Shown here piece by piece: positions 1 through 64,000 of a stretch of 64,000 bases of DNA. Below the pieces are notes generated by a model that had not been told where the DNA came from, searched no databases, and worked only from the letters and a program-made list of their open reading frames with translations. The DNA lies in the NCBI GenBank assembly GCA_963710425.1, contig CAVQAR010000009.1, positions 134,539-198,538 of the forward strand, read 5' to 3'. Every line of letters begins with the position of its first letter. The stretch's first letter is position 1. The DNA comes from an uncultured delta proteobacterium (GTDB lineage Bacteria; Desulfobacterota; Binatia; Binatales; Binataceae). Made by a program: the position numbers and the translations under genes.

Positions 1-136
1 AGGATGACCGGCGATCGGCTGCGCCTTGAGCATCTGGATTATCTGCTGGAGTTGCTGTTGCGACATCGATTTAACCTCTGCGAAGAGTTTCGCCGACTAT
101 AGCGCCGCTTTGCGCGGATCGGCAAAGCGGAAAATG

Positions 137-1157
137 CTAATGCGGGAACTCCACCATTACTTTGGCGCGCGTGCCGGGACGTTTCAGCGCGGCGAACATG
201 TCGGGGACCTGGTCGACGTTGATGACGTCGGTGATCATCGGGGTCGCGATCGATGGCGCCGCTCGAGAGGGCGTCGATGGTTTCCTGGAATTCGCCGCGC
301 GTGTAGGCGAGGGCAAAATTGATTTGCACTTCTTTCATCACGCAGGTGAGCGGGTAGATGCTGTCGGCCTCCATGCAGACGCCGATGACGACGACCTGGC
401 CGTGACGTCCGACCATCCCGATTGCGGCGGGGAGCGTGGATTTGACGCCGATACATTCGAAGACAACTTCGGGCGCGCGGCCGGTGATCGATTTCACCGC
501 TTCGGCGGGATCGCCTTCGGTCGGATTGACGACCGCGGTGGCGCCAAGTTTCATCGCAAGCTCGGTGCGGCCAGGTGCGAGTTCCGACACGACGACTGCG
601 CTGGCGCCCTTGGCTTTGGCCCAGATCAAGGTGGAGAGGCCGATCGGCCCCGCGCCCATCACAACTACTCCCATCCCGGGTTCGATCGACGCGTGATTGA
701 CGCCGTGGAGGCCGACCGAGAGCGGCTCGACCAGCGCGCCGGCGCGCGAGTTGACGTTGGCCGGGAGTTTGAGCAGGCTGGCGGCGCTGCATGCGACGAA
801 CTCGGCGTATGCGCCCGGGAGCTGGCCGAGACCGAGGCTGCGCAGCCGCGAACAATGCATCGCGTCGTCGCGCTCGCACCAGGTGCAGGTGCCGCATGAG
901 AAGTATGGCAGCGAGGTGACTCGATCCCCAAGCTGATATTCGTTGACGCCCGCGCCCACTGAAAAAATCTCGCCGCAGAATTCGTGGCCCATCACGGTGT
1001 CCGTCGGCATCCCGATTCCATACTGGACGGCGTGCAGGTCGGAGCCGCAGATTCCGCAATTATGGACCTTGAGCACGACTTCGCCGGCGCCGGCGATAGG
1101 ATTGGGCACGTCGATGACGGCCATCTCGTCTCTTTTTTTGAAGACCGCTGCTTTCAT
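137..1157 (-). CDS. Zn-dependent alcohol dehydrogenase (MDR family), C-terminal reading frame disrupted
   Basis: Track ORF 39..1157 has the GHEFCGE catalytic-Zn motif, CGTCTWC structural-Zn cysteines and a GAGPIGL Rossmann motif. After SSGAID the ORF turns Arg-rich. The neighbouring frame reads ATPMITDVINVDQVPDMFAALKRPGTRAKVMVEFPH then stop (137..139), a normal MDR C-terminus. A 1-nt indel is inferred near 242..254 (G4 run). Confidence 0.85.
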
Positions 1158-1200
1158 CGCAAACCAAATCTCCCCGTTGTTCGATTTCGGCCGGGCGGCG

Positions 1201-1584
1201 TTACTTTTGCTGGATCAGCTCGATCTTGTAGCCGTTGGGATCCTCGATGAACGCGATAGGCGTGGTGCCGTGCTTCATCGGGCCAGGCTCGCGCACGACT
1301 TTGACTCCCTTTTGCTTCAGGTCGGCGCAAGTTTTGTAGATGTCATCGACGCCGAGCGCGACGTGTCCGTAGGCGGTGCCGAGGTCGTATTTCGAGGTGC
1401 CCCAATTCCAGGTCAGCTCGATAACTGCGTTTTCTTTTTCGTCGCCGTAGCCGACGAAGGCGAGAGTGAATTCGCCGCCGGGGAAGTCGTGCTTGCGCAG
1501 GAGTTTCATCCCGAGCTGGTCGCAGTAGAACTTGAGCGATTCGTCGAGATTGTTGACCCGGAGCATCGTGTGCAGAAGGCGCAT
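1201..1584 (-). CDS. gloA: lactoylglutathione lyase (glyoxalase I)
   Basis: 127-aa ORF: [20 protein letters not shown]...FTLAFVGYG...IELTWNW...[10 protein letters not shown]...GYKIELIQ. Length and two-module VOC pattern are typical of GloA. Confidence 0.9.
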
Positions 1585-1588
1585 GCGA

Positions 1589-1885
1589 CTATCCTTTTGG
1601 TTTTTCCGATTTGTGGCCAGTGCGTTTCGAGTCGATCGCCTTGGTCAGCTCGCCCTTGATTTCGGCGAAGAGGTCCTCGGTCGGCGCGATGCCGGCGGCT
1701 TTCATCCGATCGACCAGTTCGTAGCGCTCGAGCGCGAGCATCTCTTTTGCTTCGTGTTCATGCAGGCGCTTCAGGCGCACGAGCTCGAGGATCGCGAGCT
1801 CGCGGACACGGTCGGCAAAGTCGGACTCGGTAAGTTTGGCGTCGAAGATGTCGTCCGGAAGTTCGATCTTGAGATTCAAAATCAT
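1589..1885 (-). CDS. small UPF0175-like (antitoxin-like) protein, start trimmed to an internal ATG
   Basis: The last 98 codons of track ORF 1589..2188 ([18 protein letters not shown]...[16 protein letters not shown]...[14 protein letters not shown]) resemble the UPF0175 family. The upstream part of that ORF is a translation of intergenic repeats. The gene ends 4 nt before the gloA start. Confidence 0.5.
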
Positions 1886-1931
1886 TGTCGATGTCCGACT
1901 TTCCGCAATCGAGGAAGTATTGTCAAACGCG

Positions 1932-2017
1932 GGGAGGGAAGGGTAAATCACTTTATTAAATGCGAAACCCACCGTGGGTTCCGCACCTCCTTGGGCAGGG
2001 GCGACCCCTGCACCCGG
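1932..2017 (-). repeat. dispersed repeat family B (double hairpin), inverted copy
   Basis: The reverse complement matches 18047..18100, 20279..20360 and 48455..48507: GGGTGCAGGGGTCACCCCTGCC, a short spacer, GGAAGCGTGAAACCC-N5-GGGTTTCAC. It also shares flanking AAATCACTTTATT with 20337..20356. Confidence 0.8.
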
Positions 2018-2092
2018 TGATAAGAAAAGATGCGGGACGGAGTTTACCCTGAGTACTCGTAGGGTCCCTGTTAGAAGGGTTAGGGGTGAATT

Positions 2093-2255
2093 CACCTCTC
2101 CCGCGGCTCGCGACGCAGTCGCTAGCCGCAAGTCGGGAGAGGTCGTCTGACGACATTCATGTCGTCGGACGGGTGAGGGCACGAGCATTCAGCTCGATGC
2201 ATGCGCCCTCACCCGCGCCGGAAGGCGCGTCCTCTCCCGGAGGGAGAGGTGTAGG
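2093..2255. repeat. repeat family A, two inverted copies forming a ~160-bp palindromic block
   Basis: CCTCTCCCG..CGGGAGAGG, GGGTGAGGGC..GCCCTCACCC, CCTCTCCCGGAGGGAGAGG. The same GGGAGAGG / GGTGAGGG modules occur at 4259..4480, 9277..9332 and 10845..10902. Confidence 0.75.
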
Positions 2256-2260
2256 AAAAA

Positions 2261-2971
2261 TCACAGATAGGAAAATGCCTCCGCGAATTTTGCTTTGCCG
2301 CCGGATTCCAGGACGTCGCCATGCGTGACGATCACGCGGTCGAAGTCCCATTCGAGGATTTTCGCGACGGATTCGCGCGCGGCTTTGCGTTCGCGTATCA
2401 CCAATCGAACGAGGCGATGGGGTCCGAAGCGGCCGCGGCCGCCGACAATCGTGTAGAAGATTCGCGCGTCTTTGAAATCCTCCGGTACGTTGAAGACCAG
2501 ATCGGTGAAAATCGCGGTGCGGGTTGGGCGATGAAAAAATACCACTTCGTTCAAGCCGGTCGCGCCCTTGAAGAGATGCTGATCGATCTCGCCGGCCCAT
2601 TCGGATTGAGGTTCGTCGCCTAACACTGCGTCGAGTTTCAGATCGGGTCGCGCACCGAAGCGGGCCTTGAAATCCTTGATGCCGCCGACTAGGCCGGGAG
2701 GTCCGTAGAGCTTCGCATTGGGCCAGGTCTTTATATAGTCGCCGACGAACAGATGATGCGCGCGCGAGGGCGCGACTACGGCGCGCACTTCGCCGAGTGC
2801 GTCGAGCGATCGCTTGGTCTCGTCGTCGAGCTTGGTCGGCGAATGGAGAAACAGGCCGCCGCTCGCGAGCTTGATTACCGTCATCCGCGTTCCCAACTTT
2901 GCGATGCCGGTGGTGAAGTCGGGCTGATCGACAATCCAGAGATTCGGAGCGAGATTTTTCGGCTGCGGCAT
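2261..2971 (-). CDS. DUF4336-like protein (metallo-beta-lactamase-like fold)
   Basis: 236-aa ORF: LWIVDQP...RMTVIKLASGGLFLHSPTKLD...VRAVVAPSRAHHLFVGDYIKTWPNAKLYGPPGL. The pattern matches what I recall of the DUF4336 family. Confidence 0.6.
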   Translation of the reverse strand: MPQPKNLAPNLWIVDQPDFTTGIAKLGTRMTVIKLASGGLFLHSPTKLDDETKRSLDALGEVRAVVAPSRAHHLFVGDYIKTWPNAKLYGPPGLVGGIKDFKARFGARPDLKLDAVLGDEPQSEWAGEIDQHLFKGATGLNEVVFFHRPTRTAIFTDLVFNVPEDFKDARIFYTIVGGRGRFGPHRLVRLVIRERKAARESVAKILEWDFDRVIVTHGDVLESGGKAKFAEAFSYL

Positions 2972-3023
2972 GAGTATGAATTAGCGCTGCAGGAAGAAGG
3001 GCACCAGCAGTTGCAGCTTTGTT

Positions 3024-3044
3024 CCTAACCTCTCCTTGTCCGAG
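3024..3044. repeat. left terminal stub of a family-A MITE-like palindrome, cut off by the IS insertion
   Basis: CCTAACCTCTCCTTGTCCGAG is the exact reverse complement of CTCGGACAAGGAGAGGTTAGG at 4460..4480. Confidence 0.8.
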
Positions 3045-4258
3045 AAAGCTTTGCATAACCTGGCTCGGTATGATCAAAAGATGGGTGCGCGGGAGGCGCG
3101 GGGCGGATGTGGTGTGAAGAGGAGCGGCAGAGGAGTTTCGCGGAGCAGGAGATATACGGAAGCGGGGGCGGCAACCGTCGGCTGCTTGAGATCGCGAAGT
3201 TACTGGACTGGCGCGCGATCGAGCGGCAGCTTGGCGGAGTGTACGCGGCGGGCGAAGGACGACCCGCGTACCGGCCGTTGTTGATGTTGAAAGCGCTGCT
3301 GTTGCAGCAATGGTATCAGCTCTCCGATCCGGCTCTGGAAGACGCATTGCTGGACCGCTTCAGCTTCCGGAGTTTTGTCGGATTGGGATTGAAACAGCGG
3401 GTTCCCGATCACAGCACGATCAGCCGTTTTCGCGCGCAACTGTCGCGCGGTGGTCTCGGCGAGCGGCTGATGGCCGAAGTTAACCGCCAGCTTTCAGCGC
3501 AAGGATTGATCCTCAAGCAAGGCACCATCATCGATGCGACCGTAGTTCGGGCGGCGGTCAATCCGCCCAGCGGGCCCAAGGGCACGGTCGCGCCGGGGAC
3601 CAAGGCTCCGCAGGATCCCGATGCCGAATGGAGCACGCGCAAGGACGGCAGCGTGCGCCACTATTACTTCGGCTACAAAGCGCACGTGGCGGTGGATGCC
3701 GGCTCGGGCCTGGTGCGCAAAGCGATCCTGACCGGAGCTAAAACCAATGAAACCGTGGTGGCTGACGATCTGATCTGCGGCGACGAACAATGTGTATACG
3801 GCGACAAGGCTTACGACAGTATCGCGCGGCGGGAGCTGCTGGCGCGACTGGGCATCGCCGACGGCATCATGCGGCGTGCATGGTGGGGCACTGCGCACAA
3901 TCCTGATCCGGAGCTGGTCGCGCGCAATCGAAGTCTGACCCGCACCCGCTTCGCGGTCGAGCGCAGCTTCGCCTGGATGAAGCGTTGGTATGGGTACCGG
4001 CGGGTACGTTATCGCGGACTGATGCGCAATGCGCTGCAGCTTCAACTAATGTGTGTCGCGCTCAACCTGCGTCGCGCGCTCACCCTGCGCGCCGCTTAAG
4101 CGCGGCAGCTAAGGCCAAACTGCCTGCGCCACCCGAAAGACACCAAGCCAACCGCACCGCTGACCACCACCTTTCCCATCACCTCACCTCCCGATCCTAA
4201 TCCAACCATCAATACCTTCTTCACCTGCGAACACCGTCACCGGTTGTGCAAAGCTCTC
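3042..4258 (+). mobile_element. IS5-family insertion sequence, about 1.2 kb
   Basis: Imperfect terminal inverted repeats: GAGAAAGCTTTGCATAACCTGG (left) versus the reverse complement of the right end, GAGAGCTTTGCACAACCGGTG. One DDE transposase ORF. Flanking direct duplication TTGTCC(GAG) at 3036..3044 and 4259..4267. Confidence 0.85.
3107..4099 (+). CDS. IS5-family DDE transposase (DUF772 N-terminal domain plus DDE_Tnp_1)
   Basis: 330-aa ORF: LLLQQWYQLSDPALEDALLDRFSFRSFVGL, IIDATVV, YFGYKAHVAVD, VYGDKAYDS, and a C-terminal RFAVERSFAWMKRWYGYRRVRYRGL block typical of IS5-type transposases. Confidence 0.9.
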   Translation: MWCEEERQRSFAEQEIYGSGGGNRRLLEIAKLLDWRAIERQLGGVYAAGEGRPAYRPLLMLKALLLQQWYQLSDPALEDALLDRFSFRSFVGLGLKQRVPDHSTISRFRAQLSRGGLGERLMAEVNRQLSAQGLILKQGTIIDATVVRAAVNPPSGPKGTVAPGTKAPQDPDAEWSTRKDGSVRHYYFGYKAHVAVDAGSGLVRKAILTGAKTNETVVADDLICGDEQCVYGDKAYDSIARRELLARLGIADGIMRRAWWGTAHNPDPELVARNRSLTRTRFAVERSFAWMKRWYGYRRVRYRGLMRNALQLQLMCVALNLRRALTLRAA

Positions 4259-4480
4259 TTGTCCGAGGAGAGGTCGGCGCGAGCCGAAGGTGAGCGCCGG
4301 GAGAGGTGCAACGCTGGCAGCCGCAACACGCGAAGTTGTGCTGCTGTCGAGGCGCCGGAATAGTGTCTCTGCATTGCGATTAGACGAGTTGAGGTCGGCG
4401 CGCTGTCTGGCGCTGTACCTCTCCCGGCGACACCGCTGCGCGGCTTTCGCCGACCTCTCCTCGGACAAGGAGAGGTTAGG
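4259..4480. repeat. remainder of the family-A MITE-like palindrome (arms 4259..4312 and 4417..4480)
   Basis: TTGTCCGAGGAGAGGTCGGCG...GCCGGGAGAGGT is mirrored by ACCTCTCCCGGC...CGCCGACCTCTCCTCGGACAAGGAGAGGTTAGG, with a central ~105 bp that is unique in this window. Confidence 0.75.
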
Positions 4481-4594
4481 ATTTCGAGCCTTTGCAGAGT
4501 GGACGGTTAATGTTTTAAGTTCAGGCGCGGAGCGGTTGAGTGGGGTGATCGTCATAGCCGGTACAGGCTTTGAGCCGTGCCAGGAGAATTCGCG

Positions 4595-5785
4595 ATGGAT
4601 TTCAATTTCAATCCCGAAGATGAAGCGTTCCGGATGGAGTTTCGCGCGTGGCTCGACGCCAACAAGCAGTTCGCGCCGCATATGGGCGAGACCACAATTG
4701 GAATGGCCGAGGGCCGCGGCGAATTTGATCAGCAGAAGCGATGGGCGAAGAAGATGGCCGAGGGCCGCTGGCTCGCGCCGAGCTGGCCGGAGAAATACGG
4801 CGGCCGCGGCGCGGGAGTGCTGCAGAATATCGTCTATGGCGAAGAGCTCGCGCGCGCGGGCGTCTCGGCGCCGATGATTGGGATGGGAATCAGCCTGTTC
4901 GGGCCGACGTTGTTGCATTGGGGGACCGAGGAGCAGAAGCAGCGGTTCATCCCGCCGATCATGAAGGCGGAAGAAATCTGGTGCCAGGGATATTCGGAGC
5001 CGGGATCGGGATCGGATTTGGCGTCGCTGCAGACGCGCGCGGTCGAAGATGGCGACTACTTCGTCGTCAATGGGCAGAAAGTATGGACGTCGATCGCGCA
5101 GCACGCGGACTGGATCTTTTTGCTGGTGCGCACCGATCCCGACGCGCCCAAGCATAAGGGGATCAGCTACCTGATGGTCGATATGCATAGTCCCGGCGTG
5201 ACCGTGCGGCCGCTGGTGCAAATCACCGGCAACAAGGGATTCAACGAAGTTTTTTTCGAAGACGTGCGAGTGCCGAAGAAAAACCTGGTTGGTGAAAAGA
5301 ACCAGGGATGGCAGGTCGCAATCACGACGCTGATGTTCGAGCGCTCGGGCGGCGGCGGCGATCGCGGCGGGATGTCGCAGGTGCGCGAGCTGGCGGCGCT
5401 CGCGAAATCGTTGCCGCGCAACGGCGCGACGGCGTGGGATGACGGCAGCGTGCGGCAGAAAATCGCGGAGTTCGCTTGCGAGGCGATGGCGCTGCGCTAC
5501 ACCGGATACCGGCAGCTCACGCGGCGGATCAAGGGAATGCCGCCGGGACCGGAAGGCTCGATGATGAAGCTATGCGGCACCGAGCTGAACATGCGGATTC
5601 AACTGTTCGCGATGGAGCTGCTCGGGCCGTATAGCCAAATCGAGTACAAGGCGCCCTTCGCGATTGACAAGGGCAAGTGGTCGTTCAGGATGCTGGCGGC
5701 GCGCGGCGGCACGATTGCGGCGGGCAGCAATCAGATACAACATAATATTATCGGCGAGCGTGTCCTCGGACTGCCCAAGGGTTAA
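4595..5785 (+). CDS. acyl-CoA dehydrogenase family protein (paralog 1)
   Basis: Start trimmed to MDFNFNPEDEAFR (GGAG 8 nt upstream). Motifs CQGYSEPGSGSDLAS, VVNGQKVWTS and C-terminal GSNQIQHNIIGERVLGLPKG. Confidence 0.9.
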   Translation: MDFNFNPEDEAFRMEFRAWLDANKQFAPHMGETTIGMAEGRGEFDQQKRWAKKMAEGRWLAPSWPEKYGGRGAGVLQNIVYGEELARAGVSAPMIGMGISLFGPTLLHWGTEEQKQRFIPPIMKAEEIWCQGYSEPGSGSDLASLQTRAVEDGDYFVVNGQKVWTSIAQHADWIFLLVRTDPDAPKHKGISYLMVDMHSPGVTVRPLVQITGNKGFNEVFFEDVRVPKKNLVGEKNQGWQVAITTLMFERSGGGGDRGGMSQVRELAALAKSLPRNGATAWDDGSVRQKIAEFACEAMALRYTGYRQLTRRIKGMPPGPEGSMMKLCGTELNMRIQLFAMELLGPYSQIEYKAPFAIDKGKWSFRMLAARGGTIAAGSNQIQHNIIGERVLGLPKG

Positions 5786-5829
5786 CGCGCCGCGCGAGGA
5801 TCGCGAATCAGGGGAGAAGAATTCAGTCG

Positions 5830-7011
5830 ATGGATTTTAATTATACGCCGGAAGACCAGGCTTTTCGGAGCGAAGTGCGCGCGTGGCTCGAAGCGAACAA
5901 AAAATTCGCACCGCCGCCGAGCAATATCATGGCCGACGAGGGCGCGGGCGACTGGGAGGCGCGCGTCAACTGGCACAAGAAGCTCAACGAAGGCGGCTGG
6001 GTCGCGGTGAATTGGCCCAAGGAATACGGCGGGCGCGGCGCCACCGTCATGCAGCGGCTGATCTATCGTGAAGAACTGGGACGGCTTGGACTCAACGAGC
6101 CGATGATCGGAATGGGGATCAGCCTGCTCGGTCCAACGCTGATGCATTGGGGGACCGAAGAGCAGAAGCGAAACCATATCCCGAAAATTTTGAAGGGCGA
6201 GGAAGTCTGGTGCCAGGGATATTCGGAGCCGGGGTCGGGCTCCGATCTAGCGTCGGTGCAGACGCGCGCGATTGACGACGGCGACGACTTCGTCGTCAAC
6301 GGGCAGAAAGTCTGGACCTCGATGGCGCAGCATGCGGACATGATCTTCGCGCTGGTGCGCACCGATCCCGACGCGCCCAAGCACAAGGGAATCAGCTATC
6401 TATTGATCGACATGCACAGCCCCGGCGTCACCGTGCGTCCGCTGGTGCAGATGACGGGCGGCAAGGGCTTCAACGAAGTTTTCTTCGAGGACGTGCGCGT
6501 GCCGAAGAAAAATATCGTCGGCGAGCGCAACAACGGCTGGCAAGTCGCAATGACCACGCTGATGTTCGAGCGTGGCAGCGGCGGCGGCGAAGGATATCTC
6601 GGCGAAGTGCACGAGTTGGCGCGGCTCGCCAAGCGAATCCCGCGCAACGGCAGCACCGCGTGGGACGATTCGAGCGTGCGCCAACGCTGCGCGGAGTTCG
6701 CGGCCGAAGCGCTCGCATTGCGATACACCGGCTATCGACAACTCACGCGTCAGTTGAAGGGGATGCCGCCCGGGCCGGAAGGCTCGATGATGAAACTGTG
6801 CGGCACGGAGCTCGGCCTCAAGATTGCGCTATACGCGATGGAGCTTTTGGGGCCGTACAGCCAACTGGAATTCAACGCGCCGTTCGCAGTCGATAAGGGC
6901 AAGTGGTCATTCCGGATGCTCGCGGCGCGCGGCCCGACGATTTACGCCGGGACGAATCAGATTCAGCACAATATTATCGGCGAGAGAGTGCTAGGCTTAC
7001 CGAAAGGGTAA
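5830..7011 (+). CDS. acyl-CoA dehydrogenase family protein (paralog 2, tandem duplicate)
   Basis: 393-aa ORF collinear with 4595..5785 and highly similar to it (MDFNYTPEDQAFR..., CQGYSEPGSGSDLAS, GTNQIQHNIIGERVLGLPKG). Confidence 0.9.
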   Translation: MDFNYTPEDQAFRSEVRAWLEANKKFAPPPSNIMADEGAGDWEARVNWHKKLNEGGWVAVNWPKEYGGRGATVMQRLIYREELGRLGLNEPMIGMGISLLGPTLMHWGTEEQKRNHIPKILKGEEVWCQGYSEPGSGSDLASVQTRAIDDGDDFVVNGQKVWTSMAQHADMIFALVRTDPDAPKHKGISYLLIDMHSPGVTVRPLVQMTGGKGFNEVFFEDVRVPKKNIVGERNNGWQVAMTTLMFERGSGGGEGYLGEVHELARLAKRIPRNGSTAWDDSSVRQRCAEFAAEALALRYTGYRQLTRQLKGMPPGPEGSMMKLCGTELGLKIALYAMELLGPYSQLEFNAPFAVDKGKWSFRMLAARGPTIYAGTNQIQHNIIGERVLGLPKG

Positions 7012-7046
7012 ATCACTAAGTTGGATCCGGAACCCGCGCCAGCCGA

Positions 7047-7119
7047 AGTAGGACGGAATTTATTCCGTCGATCGTCATGTAGCGTGTTTTCCCTATGACG
7101 GAATAAATTCCGTCCTACT
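7047..7119. terminator. long perfect inverted repeat between convergent genes (possible bidirectional terminator)
   Basis: AGTAGGACGGAATTTATTCCGTC (7047..7069) and GACGGAATAAATTCCGTCCTACT (7097..7119) form a 23-bp stem. Each arm is itself a small palindrome. The right arm overlaps the MFS stop codon at 7115..7117. Confidence 0.5.
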
Positions 7120-8349
7120 GTCTTTTCGGCTCGTCATACCGCTTCAGCGGAATCAACAACGCGAACGAAGCAATCGCAACCACCAGCGCCGCCGCAATCG
7201 CAACCCTATAACTCCCCGTGTGATCGATAATCACCCCGACCATCGGCGGCCCCACCATCGCGCCAATTCCCCCGCTCGTGTACAGCGCGCCGAGCATCGT
7301 CCCCATCCTCTGCGTGCCGAACAAATGCGCGACCACCGCCGGCGACAGCGCGACGTAACCGCCGTAGCCCGCGCCCATCACGATCGCGAACACCACCATC
7401 ATTGGATACGAAGCCGCCGCCAGCCACAGGCCGTAGCTGAGGGCCAGCACCAAAATGCTCGCCTGGTAGAGCCGCACCACGCCCGCGCGGTCCGCCATGC
7501 TGCCGAGACCCATCCGTCCCGCGACGCTTGCGCCGCCGATTATCCCGACCAGCGCCGCGCTGGCAAACTCGCTCGCGCCATGGTCATGCGCAAACGACGG
7601 CAGATAGACGAAGGGCAGGAAAATCACGATCGAAACCGTCACCGACGACGCATACAGGAAACCGAAGGCTGGACTCCGAAGCGCGTCGCGCAACTGCACG
7701 CGCGATACCGTCACGTGCACCGGCGGCCGCTCGACCATCCACGCGCATCCGAGCAGAATCACCGTGCTCGCAATTGCAAACACGAGGTACGTCGCGCGCC
7801 ATCCAAGATGATCGATCAATTCGGCCGCGATCGGCGCGCCGCATACCGTGCCGAATCCGATTCCCGCCACCGCGATTCCAAGCGCAGTGTTGCGCCGCCG
7901 CAGGAACCATCCGCCGACCACCGCCACCATCGGAACGTACGCGCACGCCACTCCGACTCCGACCCCCAATCCGTAGCTCAGGTAACCGAGCCACAGCCGA
8001 TCTATGATCGACGTTAGCGCGAGGCCTACGCCCATCCCGATCGCGCCGGTCGCGACCACGATTCGCGGGCCGAAGCGGTCCGACAGATGCCCCGTCACCG
8101 GCCCCAGCACGCACCACACCAGCACCGTGATCGAGAATACCGCCGAGGTCGCGCCGCGCCGCGCGCCGAACTCCGCGCCATCGGTTTGAAAAACGCCCCG
8201 AAGCTGTAGGCGACCCCGTACACCGCGAACAGCGCGATGAATGCGGCCGCAACCATCCTCCACGAACGCGCGGAATCGAACAGCTCGAGCGGCGGTAATG
8301 CTTCGCGCGATATTGCTTCGCCGGATACTCCAGGCTCAGTGACCTTCAT
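7115..8349 (-). CDS. MFS transporter (oxalate/formate-antiporter-like), N-terminal frame disrupted
   Basis: ORF 7115..8263 carries many TM segments. The true N-terminus MKVTEPG...AAAFIALFAVYGVAYSFGAFFKPMA lies in ORF 8095..8361, in another frame, and continues as AEFGARRGATSAVFSI. A 1-nt indel is inferred near 8171..8181. Confidence 0.8.
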
Positions 8350-9217
8350 GCTCGAGCGCACTCCGAGCAGCTTTCAATTCCTTGCGCTTGGCGGAGCTGA
8401 CGACTGGATAGCGGAGATTGAGATCTTCAAGCGCGTGTACGATCGCGGCGGCCACCACCAGCCGCGTGTACCATTTCTTGTCCGCCGGCACGACGTACCA
8501 GGGCGCGTGCGCCGTCGCCGTATGCTGGATCATTTCCTCGTATGCGGTCATGTAGTCGTTCCATCGCGCCCGCTCCGCGATGTCGGCCTCGGAAAATTTC
8601 CAGTTCTTCCGGGGCTCTTCGAGCCGGCTCAGGAACCGCTTCTTCTGCTCGTCCTTGGACAGATTGAGAAAAAACTTTCGGATGACGATGCCGTTGCGCG
8701 ACAGGTAACGTTCGTACGCGTTGATATCGGCGAAGCGTTCGTTCCAGATGTCTTTGGTGATAAGCGACCGCGCGATGCGTTCGCGCTCGAGCATTTCCTT
8801 ATGCACCCGAACGACCAGCACCTCCTCGTAATATGACCGGTTGAAAATCCCGATTCGCCCGCGCTCGGGCATGCATTTGTTGCTGCGCCACATGAAGTCG
8901 TGATTCAGATCTTCGGTAGAAGGCTGCTTGAACGAGAAAACTTCGCATCCCTGCGGATTCACTCCGGACATCACATGCTTGATAACCCCGTCCTTGCCGG
9001 CCGCGTCCATCGCCTGGAAGATCAGCAGAATCGCCCACCGATCCTGCGCGTAAAGCTTGTCCTGCAAATCCACCATCCGCTCGATCCCGCGCGGCAATTC
9101 TTTTTCGGCGTGCTTTTTCGATACCCCGCCAGTATCGCCGGAATCAAAATCCTTCAACCGAAACTTCCGCCCATCCTCAACCCGATAAGCCACCGACAAG
9201 TCCTTCGACACCGACAT
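8336..9217 (-). CDS. ppk2: polyphosphate kinase 2 family protein
   Basis: Start trimmed to MSVSKDL (GGGGAG RBS). ILLIFQAMDAAGKDG Walker-A-like motif, IFNRSYYEEV, FLNLSKDEQKKRF, WNDYMTAYEEM, PWYVVPADKKW. Confidence 0.85.
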   Translation of the reverse strand: MSVSKDLSVAYRVEDGRKFRLKDFDSGDTGGVSKKHAEKELPRGIERMVDLQDKLYAQDRWAILLIFQAMDAAGKDGVIKHVMSGVNPQGCEVFSFKQPSTEDLNHDFMWRSNKCMPERGRIGIFNRSYYEEVLVVRVHKEMLERERIARSLITKDIWNERFADINAYERYLSRNGIVIRKFFLNLSKDEQKKRFLSRLEEPRKNWKFSEADIAERARWNDYMTAYEEMIQHTATAHAPWYVVPADKKWYTRLVVAAAIVHALEDLNLRYPVVSSAKRKELKAARSALEHEGH

Positions 9218-9276
9218 AAAGGTCTCCCCGCCGATGGTTACACCACACCCCCACCCCACCCGTCGAGCACAGAGCT

Positions 9277-9332
9277 TTGCCTCGCCCCACGTGGGGAGAG
9301 GCCGACGCTCGCTTCGAGCGGCGGGTGAGGGA
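9277..9332 (+). repeat. repeat family A copy
   Basis: TTGCCTCGCCCCACGTGGGGAGAGGCCGACGC..GCGGCGGGTGAGGGAC. Same orientation and order as 10845..10902. Confidence 0.8.
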
Positions 9333-9446
9333 CAACACGTTCCGGATTCCAAATCTGCGCCTCAACAGAAATCCGCACCGCACAGATTGTCACCAAAGCG
9401 CGTAGAGGCGTACCCTGCAATCGAGCAGCGAGCGTGCGGCCGTAAC

Positions 9447-10187
9447 ATGAGACCACGAGCGAAAACTGTTTCGATGGTACTGGCACTCACGATGGGCCTC
9501 GTGTCCCCAGCCCGGTCTGGGCAAGTCGGATACAAGAGCCATGCAGAGGCCAAAGCAGCGCTGGCAGCAGTTTCAGACAACGAATGGATCGAGAAACTTC
9601 CCTACGTCACCGACCTGCAACCTGGCTGGGAAGAGTGTGGCGACCCATCAAAGGGACCGACTTCAGTAGAGACCACCATCATAGTAATGACCGATACTGA
9701 GGATCACCGGGCTCTGCTCGAGAAGCAGGTGCCCGGGTCATTGGAAGGATTCCCGGTAGTCGTCGGAGTGGACCGGTCTGACCAGTTCCGACGCGAGGGC
9801 GAGAAGATGAGGGCGAAGGTAAAGCCCGTCATCGATGATCCCGCGAACAAACGGTTCCTGAGAATCCCTCATGTGGTCCGGATGCAACCTTCAGTCCTAA
9901 CGACAGGATTTGGAGAACCAATAAGAGCAGTCATCGATTTCGTCGTCGATAATGAACACAGCATTAAGGAGGCACAAAGTAAGGCTCCCAAGACGATAGG
10001 CGGATTTCAAACGAGATTCGGTTGGGTGGATGACGGTTTAAATGAGTGTTTCACCAACACCGGAAAGGGCTGCGACAGAGATGACGACGTCACCGTCGAT
10101 ACCAGCAACCCTCCAATACTGAGCGCCGATGACGACGACGACGACGGGCCTCCATTAGATCAAAAGGGGACGTCCTCCGTTAGATAA
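9447..10187 (+). CDS. hypothetical exported protein with two copies of an uncharacterised ~65-aa module and a poly-Asp tail
   Basis: Start trimmed to MRPRAKTVSMVLALTMGLVSPARSG (signal-peptide-like). Internal repeats KLPYVTDLQP...VPGSLEGFPVVVGV and RIPHVVRMQP...APKTIGGF. C-terminal SADDDDDDGPP. I recognise no known family. Confidence 0.55.
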   Translation: MRPRAKTVSMVLALTMGLVSPARSGQVGYKSHAEAKAALAAVSDNEWIEKLPYVTDLQPGWEECGDPSKGPTSVETTIIVMTDTEDHRALLEKQVPGSLEGFPVVVGVDRSDQFRREGEKMRAKVKPVIDDPANKRFLRIPHVVRMQPSVLTTGFGEPIRAVIDFVVDNEHSIKEAQSKAPKTIGGFQTRFGWVDDGLNECFTNTGKGCDRDDDVTVDTSNPPILSADDDDDDGPPLDQKGTSSVR

Positions 10188-10412
10188 AAAATGAGTGATT
10201 CATCGCCGGTTTACGCACCCCGCCGCCGACGTGCGCAAGGTCGCAGCGGCAGATAGATCTCGCCTCGCCTCACGAGGGCCGACTCCGGTTCCCTCCTCCT
10301 ACAACGGAGGAGGGTTAGGGTGGAGGACCATTGTGCGGCAATCGTCCGGCGCCGCACATTCCGACGCCTATGAAACAATACTTGACCACCCTCGTCTACT
10401 TCCGTAACTGCG

Positions 10413-10832
10413 ATGAGGTCAAGCCAACACAGTCAGCACAGATTCACCTGTATCGAAATCATGATGGTCGTTCTGGTCGTGGGCCTGCTGACGACGATTG
10501 TCGTACAGAGCCTGCGGGGCGCCTCCGACAAGGCCAAGCGCTCGAAGGCGGAGGCCGATATCGCCGAGCTCAAGATCGCGCTGGATCGTTACTGTCAGGA
10601 CAACGGCTACTACCCGACCACCGATCAAGGTCTTCGCGAGCTGGTCAGGCCGCCGACAACTGGTATAGTCCCCCTCGTCTATTACACTGGCGGTTATATC
10701 GCGCGCCTCCCGAGAGACCCGTGGGGGCATCCGTACTTCTATCGAAGCGATGGGAACTCGTACGTCATGAAGTCGCTAGGCCCAGACGGAGTCGAAAGTG
10801 CCGACGATATCGAGACCAGCCAATCGCAGTGA
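10413..10832 (+). CDS. gspG: GspG-like type II secretion pseudopilin (orphan, atypical leader)
   Basis: FTCIEIMMVVLVVGLLTTIV N-terminal helix, then KAEADIAELKIALDRYCQDNGYYPTTDQGLRELV...RLPRDPWGHPYFYRSDG...LGPDG, the GspG core pattern. The residue before F is R, not the usual G. Confidence 0.75.
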   Translation: MRSSQHSQHRFTCIEIMMVVLVVGLLTTIVVQSLRGASDKAKRSKAEADIAELKIALDRYCQDNGYYPTTDQGLRELVRPPTTGIVPLVYYTGGYIARLPRDPWGHPYFYRSDGNSYVMKSLGPDGVESADDIETSQSQ

Positions 10833-10844
10833 GGCCCTCGGATC

Positions 10845-10902
10845 TTGCCTCGCCCCAAGAGGGGAGAGGTCGCCGCGCGTCCCCGCGCGGCGGGTGAGGG
10901 AC
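10845..10902 (+). repeat. repeat family A copy
   Basis: TTGCCTCGCCCCAAGAGGGGAGAGGTCGCCGCGCG..CGCGCGGCGGGTGAGGGACC. Confidence 0.8.
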
Positions 10903-10972
10903 CAAAATTGCTGGAGTTTTCGAAGGCGATCTCAACCGCGGCTGCTTATGGTAAGGCTCGAAAAGTGTGTTG

Positions 10973-11437
10973 CTAGCGCAGCGCCTCCGATCGAAAGACT
11001 GGGTTTGTCTCGACAACGACGGGTACGCCGTCCAAATGCGACGGGACAAACCATTGAACAAACGCGACATGCTCTTGTTTATCGACCCACACCCGGATTC
11101 CTACCCTCCCGACGCCCTTTCGCCAAACTTCTGTCGAGTTCTTGTCGAATACGAACCAAGGCATCATTCCCTTGACGTGAGGCAGTAGCAGAATCCATTG
11201 ATTCCAGCGCATAACGGCTTCTACCTTACGCTCGGCCTTCCATGCTTCAGGGTATTGAGCCTCCGCCTGTTCTTGCGTGACGGTCGCCCACCGGTAAGTC
11301 TGCGCCGACGACCCCACGCGCAGCTCGCTGGTCGGTGTGTGCGGAACCCATACGACATCGCGCTCCTTTGGAATGGCGACCGCGAGCAGCACTGTCGCGC
11401 TAATCAGTAACCATCGCTTGGTAATCACGACGGACAC
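10973..11437 (-). CDS. hypothetical exported protein with one copy of the module found in 9447..10187
   Basis: Part of track ORF 10973..11524; the N-terminal 29 codons of that ORF are antisense to the tRNA. Probable GTG start before VVITKRWLLISATVLLAVAIP (TM or signal). LLPHVKGMMP...VPSHLDGVPVVVET aligns to KLPYVTDLQP...VPGSLEGFPVVVGV. Confidence 0.45.
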   Translation of the reverse strand: MSVVITKRWLLISATVLLAVAIPKERDVVWVPHTPTSELRVGSSAQTYRWATVTQEQAEAQYPEAWKAERKVEAVMRWNQWILLLPHVKGMMPWFVFDKNSTEVWRKGVGRVGIRVWVDKQEHVAFVQWFVPSHLDGVPVVVETNPVFRSEALR

Positions 11438-11475
11438 CAGGAAATCGAGGGTCAGAGAAGCAGGATTGAAAAGAA

Positions 11476-11552
11476 TGGTGCGCCATGAGGGACTTGAACC
11501 CCCGACCTGATGATCCGTAGTCATCCGCTCTAATCCACTGAGCTAATGGCGC
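11476..11552 (-). tRNA. tRNA-Arg (anticodon ACG), CCA encoded
   Basis: The reverse complement GCGCCATTAGCTCAGTGGATTAGAGCGGATGACTACGGATCATCAGGTCGGGGGTTCAAGTCCCTCATGGCGCACCA folds as a cloverleaf: 7-bp acceptor stem, GCTC/GAGC D stem, GATGA/TCATC anticodon stem with loop CTACGGA, and a GGGGG/CCCTC T stem with TTCAAGT loop. Confidence 0.9.
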
Positions 11553-11612
11553 ATCCGAACCCTAGAAATTTTCATATCACAGCCCTGCGAGCAAGCCGTT
11601 TGGTTTTGCTCG

Positions 11613-11651
11613 AAAAAAAACGGGCCGGCGGGAGAAGTGTCCGCCGGCCCG
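11613..11651 (-). terminator. Rho-independent terminator downstream of phoR
   Basis: On the minus strand: GCGGGCCGGCGG-ACACTTCTCC-CGCCGGCCCG followed by TTTTTTTT. Confidence 0.7.
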
Positions 11652-11652
11652 C

Positions 11653-11689
11653 AACTGACTGGTCTGGAGAAGTGTCAAACCAGTCAGTT
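11653..11689 (-). other. second hairpin whose loop sequence matches the adjacent terminator
   Basis: AACTGACTGGT / ACCAGTCAGTT stem. The loop contains GGAGAAGTGT on the plus strand, the same 10-mer as the loop of 11621..11651. Confidence 0.6.
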
Positions 11690-11846
11690 TCTACTGTAGG
11701 TAGCTATTTAATACAAAATCGCCACACATATGTCCAGCCCCAATCGTCTTCCCATTTAGCCTTTTCGAACAGGCGCTACGCGCCTGTTCGCCGTATTGAT
11801 ACTGGGGTGCAGGGGTCACCCCCTGCCGCCACACCGCGCAGGTTAT

Positions 11847-13247
11847 TCAACTCTGCGCCGATGGAATCCACACTGACACCGTAGTCCCCTCATGCACCTT
11901 GCTCTCGATCCGCAGCGCCCCATGGTGCAACTGCACGATATGCTTGACGATCGCCAGCCCCAGGCCGGTTCCTCCCAGCTCGCGCGAGCGCGCGCGATCG
12001 ACGCGATAGAATCGCTCCGTCAGGCGCGGGATATCCGCCGCCGGAATTCCCTCGCCGGTGTCGACCACCACCAGCGCGACGCCCGGCTTCGCGCCCGCGC
12101 CGTTGGAGTCCGAGGCCTCGCGCGCCTCGACCGTCACGCGGCCCTCGCGCGGCGTGTATTTGATCGCGTTGTCGATCAGGTTGAGCATCACCTGATGCAA
12201 CCGGTCGCGATCGCCGGCCACCTTCGGCAGACCGTCGGGGCAATTCACTGACAGGCGCAGGCCGCGCTTGCCCGCCGTCTCCTGCATCAGCTCCGCCGCC
12301 TCGGACAGCACGCGCGACGGCTCGAGCTGCTCGATCTTCAGCGGCGTCAGCCCGCGCTCCAAATCCGACAGCGAGACCAGGTCGTCGAGCAGACGCGCCA
12401 GCCGTCGCGCCTGCCGCTCGATAATTCCGAGAAAGCGGGTCGAGGTCTCGCGATCATCCACGCCTTGAATCAACGTTTCCGCATAGCCGTAGAGCGCGCT
12501 CAGCGGCGTGCGCAGCTCGTGCGTGAGATTCGAAATAAAGTCGGCGCGCAGAGTCTCGTATGCTTTGAGCTGCGTGATGTCGTGAAAGACGAACACCCAC
12601 GCCGCTCCGCGCGAGGTGCGAATCTGCGCCGCGCTGGCGCTGACGTGAAGCGGCGCGGGATTCTGGATCATGATCTCCGCGCTCACGACATCGTTCGCCG
12701 CCGATTGCATCGAGCGCCCGGCAAATTCCTGCAGCCGCGGGTCGCGGCACAGCTCGACGAACGGCCGATCACGATAGTCGGTGTCGGCTCCCAGCGCGAA
12801 AATTCGCCGCGCCGAGCCGTTTAGCAGGATGACCTCGCCGCGCGCGCCGGTCACCACCACCGCCTCCGCCATGCTGCGTAGAATCGCCTCGAACTCGTCG
12901 CGCTGCTCGGCCAGCGAGTCCACGTCGGCGACGATCGCGTCGGCCGCGTCGAGCAGATGATGCTCCGCGCGGCCCATCGCGTCGCTGCCTTCGGGCAGCA
13001 CATGAGGCGGCGGACGCCGCTCTTGCAGCGCCGCCGCCAAGGCGTCGAGCCTCTCCGCGCGGCGCGACAGCGATCGTCCGATCAGGCGAACCCCAATCGC
13101 GCCGAATCCAAGCCCTAGCAGGATTACAATGACAACCCAGACCGGCGATGCCGCGCCGGTGGCGGCGAGCACCACCAGGAATATCGCCGCGGGCGCGAGA
13201 CCGATTCCTATCGCTGCGATCAGGCCGGCAGTCGGTGATCTATCCAA
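11847..13247 (-). CDS. phoR: phosphate regulon sensor histidine kinase PhoR
   Basis: N-terminal TM segments, PAS-like region, H box LTHELRTPLSAL, N box NLIDNAIKY, G boxes DTGEGI and GGTGLGLAIV. Start overlaps the phoB stop by 8 nt. Sits in the pst-phoU-phoB context. Confidence 0.85.
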   Translation of the reverse strand: MDRSPTAGLIAAIGIGLAPAAIFLVVLAATGAASPVWVVIVILLGLGFGAIGVRLIGRSLSRRAERLDALAAALQERRPPPHVLPEGSDAMGRAEHHLLDAADAIVADVDSLAEQRDEFEAILRSMAEAVVVTGARGEVILLNGSARRIFALGADTDYRDRPFVELCRDPRLQEFAGRSMQSAANDVVSAEIMIQNPAPLHVSASAAQIRTSRGAAWVFVFHDITQLKAYETLRADFISNLTHELRTPLSALYGYAETLIQGVDDRETSTRFLGIIERQARRLARLLDDLVSLSDLERGLTPLKIEQLEPSRVLSEAAELMQETAGKRGLRLSVNCPDGLPKVAGDRDRLHQVMLNLIDNAIKYTPREGRVTVEAREASDSNGAGAKPGVALVVVDTGEGIPAADIPRLTERFYRVDRARSRELGGTGLGLAIVKHIVQLHHGALRIESKVHEGTTVSVWIPSAQS

Positions 13248-14005
13248 GCGCTTCGGGGTTGAAGCGATATCCCACGCTTCGCACCGTGAGGATCAATTCC
13301 GGATTGGCGTCATCGCGCTCGATATGCTGGCGCAGGCGCCGCACGTGCACGTCGACGGTCCGCGGTTCGACGAACGTGTCGCGCCCCCACACCATGTCGA
13401 GCAATTGTTCGCGCGTATATACCCGCATCGGATGTTGCACGAAAAATTTCAGCAGTTCGAACTCGCGCAGCGCAAGCTCCCGCCGCTTGGTATCGACGAA
13501 CACCTGGTAGGTGCCGAAGTCCATCCGCAGCCGCCCCTTCTCGTACGCGCCACCGCCGGAGTCCGGCTCTGAGAGCGGATTTGCGCGACGCAGCAGCGCC
13601 TTGACCCGCGCCACCAGCTCGCGCGGACTGAACGGCTTCACGACGTAATCGTCGGCGCCCATCTCCAGCCCGAGAACTTTGTCAACTTCCGTACCCTTGG
13701 CGGTGACGATCAGGATCGGCAGATGCGTCGTTTCGCGCTCGGCGCGCATCTGGCGGCATACCTGCAAGCCCGGCATCCCCGGCAGCATCAGGTCGAGCAC
13801 CATCAGATCGGGCACGCCGCCGCTTGACCTTCTCGAGCGCCTGCGCGCCGTCGGCCGCTTCCTCGACGACGAACCCTTCCTGCGCGAGGTTGTAGCGGAT
13901 CAGCTCGCGGATGTCGGCGTCGTCCTCGACAATCAGCACGCGGTATCGAATCCCGCGTTGCGCCTCGGATGTTGTGCTCGTGGCCTGCTGGCTGGTTTGA
14001 TTCAT
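13240..14005 (-). CDS. phoB: phosphate regulon response regulator PhoB (OmpR family), receiver domain frame disrupted
   Basis: ORF 13682..14005 gives MNQ...YRVLIVEDDADIRELIRYNLAQEGFVVEEAADGAQALEKVKRR. ORF 13240..13815, in another frame, continues PDLMVLDLMLPGMPGL...VVKPFSPRELVARV...TVRSVGYRF. A 1-nt indel is inferred near 13810..13820. Confidence 0.85.
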
Positions 14006-14030
14006 CGCTTCTCCCCCTCCACCTTGTAAA

Positions 14031-14726
14031 TCAAGTTCCCCGCTTCTTGGTTTCCACGTGACGGATCATTTTGCCCTTGACCATGAACGTCACCATCTCC
14101 GCGATATTGGTCGCGTGATCGGCGATCCGTTCCAGGTACTTCGACACGAACAGCAACCGCGTCGCCGACGCGATCGTATGCGGATCCTCCGCCATATAAC
14201 TCAGCAGCTCGCGATAAACCTGGTAGTTGAGCAGATCGACTTCGTCGTCGCGCGCGATCACCTGATCGGCCAGGTCGGTGTCGTCGCGCATGAACGCATC
14301 GATACTGTCCTTAACCATCGACTGCGCAATTTCCGCCATCCGCGGCAAGTCGATGTAGGGCTTCAGTTGCGGAACTTCGTTGAGCTCGAGTGATCGCTCG
14401 CAGATATTCACGGCGTTGTCGCCGATTCGTTCGAGGTCGGTCGTGATTTTCAGTCCGGTGGTGATAAAACGCAGGTCGCTGGCAGTTGGCTGATGCAGTG
14501 CGAGCAAGCGGATACACTGCTCGTCGTTGTCGTTATCCATCCGATTCACTTCTTCGTCGCGCTGGATCACTTCGCGCGCATGATCGCTGTCGCGATTCAC
14601 CAGCGCATCGACCGCCTCGGCAATCTGCCGCTCGACCAGTCCGCCCATCTTGAGCAGACCGGCGCGCAAGCCGCGCAAATCCTCTTCGTACTGCCTATTG
14701 GTATGCTGCGGCTGGGTACTATCCAT
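14031..14726 (-). CDS. phoU: phosphate signalling complex protein PhoU
   Basis: 231 aa with two PhoU repeats (EEVNRMDNDNDEQCIRLLALHQP; DDEVDLLNYQVYRELLSYM; ERIADHATNIAE). Confidence 0.9.
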   Translation of the reverse strand: MDSTQPQHTNRQYEEDLRGLRAGLLKMGGLVERQIAEAVDALVNRDSDHAREVIQRDEEVNRMDNDNDEQCIRLLALHQPTASDLRFITTGLKITTDLERIGDNAVNICERSLELNEVPQLKPYIDLPRMAEIAQSMVKDSIDAFMRDDTDLADQVIARDDEVDLLNYQVYRELLSYMAEDPHTIASATRLLFVSKYLERIADHATNIAEMVTFMVKGKMIRHVETKKRGT

Positions 14727-14743
14727 TTTTCTTGTCCCCGATA

Positions 14744-15505
14744 TCAGCCGAATCGACCGGTGATATAATCCTCAGTCTCACGCTTGGTCGGATTCGTGAA
14801 AATCTGCTTGGTCTCCCCGTATTCGACCAGGTCCCCGGTGTACATGAAGGCCGTCTTGTCGGAGCATCGCGCGGCTTGCTGCATGTTGTGAGTCACGATG
14901 ACGATAGTGTACGCCGACTTTAGTTCAAGCAATAGTTCTTCGATGCGCGCGGTCGAAATCGGATCGAGCGCCGAGCATGGCTCGTCCATCAGCAACACCT
15001 CAGGCTGAACCGCGAGCGCCCGCGCAACGCACAAGCGCTGCTGCTGCCCGCCCGACAAGCTGCCGCCGGGACGCCGCAGGCGATCCTTGACCTCTTCCCA
15101 AAGCGCCGCCTGGCGCAGGCTTCGCTCGATTATCGACGCGCGCTCGGCGCGGCTAACCTCGACTCCGTTGAGCGTCAGCCCGGCCGCGACGTTGTCTTCT
15201 ATAGACATGGTTGGAAACGGCGTCGGCTTCTGAAAGACCATCCCGATTCGGCGCCGCACCTGCACCGGATCGACTCCATCGTCGTAAATATTGTTCCCGT
15301 CGAGGATCACCTCGCCGGTCGCAGTCGCGCCGGGCACCACCTCATGCATCCGGTTGAGGCATCGCACCAGCGTCGATTTGCCGCATCCCGACGGTCCGAT
15401 TATTGCCGCGATACGATCTTCTTCGAACGACAGGCTGACGTCTTTAAGCGCGCGGTTCTTGAAAAAGTACGCGTTGAGATTTTTGACGACCAGCTTATCT
15501 GCCAT
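14744..15505 (-). CDS. pstB: phosphate ABC transporter ATP-binding protein PstB
   Basis: Start trimmed to [14 protein letters not shown]. Walker [10 protein letters not shown], signature LSGGQQQR, Walker B LLMDEP, C-terminal [10 protein letters not shown] typical of PstB. Confidence 0.95.
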
Positions 15506-15507
15506 GA

Positions 15508-16386
15508 CTACCTTGGCGCTTTCGCCGCCCCGCCCGTCACCCACCGCACGCCCAACTCGAGCGCGAGAATTATCGCGGTCAACACCAGCGCGCCTGCCCA
15601 TGCCTGCCGCTGCCAATCGGCAAACGGCGAAATCGCGTAAGTGTAAACCTGCACCGTCAAGGTATTGATCGGATGAAATAATGACGTTGACCAGAACCGG
15701 TTGCCGAATGCGGTGAACAGCAGCGGCGCCGTTTCGCCCGACACTCGCGCGACCGCCAGGATCACGCCGGTGGTGATTCCTGACAAGGCTGTCCGAGCGA
15801 CCACGGACAGCGTCGTCCGCCAATGCGGCACGCCCAGCGCCAGTGAGGCCTCGCGCAATTCCGGCGGTACCAGTAGCACCATCTCTTCAGTGGTGCGCGT
15901 GACCAGTGGAATCATGATCGCCGCGAGCGCGACCGCGCCGGCCAGCGTCGAGAATCCGCCGAACGGACGCACAATCACCGCGTATGCGAAAATCCCGACG
16001 ACGATCGACGGCACGCCCATCAGCACGTCCGCCGAAAATCGCACCCAGTTGGTGAACTGGCTCGCGCGATTCGCCGCCAAATAAAGTCCCGCGCCAACCC
16101 CGATAGGCACTCCAATCAGGCACGCGATACCGACCACTTCCAGCGTGCCTACGATCGCGTTGGCCATGCCGCCGCCCTTTTCGCCGACCGGCGCGGGCAT
16201 ATGCGTGAAAAACGCCCAGTTCAAACTCGCGAACCCTTTGGTGAGCAGGTAGCCAAGCACCAGGAACAGCGGTATCAGAGTCAGGATCGTCGCGCCGACC
16301 GTAACCGCCATCATCGCGTCGCTCTTAAACTTGCGAACGCGATAGTTGGTCTCGCCGTGGAGTGTGCTGAGAGTGCCGGCCGCCAC
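15508..16386 (-). CDS. pstA: phosphate ABC transporter permease PstA
   Basis: 292 aa, multi-TM, EAA-type loop [19 protein letters not shown], located between pstC and pstB. Confidence 0.9.
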
Positions 16387-16389
16387 TGG

Positions 16390-17364
16390 TTACGCGCCTC
16401 CCTGGTAGCGCCGCCGCTGCACGCCGAGCACCAATGCGCGAGCGACGACGTTGAGCACGATCCCGAGGATCAACAGCACCAGTCCCAGCTCGATTAGCGC
16501 GGCGACATACAGATCAGATGTAGCCTCGGCGAATTCATTCGCGATCACGCTCGCCAGCGTGGCTGCTGGCTTGAATAACGATGCGGAAATATCTGCCGAA
16601 TTGCCGATCACCATCGCCACCGCGATGGTCTCGCCAAGCGCGCGCCCCAAGCCCAGGATAATCGCGCCGATCACCCCGGTCATGCCGTAAGGGATCACCG
16701 CGGTCTTGACCATCTCCCACTTGGTCGCACCCAGCGCTAGCGCCGCCTCGCGTTGCGTATGCGGCACGACGCGGAACACGTCGGTGCAGACCGACGAGAT
16801 ATACGGGATGATCATAATCGCGAGAATAACTCCGGCCGATAGCATCCCGACCGCGACCTTCGGGCCCTGGAAAAATGGCAGCCAGCCGAGATAATGGCCC
16901 AGCGGCGGCTCGACGTAGTCGCGAATCCACGGACCCATCACGAACACCGCCCACAGGCCGTACACGACGCTCGGAATCGCGGCGAGCAAATCGACCAGGA
17001 ATCCCAGTCGATGGCTCAACCAGTCGGGCGCCATCTCGCTCAGGCAGAGCGCGACGCCCAGGCTCAGCGGCACCGCGATCGCGAGCGCGATAAACGATGA
17101 AATAAAAGTCCCGTAGATAAACGGCAGCGCGCCGTATTTGTCGTTAACCGGATCCCATTCGCTGCTGATAAAAAAATGCAGCCCGAAGGCGCGAATCGCG
17201 GGGAAGCTGGTCGCGATCAGCGCGATCGCAAGTCCGAACAGCAAGCCGAGAATCGCGAGCGCGAGAATGAAAGTTGCGGTGTTGAAAATGCGATCGCCGA
17301 ACAAGCGCACGTGCACGGGCGCCATCGTGCGCTCGCGCCGGACCGCCGGAATACTGTCGGCCAT
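16390..17364 (-). CDS. pstC: phosphate ABC transporter permease PstC
   Basis: Start trimmed to MADSIPAVRRE. Multi-TM, REAALALGATKWEMVKTAVIP EAA loop. First gene of the operon in this window. Confidence 0.9.
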   Translation of the reverse strand: MADSIPAVRRERTMAPVHVRLFGDRIFNTATFILALAILGLLFGLAIALIATSFPAIRAFGLHFFISSEWDPVNDKYGALPFIYGTFISSFIALAIAVPLSLGVALCLSEMAPDWLSHRLGFLVDLLAAIPSVVYGLWAVFVMGPWIRDYVEPPLGHYLGWLPFFQGPKVAVGMLSAGVILAIMIIPYISSVCTDVFRVVPHTQREAALALGATKWEMVKTAVIPYGMTGVIGAIILGLGRALGETIAVAMVIGNSADISASLFKPAATLASVIANEFAEATSDLYVAALIELGLVLLILGIVLNVVARALVLGVQRRRYQGGA

Positions 17365-17574
17365 CGAACCTTCTAATTCGGACAAACGATCTCTTCCTAC
17401 AGAATTTCTAAGTGCGCTCACGTCGCGGCCAGCACCGACCGTCGCGCACAATCATACGCGCGGATTGTTGCGGGAATGTTACGCAGCCAGAAAATCGCAG
17501 TGAATCCGCGAATTTTCAGCGAAAATCGACTATGGATTAAGATGAGAGCTGTCGCGAGCACGGCTGATCCGGAA

Positions 17575-18100
17575 GAGCCCGCGGGCACGGCGGCCCGCGC
17601 CACTGCAATCTAGGAAATTCAGAGGCGCGGGCGCCCCTGCCAGCTGGTGCTGTTGATTTAGTAGCGCGGGCCGCCGTGCCCGCGGCTCCGTCTTTTCAAT
17701 CCGGTCCCCCTTCCCGCGCAGGCCCGAAAAAAGGGTTAGGGGTTAGGTTCCTCGCATCATCACAACGCCAGCCGCTTCACTGTTTTGTGTCATCCTGAGC
17801 GCAGCGAAGGATCTCGCGCGCAGCGCGTCAGGGTGCGCGCAGACGCCGGTCGCAAGAGCGCCCGTCGAGATTCTTCGCTACGGCAGCTTTCGCTCAGAAT
17901 GACACAAAGAAAGAACCGGGATTCTTCGCGGAGCCTGCCTGAGCGAAGTCGAAGGGCTCTGAATGACACAAAGAACTGAATGACACAAAAAGGTACCCTC
18001 AGAGCAAAATGGCGTCCTCGCCATTTTGCGATTAGTACTTTTCACTGGGTGCAGGGGTCACCCCTGCCCAAGGAAGCGTGAAACCCACGGCGGGTTTCAC
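17575..18100 (+). repeat. composite intergenic repeat island 1 (families D, C, E, B in that order)
   Basis: D: 17575..17689, a long palindrome built on CCGCGGGCACGGCGGCCCGCGCCACTG. C: 17785..17990, several GATTCTTCGC..CTCAGAATGACACAAAG units, one inverted. E: 18002..18040, GAGCAAAATGGCG..CGCCATTTTGCGATTAGTAC. B: 18047..18100, double hairpin. Confidence 0.85.
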
Positions 18101-19436
18101 TTAAGATTTTCGAATGCGCTCCACCCCACCCATATAAGGAAGCAAAACCTCGGGAACGGTCACTGCTCCCATCTTCGTTCTGATAATTCTCCAGCACCGC
18201 AATCATCGTCCGCGGCAACGCCAACCCCGACCCGTTCAACGTATGCACCAACTCGGGCTTCCCGCCCTTCGACTTGAATCGAATCTTCGCGCGACGCGCC
18301 TGGAAATCTGTGCAATTCGAAATCGAGCTGACCTCGAGCCACTCGCCACACCCCGGCGCCCACATCTCGAGATCATAAGTGACAGCGGATGCGAAACTCA
18401 GATCCGCAGTGCATAGCGCGACGACGCGATACGGAATTTTCAGCCGCCGGCAAATTTCCTCGGCGTCGTTCACCATCTTCAGAAACTCGTCATCCGACGT
18501 TTCAGGACGCACCAGCTTGACCATCTCGACCTTGTCAAACTGATGGCCCCGCTTGATACCGCGCACATCGCGTCCGGCCGACATCTTTTCGCGCCGAAAG
18601 CACGGCGTGTATGCGGTCATGTAGATAGGCAAACTGCTTTCATCGAGCGTCTCATCGCGATGCAAACTCGTGAGCGGCACCTCGGCAGTCGGGATAAACC
18701 AGAAATCATCCTCGGCGTCGTGGTACATCGTGTCGGCGTTCTTCGGCAGATGCCCGGTGCTGGTCGCGGTCTCAGTACTGACCATCAGCGGCGGAATTAT
18801 TTCGAGATAACCCTGCTCCCGAATCTTGACGTCGAGCATCCACGCAATCAGCGCGCGCTGCAGCCGCGCTCCCGCCCCGCTGAGCACATAGAACCGCGTG
18901 CCAGACAGTTTCACCCCGCGATCGAAATCGATAATCCCAAGACTTTCGCCAAGCTCCCAATGCGGCAGCGGCTTGAACGCAGTGAACTCAATCGGCGTCC
19001 CCTCGGTCTTGATAACGCGATTGTCAGCCTCGCTCGCTCCGACCGGCACGTCCGCCCGCGGAATATTCGGCAACTCCAGCATCCGCGAATGGAATTCACG
19101 CTCGGCGAGACCGAGTTGTGTCCCCAGCAGCAGCAACGGATTACTCGCATCGACCACCTCGCCGGCTGAACCAGAGCCGGTGGCCAGCTTCTCTTCGTCC
19201 GCTTCCTCGGCGCGAATCTTCGCAACCTCGGCCGCGCGCTGCTCAGGCGCCAGCTTCCCGACTTCCCGCGCCCGCCGCTTGCGATCCGCGCGCAGTTGAT
19301 CGACCTCGCCCTGCAGCTCGCGCCGCTTCTGATCGACTTCGAGCAGCCGATCGACTTCAGTGGGCTCAACGCCGCGCTTGGCGAGCTCGCCCTTCACAAA
19401 ATCGGGCCGTTCACGAATAAGCTTGATATCCAGCAT
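18101..19436 (-). CDS. serS: seryl-tRNA synthetase, last ~20 codons frame-shifted in this sequence
   Basis: MLDIKLIRE..., coiled-coil arm, class II motifs (FIPTAEVPL, GRDVRGIKRGHQFDKVE, TLNGSGLALPRT). After NYQNEDGS the track ORF reads into repeat B. The adjacent frame gives VTVPEVLLPYMGGVERIRKS then stop at 18101..18103, the normal SerS end. Indel near 18158..18170. Confidence 0.9.
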
Positions 19437-19466
19437 TCTCTTTCACTGCGCTCCCGTCGCCACGGG

Positions 19467-19877
19467 TCAGAATGCGTTCCTCAACAGTTCAATCTCCAGC
19501 CGCTCTCCGGAAGCGTCAACCGCGACGATATCAAAGCGCATCTCGATTTCGTCCTCGCGATACCGCGTCGCAAAAATTTCCGCCGCGCGCCGTATCTGTT
19601 TCTGCTTGCGCTCATCGACCGCCTCTTCCGGCGCCCCAGCATCGCGACCGCGCCGAGTCTTCACCTCGACAAACACGAGAACATCACCATCCATCGCAAC
19701 CAGATCAATCTCCGCCCCAGCCGCGCGAAAATTCCGCTTAACGATCCGATACCCACAGCGCCGTAGATACTTCTCCGCCGCCCGCTCCCCCCGCCGCCCC
19801 AACGGCATCCGCACTCGCAGCCGCGTCAGCCACGCCGCAGCGCGAGCAACCAAATCGCGCGGCGTTATAATATCCAT
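19467..19877 (-). CDS. yraN: YraN family (UPF0102) endonuclease-like protein
   Basis: GERAAEKYLRRCGYRIVKRNFRAAGAEIDLVAMDGDVLVFVEVKTRRG...RFDIVAV. The true start may be the internal M at 19808. Confidence 0.8.
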   Translation of the reverse strand: MDIITPRDLVARAAAWLTRLRVRMPLGRRGERAAEKYLRRCGYRIVKRNFRAAGAEIDLVAMDGDVLVFVEVKTRRGRDAGAPEEAVDERKQKQIRRAAEIFATRYREDEIEMRFDIVAVDASGERLEIELLRNAF

Positions 19878-19929
19878 CGCGCCCCCACAATCGCGAGGCT
19901 AGAAGGCAGCAGCGCTGGCCGCAAGCGGG

Positions 19930-20360
19930 GGAGCCGCGGGCACGGCCCGCGCCACTGAATTTAAAAAGGCGGGCCGCCCTTCTGTTGATTCAGTGGCGCG
20001 GGCGGCCCTGCCCGCGGCTCCTTAAGAAAGCGCGCAGATGCGGCAAGCAAAGGGCGAAGTAAGAAAAGAGCCGGGATTCTTCGCTTGGCGTGAATGACAC
20101 AAGGACCGGAAGGAAGTTCGAGCGTCACACACTGCTTTTGATCCGCGGTTGGGGTCCGTCGGTTAGCGTCGAGAAAGATCCGGGGTCCCTCGGCTTCGCT
20201 CGGGATGACACAAGAATAAGGCGAGAGGAAAAGAACCTGAGAGCAAAATGGCGTCTTCGCCATTTTGCGATTAGTACTGGGTGCAGGGGTCACCCCTGCC
20301 GAAGGAAGCGTGAAACCCACCGCGGGTTTCACATTCAATAAAGTGATTTCCCCTTCCCTC
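19930..20360 (+). repeat. composite intergenic repeat island 2 (families D, C, E, B in the same order as island 1)
   Basis: D: 19930..20021, a ~92-bp palindrome GGAGCCGCGGGCACGG..CCCGCGGCTCC. C: 20072..20102 and 20177..20213. E: 20241..20278. B plus tail: 20279..20360. Confidence 0.85.
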
Positions 20361-20406
20361 ACCTGACATCGATCTCTCAGGATGTTACCATTTGCCGGGA
20401 GTAGCC

Positions 20407-20703
20407 ATGCCCGAATCAAAAATAACTCTCGAACAGGTCCGCCACGTCGCGCGGCTCGCGCGCCTCGAATTGTCGCCGCAGGACGAAAATCGCCTGCGCA
20501 CCGACATGGACGAGATGCTGGCCTACGTGGACAAATTGAACGAGCTCGACACTAAAAATGTCGCGCCGACGACGCAGGTCGGCGAGGCCGGCACACCCAT
20601 GCGTGACGACGAAGTGACCAATCGCCCGGACGCCGACGCGATCCTCGCGAATGCGCCGTCGCGCGAGCGCAACTACTTCAAAGTGCCGAAAATAATCGAG
20701 TAG
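20407..20703 (+). CDS. gatC: Asp/Glu-tRNA amidotransferase subunit C
   Basis: Start trimmed to MPESKITLEQVRHVARLARLEL (GGGAG RBS). Length and sequence are typical of GatC. Immediately upstream of gatA. Confidence 0.9.
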   Translation: MPESKITLEQVRHVARLARLELSPQDENRLRTDMDEMLAYVDKLNELDTKNVAPTTQVGEAGTPMRDDEVTNRPDADAILANAPSRERNYFKVPKIIE

Positions 20704-20715
20704 AAATTTTCCCGA

Positions 20716-22176
20716 ATGACATCCGAACTGAACAAACTCACAATCGCCGAGGCGTCGGCGAAACTCCGCTCGCATGAGATATCGGCGACCCAGTTGACGC
20801 GGGATTGCCTCGATCGGATCGCCGCGGCCGAGCCGAAGCTGCACGCGTTCCTGACCGTCTGCGAGAAAGAGGCTGTCGAGCAGGCACGCACGGCCGACTC
20901 GCGCCTCGCAGCCGGCAATGCGCCTGCGATGTGCGGAATCCCGCTCGGCATCAAGGACATCTACGCGACCAAAGGCGTCCGCACGACATGCGCATCGCGA
21001 ATTCTTGAACATTTCGTGCCGCCCTTTGACGCGACCGTGATCGAGCGCCTGCGCGCAGACGGCGCAATCTTCGTCGGCAAAACCAACATGGACGAATTCG
21101 CGATGGGCTCGTCCACGGAAAACTCCGCGTTCGGCGCGACGGCCAATCCGCACGACACCGGACGCGTCGCCGGCGGGTCGTCCGGAGGATCGGCGGCCGC
21201 AGTCGCGGCGCACGAATGCCTCGCGTCGCTCGGCACCGACACCGGCGGCTCGATTCGCGAGCCGGCGTCGTTCTGCGGCGTCGTCGGAATCAAGCCGACT
21301 TACAGCCGCGTCAGCCGCTTCGGCGTCATCGCATTCGCGTCGTCGCTCGATCAGGTCGGCCCGTTCACGAAATCAGTGCGCGACGCCGCGATCATCATGC
21401 GCACGCTCGCAGGCCTGGACCCGCGCGATTCGACCTGCTCGGCGCGTCCGGTCCCCGATTACGAACGCGCTCTCACCGGCGAGGTCAAAGGACTCCGAAT
21501 CGGCGTGCCGCGCGAATATTTCGTCGAGGGGATGCAACCGGAGGTCGAAAAGGCAGTCCGCGCCGCGCTCAAAAACTACGAATCGCTCGGCGCTTCGACG
21601 GTCGAAATCTCGATGCCGCATACCGGCTACGCGATCGCCGCCTACTACCTGCTCGCGACCGCGGAGGCGAGCGCCAATCTCGCGCGCTACGACGGTATCC
21701 GCTACGGCCTGCGCGTCAACGCTGAAGACAATATCGCGCTCTACGAAACCACGCGCGCCAAGGGCTTCGGCGCCGAGGTCAAGCGCCGAATCATGCTCGG
21801 CACGTTCGCGCTTTCCGCTGGCTACTACGACGCCTACTATCTGAAGGCGCAAAAGGTCCGCACGCTGATTCGCAACGACTTCGATCGCGCGTTCGAAAAG
21901 TGCGATTTGATCGTCACCCCGGTCGCGCCGACCACCGCCTTCAAACTCGGCGAGAAGATGAACGATCCGCTCACGATGTACCTGTCGGACATTTTCACTA
22001 TCTCAGTAAACCTGGCCGGTCTACCCGGAATGTCGATGCCGTGCGGCTACGACTCGAACAATCTGCCAATCGGCATGCAATTGATCGCGCCGCCCTTCGC
22101 CGAAGAAACAATTCTGCGCGTGGGCGACGCCTTCGAGCGCACCGGAGCATTCAAACCCCGCAACCTCGCGGTCTAA
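20716..22176 (+). CDS. gatA: Asp/Glu-tRNA amidotransferase subunit A
   Basis: 486 aa with amidase signature [13 protein letters not shown] and GTDTGGSIR. gatC-gatA-gatB order. Confidence 0.95.
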
Positions 22177-22184
22177 GCGTGACG

Positions 22185-23627
<1,443 letters not shown>

Positions 23628-23631
23628 CGAA

Positions 23632-24048
23632 CTACTTCGGAATATACACTTTATACGTGACGCCGCCTGCGCCTGGTTCGCCGGTGGCGAACGCCTGCAC
23701 ATCATTGAGCCACGCATATTTGCCCTTGGTCGAGGTCGCGAAGACCGGGGTTGTCGCGAGGCCGTGGGGACCGCTCGGACCCATCTTCGCGCGACCAGTG
23801 TAGGTCATATAGATGTTCTCGCCGTCGTCGGTTTTCAGCACGAGGCGCACGTCGATGATTCCGACTTTGCCATCGGCGCGCACCAGGAACCAATCTGCAC
23901 CGCTCGCGAGCACGGTACCTTTGACCCGCGGTCCCTCGAATTTGCCGCCGGTGACGTGCACGACAACGCGAGTCCCGTCGGGCGTGTCGGGAATTAAAAT
24001 TGGCGGCGCGATCGCGGCGGTGATTTCGAAGAGTAGTTCCAGTTCCAC
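23632..24048 (-). CDS. DUF3237 family protein
   Basis: 138 aa: TRVVVHVTGGKFEGPRVKGTVLASGADWFLVRADG...LKTDDGENIYMTYTG...YAWLNDVQAFATG matches the DUF3237 pattern as I recall it. Confidence 0.7.
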   Translation of the reverse strand: MELELLFEITAAIAPPILIPDTPDGTRVVVHVTGGKFEGPRVKGTVLASGADWFLVRADGKVGIIDVRLVLKTDDGENIYMTYTGRAKMGPSGPHGLATTPVFATSTKGKYAWLNDVQAFATGEPGAGGVTYKVYIPK

Positions 24049-24109
24049 GTTGAGTACCTCGTCAATCGTTTGAAGTTATCCCTTCGGCAGCCGAGAGTGC
24101 GCCCATTAC

Positions 24110-25228
24110 TCAGTTGAAGTTGAATGCTCTGGCGGCGTTGTCCCACAGGATTTTTTTCTTGCTCGAGTGTGGGATTGATTGTTTCAGCACGGCGTCGATT
24201 CCCCACGGGAAGGTGCCGTCGGGATGTGGATAGTCAGTGTCCCAGAGAAAGTTGTTGTCACCTACTATATCCAGCGCCGCCTTCATGGTTGGTTCGTCGC
24301 CGCGGAAGGCTACGAAGAAGTTACTTTTGAAATACTCAGTCGGGCGTTTGCTCAAATACTCGTGCTCCGAGTTGCCGCTGAAGTCCCAATGCTGTTCCAT
24401 CCGCTGTAGCCAGTAGGGAACCCATCCGCCGTCGGCTTCGACCTGCACGACGCGAAGTTTCGGGAACTTCTCGATGACGCCGTACCAGATAAGACCAGCC
24501 ATCGCGGCCATCGCTTCGAACGGATGCGACAGGATGTGGCCGGTAACGTGGGTGTCCATCCGGTCGCCGAACGACTCGACCGACGCGGAGCCGGAATCGT
24601 GGGTAGAAATCGGGCGTCCGAGTTTTTCAACTTCGGCCCACAGCGGCAGATAGTCGTCGTGGAAAAGCGTTCGGCCTCGGACCGGGTTGGGGCGCACGTA
24701 AAAGCTGACCGCGCCGTTCTTCGCAGCGCGATTGGCTTCCTTGATCGATTCGCCTACGTCCTGCATGGGTAAAATGGCTGCCCACTTCACGCGGTCGCTG
24801 GTCTTCGAACAGTAGTCAGCGCTCCAATCGTTGTAGGCGCGACAGCATGCAGCGAGCAGTTGCGGGTCGCGAAATTCGCGGCCGAGCATCTGGCCGGCGG
24901 CGGTCGGATAAACGATCTGCACATCGACGCCCTGCTCGTTCATGTCCATGATGCGGCTTTCGGGGCTGAAACCGAGCTTGGCCGCGCGCTCGAAACGCTT
25001 CATCGCCTTGCGGACGGCGTCGAGGAAGCCGGGCGCCGCCATCGGATATTTGCCTTTTTCGCGGGTGAAAGGTTCGCCTTCAACCAGGAACGTGCGGCGG
25101 CCGGATTCCGGCGCAATACCCATTTTGGGCGCCGCCGATTTATAGCGCTCATCGATGTAGCGTTCGAATACATAGTCGGGTTCCATCAAGTGAGTATCTA
25201 CATCGGCGATTTTGAATCCGTCTTTCAT
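24110..25228 (-). CDS. amidohydrolase-2 family protein (ACMSD-like metal-dependent hydrolase/decarboxylase)
   Basis: 372 aa: IADVDTHLMEP, HDSGS, LWDTDYPHPDG metal-ligand motifs typical of Amidohydro_2. Confidence 0.8.
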   Translation of the reverse strand: MKDGFKIADVDTHLMEPDYVFERYIDERYKSAAPKMGIAPESGRRTFLVEGEPFTREKGKYPMAAPGFLDAVRKAMKRFERAAKLGFSPESRIMDMNEQGVDVQIVYPTAAGQMLGREFRDPQLLAACCRAYNDWSADYCSKTSDRVKWAAILPMQDVGESIKEANRAAKNGAVSFYVRPNPVRGRTLFHDDYLPLWAEVEKLGRPISTHDSGSASVESFGDRMDTHVTGHILSHPFEAMAAMAGLIWYGVIEKFPKLRVVQVEADGGWVPYWLQRMEQHWDFSGNSEHEYLSKRPTEYFKSNFFVAFRGDEPTMKAALDIVGDNNFLWDTDYPHPDGTFPWGIDAVLKQSIPHSSKKKILWDNAARAFNFN

Positions 25229-25263
25229 GGTAATTCTCCAAATACTATTTGATTAGCTAATAG

Positions 25264-26283
25264 CTAATCGCTCGGAATAATCAGTGCTTTCACTCCGCGG
25301 CGCTCGCGCAGGAGGTCGAAAGCTTCGAGGCCGTGTGAAATAGAATAGCGATGGGTGACCATCGGACGTAAGTCAACGGTGCCGCTCGAGACCATCGCGA
25401 TCGCGCGGCGCCAGGTTTCCGGAGTGCGGATGCGGGAGTTGATGATCGTCACGCCGTGAAAAAACAGCGCGCGCAGCTCGGCGGACTTGAGATCGCGCGC
25501 GGGCCATCCGACTTCGACCATCTGTCCGCCGCGGCGGAGCAGCTCGCGCGGCGAATCGATCGCGCCGGCCGCATCGAAGACGACGTCGGCGCCGTCAGGC
25601 GGAAGCATCGCGCGCACTTGATCGCACCAATCGCGGTCGCCGGCCGTCACAGTTTTGAAGCCCATCGTGCGCGCGAGTGCGAGACGGTCCGCATCAACCG
25701 CCAGACCCGTCACCACTATAGATGTCACGCCGAGGGCGCGCGCGGCCAGTGCGATGCTGAGGCCGATAGGCCCGGGACCTTCAACGACGGCGCTGTCGCC
25801 CGCTTTGAGACATGACTGTTCGACGGCGTGAAGTGCCGTGCCGAACGGCTCGAGCAGCGCGGCCTGCTCGATGTTCATCGAGGACGGAACCAGGTGCGCG
25901 TTTCCGACCGGCGCGACGGTGAACTCGGCAAACGCGCCCGAGAGCGTGGTCGGCGAGGCGCAAAGATGGAAGCGGCCGGCGCGGCATGGACCGCATTGCC
26001 CGCAATGGCCGAAGGGATCGAGCGCGACTCGATCGCCGACCTTGAAATTGGTGACGCGCGCGCCGACCTCGACGACTTCGCCGGCGGGCTCGTGTCCGAG
26101 GATTACCGGGAGGCGCGCGACCATGCGCTCGGCGCCGAGTTCCCAATCGACGATGTGCAAGTCGGAGCCGCACACGCCGCACGCGCCGACGCGAACCAGC
26201 AGCGCCGAGTCACCGGGCGCTGGCACGGGTGCGTCGATCACTTCGGCGCCGGGCGCGGGACGAGTCTTTGCGATCGCTTTGAT
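25264..26283 (-). CDS. Zn-dependent alcohol dehydrogenase (MDR family), no canonical start codon visible
   Basis: CGVCGSDLH, GHEPAGEVVEVG, CGQCGPCRAG, GPGPIGL. Homology continues upstream of the track start as IKAIAKTRPAPGAEV. The only start-like codon after the in-frame TAG is ATC (26281..26283), 8 nt downstream of GGAGG. Confidence 0.75.
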   Translation of the reverse strand: MKAIAKTRPAPGAEVIDAPVPAPGDSALLVRVGACGVCGSDLHIVDWELGAERMVARLPVILGHEPAGEVVEVGARVTNFKVGDRVALDPFGHCGQCGPCRAGRFHLCASPTTLSGAFAEFTVAPVGNAHLVPSSMNIEQAALLEPFGTALHAVEQSCLKAGDSAVVEGPGPIGLSIALAARALGVTSIVVTGLAVDADRLALARTMGFKTVTAGDRDWCDQVRAMLPPDGADVVFDAAGAIDSPRELLRRGGQMVEVGWPARDLKSAELRALFFHGVTIINSRIRTPETWRRAIAMVSSGTVDLRPMVTHRYSISHGLEAFDLLRERRGVKALIIPSD

Positions 26284-26374
26284 CTGCGAAACCTCCGACT
26301 ACCTTCAATACGACGGTGCGCCAGTCCGGGTCAAAGAAAACTTGCGGTAGTAATTTTTGCGGAAGCTGGGAACG

Positions 26375-27662
26375 CTACTCCCAGTGACGGAGCGGAGCGC
26401 CGCGATAGCGCATGCGTGGCCGGATCAGGCGGTTGTCGGCGTATTGCTCAAGCGCGTGCGCGATCCATCCCGAGGCGCGGCCGATTGCGAAAATTGCAGC
26501 CGGCATCGAGCGCGGAAAACCCAACATGCGGACGCATACGGTGAGATAGAAGTCGAGGTTAGGACGCAGGCGATCGCGTTTGGATACACTGCCCTCGACT
26601 TTTTGCGCCGTCTCAAACAGGCGGCGGCCGCGGTGCTTGGCGATGGTCTGCGCGACTTGCCGCAGCAGCGCTGCGCGCGGATCGCCGTCGGGATAAATCG
26701 CATGACCAAAGCCCGGCGGCAAGCGATGATCGCGGGTGAAAGCCGCCAGGCATTCGTCCACCCGCGCGCCGGATTCCAGCTCGGCGAACATCGCCTCGAT
26801 GCGATCGCACGCACCGCCGTGAATCGGGCCGCTGAGCGAGCACAAAGCCGAGAGCACTGAGGCGAAGAGGTCGGCGCCGGTGCTCGCGATCACGCGCGCG
26901 GCAAAGGTCGAGGCGTTGAGCTCGTGCTCGGCGCATGCGATCAGCACGCGATCGAGCGCCTCGACTTCCCATTCGAGACGCGGTCGAACCGGGGACCCAT
27001 CCGAGCAGGCGTCCGGCCATTCCGGGTCCGCCAGGCGCGCCGGGAGCGGGCGGCTGCGCGAGTGCGAGCGGGAGCTGGCTGATGATCAGCTTGGCGCGAT
27101 CGATTCGCGTGCGCGGCGGCTGGCGTCGATCCCACGCGGCGAGGCTGGGCATCATGGCCTCGAGCCGCAACAGCGGGGGCGCATCGTCACCGACGGCGGC
27201 GAGCGCCTCGGCGACCGAGACGGGCATCTGCGCGCCGTGAATCTCCGCACGCAACGCGGCGATTTCCTCGGCGACCGGCCGCTCGCCACTCCACAGCAGC
27301 AGGCACACCTCTTCAAACGACGCGTGCGCGACGATTTCCTCGATCGGATAACCGCGATACGCGAGCTTGCCTTCGTTGATCGAGCTGACCGCGGACTCGG
27401 CGACGATAACGCCGGGCGCGCCGTCGTCGATGCTCTTGGGTTGCGCGACGGTGACCCAGGTCGAAGCGGCCGGCAGGCTGCGTCCGCGCCGTCCGCGCTC
27501 GTTGGAAACGACTCCGCGCAGCGCCTCGATGTCGGCGCGGCGATAAAGGGCCTGGCGGCCTACTTTGCGCCGATAACTTTTCAGCCATCCGCGGCTGACG
27601 TAGGCGTATAGCGTGCCCAGCTTGACGCCGAGCTGATCGGCCGCCTCGTTGGCGGTCATCAT
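26375..27662 (-). CDS. HTH (MerR/excisionase-type) domain fused to a citrate synthase-like domain, frame disrupted
   Basis: N-terminus MMTANEAADQLGVKLGTLYAYVSRGWL (HTH_17-like), then INEGKLAYRGYPIEE. ORF 26375..26947 carries CAEHELNASTFAARV, GPIHGGA, GFGHAIYPDGDPRA, NLDFY, GRASGWIAHALEQ. The frames join via ...SDGSPVRPRLEWEVEALDRVLIACAEHE. Indel near 26985..27012. Confidence 0.75.
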
Positions 27663-27816
27663 ACCAGCGCGTTCTGGATTGCCGGCCCGTTCGAGATTGC
27701 GAATCGCCACCATCAGAATCACGCCACGCGCCGAGGGCGGCGTCAAGTGGCATCGAGTCAACTTGCATCCAGATAGGCACAGTTATATACAGTCAAGCTC
27801 ACAGGAGGAAGAGCTT

Positions 27817-28611
27817 ATGGGCTCGGCGGAAGTGCGATTCAAGGAGTTGCGTGCGGATTTCGGCAAGACGGCCAGCGACTATGGACGTCATCGCGCGGGT
27901 TTTCCCGACGAATTCTTCGACCGGCTGAAGGCGTCGGGAATCATTCGCGCGGGAATGCGCGCGCTCGACCTGGGAACCGGCACCGGCACGGTCGCGCGGG
28001 GCCTGGCGCTTCGCGGATGCGAAGTTACTGGACTCGATCGATCACTGCCGCTGATGGAGCAAGCGGCGGAACTCGACAAAGGCGCCGGCGTCGTCGTGAA
28101 ATATGTGAATGCTGCCGCTGAGGAGACCGGACTGCCCGCGGCGGAGTTCGATCTGGTGACGGCGGGCCAATGTTGGCATTGGTTCGATCGTCCTCGCGCG
28201 GTCGCGGAGTCGCGGCGCGTGCTGAAGCCGGGCGGCAGGTTGGTAATCGCGCATTTCGACTGGATTCCGCTGCCGGGCAATATGGTCGAGGGGACCGAAA
28301 AGCTGATCGAGAAACACAATCCGAAATGGAAGTTCGGCGGCGGACTTGGAATTCATCCGCAATGGCCGCAAGACATGGCGGTTGCAGGCTTCAAAAATAT
28401 CGAAACGTTCTCGTTCGACCTCGACGCGATCTACACGCATGAGGCGTGGCGCGGACGGATTCGCGCAAGCGCCGGAGTGGGCGCGAGCCTCGCACCAGAA
28501 GCAGTTGCGGCCTTCGACGACGAGTTGCGCGCGATGCTGGCCGAGCGATGGCCGGAGGATCCGATGCCTGTACTGCATCGCGTATTCGCGGTGATCGGCG
28601 TCGCACCTTAA
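27817..28611 (+). CDS. class I SAM-dependent methyltransferase
   Basis: Start trimmed to MGSAEVRF (AGGAGG RBS). ALDLGTGTGTVARGLA motif I and LKPGGRLVIAH. Confidence 0.8.
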   Translation: MGSAEVRFKELRADFGKTASDYGRHRAGFPDEFFDRLKASGIIRAGMRALDLGTGTGTVARGLALRGCEVTGLDRSLPLMEQAAELDKGAGVVVKYVNAAAEETGLPAAEFDLVTAGQCWHWFDRPRAVAESRRVLKPGGRLVIAHFDWIPLPGNMVEGTEKLIEKHNPKWKFGGGLGIHPQWPQDMAVAGFKNIETFSFDLDAIYTHEAWRGRIRASAGVGASLAPEAVAAFDDELRAMLAERWPEDPMPVLHRVFAVIGVAP

Positions 28612-28670
28612 CACGCTTTGACGAGTGACGGTGAAGGTCGGCTATAGTCGCGCCCAAGAGAGGAGTGACT

Positions 28671-29741
28671 ATGGATTTCGGAACACTGATTTTCACCAAG
28701 CCCGAGCGCGCGATCACCGACGTCAAGTACGCGGAGGAGCGCGGCTTCAGTCACGCGTGGATTCCCGACTCGCACATGATTTGGGGCGACACATACGCCT
28801 GCATGGCGCTGGCGGCGGTCAATACGAAAACGATCAAGCTCGGAACCGGCGTCGCGATTGCGTCGAATCGGATCGCGCCGGTGACTGTGCATTCGATCGC
28901 GACCATCAATCAGCTCGCGCCGGGACGCGTGATTCTCGGATTCGGCACGGGGCATACGGGGCGGCGCGTGATGGGATTGCCGCCGGTCAAACAGGCGGAG
29001 TTCCGCGAGCAGGTGCGCGTAATTCGCGATCTGCTCCACGACGGCGAAGCAATTTATAACACCGAAGGGCTGAGCCGAAAAATCCGCTACCTGCATCGCG
29101 ATCGGCGCTTCATCAACCTCGACGACAAAATTCCGCTGTATGTGGCGGCCAACGGGCCCAAGACTTTGGCGCTCGCGGGCGAGTTTGGCGACGGCGCGAT
29201 CACCACCGGGGTGACGGACGTCGAGCGCGTCGGCGCGGTGCGGAAAAGTCTCGCGGCCGGTGCGTCGAAGGTCGGGCGCAGCGCGGAGAAAATGCCGATC
29301 GTATCGCTCACTCACATTTGCGTGCTCAGGCCCGGCGAGAAGCTCGATTCGCCGCGGGTCAAGGCGATGACCGGGCACTGGGTGATGGCGAGTTTTCATG
29401 CGATCGCTGCGGGATACGCGCGCGCCGGTTATCTGCCGGAAGCGGTCGCCGAGGTGTACAAGGCTTACGAAGACTACGTCGCGAAAATGAAAACGCCGGC
29501 GGCCGAGCGTTACCTCGAATTGCACATCGGGCATTGCACGTACGTCGCCCCGCTCGAGCAGAAGTACGTGACGCCCGACACGATCGCGGCGACGACGATG
29601 ATCGGACCGAAGGAGGAGCTCGTCGAACGGCTGCGAGCGATGGAGCGCGCCGGGTTGTCGCAAGTGTTCATCAATCCGCCGATGGACGGCTACAACGATT
29701 GCATCGACGAAATTTCGCGCGACGTGATCGCGCGGATGTAA
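28671..29741 (+). CDS. LLM-class (luciferase-like) flavin/F420-dependent oxidoreductase
   Basis: MDFGTLIF..., AEERGFSHAWIPDSH, LGTGVAIASNR, GRVILGFGTGH, YVAANGPKTLALAGEFGDG. GGAG 6 nt upstream of ATG 28671. Confidence 0.8.
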   Translation: MDFGTLIFTKPERAITDVKYAEERGFSHAWIPDSHMIWGDTYACMALAAVNTKTIKLGTGVAIASNRIAPVTVHSIATINQLAPGRVILGFGTGHTGRRVMGLPPVKQAEFREQVRVIRDLLHDGEAIYNTEGLSRKIRYLHRDRRFINLDDKIPLYVAANGPKTLALAGEFGDGAITTGVTDVERVGAVRKSLAAGASKVGRSAEKMPIVSLTHICVLRPGEKLDSPRVKAMTGHWVMASFHAIAAGYARAGYLPEAVAEVYKAYEDYVAKMKTPAAERYLELHIGHCTYVAPLEQKYVTPDTIAATTMIGPKEELVERLRAMERAGLSQVFINPPMDGYNDCIDEISRDVIARM

Positions 29742-31262
29742 TTAAGTGGGCGCGACTTCCGCGAGCGCGATCGAATCGGCGGCTATCGCTGGAACGTAGT
29801 AAGCCTCGGGCGATCCCCACACTGTGGCCGGTCGCGGCGTCGATCCAACCGCGAGCGGATGCTCGAAAACCTGCGCGATGTTGGCATTGATGCGCAAACA
29901 GTTGGGGGCGAGCGGTTCCACGATTTCGCCGTCGCGAATCAGGTGCGAATCGCCGGTGACGGTGCAGGTGAAATCGCCCGCGCGCTGACCATTGATCGGA
30001 TAGGTGTACCAAATGCGGCCGACGTAGATTCCGTCGCCGACGGCGCGGATCAGTTCGCGGTCGCTGACTCCGCCGCGCGCGCGCATCACGACATTGGTGC
30101 CCGCCGAACCGGGACTCGCGTCGAAGCGCCGCCCACCACCTTCGCCGAGCCGGTAACCGCTCAGCGGAGGGAAACGAGTTTCGCGGGTGCGCTCGGACCG
30201 AGCTTCTCGCCGCGATGCTCGTCGGTGAGCATGCGATGGGTGTCGTAGAAATTCGAGAGCAAGCCGACCAGCTTGCCGTCGCGGATCAATTCGACACGGC
30301 GCGTTGGGATTCCTTCACAGGTGATTCGACGCCGAAACGCGCCCGCACTGAACATCGGATTGTCCACGAGGCTCAAGCGTGAATCCATCACGGGCGCGCC
30401 GAATTTCGCGTGATACGCAGAACTGGCGGCATGAAACGCGCCGGTGGCGAGCGAGCCCATCACCATGTAGTTGAGAATCTCGGCGATCGGCTGCGGTCCC
30501 AGCGCCACCCGAAATTTTCCCGGCGCGGGCCGAACGCCGTGCGAGAGAGCGAGCGCGCGGCGAACCGCGTCGCGGCCGATGACGTGAGCGTCGCGACGCA
30601 TCGCGGCCGCAGAATCGCCAAGTGCAGTGGCAGTACCCTTGGCGTCAAGCGATTCGATTATCGAGGTGACCGACGCGTTGAAGTGCGCGCCTTCATCGAC
30701 GCGAACTTCCGAGAAATTCGAGTTGAAGATCGCGATTCGATCGCGAATCACCGATACGTCGCCACCGATGATCAGTCCGGGATGCTCAATTCGCGAGTCC
30801 GCAGGGCGTTTTGCGAACGTCGCGAGCGCGCCGTCGAGCACGTCCCACGCAGCCGCAGCGATCGCACCGTCCCCCACTCTCGCAAGGTCGCTTTTCTCCG
30901 ATGGCGCAGGCTTCGCCGAGCGGAACTGCCGGGAACCCAGGAAAGTGCGGATCGACGACGGCCGCGCTGCGCGCACGGCGGATCGCGTCGCGCACCGAGT
31001 CCGAGGTGAAATCTCCAGCTTCGGATGAGGCGCCGACTTCGTGCGGGTCGCGGCGCATCGCGATTCGCAACTGGAATCCGTCGGCATGAAGCGACTTGAA
31101 CTCCTCGAGACCGCGGCTCGGAATGTCGGAAGTGTAGGCGAGGCGCGCGATACGATGCTCCGCGGTGGCGCAGTAAATCTCGTAGCTCGCGACGTCTTTC
31201 TCGCGCGCAAGAATCCGCGCCGCTTCGCGCGTGAATGACTTGAGTTCTGCGAGCGATCGCAT
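29742..31262 (-). CDS. pmbA: PmbA/TldE-like metalloprotease subunit, broken into three frames
   Basis: Three pieces: 30786..31262 (MRSLAELKSF...HFPGFPAVPLGEA), 30161..31210 (...PSEKSDLARVGDGAIAAAAW...RRITCEGIPTRRVELIRDGKLVGLL) and 29742..30089, preceded in its frame by PPLSGYRLGEGGGRRFDASPGSAGTNVV. Indels near 30890..30925 and 30165..30215. The start overlaps the tldD stop (ATGA). Confidence 0.8.
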
Positions 31263-32843
31263 CAGTTGCCCGCCAGGCGCGCGCGCGAGCGCAGAGTCGG
31301 GCCGCCGTTGGACATCCGCTTGACCTGCATCGGCTGCCCCTTGCCGCAGTTGGGAATCGCGATCAGCCGCAAATCGTTGCCAACCGCATCGACGTTGGTG
31401 AAAAAGCTCTTCGAGTCGGCGATCACGCTGCCTGAGCGAAATAAGCGCCCTATTCTGCCGTGATCGATCTCGTAAACGCGTCGTGCGGAGATTCGAAAAT
31501 TTTCGCGCGATTCGGAGATCGAGGGGATCTGATGGCCGCAGACGTAATAGCCGTGCTCGACGTCGGCGATAATTTTTTCAGGCGGCTTCTCACCGGGCAG
31601 AAAAAAAGTATTCGACATTCTGATCAGCGGCACATGCCATCCCTCACTCGCGCGCGCCGAGCCGTTGGGCTCCGCAGCTGAGCACCGCAGCGGTCGCGCG
31701 CGAATTCAGGAAGCCACTGAAGATGCCGCGCTCGATGTGCGTCACGCGGCGTCCGCGTGTGCCTTCGTGGTCGTAGCGATAGTGGCCGTAGCCATCGAGA
31801 CTCGGATCGGAGCACGCCGACAGCAGCGTTGACGCGACTTGTTTGCCCAACTGGTTGTCGGCGAGCGAGTGCAGAAACCAACTGCGCCCCGCGTACGCGG
31901 CTTCCATCTTGAGCGCGCGGTCGGCTTCGCACGGATGTCCGATCACTTCGTGCGAGACGAGCGCGTTGAAATGCGGGTCGGTAACGACGACCACCTCGCC
32001 GTCCGGCGCCTTGAGGACGGGCGCGGCCGCCAGTTCGCGCGCTTCGGTTGCAAGGCCGATGCAAAATTTCGCGAGCGGAGGATTCGGCATCAACTCGCCG
32101 CGCCATCCGTCGCTCAGGCATTCGAGCCCGCGCTGCTGGCCAATCGAGTCGTAACTTTCCTGATGACCGTCGCCGATTTGCGCGACGACATAACAATCGC
32201 CCTGCGAAAATGCGTACGCCTGCGAGACCACCGTGCCCGCGGTGTCGATGAAAATCTCGCGGCGCATCTCGGTCATGGCCGCGACGACCTGGTACGCGAT
32301 AGCGTCGCCGAGCCCAGCGATCTCGTGCGAGGCGTCGAGCGAAATTGTTTTGAGCTCGTCGGTCGAGAGTGAGCGTGGATCGCGGCTGAAAGTAGCTTCG
32401 ACATCGTCGCGAACTTTTTTGCGCGACGGAATTGGCGCAACGAGGAGGCCTTTCGCCGCGTCGCCGAGGTGCGTGATGAGATCAGTTTTTTTGCGCGCGC
32501 TGAAACGCGCGCGATCGTAAGCTTCATTCAGCCCGCGCCGCAGTTCAGCGACTAACTTGGCTGGTCGACCCGCCAGCGCGCCGATCTCTGCGCCGGTCTG
32601 GCCGTGACCAACGGGTCCCGCGCGATCCGCCACATGAACCGAGACAAAATACGCGGCGCTCTCGCTCTCAGAGCCGTCGCGCGGCTCACCATTCACGGCC
32701 GCGCCGGAGCGGTTGAAGACCACCTCGAAGCGAAGATCGGCATACACGATGCCGCGCTTCGACCGTGCGAACCGCGCGAGGATGCCCTCGCCCTCGCGGC
32801 GCAGGTACTCGATCGCCTCGAACAGGTCGCCGCGCCCGATCAA
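31262..32843 (-). CDS. tldD: TldD-like metalloprotease, frame disrupted
   Basis: ORF 31644..32843 (TTG start) contains SHEVIGHPCE (HExxxH). It ends ...FLNSRATAAVLS, and the adjacent frame continues AEPNGSARASEGWHVPLIRMSNTFFLPGE (ORF 31262..31633). Indel near 31664..31682. Confidence 0.85.
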
Positions 32844-32854
32844 GTGAGCCGCAT

Positions 32855-34051
32855 CTAGATGATGCCTTCGCGCTTGAGATCTTCGAGCTGACTGGCGCCG
32901 AGGCCGAGCAGCTCGCCGTAAACGTCGGCGTTATGCTGGCCGAGCAGCGGAGCCGACGTGACTTCAACCGGCGAGTCCTCGAGCCGCACCGGACATCCCG
33001 GCATGGTGAAATCGCCGCGCACGGGATGGTTGATCGTGACGATCATACCGCGCTCCTTGAGATGCGGATCGTTCAGCAGCTCGACACTGTCAAGCACCGC
33101 GCCGCATGGGACGCCGGCCTCGCCGAGGATGCGCATCACTTCGAACTTGGTGTGGCGACTGGTCCATTCGGTGATCATCTCGGTCAGCGGCTCGACGTTC
33201 TTGGCGCGATTGCGTCCCGCGAAACGTTCTTCGCTTGCCACTTCGGGACGGCCGATCACTTTCCACAGGCTCTCGAACATTTCGGGCGAGGTGCACAGGA
33301 TGTAGCAATAGTCGTTGTCGCCGCCGGGCGCGCACTTGTAGATGTCGCCGGGACCGCCGCCGCCGACGCGGTTGCCGGTGCGCGGCGTGGGCTTGTGCGT
33401 GATGTACGTGCCCATCATCGGGACGCGCACGAAATTCAGCACCGCTTCCTGCATCGCGACTTCGACTTTCTGTCCCTTGCCGGTACGCTCGCGCTGGATG
33501 TACGCGGCGAGCACGCCGACCGCCGCATGCATTCCAGTACCAGTATCGCCAATCGTCGGTCCGGGCTTGAGCGGCGGCGAACCGGGAAATCCCGTGAGCG
33601 CCATCGCGCCGCCGGACGCCTGCGCAATCATGTCGAAACTTTTGTATTTACTGTACGGCCCGTGCGTGCCGAAGCCTTTGATGGTCAAGTAGATGAGTCG
33701 CGGATTTATTTCGCGCAGGCGATCGTAGCCGAGGCCAAGGCTTTCGAGCGTGCCGAGCGAGAAATTTTCCGTCAGCATATCGACTTGCTTGACCAGGTCG
33801 ATGAACATCGCGCGGCCCTTCTCGCTCTTGAGGTTGAGCGTGATGCCGCGTTTGTTGGCGTTGAGCAGAATGAAGTAGTACGAATCGACGCCCTGCTTTT
33901 CGGTCAGCAGCCAGCGGCCCTGCTCGCCCATCTTTGGCGACTCGACTTTGATGACGTCGGCGCCGAGCCACGCAAGCATCTCGGTGCACGAGGTGCCCGC
34001 CTCGAACTGCGTCATGTCCAGAACTTTGACCCCAGCCAGCGCTTTTTCCAT
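32855..34051 (-). CDS. family III CoA-transferase (CaiB/BaiF, formyl-CoA-transferase-like)
   Basis: Start trimmed to MEKALAGVKVLDMTQFEAGTSCTEMLAWLGADVIKVE (AGGAGG RBS). About 398 aa, typical family III pattern. Confidence 0.85.
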   Translation of the reverse strand: MEKALAGVKVLDMTQFEAGTSCTEMLAWLGADVIKVESPKMGEQGRWLLTEKQGVDSYYFILLNANKRGITLNLKSEKGRAMFIDLVKQVDMLTENFSLGTLESLGLGYDRLREINPRLIYLTIKGFGTHGPYSKYKSFDMIAQASGGAMALTGFPGSPPLKPGPTIGDTGTGMHAAVGVLAAYIQRERTGKGQKVEVAMQEAVLNFVRVPMMGTYITHKPTPRTGNRVGGGGPGDIYKCAPGGDNDYCYILCTSPEMFESLWKVIGRPEVASEERFAGRNRAKNVEPLTEMITEWTSRHTKFEVMRILGEAGVPCGAVLDSVELLNDPHLKERGMIVTINHPVRGDFTMPGCPVRLEDSPVEVTSAPLLGQHNADVYGELLGLGASQLEDLKREGII

Positions 34052-34159
34052 TGCGATCCTCCTGCCGCTTGCAACTACCTGATCTAGCGCCAGCAGCGGA
34101 GCGGCGGCAAGCCTCGAATCCTGCATGGGGTTAAGTCTTCCGCCGCGGTCTGGTAGATC

Positions 34160-35308
34160 ATGATGAACAGGCAAATGGCAGACACCGCATTATCGAAGCT
34201 CGCGCGAATCCGCGAAGAACTGAATCGGATGTTCCTCGAACGCATCGATCTGATCGACGGCGCAATCGTGGCGATGCTGTCGGCGAATCACGTCCTGATA
34301 ATCGGGCCCCCGGGTACGGCGAAATCGATGCTCGCCGACGAACTCTGCCGGCGAATCGAAGGGGCGAACTATTTTCAGTGGCTGCTGACGAAGTTCAGCA
34401 CGCCGGAGGAAATCTTCGGCGCGGTCAGCCTGAAGGGACTCGAGGAAGACGACTACCGGCGCGTCACGACGCACAAACTGCCCGAGGCGCACATCGCATT
34501 CCTGGACGAAATCTTCAAAGCCAACTCGTCGATCCTCAACGCGCTGTTGACGATCATCAACGAGCGGATTTTTCACAACGGACGCGAGCGCGTCGCAGTG
34601 CCGCTGATCACGATGTTCGGCGCGTCGAACGAATTGCCCGACGAGGACGAGCTGACCGCGCTTTACGATCGTTTCATGCTGCGCTTCATGGCCGATTACA
34701 TCACTGAGGAGCACGGCTTCATCCGCATGATGGCGGGCGGTCCAGAGCGCGCGCGCACGACGCTGAAATTTGCGGAGCTCGACGAACTGCGCACGACGGC
34801 GGCGTCCGTCACAGTGCCGGGCGCGATCCTTGAGGCGATCGCGCAAATCAGGCGCGAATTGGCGCGCGAGCAAATCGTCGTGTCGGATCGGCGCTGGAAA
34901 AACTCGCTCGGCATCTTGCGCGCGCATGCGATTCTCGCGGGACGCAGCGCAGTGACCGAGGACGATCTGATGTTCCTCGCGCACGTGCTGTGGAAAGATC
35001 CGGAAGAGCGGCCGAAGGTGGTCGAAGCGCTGCGCCGAATCGTCCGCGGATACGAGGACAAGCTGCAGGAGCTGGTGTTCGAGAGCCGCGAGCTGCGCGA
35101 ATACGCCGAGGGTGCGTGGGAGAGCGAGGAGCTGCGGCGGCGCGCGCTGACCGAGGCGAATGCGAAGCTCGCGAATATCGCGGCGCGCTTCGACGTACTG
35201 ATGAAAGAAGCGTCGGACTCGGGGCGGGCGATTGCCAATGCGGAGCGGATGCGCGTCGAGGTCAAAGACATTCAGCAAGCCGTGTTCCGCCGAAGCGTCG
35301 GCGACTAG
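34160..35308 (+). CDS. MoxR-class AAA+ ATPase, RavA-like
   Basis: Walker A LIIGPPGTAKS, FSTPEEIFG, Walker B IAFLDEIFKANSSILNALLTIINER, VSDRRWK. Collinear with the E. coli RavA AAA+ module as I recall it. The C-terminus is coiled-coil-like and lacks a LARA-type domain. Confidence 0.8.
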   Translation: MMNRQMADTALSKLARIREELNRMFLERIDLIDGAIVAMLSANHVLIIGPPGTAKSMLADELCRRIEGANYFQWLLTKFSTPEEIFGAVSLKGLEEDDYRRVTTHKLPEAHIAFLDEIFKANSSILNALLTIINERIFHNGRERVAVPLITMFGASNELPDEDELTALYDRFMLRFMADYITEEHGFIRMMAGGPERARTTLKFAELDELRTTAASVTVPGAILEAIAQIRRELAREQIVVSDRRWKNSLGILRAHAILAGRSAVTEDDLMFLAHVLWKDPEERPKVVEALRRIVRGYEDKLQELVFESRELREYAEGAWESEELRRRALTEANAKLANIAARFDVLMKEASDSGRAIANAERMRVEVKDIQQAVFRRSVGD

Positions 35309-35314
35309 AAATTC

Positions 35315-36097
35315 ATGCCGATCGAAGAATCAACGCCGGCGATCGTGCTTCGCGCGCGCGATTACGCCGACTCGGATCGAATCGTCACGCTGCTGACGCT
35401 GCACGCAGGCAAGCTCAGCGGAATCGCCAAGGGCGCCAAGGCGTCGCGGTATCGTTTCGAGCGCAAGCTCGAACCGTTCTCGCATGTCGTCCTGCATTAT
35501 CGTCGCCGGCCGCACGGGCAGTTGGTGTTTATCACGCGTGCCGAGGCTGCTGACCTTACGCAGCACGTGCTCGACGACGACCTCGCGAAGATCGCGCTCG
35601 GCAGCTACATGCTCGAACTTACCGACGCGCTGACGACCGAAGAGAGCGAGGCGGCGGAGGCGTATCGAGTGCTGTCGGAAGGACTCGGCGCGCTCAGCAC
35701 GCGGTTCGCAGACGCGGCGCTGCGACAGGCTTTCGAGATGCGGCTGCTCGGATGGGCAGGCTTCGGACTCGAGTTCACCCGCTGCCGCATCTGCGCGACC
35801 GCCAACGGCGTCAATGGCGACAATGGCGCGACGGTTTATTTCGTGGTGTCGCGCGGCGGGATTGTATGCGCGAAATGCCGCCCGACAGTGGCGGAAGGTG
35901 CGATCAAACTATCGAGCCGAGGCGCCGCGATCCTCGCGCGACTGGGGATGCTGCCGATGGGTGATTCGCCGGGTTCGGAAGCTGCGGGTCCGGACGGCGC
36001 ACTCGCGCTTGCGCGGTTCATCGGCTCGATCGTCGATCGACGGCTGCGCAGTCAGGAATTTCTCGATTCCGTTTTACCGGGCGCAAGTAAACCCTGA
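35315..36097 (+). CDS. recO: DNA repair protein RecO
   Basis: 260 aa: PAIVLRARDYADSDRIVTLLT (OB fold) and the Zn-finger-like CRICA...CAKC. Begins 6 nt after the ATPase gene. Confidence 0.9.
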   Translation: MPIEESTPAIVLRARDYADSDRIVTLLTLHAGKLSGIAKGAKASRYRFERKLEPFSHVVLHYRRRPHGQLVFITRAEAADLTQHVLDDDLAKIALGSYMLELTDALTTEESEAAEAYRVLSEGLGALSTRFADAALRQAFEMRLLGWAGFGLEFTRCRICATANGVNGDNGATVYFVVSRGGIVCAKCRPTVAEGAIKLSSRGAAILARLGMLPMGDSPGSEAAGPDGALALARFIGSIVDRRLRSQEFLDSVLPGASKP

Positions 36098-36100
36098 CAA

Positions 36101-36703
36101 CTATCCGCCGGTTTCGTCCGCCGGAATTTCTCCAAACATCACTTCGGGCGCGCTGTAGCGGCCGCCATGATGCTCGATCACGACGATGCCGCAGTTGGGC
36201 GGCACATGAGCGTCTTCCCATTTGCCGGTGACGTGCGCCCACACCGCTCGCATCACGCCGCCGTGACTGACGATGACTATCTCATCGTCAGGATATTTTT
36301 TCGCAACCGCGTCAAGCACCGGAGCGACGCGCTTCATCACATCCTCGTGGCTCTCGCCGTTCGGCGCACGCCACACCCATGAGCGCTTGGGATCGAAGGT
36401 GGGATCGTTGGCGATCGACTCGTACGGCTTGCCGGCGAGGTCGCCCAGACTCATCTCGCGGAACCGTTCTTCGTATTCGATTGGGATGCTCAGTTCCGAG
36501 GCAATGATGAGACCGGTCTCGCGGGCGCGCGCGAAGGTGCTCGCTATCACGAGTATCGGCTGAAACTTCAGCTTGATTCTGACGGCCGCTTCCAGAGCCT
36601 GACGGCGCCCGAGGTCCGTGATCTTCGCCTCGCCAGAAGTGGTGAAGCGCCGAATCGCGTTGCCCTCGCTCTCGCCGTGACGAACCATTATCAGTTTGCC
36701 CAT
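36101..36703 (-). CDS. histidine phosphatase family protein (phosphoglycerate-mutase-like)
   Basis: LIMVRHGESEGN catalytic RHG motif, RARETG, and VSHGGVMRA. Confidence 0.85.
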   Translation of the reverse strand: MGKLIMVRHGESEGNAIRRFTTSGEAKITDLGRRQALEAAVRIKLKFQPILVIASTFARARETGLIIASELSIPIEYEERFREMSLGDLAGKPYESIANDPTFDPKRSWVWRAPNGESHEDVMKRVAPVLDAVAKKYPDDEIVIVSHGGVMRAVWAHVTGKWEDAHVPPNCGIVVIEHHGGRYSAPEVMFGEIPADETGG

Positions 36704-36760
36704 AGGGTAGAAATTTTCTCCGAAAATTCAGTTTGGTGCGAACGAACCGGCAGCCAAGCT

Positions 36761-37540
36761 TCAGGTCTTGGGCTTGTCCCCGCCGCCGCTGGTCAGGTTT
36801 GCAAACGCGCGGAAAGGTTCGAACAGATCGATCGGCATCGGAAAAACCGTGGTGGAATTGTTCTCGGTCGCGATCTCCTTGAGCGTCTGCAGGTAGCGAA
36901 GCTGAAGCGTGATCGGACTCTTGCTCATGATCTCGGCCGCATCCGCGAGCCGCTGCGACGCCTGAAATTCGCCCTCCGCCGCGATCACCTTGGCGCGGCG
37001 CTCGCGCTCGGCCTCCGCCTGCGCCGCGATCGCGCGCTGCATGTCCTGCGGCAGGTCGATATTTTTCAATTCGACCAGCGTGACCTTCACGCCCCACGGC
37101 TCGGTTTGCGAATCGACGATCTCCTGGATGCGCGCGTTGAGCTTGTCGCGCTGGCTGAGCAGCTCATCGAGCTCAGTCTGCCCGCCGACCGAGCGCAACG
37201 TGGTCTGCGCCAGTTGCATCGTGGCGAACAGGTAGTTCGCGACCTCGGTCACCGCGCGCGACGGATCGACCACGCGAAAATACAGCACGGCGCTGACCTT
37301 GACCGTCACGTTATCCTTGGTGATGACGTCCTGCGGCGGAATGTCCAGCGTTACAGTCCGAAGATCGATTCGCGCCATCCGCTCGAGCACCGGAATTACG
37401 AAAATCACACCCGGCCCGCGATAGGGAGTGAGGCGTCCAAGGCGAAAGACCACGCCGCGCTCGTACTCGTTGAGGACCTTGAGCCCGCTCAAAACGAAAA
37501 TTACGCCGATGAAGACGACTATGCCGACTCCGCTCGCCAT
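36761..37540 (-). CDS. SPFH/band 7 (stomatin-like) protein
   Basis: Start trimmed to [10 protein letters not shown] (AAGGAG RBS 8 nt upstream). [49 protein letters not shown]. Confidence 0.9.
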
Positions 37541-37623
37541 CGCGATTCTCCTTCGCCCCCAATGCACGCGAGGCTTGTCGATACCCTACGCTATCGTTCG
37601 GACTATTCGAAATCCCGCCAGCT

Positions 37624-38955
37624 TCACGCCTTCTGCACCTGCAACTCCAGCCCGTTGATCGACTGGACACGAGCGCGCGCGCCGGGATTCAGTGCGTCGT
37701 TGCTGACGGCGCGCCAAATCTCGCCATGCACGAAAACTTTGCCGGGCGTACCGGGAGCGATCGCCTCGCGCACTTCACCAACTTCGCCGACCATGCCTTC
37801 GACGCCGGTGCTCGCGCGGTTGCGGCGCTCGCGCGCCACGATATATCCGATGCCGAGAATGATCACCGTCAGCGCCGTTGCGCCGCCGTATATGATGTTG
37901 CGATTCACCGCCAGGTCGGTCTTCGAAGTGTCGATAAAAAACAGCGAACCGATGACGAACGCGGTAACGCCGCCCAGGCCGAGGATTCCGTAGCTGGTGA
38001 CGAAGGCCTCGGAAACTAGCATTCCGACGCCGAGAAAAATCAACAGCAAGCCGGTGAGATTCACCGGCAGCACCTGGAATGACGCGAGCGCCAGCAGCAG
38101 GCATATCGCGCCGGCGACGCCAGGAAAAATCACGCCTGGATGCGCGAACTCGAAGTACAGGCCGATTAATCCCGCCATCAGCAGCAGATAAACGATGTTG
38201 GGATCGGCGAGAATGTTTAGCAGTTGCTGGCCGGGCGTCATCCGCACGCGGCGCACTGCGGCGTCGGCCAGCGCCAGCGTCACGGTTTTGCCCGCAACCT
38301 GAACTTTGCGGCCGGTGGCTTGCGTCAACAGGCTGCGGATGTCGGGTGCGACGATATCGACGACGTTCTTTGCCAGCGCCTCGCGCTCGCCGATCGCGAT
38401 ACTGTGGCGCACGGCCTGCTCGACCCAATCTTCGTTGCGCCCGCGCTGCTGCGCGATGGTGCGCGCGAAGCTCGCGGTGAAGTTCTCGATCTTCTGACCC
38501 ATCGCGCCCTTGATATCCTCGCCGCCCTCCTCCACCGGATGCGCCGCGCCGATGGTTGTCCCTGGCGCCATCGCAGCCACGTTCGCAGCTTCGGTAATGA
38601 ACACGCCGGCGGACGCAGCGGCGGCGCCCGACGGCGCGACGTAAACGATCACCGGCAACGAAGCGGCGAGAATAGCCTTGACGATTCTTTGCGCGGAATT
38701 GAGCAGGCCGCCCGGAGTATCGAGCTGGATCACCAAAGCGCTGGCGCCGTCGGCATTTGCGGACGCGAGCGAATCATCGATGTACGACGCGGTCGCAGGA
38801 TTGATGGAGCCGTCAATCGTGATCAGCTGAACCCAAGGCGGCGTATGCGGAGTGGTCTTCGCGGGCGCGTCGGCGGCAAGAAGTCCTCGCGACACGAACG
38901 ATCCAACTGCAATCGCCAAAGCGGCGACGATGAAGAATCTGGCGCGTGAGTTCAC
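37624..38955 (-). CDS. nfeD: NfeD family membrane-bound ClpP-class serine protease
   Basis: GTG start overlaps the udg stop (GTGA). Signal-like N-terminus, LDTPGG, SAGVFITEAANVAAMAPGT, four or more TM segments, and a C-terminal OB-like GKVFVHGEIWRAV. Immediately upstream of the SPFH gene, the classical pairing. Confidence 0.85.
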   Translation of the reverse strand: MNSRARFFIVAALAIAVGSFVSRGLLAADAPAKTTPHTPPWVQLITIDGSINPATASYIDDSLASANADGASALVIQLDTPGGLLNSAQRIVKAILAASLPVIVYVAPSGAAAASAGVFITEAANVAAMAPGTTIGAAHPVEEGGEDIKGAMGQKIENFTASFARTIAQQRGRNEDWVEQAVRHSIAIGEREALAKNVVDIVAPDIRSLLTQATGRKVQVAGKTVTLALADAAVRRVRMTPGQQLLNILADPNIVYLLLMAGLIGLYFEFAHPGVIFPGVAGAICLLLALASFQVLPVNLTGLLLIFLGVGMLVSEAFVTSYGILGLGGVTAFVIGSLFFIDTSKTDLAVNRNIIYGGATALTVIILGIGYIVARERRNRASTGVEGMVGEVGEVREAIAPGTPGKVFVHGEIWRAVSNDALNPGARARVQSINGLELQVQKA

Positions 38956-39746
38956 GAGCCGGAACCGCCGCGCCGCGGTATCGGCATCCCGAGATACTTC
39001 ATCACTTCCTGGATGTCCGCCCACACCAGCCGCTTGTCGCCCGGGGTGCGCAACAGGTACGCAGGATGAAACGTCGGCATGAACCGGATGCCGCGAAAAT
39101 CCTGCCAGTTGCCGCGCAGCTTGCTGATAGGAATCTTCACCTTGAGGATCGCCTGCACGGCGAACGTCCCCAGCCCGACGATCGCGCGAGGTCGCACGAG
39201 ATCGATTTGCCGAAACAGAAACGGCTCGCACGCCGCGACCTCGTCAGGCTCGGGATTTCGATTGTCGGGCGGGCGGCACTTAATCACGTTGCAGATGTAC
39301 ACGTCGGCGCGGCTGATACCCATGCCACGCTCGATGATGTCGGTCAGCAATTGACCGGCGCGACCGACGAACGGCTCGCCGCGAGCGTCCTCGTCAGCAC
39401 CCGGCGCCTCGCCAACGAACATCAAGTCCGCGTGGGGATTGCCCGCTCCAAAAACAAGGTTGGTGCGCCGCGGTGCAAGCTTGCATCGCTGGCAATCGCC
39501 GATAAACGTTCGCAACTCGTCGAGGGTCGAGGATTTTTCGAGCCCCGGATATTTTGAGAACAGTTCGGTCGGCATCGGCGCGGCGTCGGGCTTGCTCGAT
39601 GCGGGCGCCGGCGCGGTGGGCGTCGCGCGCGGTGTGGAAGACAGCGCGGCGGGAAGCCCTTCCATGCCCTCTTCGCGCAACTGCTCGACGTAGTCGCGGA
39701 TCGTGGCGACCAGCGTGCGGCGATCGAGCGGCGATGAAGCGTCCAT
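38952..39746 (-). CDS. udg: uracil-DNA glycosylase, family 4
   Basis: CQRCKL...FVGEAPGADEDARGEPFVGRAG (motif A), ICNVIKCRPP, and FHPAYLLR (motif B). Start trimmed to MDASSPLD. Confidence 0.85.
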   Translation of the reverse strand: MDASSPLDRRTLVATIRDYVEQLREEGMEGLPAALSSTPRATPTAPAPASSKPDAAPMPTELFSKYPGLEKSSTLDELRTFIGDCQRCKLAPRRTNLVFGAGNPHADLMFVGEAPGADEDARGEPFVGRAGQLLTDIIERGMGISRADVYICNVIKCRPPDNRNPEPDEVAACEPFLFRQIDLVRPRAIVGLGTFAVQAILKVKIPISKLRGNWQDFRGIRFMPTFHPAYLLRTPGDKRLVWADIQEVMKYLGMPIPRRGGSGS

Positions 39747-39753
39747 TCGAGGT

Positions 39754-41004
39754 TTATCTGACCGCGCGCAGCCGCGACGGTTTATCCGCACGGCCCGACT
39801 TCGGTTTGCCAGCGCGGATTGCGACGATTCGATCGAGGATCAGGTCCGCGACCGCGTCTTTCGACATTTGTGGATGGCTCTGGGAGCTACCGTCCGCGCC
39901 GATGAGCGTGACGATATTGGTATCGACTTCGAAGCCGGCGCCCTCGCGGGTCACGTCGTTGGCGACGATCAAATCGAGGCCTTTGCGTTTCAACTTGGCG
40001 CGTGCGTTGGCTTCGAGATCGTCGGTCTCGGCCGCGAATCCAATCAGAATGCGCGCGCCCTTCTTCGCCGCAATGCGCGGCATCTCGTCCGCGATCGATT
40101 CCATCTCGAGTCGAAGACCGCGCGCGTCTTTCTTGACCTTGCCGCTGGCCGGATTCGCGGGACGGAAATCCGCCACCGCCGCCGCCATCACGAGCGCGGT
40201 TGACCACGCAAAATTGCTCGACGTTTGCGCCAGCATCGCGTGCGCCGTCACCGTGTCGATTCGCTCGACGCCATAAGGCGTCGCGAGCGCCGATGGACCC
40301 GCGACGATTCGCACGGCTGCGCCGCGACGCCATGCCGCGCGCGCAATCGCAAAACCCATCTTGCCCGACGAACTATTCGAGACGAATCGCACCGGGTCGA
40401 TCGGCTCTCGCGTAGGCCCCGCCGTCACCAGGATGTTTTCGCCCGCAAGGTCCTGCGCGGAGAGCATCTTCTCGATTTCCGCGACGACGATGGCGGGGTC
40501 CGGGAGCCGGCCCTTGCCTTCGTAGCCGCACGCGAGCGCACCCTCGCTGGGCTCGATAATCACGGCGCCGCGCGAACGCAGTTTGTCAAGGTTCTCCGCA
40601 ACGGTCGGATGATCGTACATGTGCACATTCATCGAGGGCGCGAACGCTACTTTGGCGCGGGTCGCGAGCAGCACGGTGGTCACGATGTCGTCGGCGATGC
40701 CGACGGCGGCCTTGGCGATCACGTCGGCCGTCGCGGGCGCGATCACGATTGCGTCGGCGCTGTCGGCGAGTCGAATGTGCCCGATCTCCGATTCCTGCGT
40801 GAGCGAGAACGTGTCGGTAGCGACCGGATTCGAGCTGAGCGTCTGCAGCGTAAGCGGCGTGATGAACTCGGTCGCGTTGCGCGTCATCATGATGCGAACA
40901 TTCGCGCCCGCATTGACCAGCAGGCGCACCAGTTCCGCGGATTTGTAAGCGGCAATTCCGCCACTCACGCCGAGCACGATTGTTTTGTCGTTAAGCACGC
41001 CCAT
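39754..41004 (-). CDS. coaBC: bifunctional phosphopantothenoylcysteine decarboxylase / phosphopantothenate-cysteine ligase
   Basis: 416 aa: [10 protein letters not shown] flavoprotein motif, [33 protein letters not shown]. Confidence 0.95.
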
Positions 41005-41060
41005 CGAGTCCTGATTCTAGTGCGGCGCGCGGACGGTTGAAACGGCCTGCGGATCGACTG

Positions 41061-42380
<1,320 letters not shown>

Positions 42381-42399
42381 ACTTCAGAGCTCCTTGGGG

Positions 42400-42735
42400 T
42401 CAGCCCTTTCGAAATCGCGAAGGATATTCGGCGCCGAAGGTTTGATCGGGATGCAGCACGCGGGCGCGCTCGATCAGCACCTCTTCGGTCTCGGGAATGT
42501 TGGGATCGGGGATGCAACAATCGACCGGGCATACCGCCGCGCATTGTTCCTGATCGAAGAAGCCGACGCATTCGGTGCACTTGTCGGGGACGATGAAATA
42601 GATGTCTTCTTTGATTGCGGGCTTGGTCGCGCCGTTGAGTTCCCATTGCGCGCCGCCTTCGTAAATCGCGGTGTTGGGGCATTCCGGCTCGCAGGCACCG
42701 CAGTTGATGCATTCTTCTGTTATCAGCGTGGACAT
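42400..42735 (-). CDS. 4Fe-4S dicluster ferredoxin (YfhL-like)
   Basis: Start trimmed to [24 protein letters not shown]. Second cluster is [21 protein letters not shown]. Confidence 0.85.
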
Positions 42736-42839
42736 TTTCGCGCTCCGAAAGAGGTCCTGGATTCGAGGAAGCAATCGGACCGAACGGCAACAATATCGGC
42801 GCGTGGCAGGTGGAGCAAGTATTTCAAATCGCTAATCGG

Positions 42840-43958
42840 TCAGTCGGCGACAGTGTTTGCGATACGCCGCGCGAGTTCCAAAAACGCAATGCTCGCGGGA
42901 TGCGCAGGGTTCGCGACCACGATCGGCATGCCGTCGTCGCCCGCCTGACGCACGTCGGGATAGATCGGAATCCGCGCAAGCAGATTGGTCCCTTCTTCAG
43001 CGGCCATGCGCTCGCCACCACCGTAACCAAAGAGTTCGTCGCGCTCACCGCAATCGGGACAGACGAAATAGCTCATGTTCTCGACCACGCCAAGAATCGG
43101 GCAATGGACCTGGCGAAACATCTTGACCGCGCGGGTCGCGTCGAGCAGCGCCACGTCCTGTGGCGTGGTGACGATCACACAGCCGTCGAGCGAGACTTGC
43201 TGCGCGAGCGTCAACTGCGCATCGCCGGTGCCGGGCGGAAGATCGACGATGAGAAAATCCTGGCTGCCCCACAGCGTGTCCTTCAGGAATTGCCGCACCG
43301 CGCCCATCACCATCGGTCCGCGCCAGATAACCGGCGCCTTCTCGCCGAGAAAAAACCCGATCGAGATCAGCTTCACGCCGTACTTTTCGATTGGATAAAA
43401 GTTCTGCCCGCCCGCCGACTTCGGCCGCTCGTCACCGACGTTGAACATCATCGGCACCGAGGGCCCATAGATATCCGCGTCGAGCAGCCCGACGCTGAGC
43501 CCCAATCGCGCCAACGCCACCGCGATGTTCGCCGCGACGGTGGATTTGCCCACGCCGCCCTTGCCGCTGCCAACCGCGATGATGTGCTTGGTGCCTTCGA
43601 GCCGGACGCGCCCGGTCTTCTCGCCAAGCTCGGCTTCAATTCGATGCACTCGAAGCTCGACGCTGGGCACTCCAAGATCATGCGTCAGCGCCTGATGAAT
43701 ACTCGCCGCCAACTCGCGAATCACTTCGTCGCGCTCGGTAACCTGCCGAAGAGTGATCGCGTAGCCGCCATTCGGCGTCGGTTGCGCATCCTCAACCAGC
43801 CCAAGCGCCACAATGTCAGTGGAGTATCCGGGATACTTTACGTGTCCGAGCGCCTCGATAACCGCATCGTTTGCTACTTGTCGTGCCACTAATTCGAGTA
43901 TCGCAGATGCATTAGCTGCTCGAAAGTATCGGGTGTTGATCCAAGGATTCGTTGACAA
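42840..43958 (-). CDS. apbC: Mrp/ApbC/NBP35-type iron-sulfur cluster carrier ATPase
   Basis: N-terminal DUF59-like region, deviant Walker A GSGKGGVGKST, DLPPGTGD, and CPDCG. Confidence 0.9.
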   Translation of the reverse strand: MSTNPWINTRYFRAANASAILELVARQVANDAVIEALGHVKYPGYSTDIVALGLVEDAQPTPNGGYAITLRQVTERDEVIRELAASIHQALTHDLGVPSVELRVHRIEAELGEKTGRVRLEGTKHIIAVGSGKGGVGKSTVAANIAVALARLGLSVGLLDADIYGPSVPMMFNVGDERPKSAGGQNFYPIEKYGVKLISIGFFLGEKAPVIWRGPMVMGAVRQFLKDTLWGSQDFLIVDLPPGTGDAQLTLAQQVSLDGCVIVTTPQDVALLDATRAVKMFRQVHCPILGVVENMSYFVCPDCGERDELFGYGGGERMAAEEGTNLLARIPIYPDVRQAGDDGMPIVVANPAHPASIAFLELARRIANTVAD

Positions 43959-43994
43959 CCCGCGCGGGTCGGTGGAGATAATGAAACCACTCTG

Positions 43995-44162
43995 ATGAAA
44001 ACTCGCTCATACATCGTGAACGCTTTCTGGGACCCGGAAGCCAAGGTCTGGGTTGCCACGAGCGACGACGTTCACGGAATCGCCACCGAGGCAGGTGACG
44101 TTGACAAACTTGTAAAGAAACTCCGCGTCATGATTCCAGAGCTCCTCGAAGCCAACGGATAA
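43995..44162 (+). CDS. DUF1902 (HicB-like fold) small protein, 55 aa, absent from the ORF track
   Basis: ATG 43995 to TAA 44160..44162 translates to MKTRSYIVNAFWDPEAKVWVATSDDVHGIATEAGDVDKLVKKLRVMIPELLEANG. This matches the DUF1902 pattern (WDeEAgVWvAtSdDvpGL.tEa.t...L..kl...ipELL) as I recall it. Confidence 0.65.
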   Translation: MKTRSYIVNAFWDPEAKVWVATSDDVHGIATEAGDVDKLVKKLRVMIPELLEANG

Positions 44163-44178
44163 GCGCGACCTTTCCCTC

Positions 44179-44974
44179 TCACGGCTTCGTCGCTTTGATC
44201 GAAAAAATTGTTGGGATTGGGTCGCCCTCGATATGCCAGAGGCCGTCGCCGGCCTGCTTCATGAACGGGAAATGCTGATAGATGCATTCGGCGAACTCGT
44301 GCAGGTATTCGATTCGCAGTCCCGTCGCTGCGAGCGCACTGACGATGTCGCCAAGCCGATACATCCATTCGTGCGTCTCCGAGACCGTCTTGCCGTGGTC
44401 GGAATAATCGGGACCGGGCGGGTCTTCGCGCATCGCGGTGTGGAAGTATGAGATCTCGAACTCCAGCTTAGTGGTGCCCGCGCGATTCGCGCTCATCTGG
44501 GTGAGCGGATGGAACTCCGCGATATAGAAGAAGCCGCCGGACTTTACAAAACTCGCCGCTATCTCGGCCCATCGCTTGATATCAGGCAGCCAGCACAGCG
44601 CGCCGTACGACGTGAACACGATGTCGAATTGCTCGTGCAGGACGCTTGGGAGCGTCGTAGATGTTGGATTGGATAAATCTCGCCGGAATTTTGAGCTCGT
44701 CGCTGATCGAACGTGCAAGTGCGATCGCCTTGTCGGAAAAATCCACGCCGGTGACGTTGGCGCCCATGCGCGCCCACGACATTGTGTCGAGTCCGAAATG
44801 GCACTGCATGTGCAGCAGTGACTTGCCGCGAGCGTCACCGACTTCGCACAACTCGATCGGTTTGAGGACGTTCTCGCCCGCCTTAAACTCCGCCAGCCGG
44901 TACTCTGGCGACGCCGCGTGATATCCGGTCATCAGGTTCCAGGCGTCGAGGTTCGCTTTGAGCCGCTCGTCCAT
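44179..44974 (-). CDS. class I SAM-dependent methyltransferase, frame disrupted
   Basis: N-terminus from ORF 44582..45238 (MDERLKANLDAWN...SLLHMQCHFGLDT...VTGVDFSDKAIALAR...FIQSNIYD). Continues in ORF 44179..44838 as LPSVLHEQFDIVFTSYGALCWLPD. Indel near 44648..44658. Confidence 0.75.
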
Positions 44975-44982
44975 CGTGGCTG

Positions 44983-45402
44983 CTAGGGCGCCTCCTGGCT
45001 GTAGTCCCACGAGACGGTGTGCGACGGCTTGAAGGTCACGACCGCGACCTTGTTGCCCTTGAGCGACTTCGCGTACGCCTTGCCGAGTTTCTTGCCGAGG
45101 TACTCGACCGCCATTCGCTCGGTGCGTTTGTCGTCGATTTTTTCTTCGAGCGTGGCGCGACCCTTCAGCACGACGGTTTTGTACGGCGCCTTCTTGGTAT
45201 CGACCACCAGCGTGACGCGTGGATCGCGCACCATGCATTTGTATTTGAATGACTCAGGGGCGGTATGAAACACGACTTGGCCGTCGGCGTACTCGTACCA
45301 GGTCGGCACGGCATGCGGCGCGCCGTCGGGCGCGGTGACCGCGACCACCGCGACGATCGGTTTCTTGAGCAGCTTCTCGATATCTTTTTTCTTCATCGGC
45401 AT
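44983..45402 (-). CDS. pyridoxamine 5'-phosphate oxidase (PPOX) family protein, possibly F420-dependent
   Basis: 139 aa: VAVVAVTAPDGAPHAVPTWYEYADGQVVFHT...DPRVTLVVD. Typical PPOX-class split-barrel pattern. Confidence 0.7.
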   Translation of the reverse strand: MPMKKKDIEKLLKKPIVAVVAVTAPDGAPHAVPTWYEYADGQVVFHTAPESFKYKCMVRDPRVTLVVDTKKAPYKTVVLKGRATLEEKIDDKRTERMAVEYLGKKLGKAYAKSLKGNKVAVVTFKPSHTVSWDYSQEAP

Positions 45403-45447
45403 CGGGACGAGGTCTCCTGTAGCGGCGCGGCAAGTCTAAGTCACCTT

Positions 45448-46248
45448 TTACCGGCCCTTGAAATTTGGTTTTTGTTTTTCACGGAACGCGCGGATACCCT
45501 CTCGCACGTCCTCGGACGGATTCGTGATCATCACGTTGAGCGCGGCGTCCTCGAGCGCGTTCTCGAGCGTCATCTCGCGCTGCTTGTACATCATGCGTTT
45601 GGCCAGCCGGATTGCCAAGGGCGGTCCGTCCGCAAGCCGCCGCGCGAAGTCGTTCACGCGCGCCTCGAGTTCCGCGTGCGGCACCACTTCAGTCACCAGC
45701 CCGAGTTCGAGCGCGGTTTTGGCGTCATAGACTTCGGCCAGCAGCGTCATCTTGAGCGCGCGGTCCAATCCCATGAAGCGCGGGAACAGGTATGCGCCGC
45801 CTTCATCGCAGAGCAGCGCGAACTTGAGCGCCGTGTCGCCGAGCCGCGCCTGGTCCGACGCAATTCTGAAATCGCACGACAGCGCGAGCGTCAGTCCGCC
45901 TGCCACCGCCGCGCCATTAATCGCGGCGATAACCGGCTTGTCGAAGCGATGCAATGAAATCACGAGCTGATGGAATCCTTCGCGCATCTCGAGCATGTGT
46001 CCCATCGGATGCCCATGAAAGCGCGAGCGACTCTCCGGCGCGCCACTGATATCGCCGCCGGCGCAGAACGCGCGTCCGCTGCCGGTGATGATCAGCACGC
46101 GCACGTCGTTGTCCTGGCGGGCGAGATCGATCGCCGCGCACATGTCTTTGACCATCGTCTCGTTGTAGCCGTTCATCCGCTCGGGGCGGTTGATGGTGAT
46201 TTTCGCGATGCCATCGCGCGAACCATAGATGATTGTCTTGAAATCCAC
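45448..46248 (-). CDS. enoyl-CoA hydratase/isomerase family protein
   Basis: 266 aa: ITINRPERMN, GSGRAFCAGGDI, KPVIAAINGAAVAGG. Confidence 0.9.
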   Translation of the reverse strand: MDFKTIIYGSRDGIAKITINRPERMNGYNETMVKDMCAAIDLARQDNDVRVLIITGSGRAFCAGGDISGAPESRSRFHGHPMGHMLEMREGFHQLVISLHRFDKPVIAAINGAAVAGGLTLALSCDFRIASDQARLGDTALKFALLCDEGGAYLFPRFMGLDRALKMTLLAEVYDAKTALELGLVTEVVPHAELEARVNDFARRLADGPPLAIRLAKRMMYKQREMTLENALEDAALNVMITNPSEDVREGIRAFREKQKPNFKGR

Positions 46249-46285
46249 GGTTTATGCACCTCCTATGGGCTGCTCAATTCCCATG

Positions 46286-46617
46286 CAAAGTTGCGGGTCA
46301 TACTACCGGTTGTAGTTTTGGGACGAGCATACCACCAAGGGTAGTTTCGTTCCGTCAAATTTTGTTTTCGCGGAAGCGTTCCAGAGGACCTACTCACGGT
46401 CGAGTTTTTCGAGTGAGACGCGCGAGTGTGCTGCATCATGGGGATCGTTCTCCATAACCCATCGGTATGACACGTCGGCGGCTTCGGCATAAGGCCCAAA
46501 AGTTCATCCCCTGAAGCGGTCGAATTCAGACAAACTCAGAATGTTCCTGCGTCCGGCGCCTGTCACGACGCGCTATGCGCGAGATCCTTCGCTCCGCGGA
46601 CTGCGCTCAGGATGACG
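46286..46617 (+). repeat. dispersed element family F (copy 1), ending in a family C unit
   Basis: Collinear with 61707..62049. Shared blocks: TCATAC..GTTGT.GTTT.GG, ACCAC..GGGT.G.TTCGTTCCGTCAAA..TTGTTTT, GCGAGTTTT.GAG, GACG.GCGAGTG, ATAAGGC..A.AGTTCA.CCCTGAA, then ..CTCAGGATGAC. Confidence 0.75.
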
Positions 46618-46644
46618 GATTGCGGAGTTTGCGGATCAGCCTGT

Positions 46645-47448
46645 CTATCTACCCTTGAACGTTGGGGGGCGCTTTTCCAGGAACGCTTTGACGGCTTCGC
46701 GATGGTCCTCGGTGCGGCCGGTCATCGTTTGGCCCCACGCTTCGCGGTCGAGCAGCTCGTTGAATTCGTGATTCAGCGCCGCGTTGAGATTCGCTTTCAT
46801 GTAGCCGTAGGCAATCGTCGGACCGTTGGCGATTCGCGACGCGATCGCATGCACTTCGTCCTTGAACGACGCTGCCGGCACCACGCGATTCGCAAGCCCG
46901 ATTCGCAGCGCCTCGTCGGCGCCGATCACGTCGGCGAGGAAGTACAGTTCGCGCGCTTTCGCCGATCCCACCAGATGCGTCAGCGACCAGGTGCCGCCGT
47001 AGTCGCCCGAGAATCCAACCTTGGCGAACGCGGTTCCGAAGCGCGCCGCGTCGGACGCAATCCTGATGTCGCAGGCCATCGCCAGGCTCAAGCCCGCGCC
47101 GGCGGCAGGACCATTGACCGCCGCGATCGTGACCTTCGACATCTCGTGCAGCATCAACGACGCCTCTTCGCCGCGACGCAGGCCCGCGACGCGATCCTCG
47201 ATCGTCTGCGTCGCGCCACTGCCTGCGCTCTCGTTGCGCTCGCGCATCCCGCCGATATCGCCGCCGGAGCAGAATCCGCGCCCCGCGCCGGTCAGCACGA
47301 CGGCGCCGATTTCAGGATTGGTCGCGGCGCGCGACAGGTTGTCCACAAGCCCGCCCATCATCTCGGCGCTCATCGCGTTGAGCTTGTCGGGCCGATTGAG
47401 CGTGAGGTAGAGCACGCGATCTTTAACTTCGGTCAGCAGGTCTGCCAT
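46645..47448 (-). CDS. enoyl-CoA hydratase/isomerase family protein
   Basis: 267 aa: LTLNRPDKLN, GAGRGFCSGGDI, VTIAAVNGPAAGAG. Confidence 0.9.
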   Translation of the reverse strand: MADLLTEVKDRVLYLTLNRPDKLNAMSAEMMGGLVDNLSRAATNPEIGAVVLTGAGRGFCSGGDIGGMRERNESAGSGATQTIEDRVAGLRRGEEASLMLHEMSKVTIAAVNGPAAGAGLSLAMACDIRIASDAARFGTAFAKVGFSGDYGGTWSLTHLVGSAKARELYFLADVIGADEALRIGLANRVVPAASFKDEVHAIASRIANGPTIAYGYMKANLNAALNHEFNELLDREAWGQTMTGRTEDHREAVKAFLEKRPPTFKGR

Positions 47449-47482
47449 TTTAGGCCTCCAAAAAGTCCGTGTGACTCTGGTA

Positions 47483-48350
47483 CTACTTCACGCTCGCCAA
47501 TCTGTCGAGTGCTGCCGCGACCGCTTGGGTTCCGTCGAGGTCATGGCCGAGCGCTGATGCCGAGTTGAACATCGAGGCCATCAGCGAGAGTCCCGGGAGC
47601 GCGAGTCCTGATTGATGGGCCGTCTCAGTCACCAGACGCAGGTCCTTGCGAATCAGCTTGATGAAAAACCCGGGCCGATAATCGCCGGCGATAATTTTCG
47701 GACCGAGGTTCGACAACTGCCACGACCCCGCCGCACCGGCGCCAATCGCCTCGAGCACCAGCGACGCGTCGAGACCGCCGGCTTTGGCGAACTGAATCGC
47801 TTCTGCCGCCGCCTCGAGGTTGAGTGCGACCGCTATTTGATTCGCAAGCTTGGTCATCTGGCCCGGCGCCCGACGCGCCCATGTATGTGATCCTTTTTCC
47901 GAGCAGATCGAACAGTGGGCGCGCCCGCTCGAACGCGGCCGCATCTCCGCCGACCATAATCGCGAGCGTGCCGTCGCGAGCGCCCACGTCGCCACCCGAC
48001 ACCGGCGCGTCGAGGTAATCGACGCCGGCCAGTTTGAACCTCATCGCGATTGCGCGCTCTGCCGCCGGCGAAACAGTGCTCATATCGACGACGAGTTGCC
48101 CAGCCTTCAGCGCAGGCTCGATCTTCGCGACGGTCGCCTCAACGTCGGGAGTGTCGGGCACCATGATAAACACGACCTCAGCGCCTGCGACGCATGCCGC
48201 CGCGTCGGCGGTTACGATCGCGCCGTCAGCAGCCAGCGCGCGAGCTTTCTCAGGCGAGCGATTGAAGACGCGCACGCGATGGTGTCCGCCGAGCAGCCGC
48301 CGCGCCATCGGCGCGCCCATGATTCCAGTTCCGATCCATGCGATTTCCAT
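47483..48350 (-). CDS. NAD(P)-dependent 3-hydroxyisobutyrate dehydrogenase-family oxidoreductase, frame disrupted
   Basis: MEIAWIGTGIMGAPMARRL (Rossmann motif), DAPVSGG, MVGGD, ITYMGASGAG. The adjacent frame then reads QMTKLANQIAVALNLEAAAEA...RKDL (ORF 47483..47995). Indel near 47858..47870. Confidence 0.85.
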
Positions 48351-48380
48351 GTGGTGTTGCTCCTGAGAGAAACGCGCAAA

Positions 48381-48507
48381 CGCGCGAGATCCTTCGCTGC
48401 CCTCAGGATGACACAAGAAGACTGCTACAGGGCAAGGATCCTTTTTCTTAACACTGGGTGCAGGGGTCACCCCTGCCGGGAAGCGTGAAACCCGCGCAGG
48501 GTTTCAC
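48381..48507 (+). repeat. family C unit followed by a family B double hairpin
   Basis: CGCGCGAGATCCTTCGCTGCCCTCAGGATGACACAAG (48381..48417) and CTGGGTGCAGGGGTCACCCCTGCCGGGAAGCGTGAAACCCGCGCAGGGTTTCAC (48455..48507). Confidence 0.85.
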
Positions 48508-48673
48508 ATACGATTATTTCCTCTCTCCCCGGGAAATTGAGCCTGAAAGAGTCAAAAGTATCTGAACCGACACTTTATTTGTTCTATTCGTAACACTCTT
48601 GTTAACAAGTTGTCGCCATGAACTGGTCAAGCAGTCGATCTCGCGCTAAAAGATTGTTCGGGGAGACAATAAC

Positions 48674-48856
48674 TTGTTACGCATTAGACATAGCGCTGCG
48701 ACACTCTGCTACGGTTTTGCGTGGCTCTCGATGATGGCGTTGATCGCGATGGTCACGTTCGCTGAATTGCTGCTGGGCGAGGCCGCCGCCAGCGCCGACG
48801 CGCTCGATGCGGACACCGTCGCGCCTTTGAATATCGCCCGTCGCATTCCGCGCTAG
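48674..48856 (+). CDS. possible small hydrophobic protein (41 to 60 aa), very uncertain
   Basis: TTG-start track ORF; internal ATG-ATG at 48731 would give MMALIAMVTFAELLLGEAAAS.... AT-rich upstream region and a strong terminator downstream. No homology recognised. Confidence 0.3.
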   Translation: MLRIRHSAATLCYGFAWLSMMALIAMVTFAELLLGEAAASADALDADTVAPLNIARRIPR

Positions 48857-48877
48857 GGCGGCACCTTCCGAGTCCCA

Positions 48878-48918
48878 AACAGGGCGGCAGAGGGGAGCTG
48901 CCGCCCTGTTCCTCTTTC
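48878..48918 (+). terminator. Rho-independent-type terminator hairpin
   Basis: AACAGGGCGGCAG-AGGGGAG-CTGCCGCCCTGTT (13-bp stem) followed by CCTCTTTC. Confidence 0.55.
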
Positions 48919-48985
48919 AATCTTAGTGGCCGCGGTGGAAATCGAACATATCCATCAGATCGCCAATCGCCGGTGAGAAATACCG

Positions 48986-49920
48986 CTATCTTTGGCCAGT
49001 CCAATCGGCAGGCGCGACTGAGCGCCATCGCGCCCGAATCGCCTCATATTCCGCCGGTGGCAACGGTCCCGCGTTGGCGTGCTCGATATTCTGCGCGATG
49101 CGCTCGACTCGGGTCGTGCCGACAATCGCAGTGGTCACGCCTGCGGTGCCGAGCGTGAATCGAAGCGCGACCGCGACCGCGTCCTCGACCCCGCGATGTA
49201 AAAAATCGTAGTTGAGTTTCTGAAGTCGATCCCAATACGGCCGCGTGTACCAATCGCCGGGCGGCTGCTTGCCGTGACGCCACGCAGCGTTGGCGATCGG
49301 CCGCTTCACGATCACGCCCATCCCGCGCGCTGACCGCCTTTGGCAGTACGCGATCGATCGCCTCCTGGTCCGCGATACTCACCGAGATCTGCAGAGTATC
49401 GAACACGCCGCTTTCGACCGCGTACACGGCGTCGTCGGAATCGATACTGCATCCGATGAAGCGCGCCTGTCCGCGTTCGCGCGCTTTTTGGAGAACCTCG
49501 ATCACGCGGCCGTTTTTGAGCGTCGCGAGCGGCGGGCTGTGAAACTGCATCACGTCGATATGGTCGGTGCGCAGGTTCTTGAGACTGCGCTCGATACTCC
49601 GCGCGAGCATCGCGGGCTCCCAGTCCGGCGTCGCGTAACCAGCCCGCGCGTTCGGACGCAGAGCCAAGCGGCGCATGCCCGCACTTCGTCATCAGAACAA
49701 ACTCTGCGCGGCGATGGGCAATCGCCTTTCCAATCAGCGTCTCGCCGTCGGCATAGCACTCCGCCGTATCGATCACGTTGATCCCGGCGTCGAGCGCGGT
49801 ATTCAGAATTTTATCGACCGTCTTCTGCGCGACCGCCTGGTAACCAACCTCAGACCCGCCAAATCCAAGCGTACTGACTCGAAGCCCGGTCTTTCCCAAC
49901 GCGCGATATTCGATTGCCAT
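48986..49920 (-). CDS. aldo/keto reductase, broken into three frames
   Basis: N-terminus MAIEYRALGKTGLRVSTLGFGG...INVIDTAECY...FVLMTKCGH (ORF 49312..49920). Middle SIERSLKNLRTDHIDVMQFH...ARFIGCS (ORF 49044..49676). C-terminus GVIVKRPIANAAW...TTAIVGTTRVERIAQNI (ORF 48986..49321). Confidence 0.8.
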
Positions 49921-49977
49921 AAGTCTGGGAGAATATTGCGAGCGGACGAGCGAGGCAAAGATGAAAAAGTGGACCGC

Positions 49978-50072
49978 TGCGCGATTTCAAAAACCGGAAC
50001 CGGCTTCGCGTGCGCGAAGCTGTCCGAGATCCTTCCTGCCACTCGCGTTGCTCGCTCTGTCAGGATGACAAA
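49978..50072 (+). repeat. family G unit followed by a family C unit
   Basis: GCGCGATTTCAAAAACCGGAACCGGCTTCGCGTGCGCGAAGCTGTCCGAG is nearly identical to 61953..62002, then GATCCTTCC..TGTCAGGATGACAAAC. Confidence 0.85.
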
Positions 50073-50782
50073 CTGGCGGGGTCGAGTTTGGCGCGCAGGC
50101 GCGACGCGAGGTCGGGCGCCGAGGTCTCGTGTTTGAAATAAACGAACACTTCGTCGGCACTGGACGCGAGGCGGTCCAGATTTTTCACCCACGCATCGAG
50201 GCCCCCGTCGTCATAGGTTTCCTTTCGCAGACGAACGTAAACGTACGGCGCGGTGCGCTCGAGCGGCGTCGCGAGCTTTTCGGTTTCCGCGATACATAGC
50301 GCGACGCCGTTATCGGCCAGCGCGGTGATTACGGAATCGTCGAACCAGCTTTTGTTTCTGAATTCGAAGGCGGCGCGAATCCGGCCCTTCAGGATCGCGA
50401 GGAAATCTTTCAGCAGCGGGAGATCGATCTTCAAGTCGGGCGGTAGCTGGAACAGCGCAGGCGCGAGCCGCTCGCCCATCACCGACGCGCGCTCGATGAA
50501 CGTGTCGGTGGTCGAGTTGACGTCGCGCAGCTTGGCGAAGTGCGTGATGCGTTGCGGAGCCTTCAGCGCGAACCGAAAATTCTCGGGCGTGCGCGCGGCC
50601 CATCCTTCGAGCATCGCCGACTTCGGCATCGCGCGGAACGTGTAGTTGATTTCAACCGTCGGCATCCGCTCGGCGTAGTACTCGAGCATTTTGGCGCCGG
50701 GAAGTTTCTCCGGATAAAAGCCGCCGAGCCATTCCTTGTACGAAAAACCCGACGTCCCGATCAGGATTTTCGCTTTCGCCAT
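50060..50782 (-). CDS. DUF72 family protein
   Basis: Start trimmed to MAKAKILIGTSGFSYKEWLGGFYPEKL. VEINYTFR and LFQLPP are typical of DUF72. Confidence 0.85.
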   Translation of the reverse strand: MAKAKILIGTSGFSYKEWLGGFYPEKLPGAKMLEYYAERMPTVEINYTFRAMPKSAMLEGWAARTPENFRFALKAPQRITHFAKLRDVNSTTDTFIERASVMGERLAPALFQLPPDLKIDLPLLKDFLAILKGRIRAAFEFRNKSWFDDSVITALADNGVALCIAETEKLATPLERTAPYVYVRLRKETYDDGGLDAWVKNLDRLASSADEVFVYFKHETSAPDLASRLRAKLDPASLSS

Positions 50783-50801
50783 CGCGCTCAGCCCGCGACT
50801 A

Positions 50802-51990
50802 TCAGCTGCGGCTCTCGACCAACTTGCGCAAACGCTCGGCGCCCTCCCTCGCAACCTGCTCTTGCTCCGGATTGCTCCCAGAGCCATCGAGATCGAGCAG
50901 GTCATAGTAGAGCTTGCCGCGCAGCTTGCCGACTTCATTGACGAACGTCGTGCCGTAGTCGCGCTCCGGATCGCCCATCGCGAACGCCTGCCGCGTTATC
51001 GTCCAGCTCTCGGGCCGCAGCCGTCGCGCTTCCTTGAAATACGGAACCGCGTCTGGAGCGTGACCTGTCTCGCACAGATACTCGGCGAGCCTGAAGTAGG
51101 CTGCGGCCTGCGCATGATCGCGCGTCGGGAGTTTAAGCTTGCGCTTGACCTCGTCAGGCTTCATGACGAAGCGGCTGTTGGCGCCGTTCTTCGCCCAGTC
51201 GCGCAGAGCGTCGAGATATCGCGCCGAATCGATTCCGGTAATCGCGCGGAAAGTGTCGATCGCGTACGCGACTTCGTTGGGCCGCACGATCATTCCAGCT
51301 TCGTCGATCCAGACCGCGGTCGGCACATTGACCATGTTGTAGAGTTCGGCGACGACGTGCCGCGTGTCGATCAACGAAGGATGCGCGGGCGCGCCGGCCT
51401 TGATGAACGGACCGGCCGCCGCAGCGCCGCCGGTGTCGAACGCGACCGTGACGATCGTGAAGTTGGAGGTCCTTGAGTTCGTTGTACAGCGCCTGCCACC
51501 CGGGCAGGTCAAGGGAGCATCCTCACCACGAGGCCCACGCCAGTAGAAAAACTTTCTGGCCGCGATAGTCGGACAAGCGATGCAGCTTGCCGTCGAGGTC
51601 GGGCAGCTCGAAATCGGGAGCTTCGAGCGTGCGCAGCGCGTTGCCGCGCTCGGCTGCCTCCGCGCCGAAATACCAGACGCGATGCTTTAAGTCGCCGGCC
51701 CACGGCTTGCCCAACTGGTCGGCGAGCGCGCCGAAGTCGAGGAAGGTCGCGTTGTCCCGCTTCGCGGTGAATTCGCTCTCGCGTCCCGGCGGAATCGGCA
51801 CGCACAAATCGCCACGGCAGATTCCCTCCGGCTTCAACTCCCATCCTGCGAGCCGCTTCAACTCCGCCGCATCGAGCCACAGCGCATTCGAGTCGGCGAT
51901 CGCGCGCTCGAACTGCAACGGCTGATCGTCGTGAATAACGGTAGCGGCGGCCGGCTTCGATTCAGTTGTCATCGTATCGTCCTCCCCCAT
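50802..51990 (-). CDS. TlpA/ResA-like thioredoxin-fold redoxin with in-frame UGA at the active site (candidate selenoprotein) plus one frame disruption
   Basis: ORF 51523..51990 ends KVFLLAWASW-TGA. The same frame continues GCSLDLPGWQALYNELKDL. After a slip near 51462..51470, ORF 50802..51512 continues NFTIVTVAFDTGG...NVPTAVWIDEAGMIV, with a TPR-like C-terminal region. Confidence 0.7.
51471..51514 (-). promoter_or_regulatory. SECIS-like stem-loop downstream of the UGA at 51523..51525
   Basis: mRNA CCUGCC-CGGGU-GGCAGG (51492..51508) begins 14 nt after the UGA, so the apical loop starts 20 nt after it. A possible lower stem is CCUUGA / UCAAGG. Confidence 0.4.
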
Positions 51991-54558
51991 TCATCCTTTG
52001 AGGGTCGCCTGCAACTTTTTGCCTTCGCGATTCCTGAATCCGACCGCGACACTCAGCCGCTCGAGATGCTGATCGATTATTTTGCCGCCCAGCCGCACGC
52101 GATGCTCGGCAAAGAACTTCTTCACTTCGTCCTCGCGATCGAGCAGCGCGATGACCGCCTCGCACATCCGCGGCAGCGCGTTGTCGGGATATTTTTGAAT
52201 CATCTCGTCCCAATGCGCGCGCGCAAAGTCCCAGGCCTCATAACGCGACGCGGGGTTGAGCAGCAGCGAATGCATCAGGTACGGCGCGTTCTGCGTCCGC
52301 ACCTCGCCGTCGATCGTCATCTTCATGGTTTTTCCGAGCAGATCGCGATCGCGAAAATTTGCCAGCGCAAACAGGTAGCGCTGCTCTTCCTGCGGCGTGC
52401 GCGGCGCTTTGAACTTGCGCTTGAACTCCTCGTAGCGCGCGCGGTCGCCCGAGTACGCGAGGACGTTGACCAGCGCCGGCATCAGGTCGCGATCCGCGGA
52501 TTCAGGACTGTCTTCGAAGCGAGCGTACAGATCGCGCGCGCGCTTGTGGACTTCGCGATCGTCGCCGAGCGTCCCGAGCGTGCCGATCAGACTGCCGCGC
52601 AATTGGCGCACGAGTTCGCTCTCGCCCGGCTTTGGCTCCCATCCGAGCCGCGCGGCGGCGGGACCGAGGATCTCGCGCACCGTAGCAGCTAGCGCAGGCC
52701 TGTCCGCGTCGGACGCGATCATGTCGAGGTACGCGAACGCGCCGATCAACGCGCGCCATACGTTGATGTCCGTCTCGTTTGTGAACAGCCGCGCCATCTT
52801 GAGGAACTCGCTCAGCGGTCCGAGTCCCGCGACCGTCGCCGCCCACGTATCGCTCACCAGCCCGAAACGTTCGATCGGTTGGAGCGCGTTGAGATTCTTC
52901 GTGATCGCCGACAGCAACTCCGGCGCATAATGCACGCGATAGAAGCCGTGGCCGCCCTCGTTCAGCAGTGCCCATTCGAGCTTGCCCGATATGTCCAGCG
53001 TCGTCTCGCGAGTCGTCAGCAGGACCTTGTGCGTCGAGACGCCCTTGTCAGTCTTCGCGCGAACCATCACGGGCACATGCCAAAGCTGATCGTTGTCCTC
53101 GACGAGATAGAAAAATCGCCGCTGCGAAAGCTTGAGCCCGCGGCCATCTGCAGCCGGCGACGCGTCGATAATCGGAAAGCCAGGCTGGAAGATCCACGAG
53201 TCCATCATCTTGCGCACGGGCTCGCGCGACGCCGCTTCGAGCGCGTCCCACAAATCGCCCGTTTCAGTGTTGGCGAACTGATGCTTCTTCAGATACAGGC
53301 GAATGCCGTCGCGAAAAACATTGTCGCCGAGGAACTGCTCGAGCATCCGCAGCACGGCCGCGCCTTTCTCGTAGGTCAGGATATCGAACATCGCGCGACA
53401 ATCCTCGGGGCTGCGCACCTCGTACTCGATAGGACGCGTGCTCCGCAGGCCGTCGATCGACATCGCGGCCGCGCGCGAGACGCTGAAACTCTCCCATCGC
53501 TTCCACTCGGGCTTCCACGCGTTGACCGCGAGCATTTCCATGAACGTCGCGAAAGCCTCGTTGAGCCAGATGCCGTTCCACCATCGCATGGTGACGAGAT
53601 CGCCGAACCACATGTGCGCATTTTCGTGCGAGACCACGTCGGCCACGCGCTCGAGCTCCGCGCGCGACGCAGTTTTCTCATCGGCAAGTAGCGCAGTCTC
53701 GCGAAAAGTGATCGCGCCAAGATTTTCCATCGCGCCCGACGCGAAGTCGGGGATCGCGATCAGATCGAGCTTGTCGCCCGGATACTTGAGTCCGTAATAG
53801 TCGGCAAAATATTTGAGCGAGAACGCGCCGATCTGCTGGGCAAAGCCGGTCAGCGATTCTTTGCCGGGAACATGAACAATTCTGAGCGGCGTGCCCGCAT
53901 CGACCGGCGCAGTCGCATCGAACTCGCCCACGATGAACGCGACCAGGTAGGTGGACATCGCGATCGTCTCCTTGAAGACGACCTCCTTCTTGCCGCCGCC
54001 CAGCTTGCGTTCACTCTCCTGCCCCCCGTTCGAAATCGCCGCGAGGTTCTCATCGACGACCAGGGTCACTTTGTAACTGGCCTTGAGCTCCGGCTCGTCC
54101 CAGCACGGAAACGCGCGGCGCGCGTCAGTGGATTCGAATTGCGTCGTCGCCGCGACGTGAGTCTTGCCGGCCGCGTCCTGGTACTGGCTGCGATAAAAGC
54201 CGTGCAGCTTGTCGTTCAGGATTCCGCGAAACGCGATCTTTAGCGTCCATTCGTCCGCGGAAAGTTTCTCGGTAAATCGAAGATGCGCGCGTTCCTTCGC
54301 CGGTTCCATCTCGGCCTTCGCGCTGAGAGACTTCCCGGCGCGCTCCGCGCTCACCTTGTCGATCTCCAGCTCGAGCGCGTTCAGCACAACATCATCGGTC
54401 GCATCGTTGACGACGACCGCGATCTTCACTTCGCCCTGAAACGTGAACGCCGTGAGATCGGGCGTCAGCCGGATGTCGTAGCGCTTTGGCGTGACGTTTT
54501 TCGGAAGCCGATAGTCCTGCAAACTATCAGCTAGGGGAGCTCCATCCTGATCGCGCAT
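51991..54558 (-). CDS. M1 family aminopeptidase (aminopeptidase N-like)
   Basis: 855 aa: GAMENLG exopeptidase motif, HENAHMWFGDLVTMRWWNGIWLNEAFA (HExxH-18-E), and an ERAP1-like C-terminal helical domain. Confidence 0.9.
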   Translation of the reverse strand: MRDQDGAPLADSLQDYRLPKNVTPKRYDIRLTPDLTAFTFQGEVKIAVVVNDATDDVVLNALELEIDKVSAERAGKSLSAKAEMEPAKERAHLRFTEKLSADEWTLKIAFRGILNDKLHGFYRSQYQDAAGKTHVAATTQFESTDARRAFPCWDEPELKASYKVTLVVDENLAAISNGGQESERKLGGGKKEVVFKETIAMSTYLVAFIVGEFDATAPVDAGTPLRIVHVPGKESLTGFAQQIGAFSLKYFADYYGLKYPGDKLDLIAIPDFASGAMENLGAITFRETALLADEKTASRAELERVADVVSHENAHMWFGDLVTMRWWNGIWLNEAFATFMEMLAVNAWKPEWKRWESFSVSRAAAMSIDGLRSTRPIEYEVRSPEDCRAMFDILTYEKGAAVLRMLEQFLGDNVFRDGIRLYLKKHQFANTETGDLWDALEAASREPVRKMMDSWIFQPGFPIIDASPAADGRGLKLSQRRFFYLVEDNDQLWHVPVMVRAKTDKGVSTHKVLLTTRETTLDISGKLEWALLNEGGHGFYRVHYAPELLSAITKNLNALQPIERFGLVSDTWAATVAGLGPLSEFLKMARLFTNETDINVWRALIGAFAYLDMIASDADRPALAATVREILGPAAARLGWEPKPGESELVRQLRGSLIGTLGTLGDDREVHKRARDLYARFEDSPESADRDLMPALVNVLAYSGDRARYEEFKRKFKAPRTPQEEQRYLFALANFRDRDLLGKTMKMTIDGEVRTQNAPYLMHSLLLNPASRYEAWDFARAHWDEMIQKYPDNALPRMCEAVIALLDREDEVKKFFAEHRVRLGGKIIDQHLERLSVAVGFRNREGKKLQATLKG

Positions 54559-54594
54559 CTAAGTCTCTCTTCCTTATATATGCAGTCGAGTATG

Positions 54595-54625
54595 AAAATG
54601 AAAAATTGCGGGCGCGGACCCGCAG
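54595..54625 (-). terminator. Rho-independent terminator after the GNAT gene
   Basis: On the minus strand: TGCGGG-TCCGCG-CCCGCA followed by ATTTTTCATTTTC. Confidence 0.55.
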
Positions 54626-54666
54626 TCGACCTAGCCTAGTTCAAACGGCGTCGATGCGCGAGCAAT

Positions 54667-55182
54667 TCATTCGCCGTTCAGCCGTAGCGGCCGCTCCATC
54701 CACACGACGTCCCAGTAGCGCTCGAACTTGCGCCCGCATTCGGTGAAAACGCCGACATCGGTGAAGCCGAACTTGTGATGCAGCTTGATCGACGCCTCAT
54801 TGGGAATCGTGATCCCGGCCAGCACTCGATTGATGTCCTCGTTCTTCAGCGCGTCAAGCAACACGCGATACATCATCGCGCCTATTCCACGCCCCTTCAT
54901 ATCGTTCGCGCAGTAGATCGACGTTTCGACGCTCGTGTCGTACGCCGCCCGGTCGCGAAACGGACCCGTGCCCGCCCATCCGACGACAAGACCCGCGTCT
55001 TCCGCGACGAAGAGGTGATGCCGCTTGCCGCCACTGTGCTCGTCGAACCATCGCGCGCGCTGCTCGACCGTAACCGGCGCCAGGTCGAACGTGATTGGAG
55101 TGTTTACCACGTAGTAGTTGTAAATTTCGGTCAGACGCGGCAGGTCGTCGCGCGCCGCCGGCCGAATCTTTACGTCTGCCAT
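54667..55182 (-). CDS. GNAT family N-acetyltransferase (phosphinothricin-acetyltransferase-like)
   Basis: 171 aa: IRPAARDDLPRLTEIYNYYV, RGRGIGAMMYRVLLD, ASIKLHHKFGF. Confidence 0.85.
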   Translation of the reverse strand: MADVKIRPAARDDLPRLTEIYNYYVVNTPITFDLAPVTVEQRARWFDEHSGGKRHHLFVAEDAGLVVGWAGTGPFRDRAAYDTSVETSIYCANDMKGRGIGAMMYRVLLDALKNEDINRVLAGITIPNEASIKLHHKFGFTDVGVFTECGRKFERYWDVVWMERPLRLNGE

Positions 55183-55245
55183 GAAGTTGGCCTCCTTGAC
55201 GCGATGAGTCGCCGATTCACAGGCAACGCCGGATTCAAAGTTGAA

Positions 55246-56106
55246 TCAAGCGGCGAGTTTGCCCTTCGCCAGATCAGCAAACGTGATTAGTTCGATTCCA
55301 TTTCGAGCGACCGCGTCGCGCACGCGCGGACTGGTCAGAATCTCGACTTCGAGCTGTGCCGCGGCAGACGGCGGAACTCCGCCAATATCAGCCGCCGGAT
55401 GGAAATACAGCTCCGTGGTGCCGTCGCGAATTCGATCGATCACGCCGACGACGTAATCCTCGCTCAGATGACCGCTCTGATGAAGCCCGAACAGCGCGTC
55501 GGTCGAAGTGAGGCCGCGCTCGGTCATCATGCGGCGCGTTCGCCGCGACAGCGTCCGGAAGATGGCGGACTCGACCAGCTTGCGCGTCGCATTGTCACGG
55601 CGCAGCCGGATCGTCGTCATCACGCGCTCGCGCGGAAGCCGAATGCACGGCACTTTGTATTCGACCGCGAGGTTAACCAGAATATCGGCGAACAGCGGAT
55701 GGACGTGGAAGTTCAGATGGCCGTCGATATGATTGAGATAGCCGACCAGCTCGAGATGGCGCTCGACTTGCGCGCGCAACTCATCGGTCATTGCGGCGCG
55801 CAGCGAGCGGTCGAAGAAATAGCGCATCCCGGCGCCGACCGGACTGTCCATGAACTCGCCCGACGCGTTCAGCGCAGTGCCGAGCCGCGAAGAATCGAGG
55901 ATGCTGCGTCCCTGGCAGACGACCGCATGCAGCCCGACGTCGAGCCCGGAATTGTCGCGCGCAAGTTCGGCGGCTGGCAGCGCGGCCGGCTCCGCAACCA
56001 TCAAGCTCGCACTGCGCAAAATCCCATCGCGATGCGCGCGCACGATGCCTGCGTTGACTTCCGGCGACAAGCCGAAGTCGTCGGCGTTAACGATGAGACG
56101 CTTCAA
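55246..56106 (-). CDS. hpnK: YdjC-family protein, HpnK-like (hopanoid-biosynthesis associated)
   Basis: MKRLIVNADDFGLSPEVNAGIVRAHRDGILRSASLMV, VGLHAVV, IDGHLNFHVHP. Divergent from an HpnG-like gene. Confidence 0.7.
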   Translation of the reverse strand: MKRLIVNADDFGLSPEVNAGIVRAHRDGILRSASLMVAEPAALPAAELARDNSGLDVGLHAVVCQGRSILDSSRLGTALNASGEFMDSPVGAGMRYFFDRSLRAAMTDELRAQVERHLELVGYLNHIDGHLNFHVHPLFADILVNLAVEYKVPCIRLPRERVMTTIRLRRDNATRKLVESAIFRTLSRRTRRMMTERGLTSTDALFGLHQSGHLSEDYVVGVIDRIRDGTTELYFHPAADIGGVPPSAAAQLEVEILTSPRVRDAVARNGIELITFADLAKGKLAA

Positions 56107-56176
56107 ACGGCGACACCGCGTTTGTCAAAAAGCACGGGGTCGATTTTGCTAGTATCGCACCGCTCACTCAAGCGTC

Positions 56177-56207
56177 ATCAGTGGGGCGGGCCGCCGTGCC
56201 CGCCAAT
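56177..56207. repeat. half copy of repeat family D
   Basis: CAGTGGGGCGGGCCGCCGTGCCCGCC matches the arm AGTGGCGCGGGCCGCCGTGCCCGCGG of 17660..17689 and 19990..20021. Confidence 0.7.
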
Positions 56208-56234
56208 TGGCGATGCCAAAATGAGGCTCGAAGA

Positions 56235-57038
56235 TTGATCCTTCTCTTCTACGCCTTCGCCCGTGAAATCGCGCCGTTCAAACGCCGGCTGCAGCATCGC
56301 GCTCCGCTCGCGCTCGACGGCTTGGATGGCTTCCGCGTGGAAGTCGGCGGCAGGGAATTCGCCGCGGTCGCCCATGGCATCGGGCACAAACGCGCGAGCG
56401 AAACCGCGCGCCGCGCATTCGATCTGATACCCGATGCAGAGTTGGTAATCGGGACCGGCGTCGTCGGCGCGCTTTCGGCCGGATTGAAGCCGGGCGACCT
56501 CGTTCTCTCCGACCGGACTATCATGATTCACGGCGACGGACAGGTTGGCGAGCAAGTCACCGCAATCAGCGTCGCGCACCTGCGCGCGATCGGGCGCTCG
56601 CTCGCGAACGCGGGCATCGCATATTCGACCGGCGCGATTTTGACCTCGCATCGCGTGCTCGCAACCGGCGCCGAGAAACGACGCGCCAAGGAAAGCACCG
56701 GCGCGATCGCCGTGGACATGGAAACCGCCGCGATAGCTGCAGAAGCCGCCGCGCGCGGACTCCCGTTCGTCGCGATTCGCGCCGTGCTCGACGAAGTTGA
56801 CGACGAAATTTTCGGCGCCGAGATGGCCGATGAGAACGGCAACGTCAAACCGTTCGCCGCTACGTCATTTTTGTTGCGGAATCCGGCGACGATGCTCAAT
56901 CTGCCGCGGATGATTCGCAATCTCTCGCGCGCGACGGCCTCGATCGCGGACGCACTGATCGCGATTGCCCACGAAGGACAGGATCCTGAAGCTACGAAGC
57001 GCGGTCGCGGCCCGGCGGAGCGAAAGCGCCCGCGCTGA
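56235..57038 (+). CDS. hpnG: PNP/UDP-family nucleosidase, HpnG-like (hopanoid-associated phosphorylase); start uncertain
   Basis: ILLFYAFAREIAPF..., GIGHKRASETARRA, VIGTGVVGALSAGLKPGDLVL, GAIAVDMETAAIA. Start placed at the in-frame TTG because the region upstream is repeat D. Confidence 0.65.
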   Translation: MILLFYAFAREIAPFKRRLQHRAPLALDGLDGFRVEVGGREFAAVAHGIGHKRASETARRAFDLIPDAELVIGTGVVGALSAGLKPGDLVLSDRTIMIHGDGQVGEQVTAISVAHLRAIGRSLANAGIAYSTGAILTSHRVLATGAEKRRAKESTGAIAVDMETAAIAAEAAARGLPFVAIRAVLDEVDDEIFGAEMADENGNVKPFAATSFLLRNPATMLNLPRMIRNLSRATASIADALIAIAHEGQDPEATKRGRGPAERKRPR

Positions 57039-57630
57039 AGCCGCCGTCAATCGGCACCGCGACGCCGGTGATAAACCCCGCCTCGTCCGACGCCAAAAAC
57101 GCCGCCAGCGCGCCGACCTCTTCCGGCTTTCCGTTGCGTCCGATCGGATGCATGATGCCGGTGCGCTCCCACATCATCTGCGACGCGCCGGCGGGAATGG
57201 TGTTGCAGTTTTCGGCGATCGGCGTTTCGATCACGCCCGGGCAAATCGACACGCATCGAATCTTGTGACGCGCGAAGTCCAGTGCGATTCCCTTCGACAT
57301 GATTACGACGCCGCCCTTCGCCGCCTGGTATGCGCCGAGATTCGGCACGCCTTCGATTCCCGCGCCGCTCGCCGTGTTGATGATCACGCCGCCGCCCTGC
57401 TTGATCATTTGCGGGATCGCATACTTGCAGCCGAAGAACACGCCCTTCAGGCAAACGTCCACCACCCAGTCCCACTCTTCCTCGCTCGTATCGACCACGG
57501 TTTTCGGCACGAACACGCCGGCGTTGTTGAACAGGATGTCGAGGCGGCCGAACGCGCGAATCGTTTCACTGACCATGCGCTCGACTTCGGCGCCAATGCG
57601 CACGGGACGCTCTTCGATCGGACAATTGGC
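56992..57630 (-). pseudogene. short-chain dehydrogenase/reductase, 3' two-thirds only (N-terminal Rossmann part missing)
   Basis: AEVERMVSETIRAFGRLDILFNNAGV, NTASGAG, YQAAKGG (YxxxK), PGVIETP, IDGGFSAG. No TGxxxGxG segment; upstream of ~57595..57645 the frame is antisense to the peptidase fragment. Confidence 0.75.
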
Positions 57631-58111
57631 GACCTCAAAAAGTTCGCGATTGCGCAGGATGTTATTTACGTCGGTGGCGGCAACAGCGCGAACATGCTCG
57701 CAGTGTGGCGCTTGCAAGGATTCGACAAAGCGCTGCGCGCGGCGTGGAACGCGGGCGTCGTGATGGCGGGGATCAGTGCGGGCGCGATCTGCTGGTTCGA
57801 AGATGGGGCGACGGATTCCTTCGGAATGCCGTTTCGCGCGCTCAACGACGGGCTCGGATTCGTGCGCGGCGCGTGCTGTCCGCATTATGATGGCGAGAAG
57901 GAGCGGCGGCCGGTGTTGATGCGATTGATCAAGCGCGGATTCCCCTCGACGCTCGCGATCGATGACCGTGCGGCGGCGCATTTTTGTCGGAACTCGGCTC
58001 AAGGAAGTTGTTTCGTCGCGGCCGAAGGCGCGCGCTTTCAGGATCGAACTCAAGCGCGGCGTCGTAGTTGAGACAGCCGTTTCTGTGCGATACCTCGGCG
58101 CGGGAAAATGA
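57631..58111 (+). pseudogene. S51 (peptidase E-like) peptidase, 3' part only, plus a frameshift
   Basis: DLKKFAIAQDVIYVGGGNSANMLAVWR..GVVMAGISAGAICWFEDGATDSFG..CCPHYDGEKERRP..AIDDRAAAHF. After a T5 run (~57980..57990) the adjacent frame gives GTRLKEVVSSRPKARAFRIELKRGVVVETAVSVRYLGAGK then stop at 58109..58111. The N-terminal half is absent. Confidence 0.7.
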
Positions 58112-58122
58112 AGGAGTAAGCA

Positions 58123-58795
58123 ATGCCGATAAGCGGAACAATCGATGTCGAGCGAACTTACATACCAGCACTCGGGAAACGATGGCTGCTTCCACTTTAC
58201 GATCCGTTCCTGTGGCTGTTAGGAGCGGACAAGGCAAAACGGCCGCTGATCGAACAAGCGGAAATCAAAGCAGGATTTCGGGTGCTCGATATCGGATGTG
58301 GCACAGGATCTTTGGCGATCCTTATCAAGCGAATGCATCCCGCGGCTGAAGTCGTCGGAATTGATCCGGACCCGGATGCTTTGGCGGTCAGCAAGCGCAA
58401 GGCGAAGCGCGCGGGACTCTCGATCGAGTTCGATCGTGGCTTTGCGGACCATATGCCGTATGCAGATGCGTCGTTCGACCGCGTGTTCTCATCGTTCATG
58501 TTTCATCACCTCGCGGCGGACGAGAAGTCGGCGACGTTGGCGGAGATTCGTCGCGTGCTGAAAGTCGGCGGCTCGTTGCATCTGCTCGACTTCGTTCGAG
58601 AGCACAGCGTGCATGCGAGAAAATGCGGAGCACGGTCGGTGGATCCATCGCCATGGACCGGTGGCCGAGCGGATTGAAGGTCGAATGACGGCTCTGATGG
58701 ACGAGGCGGGATTGGTCGATGCGAAGGAAGTTTCGACGGGGAAGAACTTCTTCGGGCCGATTGCGTACTTCCGCGCGAACAGTCCTGCTGCGTGA
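58123..58795 (+). CDS. class I SAM-dependent methyltransferase (UbiE/COQ5-like), frame disrupted
   Basis: VLDIGCGTGSLAIL motif I, FDRVFSSFMFHHL, LKVGGSLHLLDF. The C-terminus continues in ORF 58613..58795 (RIEGRMTALMDEAGLVDAKEVSTGKNFFGPIAYFRA). Indel somewhere in 58590..58650. Confidence 0.75.
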
Positions 58796-60147
<1,352 letters not shown>

Positions 60148-60148
<1 letters not shown>

Positions 60149-61686
60149 TGGCGACGAGGCCGCCGGTCGCAGCGCTGATAATTTTCGACGGATGGGGAGT
60201 CAGCAAGAGCGGCGCGTCGAACGCGATCGCGGCGGCGAAGACTCCGGTGATGGATCGCCTCTATGCGACGAGTGCGCATACTGAGCTCGACGCGTCGGGC
60301 GAAGCGGTGGGCTTGCCGGCTGGCGTGATGGGCAATTCCGAAGTCGGGCATCTTACGATTGGCGCGGGCCGCGTTATCTACCAGGACCTGATGCGAATCA
60401 CGAAAGCGATCGAGAGCGGCGGGTTCGCGAAGAATCCGCCGATTGTCGATGCGATCAAAAAGACCGTCGCCAACGGCACGACGCTGCATATTTGGGGACT
60501 GCTGTCCGACGGCAGCGTGCACAGTCATATTCGGCATCTGATGGCTTTGCTCGACGTCGCCGCGGCAAATGGAGCAAGCAGAATCGCGGTCCATGCGGTG
60601 CTCGACGGGCGCGACAAACCGCCACGATCGGCGCTCGCGTTTATTGATCAGCTCGAAGCGAAGCTGGAGCAACTGGGTTGCGGGCGAATCGCGACGGTTA
60701 TCGGGCGGTACTATGCGATGGATCGCGACCAGCGATGGGAACGAGTCGAGCGGGCGTGGCGCGCGATGGTCGAGGCGGAAGGAATCGCGGCGTCGAGCGC
60801 GCGCGAGGCGGTCGAGAGTTCGTACGCCGCGGGCAAGAGCGACGAGTTTGTCGAGCCGCACGTGATCGGCGAACGTACGCCGATGGCGGACGGCGACCAG
60901 GTTATCTGTTTCAACTTCCGCGCCGATCGGGCGCGCGAATTGACGGCTGCGATCGCGATCGACGGATTCTCCGGCTTCCGTCGCCCGCGAATTCCGAGAG
61001 TCGGGTACGTTTGCATGACTGAATACGATCGATCGTTCGGGCTCCCGCTCGCGTTCGGGCCTGAAGACGTGCGTAATACGCTGGCCGAGGTGATGGCGCA
61101 TGCGGGGCTCAAGAATTTGCGCGTCGCGGAGACCGAGAAATATGCGCACGTCACGTATTTCCTGAATGGTGGCGTCGAGAAGGCGTTTCCGCTCGAGGAG
61201 CGCGCGCTGATTCCATCGTCGAAGGTCGCGACCTATGACCTGGAGCCGCAGATGAAGGCCGCCGCAATCGCGACGCGGGTCGCCGAAGAAATCGAAGGGC
61301 GCAAGTTCGATGTGATCGTGATGAACTTCGCCAATCCCGACATGGTCGGGCATACCGGCAAGTTCGAGGCGACAGTCGCAGCGGTCGAGGCGACGGACGC
61401 GGCGTTGGGCGTCGTGATCGACGCGATTGAGAAACGCGGCGGGGTCGCGCTGATTACGGCGGATCACGGCAATGCGGAGTTCATGGCCGATCCCGCGACC
61501 GGGCAGGCGCATACGGCGCATACGACGAATCCGGTGCCGTTGATTTTGTACGATCCGAAGTTCAAAGGGCGGCTCAAGGACGGCGGGACGCTCGCGGATG
61601 TTGCGCCGACGATGCTTGGGATGCTGGAGGTGAAGGCGCCGGTGGAGATGACTGGGCGCGATTTGAGGATCGAAACTGCACAGTGA
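60148..61686 (+). CDS. gpmI: 2,3-bisphosphoglycerate-independent phosphoglycerate mutase
   Basis: 512 aa: LIIFDGWG, GNSEVGHLTIGAGR, SDGSVHSH, NFANPDMVGHTG, ITADHGNAE. Start overlaps the eno stop (TGATG). Confidence 0.95.
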
Positions 61687-61706
61687 TTGGGGATCGTCGA
61701 GCGCGC

Positions 61707-62091
61707 TGAATTGGCAATTCATACCATTAGTTGTGGTTTGGTGTTGGGCAACTACCACGGGTGGGTTCGTTCCGTCAAAAGTTGTTTTTTTGGAGAAGAG
61801 TGGAAGGCCGGGCGAGTTTTGAGGGGTGCGGACGAGCGAGTGGCCCTGTGAGCGATGCTCATGTGCGAACTTAGCAAGGCGGGCGCGTAGGGAATAAGGC
61901 TGAACAGTTCAGCCCTGAACTTTTGTGGCAGTAGAGAAGGAGCGCGCGCGGCGCGCGATTTCAGAAACCGGAACCGGCTTCGCGTGCGCGAAGCTGTCCG
62001 AGGCCCGTTCCTCCCGTCGCTAACGCTCCCGTCGTCAGGGTGACACAAAGACGCGAAGCTGTCCGGAGGCGGGCACGGCGGCCCGCCCCAC
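61707..62091 (+). repeat. family F element (copy 2) followed by family G, C and a partial D unit
   Basis: 61707..61930 is collinear with 46286..46520. 61953..62002 is nearly identical to 49978..50027. 61996..62049 ends ..GTCAGGGTGACACAAAG. 62066..62091 is GGCGGGCACGGCGGCCCGCCCCAC. Confidence 0.8.
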
Positions 62092-62135
62092 GAACTTCGG
62101 ATAACGTGCGGGACACGCGTTGCTCGCCTAGTTGG

Positions 62136-64000
62136 TTACCAGCGGATTACTTGCTCGTAGATTTTCGGGAGCTGGCGCGGCAGCGACGCTATGTCTTCGA
62201 TTACCAGGTAGCGCGAGGATTGGCACATCTGGCGCAGGTAGTCGTGGCCGGTTTTGTCGACCGTGATGCAGAACGGGAGGACGCCGGCGAGCTCGAGTTC
62301 CTTGAGCGCGACCATCGTGTCCTGGATGCCGTAGGCGTTCGAGCGGCGGTCGTGGCCGTAGTCGAAATCCTGGGGGAAGCCGTCGCTCAGCAGGATCATG
62401 TGCTTGGCGCGCGACGCGACGTCCTTGAATTTTTCGCGCACGTGGCGAATCGCCGCGCCCATCCGGGTTGAGCGCTTGGGCTCGACCGCGCCGACGCGAG
62501 CCTTCACCTCGTCGCTCAGTTCCTGATCGAATTCCTTGATCACGTAGAACTCGACGTTGTCGCGGCCGTGGCCGGAGAAGCCCATGATCGCGTACGCGTC
62601 GCCGATTTCCTCGAGCGCCTGCGCCATGATGACGAGCGCTTCCTTGTTCACGTCGATGATGCGGCGCGGACGATTGGCGGTTTGCGGGCGGCGCTGCCAT
62701 GCCTTCATCCAGTCGTCGGTGTCGTCATCGTCGGTATGCTTGCGCGGCTCGCGATGGACCGGCTCGTCGGTCGAGGCCGACATGTCGAGCAGGAACAGCG
62801 TGGCGACGTCGCGCGCTTCTTTCTTGCGCGCCTTGTAGAAGCGGCCGTCGGGCGTCTCGCCCATCAGGCGCGCGACGCGAGCCTCGATGGTGCGGTCGAT
62901 GTCGATTTCCTCGCCGTCCTCGAGTCCGCGGACCATCCGGTACGACGCGGGCCGGATGCGCTGGAAGTTGCGGCGCACGCCGGGCAGCATCTCGGCGTAA
63001 CGGACGAGCGTGTTCTCGAAAAAATCGCCCTCGTCGCCGGTCAGCGGAATTTCGCGCAGCCGGCACCAGTTGCGGCGGTAGTCGTTCAGCACGTAATCCC
63101 ATTCGTCGTAGGCGTAGTACGAATCCTGGCGGCCGCGGCCGATCATCAGGCGTCCCTGCCCGGTGACGGTGCCGACTTCGCCGAGCTGCTCGCGCATCTG
63201 CTCGAGCTCGCTGAGCTGCTTGCCGGTGAGCTGGGTCAGGTACATGCCGTCGCCGTCGGCGCTGCCGTCGCCTTGCGAGGGTTTGATCTCGGCGCCCTGC
63301 TCGATGAGCTTGCGCAATTCTTCGGGCGAGAGCGCCCTGCCCTGTCCGCCCTTGGATTGCTTGCCCGAGACGTCCATCTGGACGTTCTGATCGGGCTCGC
63401 CGCCGCCGTCGCCCTGCTCGCCGTCTTCGCCTTCGCCGGCGGTCTGCGATTCGGAGCCTTTCATTCCTTTGATCAGGTCGTTGCGCATCCGCTCCGCTTC
63501 TTCTTCGGTGAGCGGATCGCCTTCGCCGCGCTCGCGCGCCTGTCGAATCAGCTCCTGGAGCCAATTGTAGAGCGCGCTGACCTGGTGAACGCTGGTCATG
63601 ACGTCGGCGCCGCGCGCGCGCACGGGCGCGAAGTGATGCGCCGCCATCAGCACGAGCGGAGATTCGAGCACTTCGCCGGTCGCGTCGAGATCGAGCGCCG
63701 CGCGCACCAGCATCGTGCTGAGCGACTCGGGATGGAGCCGATCGAGGAGCGAGCGGTTGAGGCGTCGCGATGCGCGGTGCGAGTCCGCGATAACGTCGCG
63801 CGAGTTCGGCGTCGATTCGCGCCGACTCCGCCAGCCGCATCAGGGCGCCCGCGAGGCCCGGGTCGTCGAACGACGCGACGAAGCTGTCGATCGCCTCGAC
63901 GCCGGTCTCGCCGCGCTCTTCGAAGCCCGCGATGTCGGCGAGTTTCAGCTTGAAGGTGCCGAAGTCGTGACGCGCCGCGAGATGCGCGGTGGTGACGAAA
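62136..64000 (-). CDS. VWA-domain protein of the NorD/CbbO type, 5' end outside the window, frame disrupted
   Basis: C-terminal VWA domain with MIDAS LFLLDMSASTD, ILLSDGFPQD, PFCITVD. An acidic, Gly-rich linker. Upstream homology continues in another frame (ALMRLAESARIDAELARRYRGLA from 63790 up to at least 64000). Indel near 63760..63790. Confidence 0.8.

Follow-up and report, generated by a model that had tools for sequence, protein, structure and literature searches.

A probable selenoprotein gene of the ResA-like WAxxUGC family with a single-base frame break in a Binataceae contig

The minus strand of a 64,000-nucleotide stretch of contig CAVQAR010000009.1, which comes from an uncultured delta proteobacterium of the Binataceae and is called the window below, contains an open reading frame at 51523..51990 whose C-terminus, KVFLLAWASW, is followed directly by a TGA codon (51525..51523). 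The last residues ahead of the TGA are RGQKVFLLAWASW. The locus raises the question of whether this TGA terminates a short protein or encodes the selenocysteine (Sec) of a longer one, the remainder of which is distributed over two reading frames. The original prediction, whose coordinates for the ORF and its stop agree with the sequence, proposed that the ORF belongs together with ORF 50802..51512 to one redoxin gene, with UGA standing in for the first active-site Cys. It also proposed a hairpin with the geometry of a bacterial SECIS element downstream of the UGA, and a slip of one nucleotide further on.

Gene layout, protein family and redox site

The reading frame that leads into the TGA encodes GCSLDLPGWQALYNELKDL past it. 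This segment aligns to homologues, and the claim that in-frame read-through continues the redoxin domain therefore holds. Beyond GCSLDLPGWQALYNELKDL, the original frame turns into Arg-rich nonsense with no likeness to homologues. The +1 frame, which is that of ORF 50802..51512 on the minus strand, reads NFTIVTVAFDTGG...VPTAVWIDEAGMIV to the stop at 50802, and encodes NMVNVPTAVWIDEAGMIVRPNEVAY between NFTIVTVAFDTGG and this stop. The motif W-A-S-W-TGA-G-C spans 51537..51517, with the partner Cys codon at 51519..51517 (Table 1). The first part of the coding sequence covers a beta-rich N-terminal domain with a CX4C motif, and the thioredoxin fold begins in it with its first strand. The last part, in the +1 frame, completes this ResA-like fold, to which the invariant N-V-P loop belongs, and adds a C-terminal domain that is helical and TPR-like. 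The ATG at 51972 is likely the true start, because a GGAGG Shine-Dalgarno sequence is located a few bases upstream and close relatives begin with MTTESKP or MTDQSKP. The gene upstream encodes an M1 aminopeptidase and ends one base ahead of the ORF, and the gene downstream encodes a DUF72 protein.

Table 1. Features of the TGA-containing gene in the window
Feature	Position	Strand	Evidence
Whole gene	51972..50802	-	Motif LLAWASW-TGA-GCSLDLPGWQ
Coding sequence part 1, start ATG to Trp codon preceding the Sec codon	51526..51972	-	Sequence
Predicted Sec codon UGA, motif W-A-S-W-U-G-C	51523..51525	-	Sequence, conserved TGA, Cys forms, NF041054
Coding sequence after the Sec codon in the original frame, GCSLDLPGWQALYNELKDL	51467..51522	-	Translation, homologue alignment
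Bacterial SECIS-type hairpin CCUGCC-CGGGU-GGCAGG	51492..51508	-	Folding, RNAalifold, covariation
CC dinucleotide with one surplus base	51465..51466	-	Comparison with related loci
Remaining coding sequence in the +1 frame, NFTIVTVAFDTGG...	50802..51464	-	Stop TGA 50804..50802

The joining of the two ORFs into a single gene is borne out by the NCBIfam model NF041054.1, which matches the protein in one stretch, from position 7 to position 351 of the 354-position profile, at 343.1 bits and E = 2e-102 (curated cutoff 300 bits). The query was the 395-aa product with U written as C and with one C deleted from CTC[C]AAC at 51465/6. NF041054 is an equivalog model named 'ResA-like WAxxUGC motif-containing protein' (WAxxUGC_long); the family name given in the original prediction thus exists. 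The motif W-A-x-x-U-G-C with a TGA-encoded U, after which the model is named, is present in the window gene. In the ~160 other loci examined, the frame is unbroken apart from the Sec codon, and here the window copy departs from them through the extra C at 51465/6. This break bears on the window copy and not on the identity of the family, since it is probably an assembly artefact. Among the Pfam models, AhpC-TSA and Redoxin match the middle of the protein, and weak TPR signals are found at its C-terminus; the AhpC-TSA match (PF00578) reaches 58.1 bits against a gathering score of 26 and begins at residue 117 of the first part of the coding sequence. A full-text literature search for 'WAxxUGC' returned no paper; the literature names the family otherwise. 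Zhang & Gladyshev (2008) list it in their Table 2 as 'Prx-like (UGC-containing)', with pfam00578 and the motif UGC, and the GOS data contained 46 Sec sequences and 855 Cys homologues of this family, which was more abundant in non-marine samples (PMC2398784). The selenoprotein family is already curated and published, and the locus offers little that is new about the type of gene.

Sequence matches in the PDB were obtained with ResA, TlpA, DsbE and Etrx over residues 111-238 of the protein, with E-values of 1e-10 to 1e-15. As had been proposed, the UGA coincides with the first active-site Cys, a position at which homologues carry TGC or TGT and to which the first Cys of the CxxC motif of ResA and Etrx aligns. 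HMMER alignments contain a one-residue gap in the motif, W-C-G-.-C versus W-C-x-x-C (WCSIC/WCPPC). This gap indicates that the predicted redox centre is U-x-C, in which Sec would replace the nucleophilic first Cys. The two Cys codons of the CX4C motif are located at 51819..51817 and 51804..51802, and correspond to C52 and C57 when counted from the ATG at 51972, or to C58 and C63 in the numbering of the 395-aa product. The residues of the N-terminal CX4C and of U/C-G-C are invariant in 61 homologues. The structure was modelled with AlphaFold2 for a Cys-form homologue (P0001) as a stand-in, which is 50-52% identical to the window protein (pLDDT 90, pTM 0.87). The model predicts three domains: a beta-rich N-terminal domain, a thioredoxin fold and a helical C-terminal domain. 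When this model was compared with the PDB using Foldseek, the matches were limited to the central domain, with TM-scores of ~0.75-0.8 when normalised by the target and of at most 0.33 when normalised by the query, and no PDB entry spanned the whole three-domain architecture. The window protein does not contain a hydrophobic N-terminal stretch, as its maximal 12-residue hydropathy in a heuristic test is 0.59.

The TGA codon and the downstream hairpin

About 155 distinct related loci have TGA at the identical codon, and they span several phyla (Acidobacteriota, Binatia-like, Methylomirabilota and Chloroflexota MAGs). All of the 80 best loci from the genome collection carry it; they belong to Acidobacteriota, to 'uncultured delta proteobacterium' and Binataceae MAGs, to Methylomirabilota and to Tepidiformaceae. 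The 80 best loci from the metagenome collection comprise 76 with TGA and four with TGC, and TGA loci dominate there even though the query was a Cys-form alignment. The Sec form is far commoner than the Cys form among the sampled soil loci. The frame that follows the TGA is open for 207-262 conserved codons in each related TGA locus. The window, among ~160 Sec-form loci, is alone in having a short post-UGA frame, which measures 122 codons and is out of frame; its coding frame holds for 19 codons past the UGA and resumes once the frameshift is repaired. TGA is also the commonest ordinary stop in the window, where it ends 11 of the 18 long ORFs, and a code that generally reads TGA as sense is thereby excluded. 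A scan of the window for other in-frame TGA candidates returned 75, all consistent with GC-rich noise.

The protein search returned 991 homologues, the best 120 of which are either full-length proteins of 350-430 aa or fragments of ~218 aa that start directly past the motif (MPGWQ... or LDLPGWQ...). These fragments are the signature of gene callers halting at the TGA. Aligning the homologues at the UGA column, a check that the original prediction had suggested, gave Cys in nearly all full-length proteins with the motif among the best 120 (WASW-C-GC in 73 of 76, WASW-W-GC in the other three), beside the TGA of the related loci. Cys homologues thus align with the UGA, and their Cys codons were confirmed in DNA as TGC or TGT in about 11 loci (L091, L106, L109, L110, L166-170, L175-178). 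The Trp variant was confirmed as TGG in two loci (L171/L172).

The proposed hairpin was recovered at its predicted place. Its 5' arm (51508..51503), loop (51502..51498) and 3' arm (51497..51492) overlap the D-L-P-G-W-Q-A codons. The 17-nt element has six base pairs and a 5-nt loop, CGGGU, in which positions 2 and 3 are both G; its minimum free energy is -9.3 kcal/mol, and the UGA-to-loop distance is 20 nt. The bSECIS model allows a stem of 4-16 bp and a loop of 3-9 nt with G in the first two loop positions, a UGA-to-loop distance of 16-37 nt, and a minimum free energy of -7.5 kcal/mol or lower (PMC13188914). The hairpin satisfies each of these constraints. Furthermore, RNAalifold independently predicted the identical six pairs from 150 distinct Sec-form sequences. 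Two of the pairs covary. For the outermost one, which joins position 3 of the Asp codon to the first base of the codon that follows Gln, 80 sequences have C-G and 55 have U-A. For its inner neighbour, which joins position 1 of the Leu codon to position 3 of the Gln codon, 99 have C-G, 43 have U-A and only three have C-A or U-G. The cells of the hairpin are paired in 95.1% of cases versus at most 60.8% in slid registers, and none of 500 shuffles reached the covariation score.

The core of the stem is partly dictated by the conserved LPGWQ peptide. The rare changes within this peptide, P to S (L090/92/93/99) and P to L (L021), are all C-to-U substitutions that keep the pair as G.U. Five of the nine Cys forms break one or both variable pairs, including three of the seven that retain the LPGWQ peptide, and the full hairpin is retained in four of the nine. 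In this small sample, the pair breaks fit a constraint that acts specifically on TGA forms. The folding energy of a 76-nt stretch is not unusual when compared with shuffled sequences (z = -0.18). Since the stability by itself is unremarkable, the evidence for the hairpin rests on the comparison across sequences, in which conservation greatly exceeds what chance would give. The optional lower stem of the original prediction (51514..51509 with 51476..51471) fared less well: it is present in the minimum-free-energy fold of the window, but RNAalifold did not predict it from the 150 relatives, the alignment of which ends at 51472 and covers part of the 3' arm. Given that it finds no RNAalifold support outside the closest clade, the lower stem is treated as clade-specific or fortuitous. 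A search of the region around the gene against Rfam at permissive E-values gave no match to a SECIS family.

The TGA might instead be an ordinary stop codon or a nonsense mutation, which would either separate two genes or mark a decayed Cys-type redoxin, the hairpin being a by-product of the LPGWQ codons. TGA is indeed the usual stop codon of the window, many databases hold the split products of 149 aa and ~218 aa, and the codons of conserved residues make up the stem core. Nevertheless, such a stop would have to coincide exactly with the catalytic residue in each of about 155 independent homologues from different phyla, and would always be followed by more than 200 conserved in-frame codons that complete the same thioredoxin fold. 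It also leaves aside the covariation at third and first codon positions, which preserves the helix, and the end-to-end match of a curated selenoprotein model. We consider the reading as an ordinary stop very improbable and effectively refuted. A reassigned genetic code, in which UGA is read as Trp or Gly, is even less probable. It could draw on the Trp at this column in the three database homologues and on the TGG codons mentioned above, but TGA ends most long ORFs of the window, including those of the M1 peptidase and of the gene in question itself. Moreover, the standard alternative in homologues is Cys and neither Trp nor Gly, the UGA position is that of the redox nucleophile, and the SECIS-type hairpin goes with TGA. 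The window gene very probably encodes a selenoprotein that belongs to the established ResA-like WAxxUGC family, which is also named UGC-containing TlpA/Prx-like.

The frame break past the Sec codon

The original prediction placed a slip of one nucleotide near 51462..51470. We located it as an extra C at 51465/51466, 19 codons past the Sec codon; the slip is real in the assembled sequence, but it is absent from the relatives and is probably an error. The window reads GAC CTC C AAC, while L001, L002-3 and L006-L011 read GAC CTC AAC; L001 is 94% identical to the window at the amino acid level, and L002-3 and L006-L011 are 86-88% identical at the nucleotide level. In 5.9 kb aligned with L006-L009 and L011, the extra C is the sole private indel within a coding region, and the alignment to relatives contains no further stops or indels inside the gene. 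By this comparison, the inserted base is specific to the assembly and no feature of the gene family. As assembled, the product would be devoid of most of the thioredoxin fold.

Past the break, comparing the window with its relatives gives a dN/dS ratio of 0.05-0.07; the intact relatives compared with one another give 0.02-0.10. Because the ratio past the break equals that of the intact relatives, there is no sign of relaxed selection. The neighbouring genes are damaged in a similar way. A gene for an aldo/keto reductase contains private single-base insertions at 49642 and 49331, and three relatives (L006, L007, L011) have an intact ORF of 314 codons in its place. A HIBADH-like neighbour also has a private single-base frame break, and its NAD_binding_2 and NAD_binding_11 domains are in separate frames. 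In total, at least four frame breaks are clustered within 47.8-51.5 kb of the window, and the genes for GatA/GatB, the M1 peptidase and the DUF72 protein are intact. A further frameshift suspected at 20.7-23.6 kb was dismissed, as gatA and gatB were found intact. Since the insertion is private to the window, the neighbours are similarly damaged and dN/dS is low, the extra C at 51465/6 is probably a local sequencing, assembly or polishing error.

It is unlikely, though less so than the alternative readings of the TGA, that the locus is a genuine selenoprotein gene that has recently become a real pseudogene, with the frame breaks of its neighbours likewise being true mutations. The frame is broken in the sole available sequence, and the confinement of the breaks to 47.8-51.5 kb, while GatA/GatB, the M1 peptidase and DUF72 are intact, would require errors to be distributed non-uniformly. 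However, a decaying gene is at odds with a dN/dS past the break as low as in intact relatives and with the lack of other stops or indels. The single-base insertions, which are the only kind of damage in three unrelated adjoining genes, look like a local consensus or polishing defect, and the closest relatives are long-read MAG assemblies (contig_N naming) that also contain private 1-nt indels. It is extremely improbable that the extra C is real and the gene is expressed, which would need a +1 ribosomal frameshift 19 codons after Sec insertion and would amount to two recoding events on a single mRNA. To our knowledge, CUC-C-AAC has none of the features of +1 slippery sites. None of the ~160 relatives requires a +1 frameshift, and programmed +1 frameshifting was rejected because no relative has the extra base.

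Proposed decoding and comparison with known systems

Based on the codon, the hairpin and the architecture of the protein, a decoding mechanism can be proposed. The ribosome would arrive at the UGA (51525..51523), and the hairpin at 51508..51492, positioned 14 nt downstream and with a G-containing apical loop, may recruit SelB with Sec-tRNA(Sec), so that Sec would be inserted at the UGA in place of termination. The Sec is probably the equivalent of the nucleophilic first Cys, and U-G-C would cycle between the selenol/thiol and selenenylsulfide states, which would enable the protein to act as a thiol-disulfide-type oxidoreductase. The N-terminal CX4C may pass electrons on, and the helical domain at the C-terminus may serve to bind a partner. 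ARAGORN and Rfam at the gathering threshold identified tRNA-Arg only and no tRNA-Sec in the 64-kb window, and tblastn with E. coli SelA, SelB and SelD identified no selA, selB or selD in the window and the fetched related loci. The absence of Sec machinery within 64 kb carries no weight either way. In a literature search that was not exhaustive, we found no report of selenium shown experimentally in a member of the family, and no report of the biochemical characterisation or substrate of the family was found.

The practical value of the locus lies in annotation, because gene callers split the gene into 'hypothetical' and 'peroxiredoxin' fragments, and fragment products of 149 aa and ~218 aa are abundant in metagenome protein sets. 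The locus is best annotated as one selenoprotein, with the frame break flagged as a probable assembly error. For the WAxxUGC family, the analysis demonstrates the SECIS helix comparatively, with covariation. It further diagnoses the frame slip as a single-base insertion that is private to the window and lies in an error-prone part of the assembly, and it shows that TGA forms are far more numerous than Cys forms in the sampled soil loci. Members of the family abound in soil Acidobacteriota and Binatia-like bacteria, and the U-G-C centre, the invariant CX4C and the Tat- or Sec-exported representatives make the family a reasonable target for biochemistry.

The hairpin resembles the SECIS elements of E. 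coli fdhF and fdnG and the bSECIS consensus in being located in the coding region just past the UGA and within the limits of the model. Its sequence is not similar to those of the E. coli elements, and its short helix doubles as the D-L-P-G-W-Q codons. At the level of the protein, a canonical peroxiredoxin was rejected despite the PF00578 match, because the P-x-x-x-T-x-x-C context is missing. The peroxiredoxin motif is P-x-x-x-T/S-x-x-C(U) (as cited in PMC13188914), whereas the window protein reads L-L-A-W-A-S-W, with Leu at -7 and Ala at -3. The thioredoxin fold and the N-V-P cis-Pro loop are shared with the ResA/TlpA/CcmG(DsbE)/Etrx group (cd02966; PDB 1st9, 1jfu, 3gl3, 4hqs). The window family differs from this group in that U-G-C (C-G-C in the Cys forms) is one residue shorter than C-x-x-C, and in the addition of a beta-rich N-terminal domain of ~110 residues with CX4C and a helical C-terminal domain of ~130 residues. 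Members of cd02966 are extracytoplasmic, whereas neither a membrane anchor nor a signal peptide is present in the window protein. Within NF041054, many acidobacterial members contain Sec-type or twin-arginine (RRDFLK) signal peptides, and the window clade has none. Apart from the single-base insertion 19 codons past the Sec codon in the window copy, there is no substantive difference from NF041054, with which the gene agrees in the motif, in the colinear full-length match, in the existence of Cys homologues and in the predominance in non-marine environments, here soil.

Active-site codon and SECIS hairpin

Some homologues of the selenoprotein carry TGG (Trp) at the exact codon that is TGA (Sec) or TGC (Cys) in other family members. 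The Trp form occurs in the related loci L171 and L172, which encode the database protein P0002, and in the homologous proteins P0007 and P0086. It was found in two independent samples, and its SECIS hairpin, UUGCC-AGGCU-GGCAA, is kept intact. The TGG form looks like a recent TGA-to-TGG change, which would take away the redox nucleophile.

The SECIS hairpin overlaps the codons of the LPGWQ peptide, the proline of which is substituted in several Sec forms. The peptide reads DLSGWQ in loci L090, L092, L093, and L099, and DLLGWQ in L021. The only substitutions of this proline observed in Sec forms are those arising by C-to-U changes, which retain the SECIS pair as G·U. Protein evolution at LPGWQ appears to be constrained by the RNA structure.

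Domains, export signals, and paralogues

Within the family, the beta-rich domain at the N-terminus is uncharacterised and contains an invariant C-x4-C pair. Neither it nor the helical domain at the C-terminus is matched by any PDB structure. Hydropathy and a motif heuristic, the only means used for these calls, identified a twin-arginine motif (M..RRDFLK...) at the N-terminus of the Sec-form members L098, L103, L105, L107, L108, and L147, and classical signal peptides in many others. Therefore, these members are predicted to be exported selenoproteins. The clade of the window lacks a signal peptide according to the same heuristic. One genome can hold two Sec-form paralogues, as in L016 (3141 and 4435) and in MAG CAVUUH01, which contains both L007 and L057. 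The L016 paralogues are arranged in tandem, approximately 1.3 kb apart, and one has a signal peptide and the other none.

Neighbouring genes in the window

Features of the selenoprotein gene and its surroundings
Feature	Coordinates	Strand	Remarks
3-hydroxyisobutyrate-dehydrogenase-like gene	47483..48470	minus	split, domains in different frames
Aldo/keto reductase gene	48990..49920	minus	three frames, through two 1-base insertions
C-x4-C pair	51802..51819	minus	
Hopanoid-biosynthesis-associated genes	55246..57038		hpnK, 252 bits, above cutoff; hpnG-like phosphorylase, below cutoff

At least four frame breaks lie within 3.7 kb (near 47865, 49331, 49642, and 51465/6, the last in the selenoprotein gene), while genes elsewhere in the window are intact. 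The insertions in the aldo/keto reductase gene, at 49642 and 49331, are both private to the window, and relatives L006, L007, and L011 have an unbroken 314-codon ORF. The break near 47865 was placed in the dehydrogenase-like gene because NAD_binding_2 is encoded in ORF 47625..48470 and NAD_binding_11 in another frame (47483..47995).

The hpnK and hpnG-like phosphorylase genes are situated near an M1 aminopeptidase gene. The hopanoid-biosynthesis-associated genes are consistent with a Binatia-like soil bacterium.
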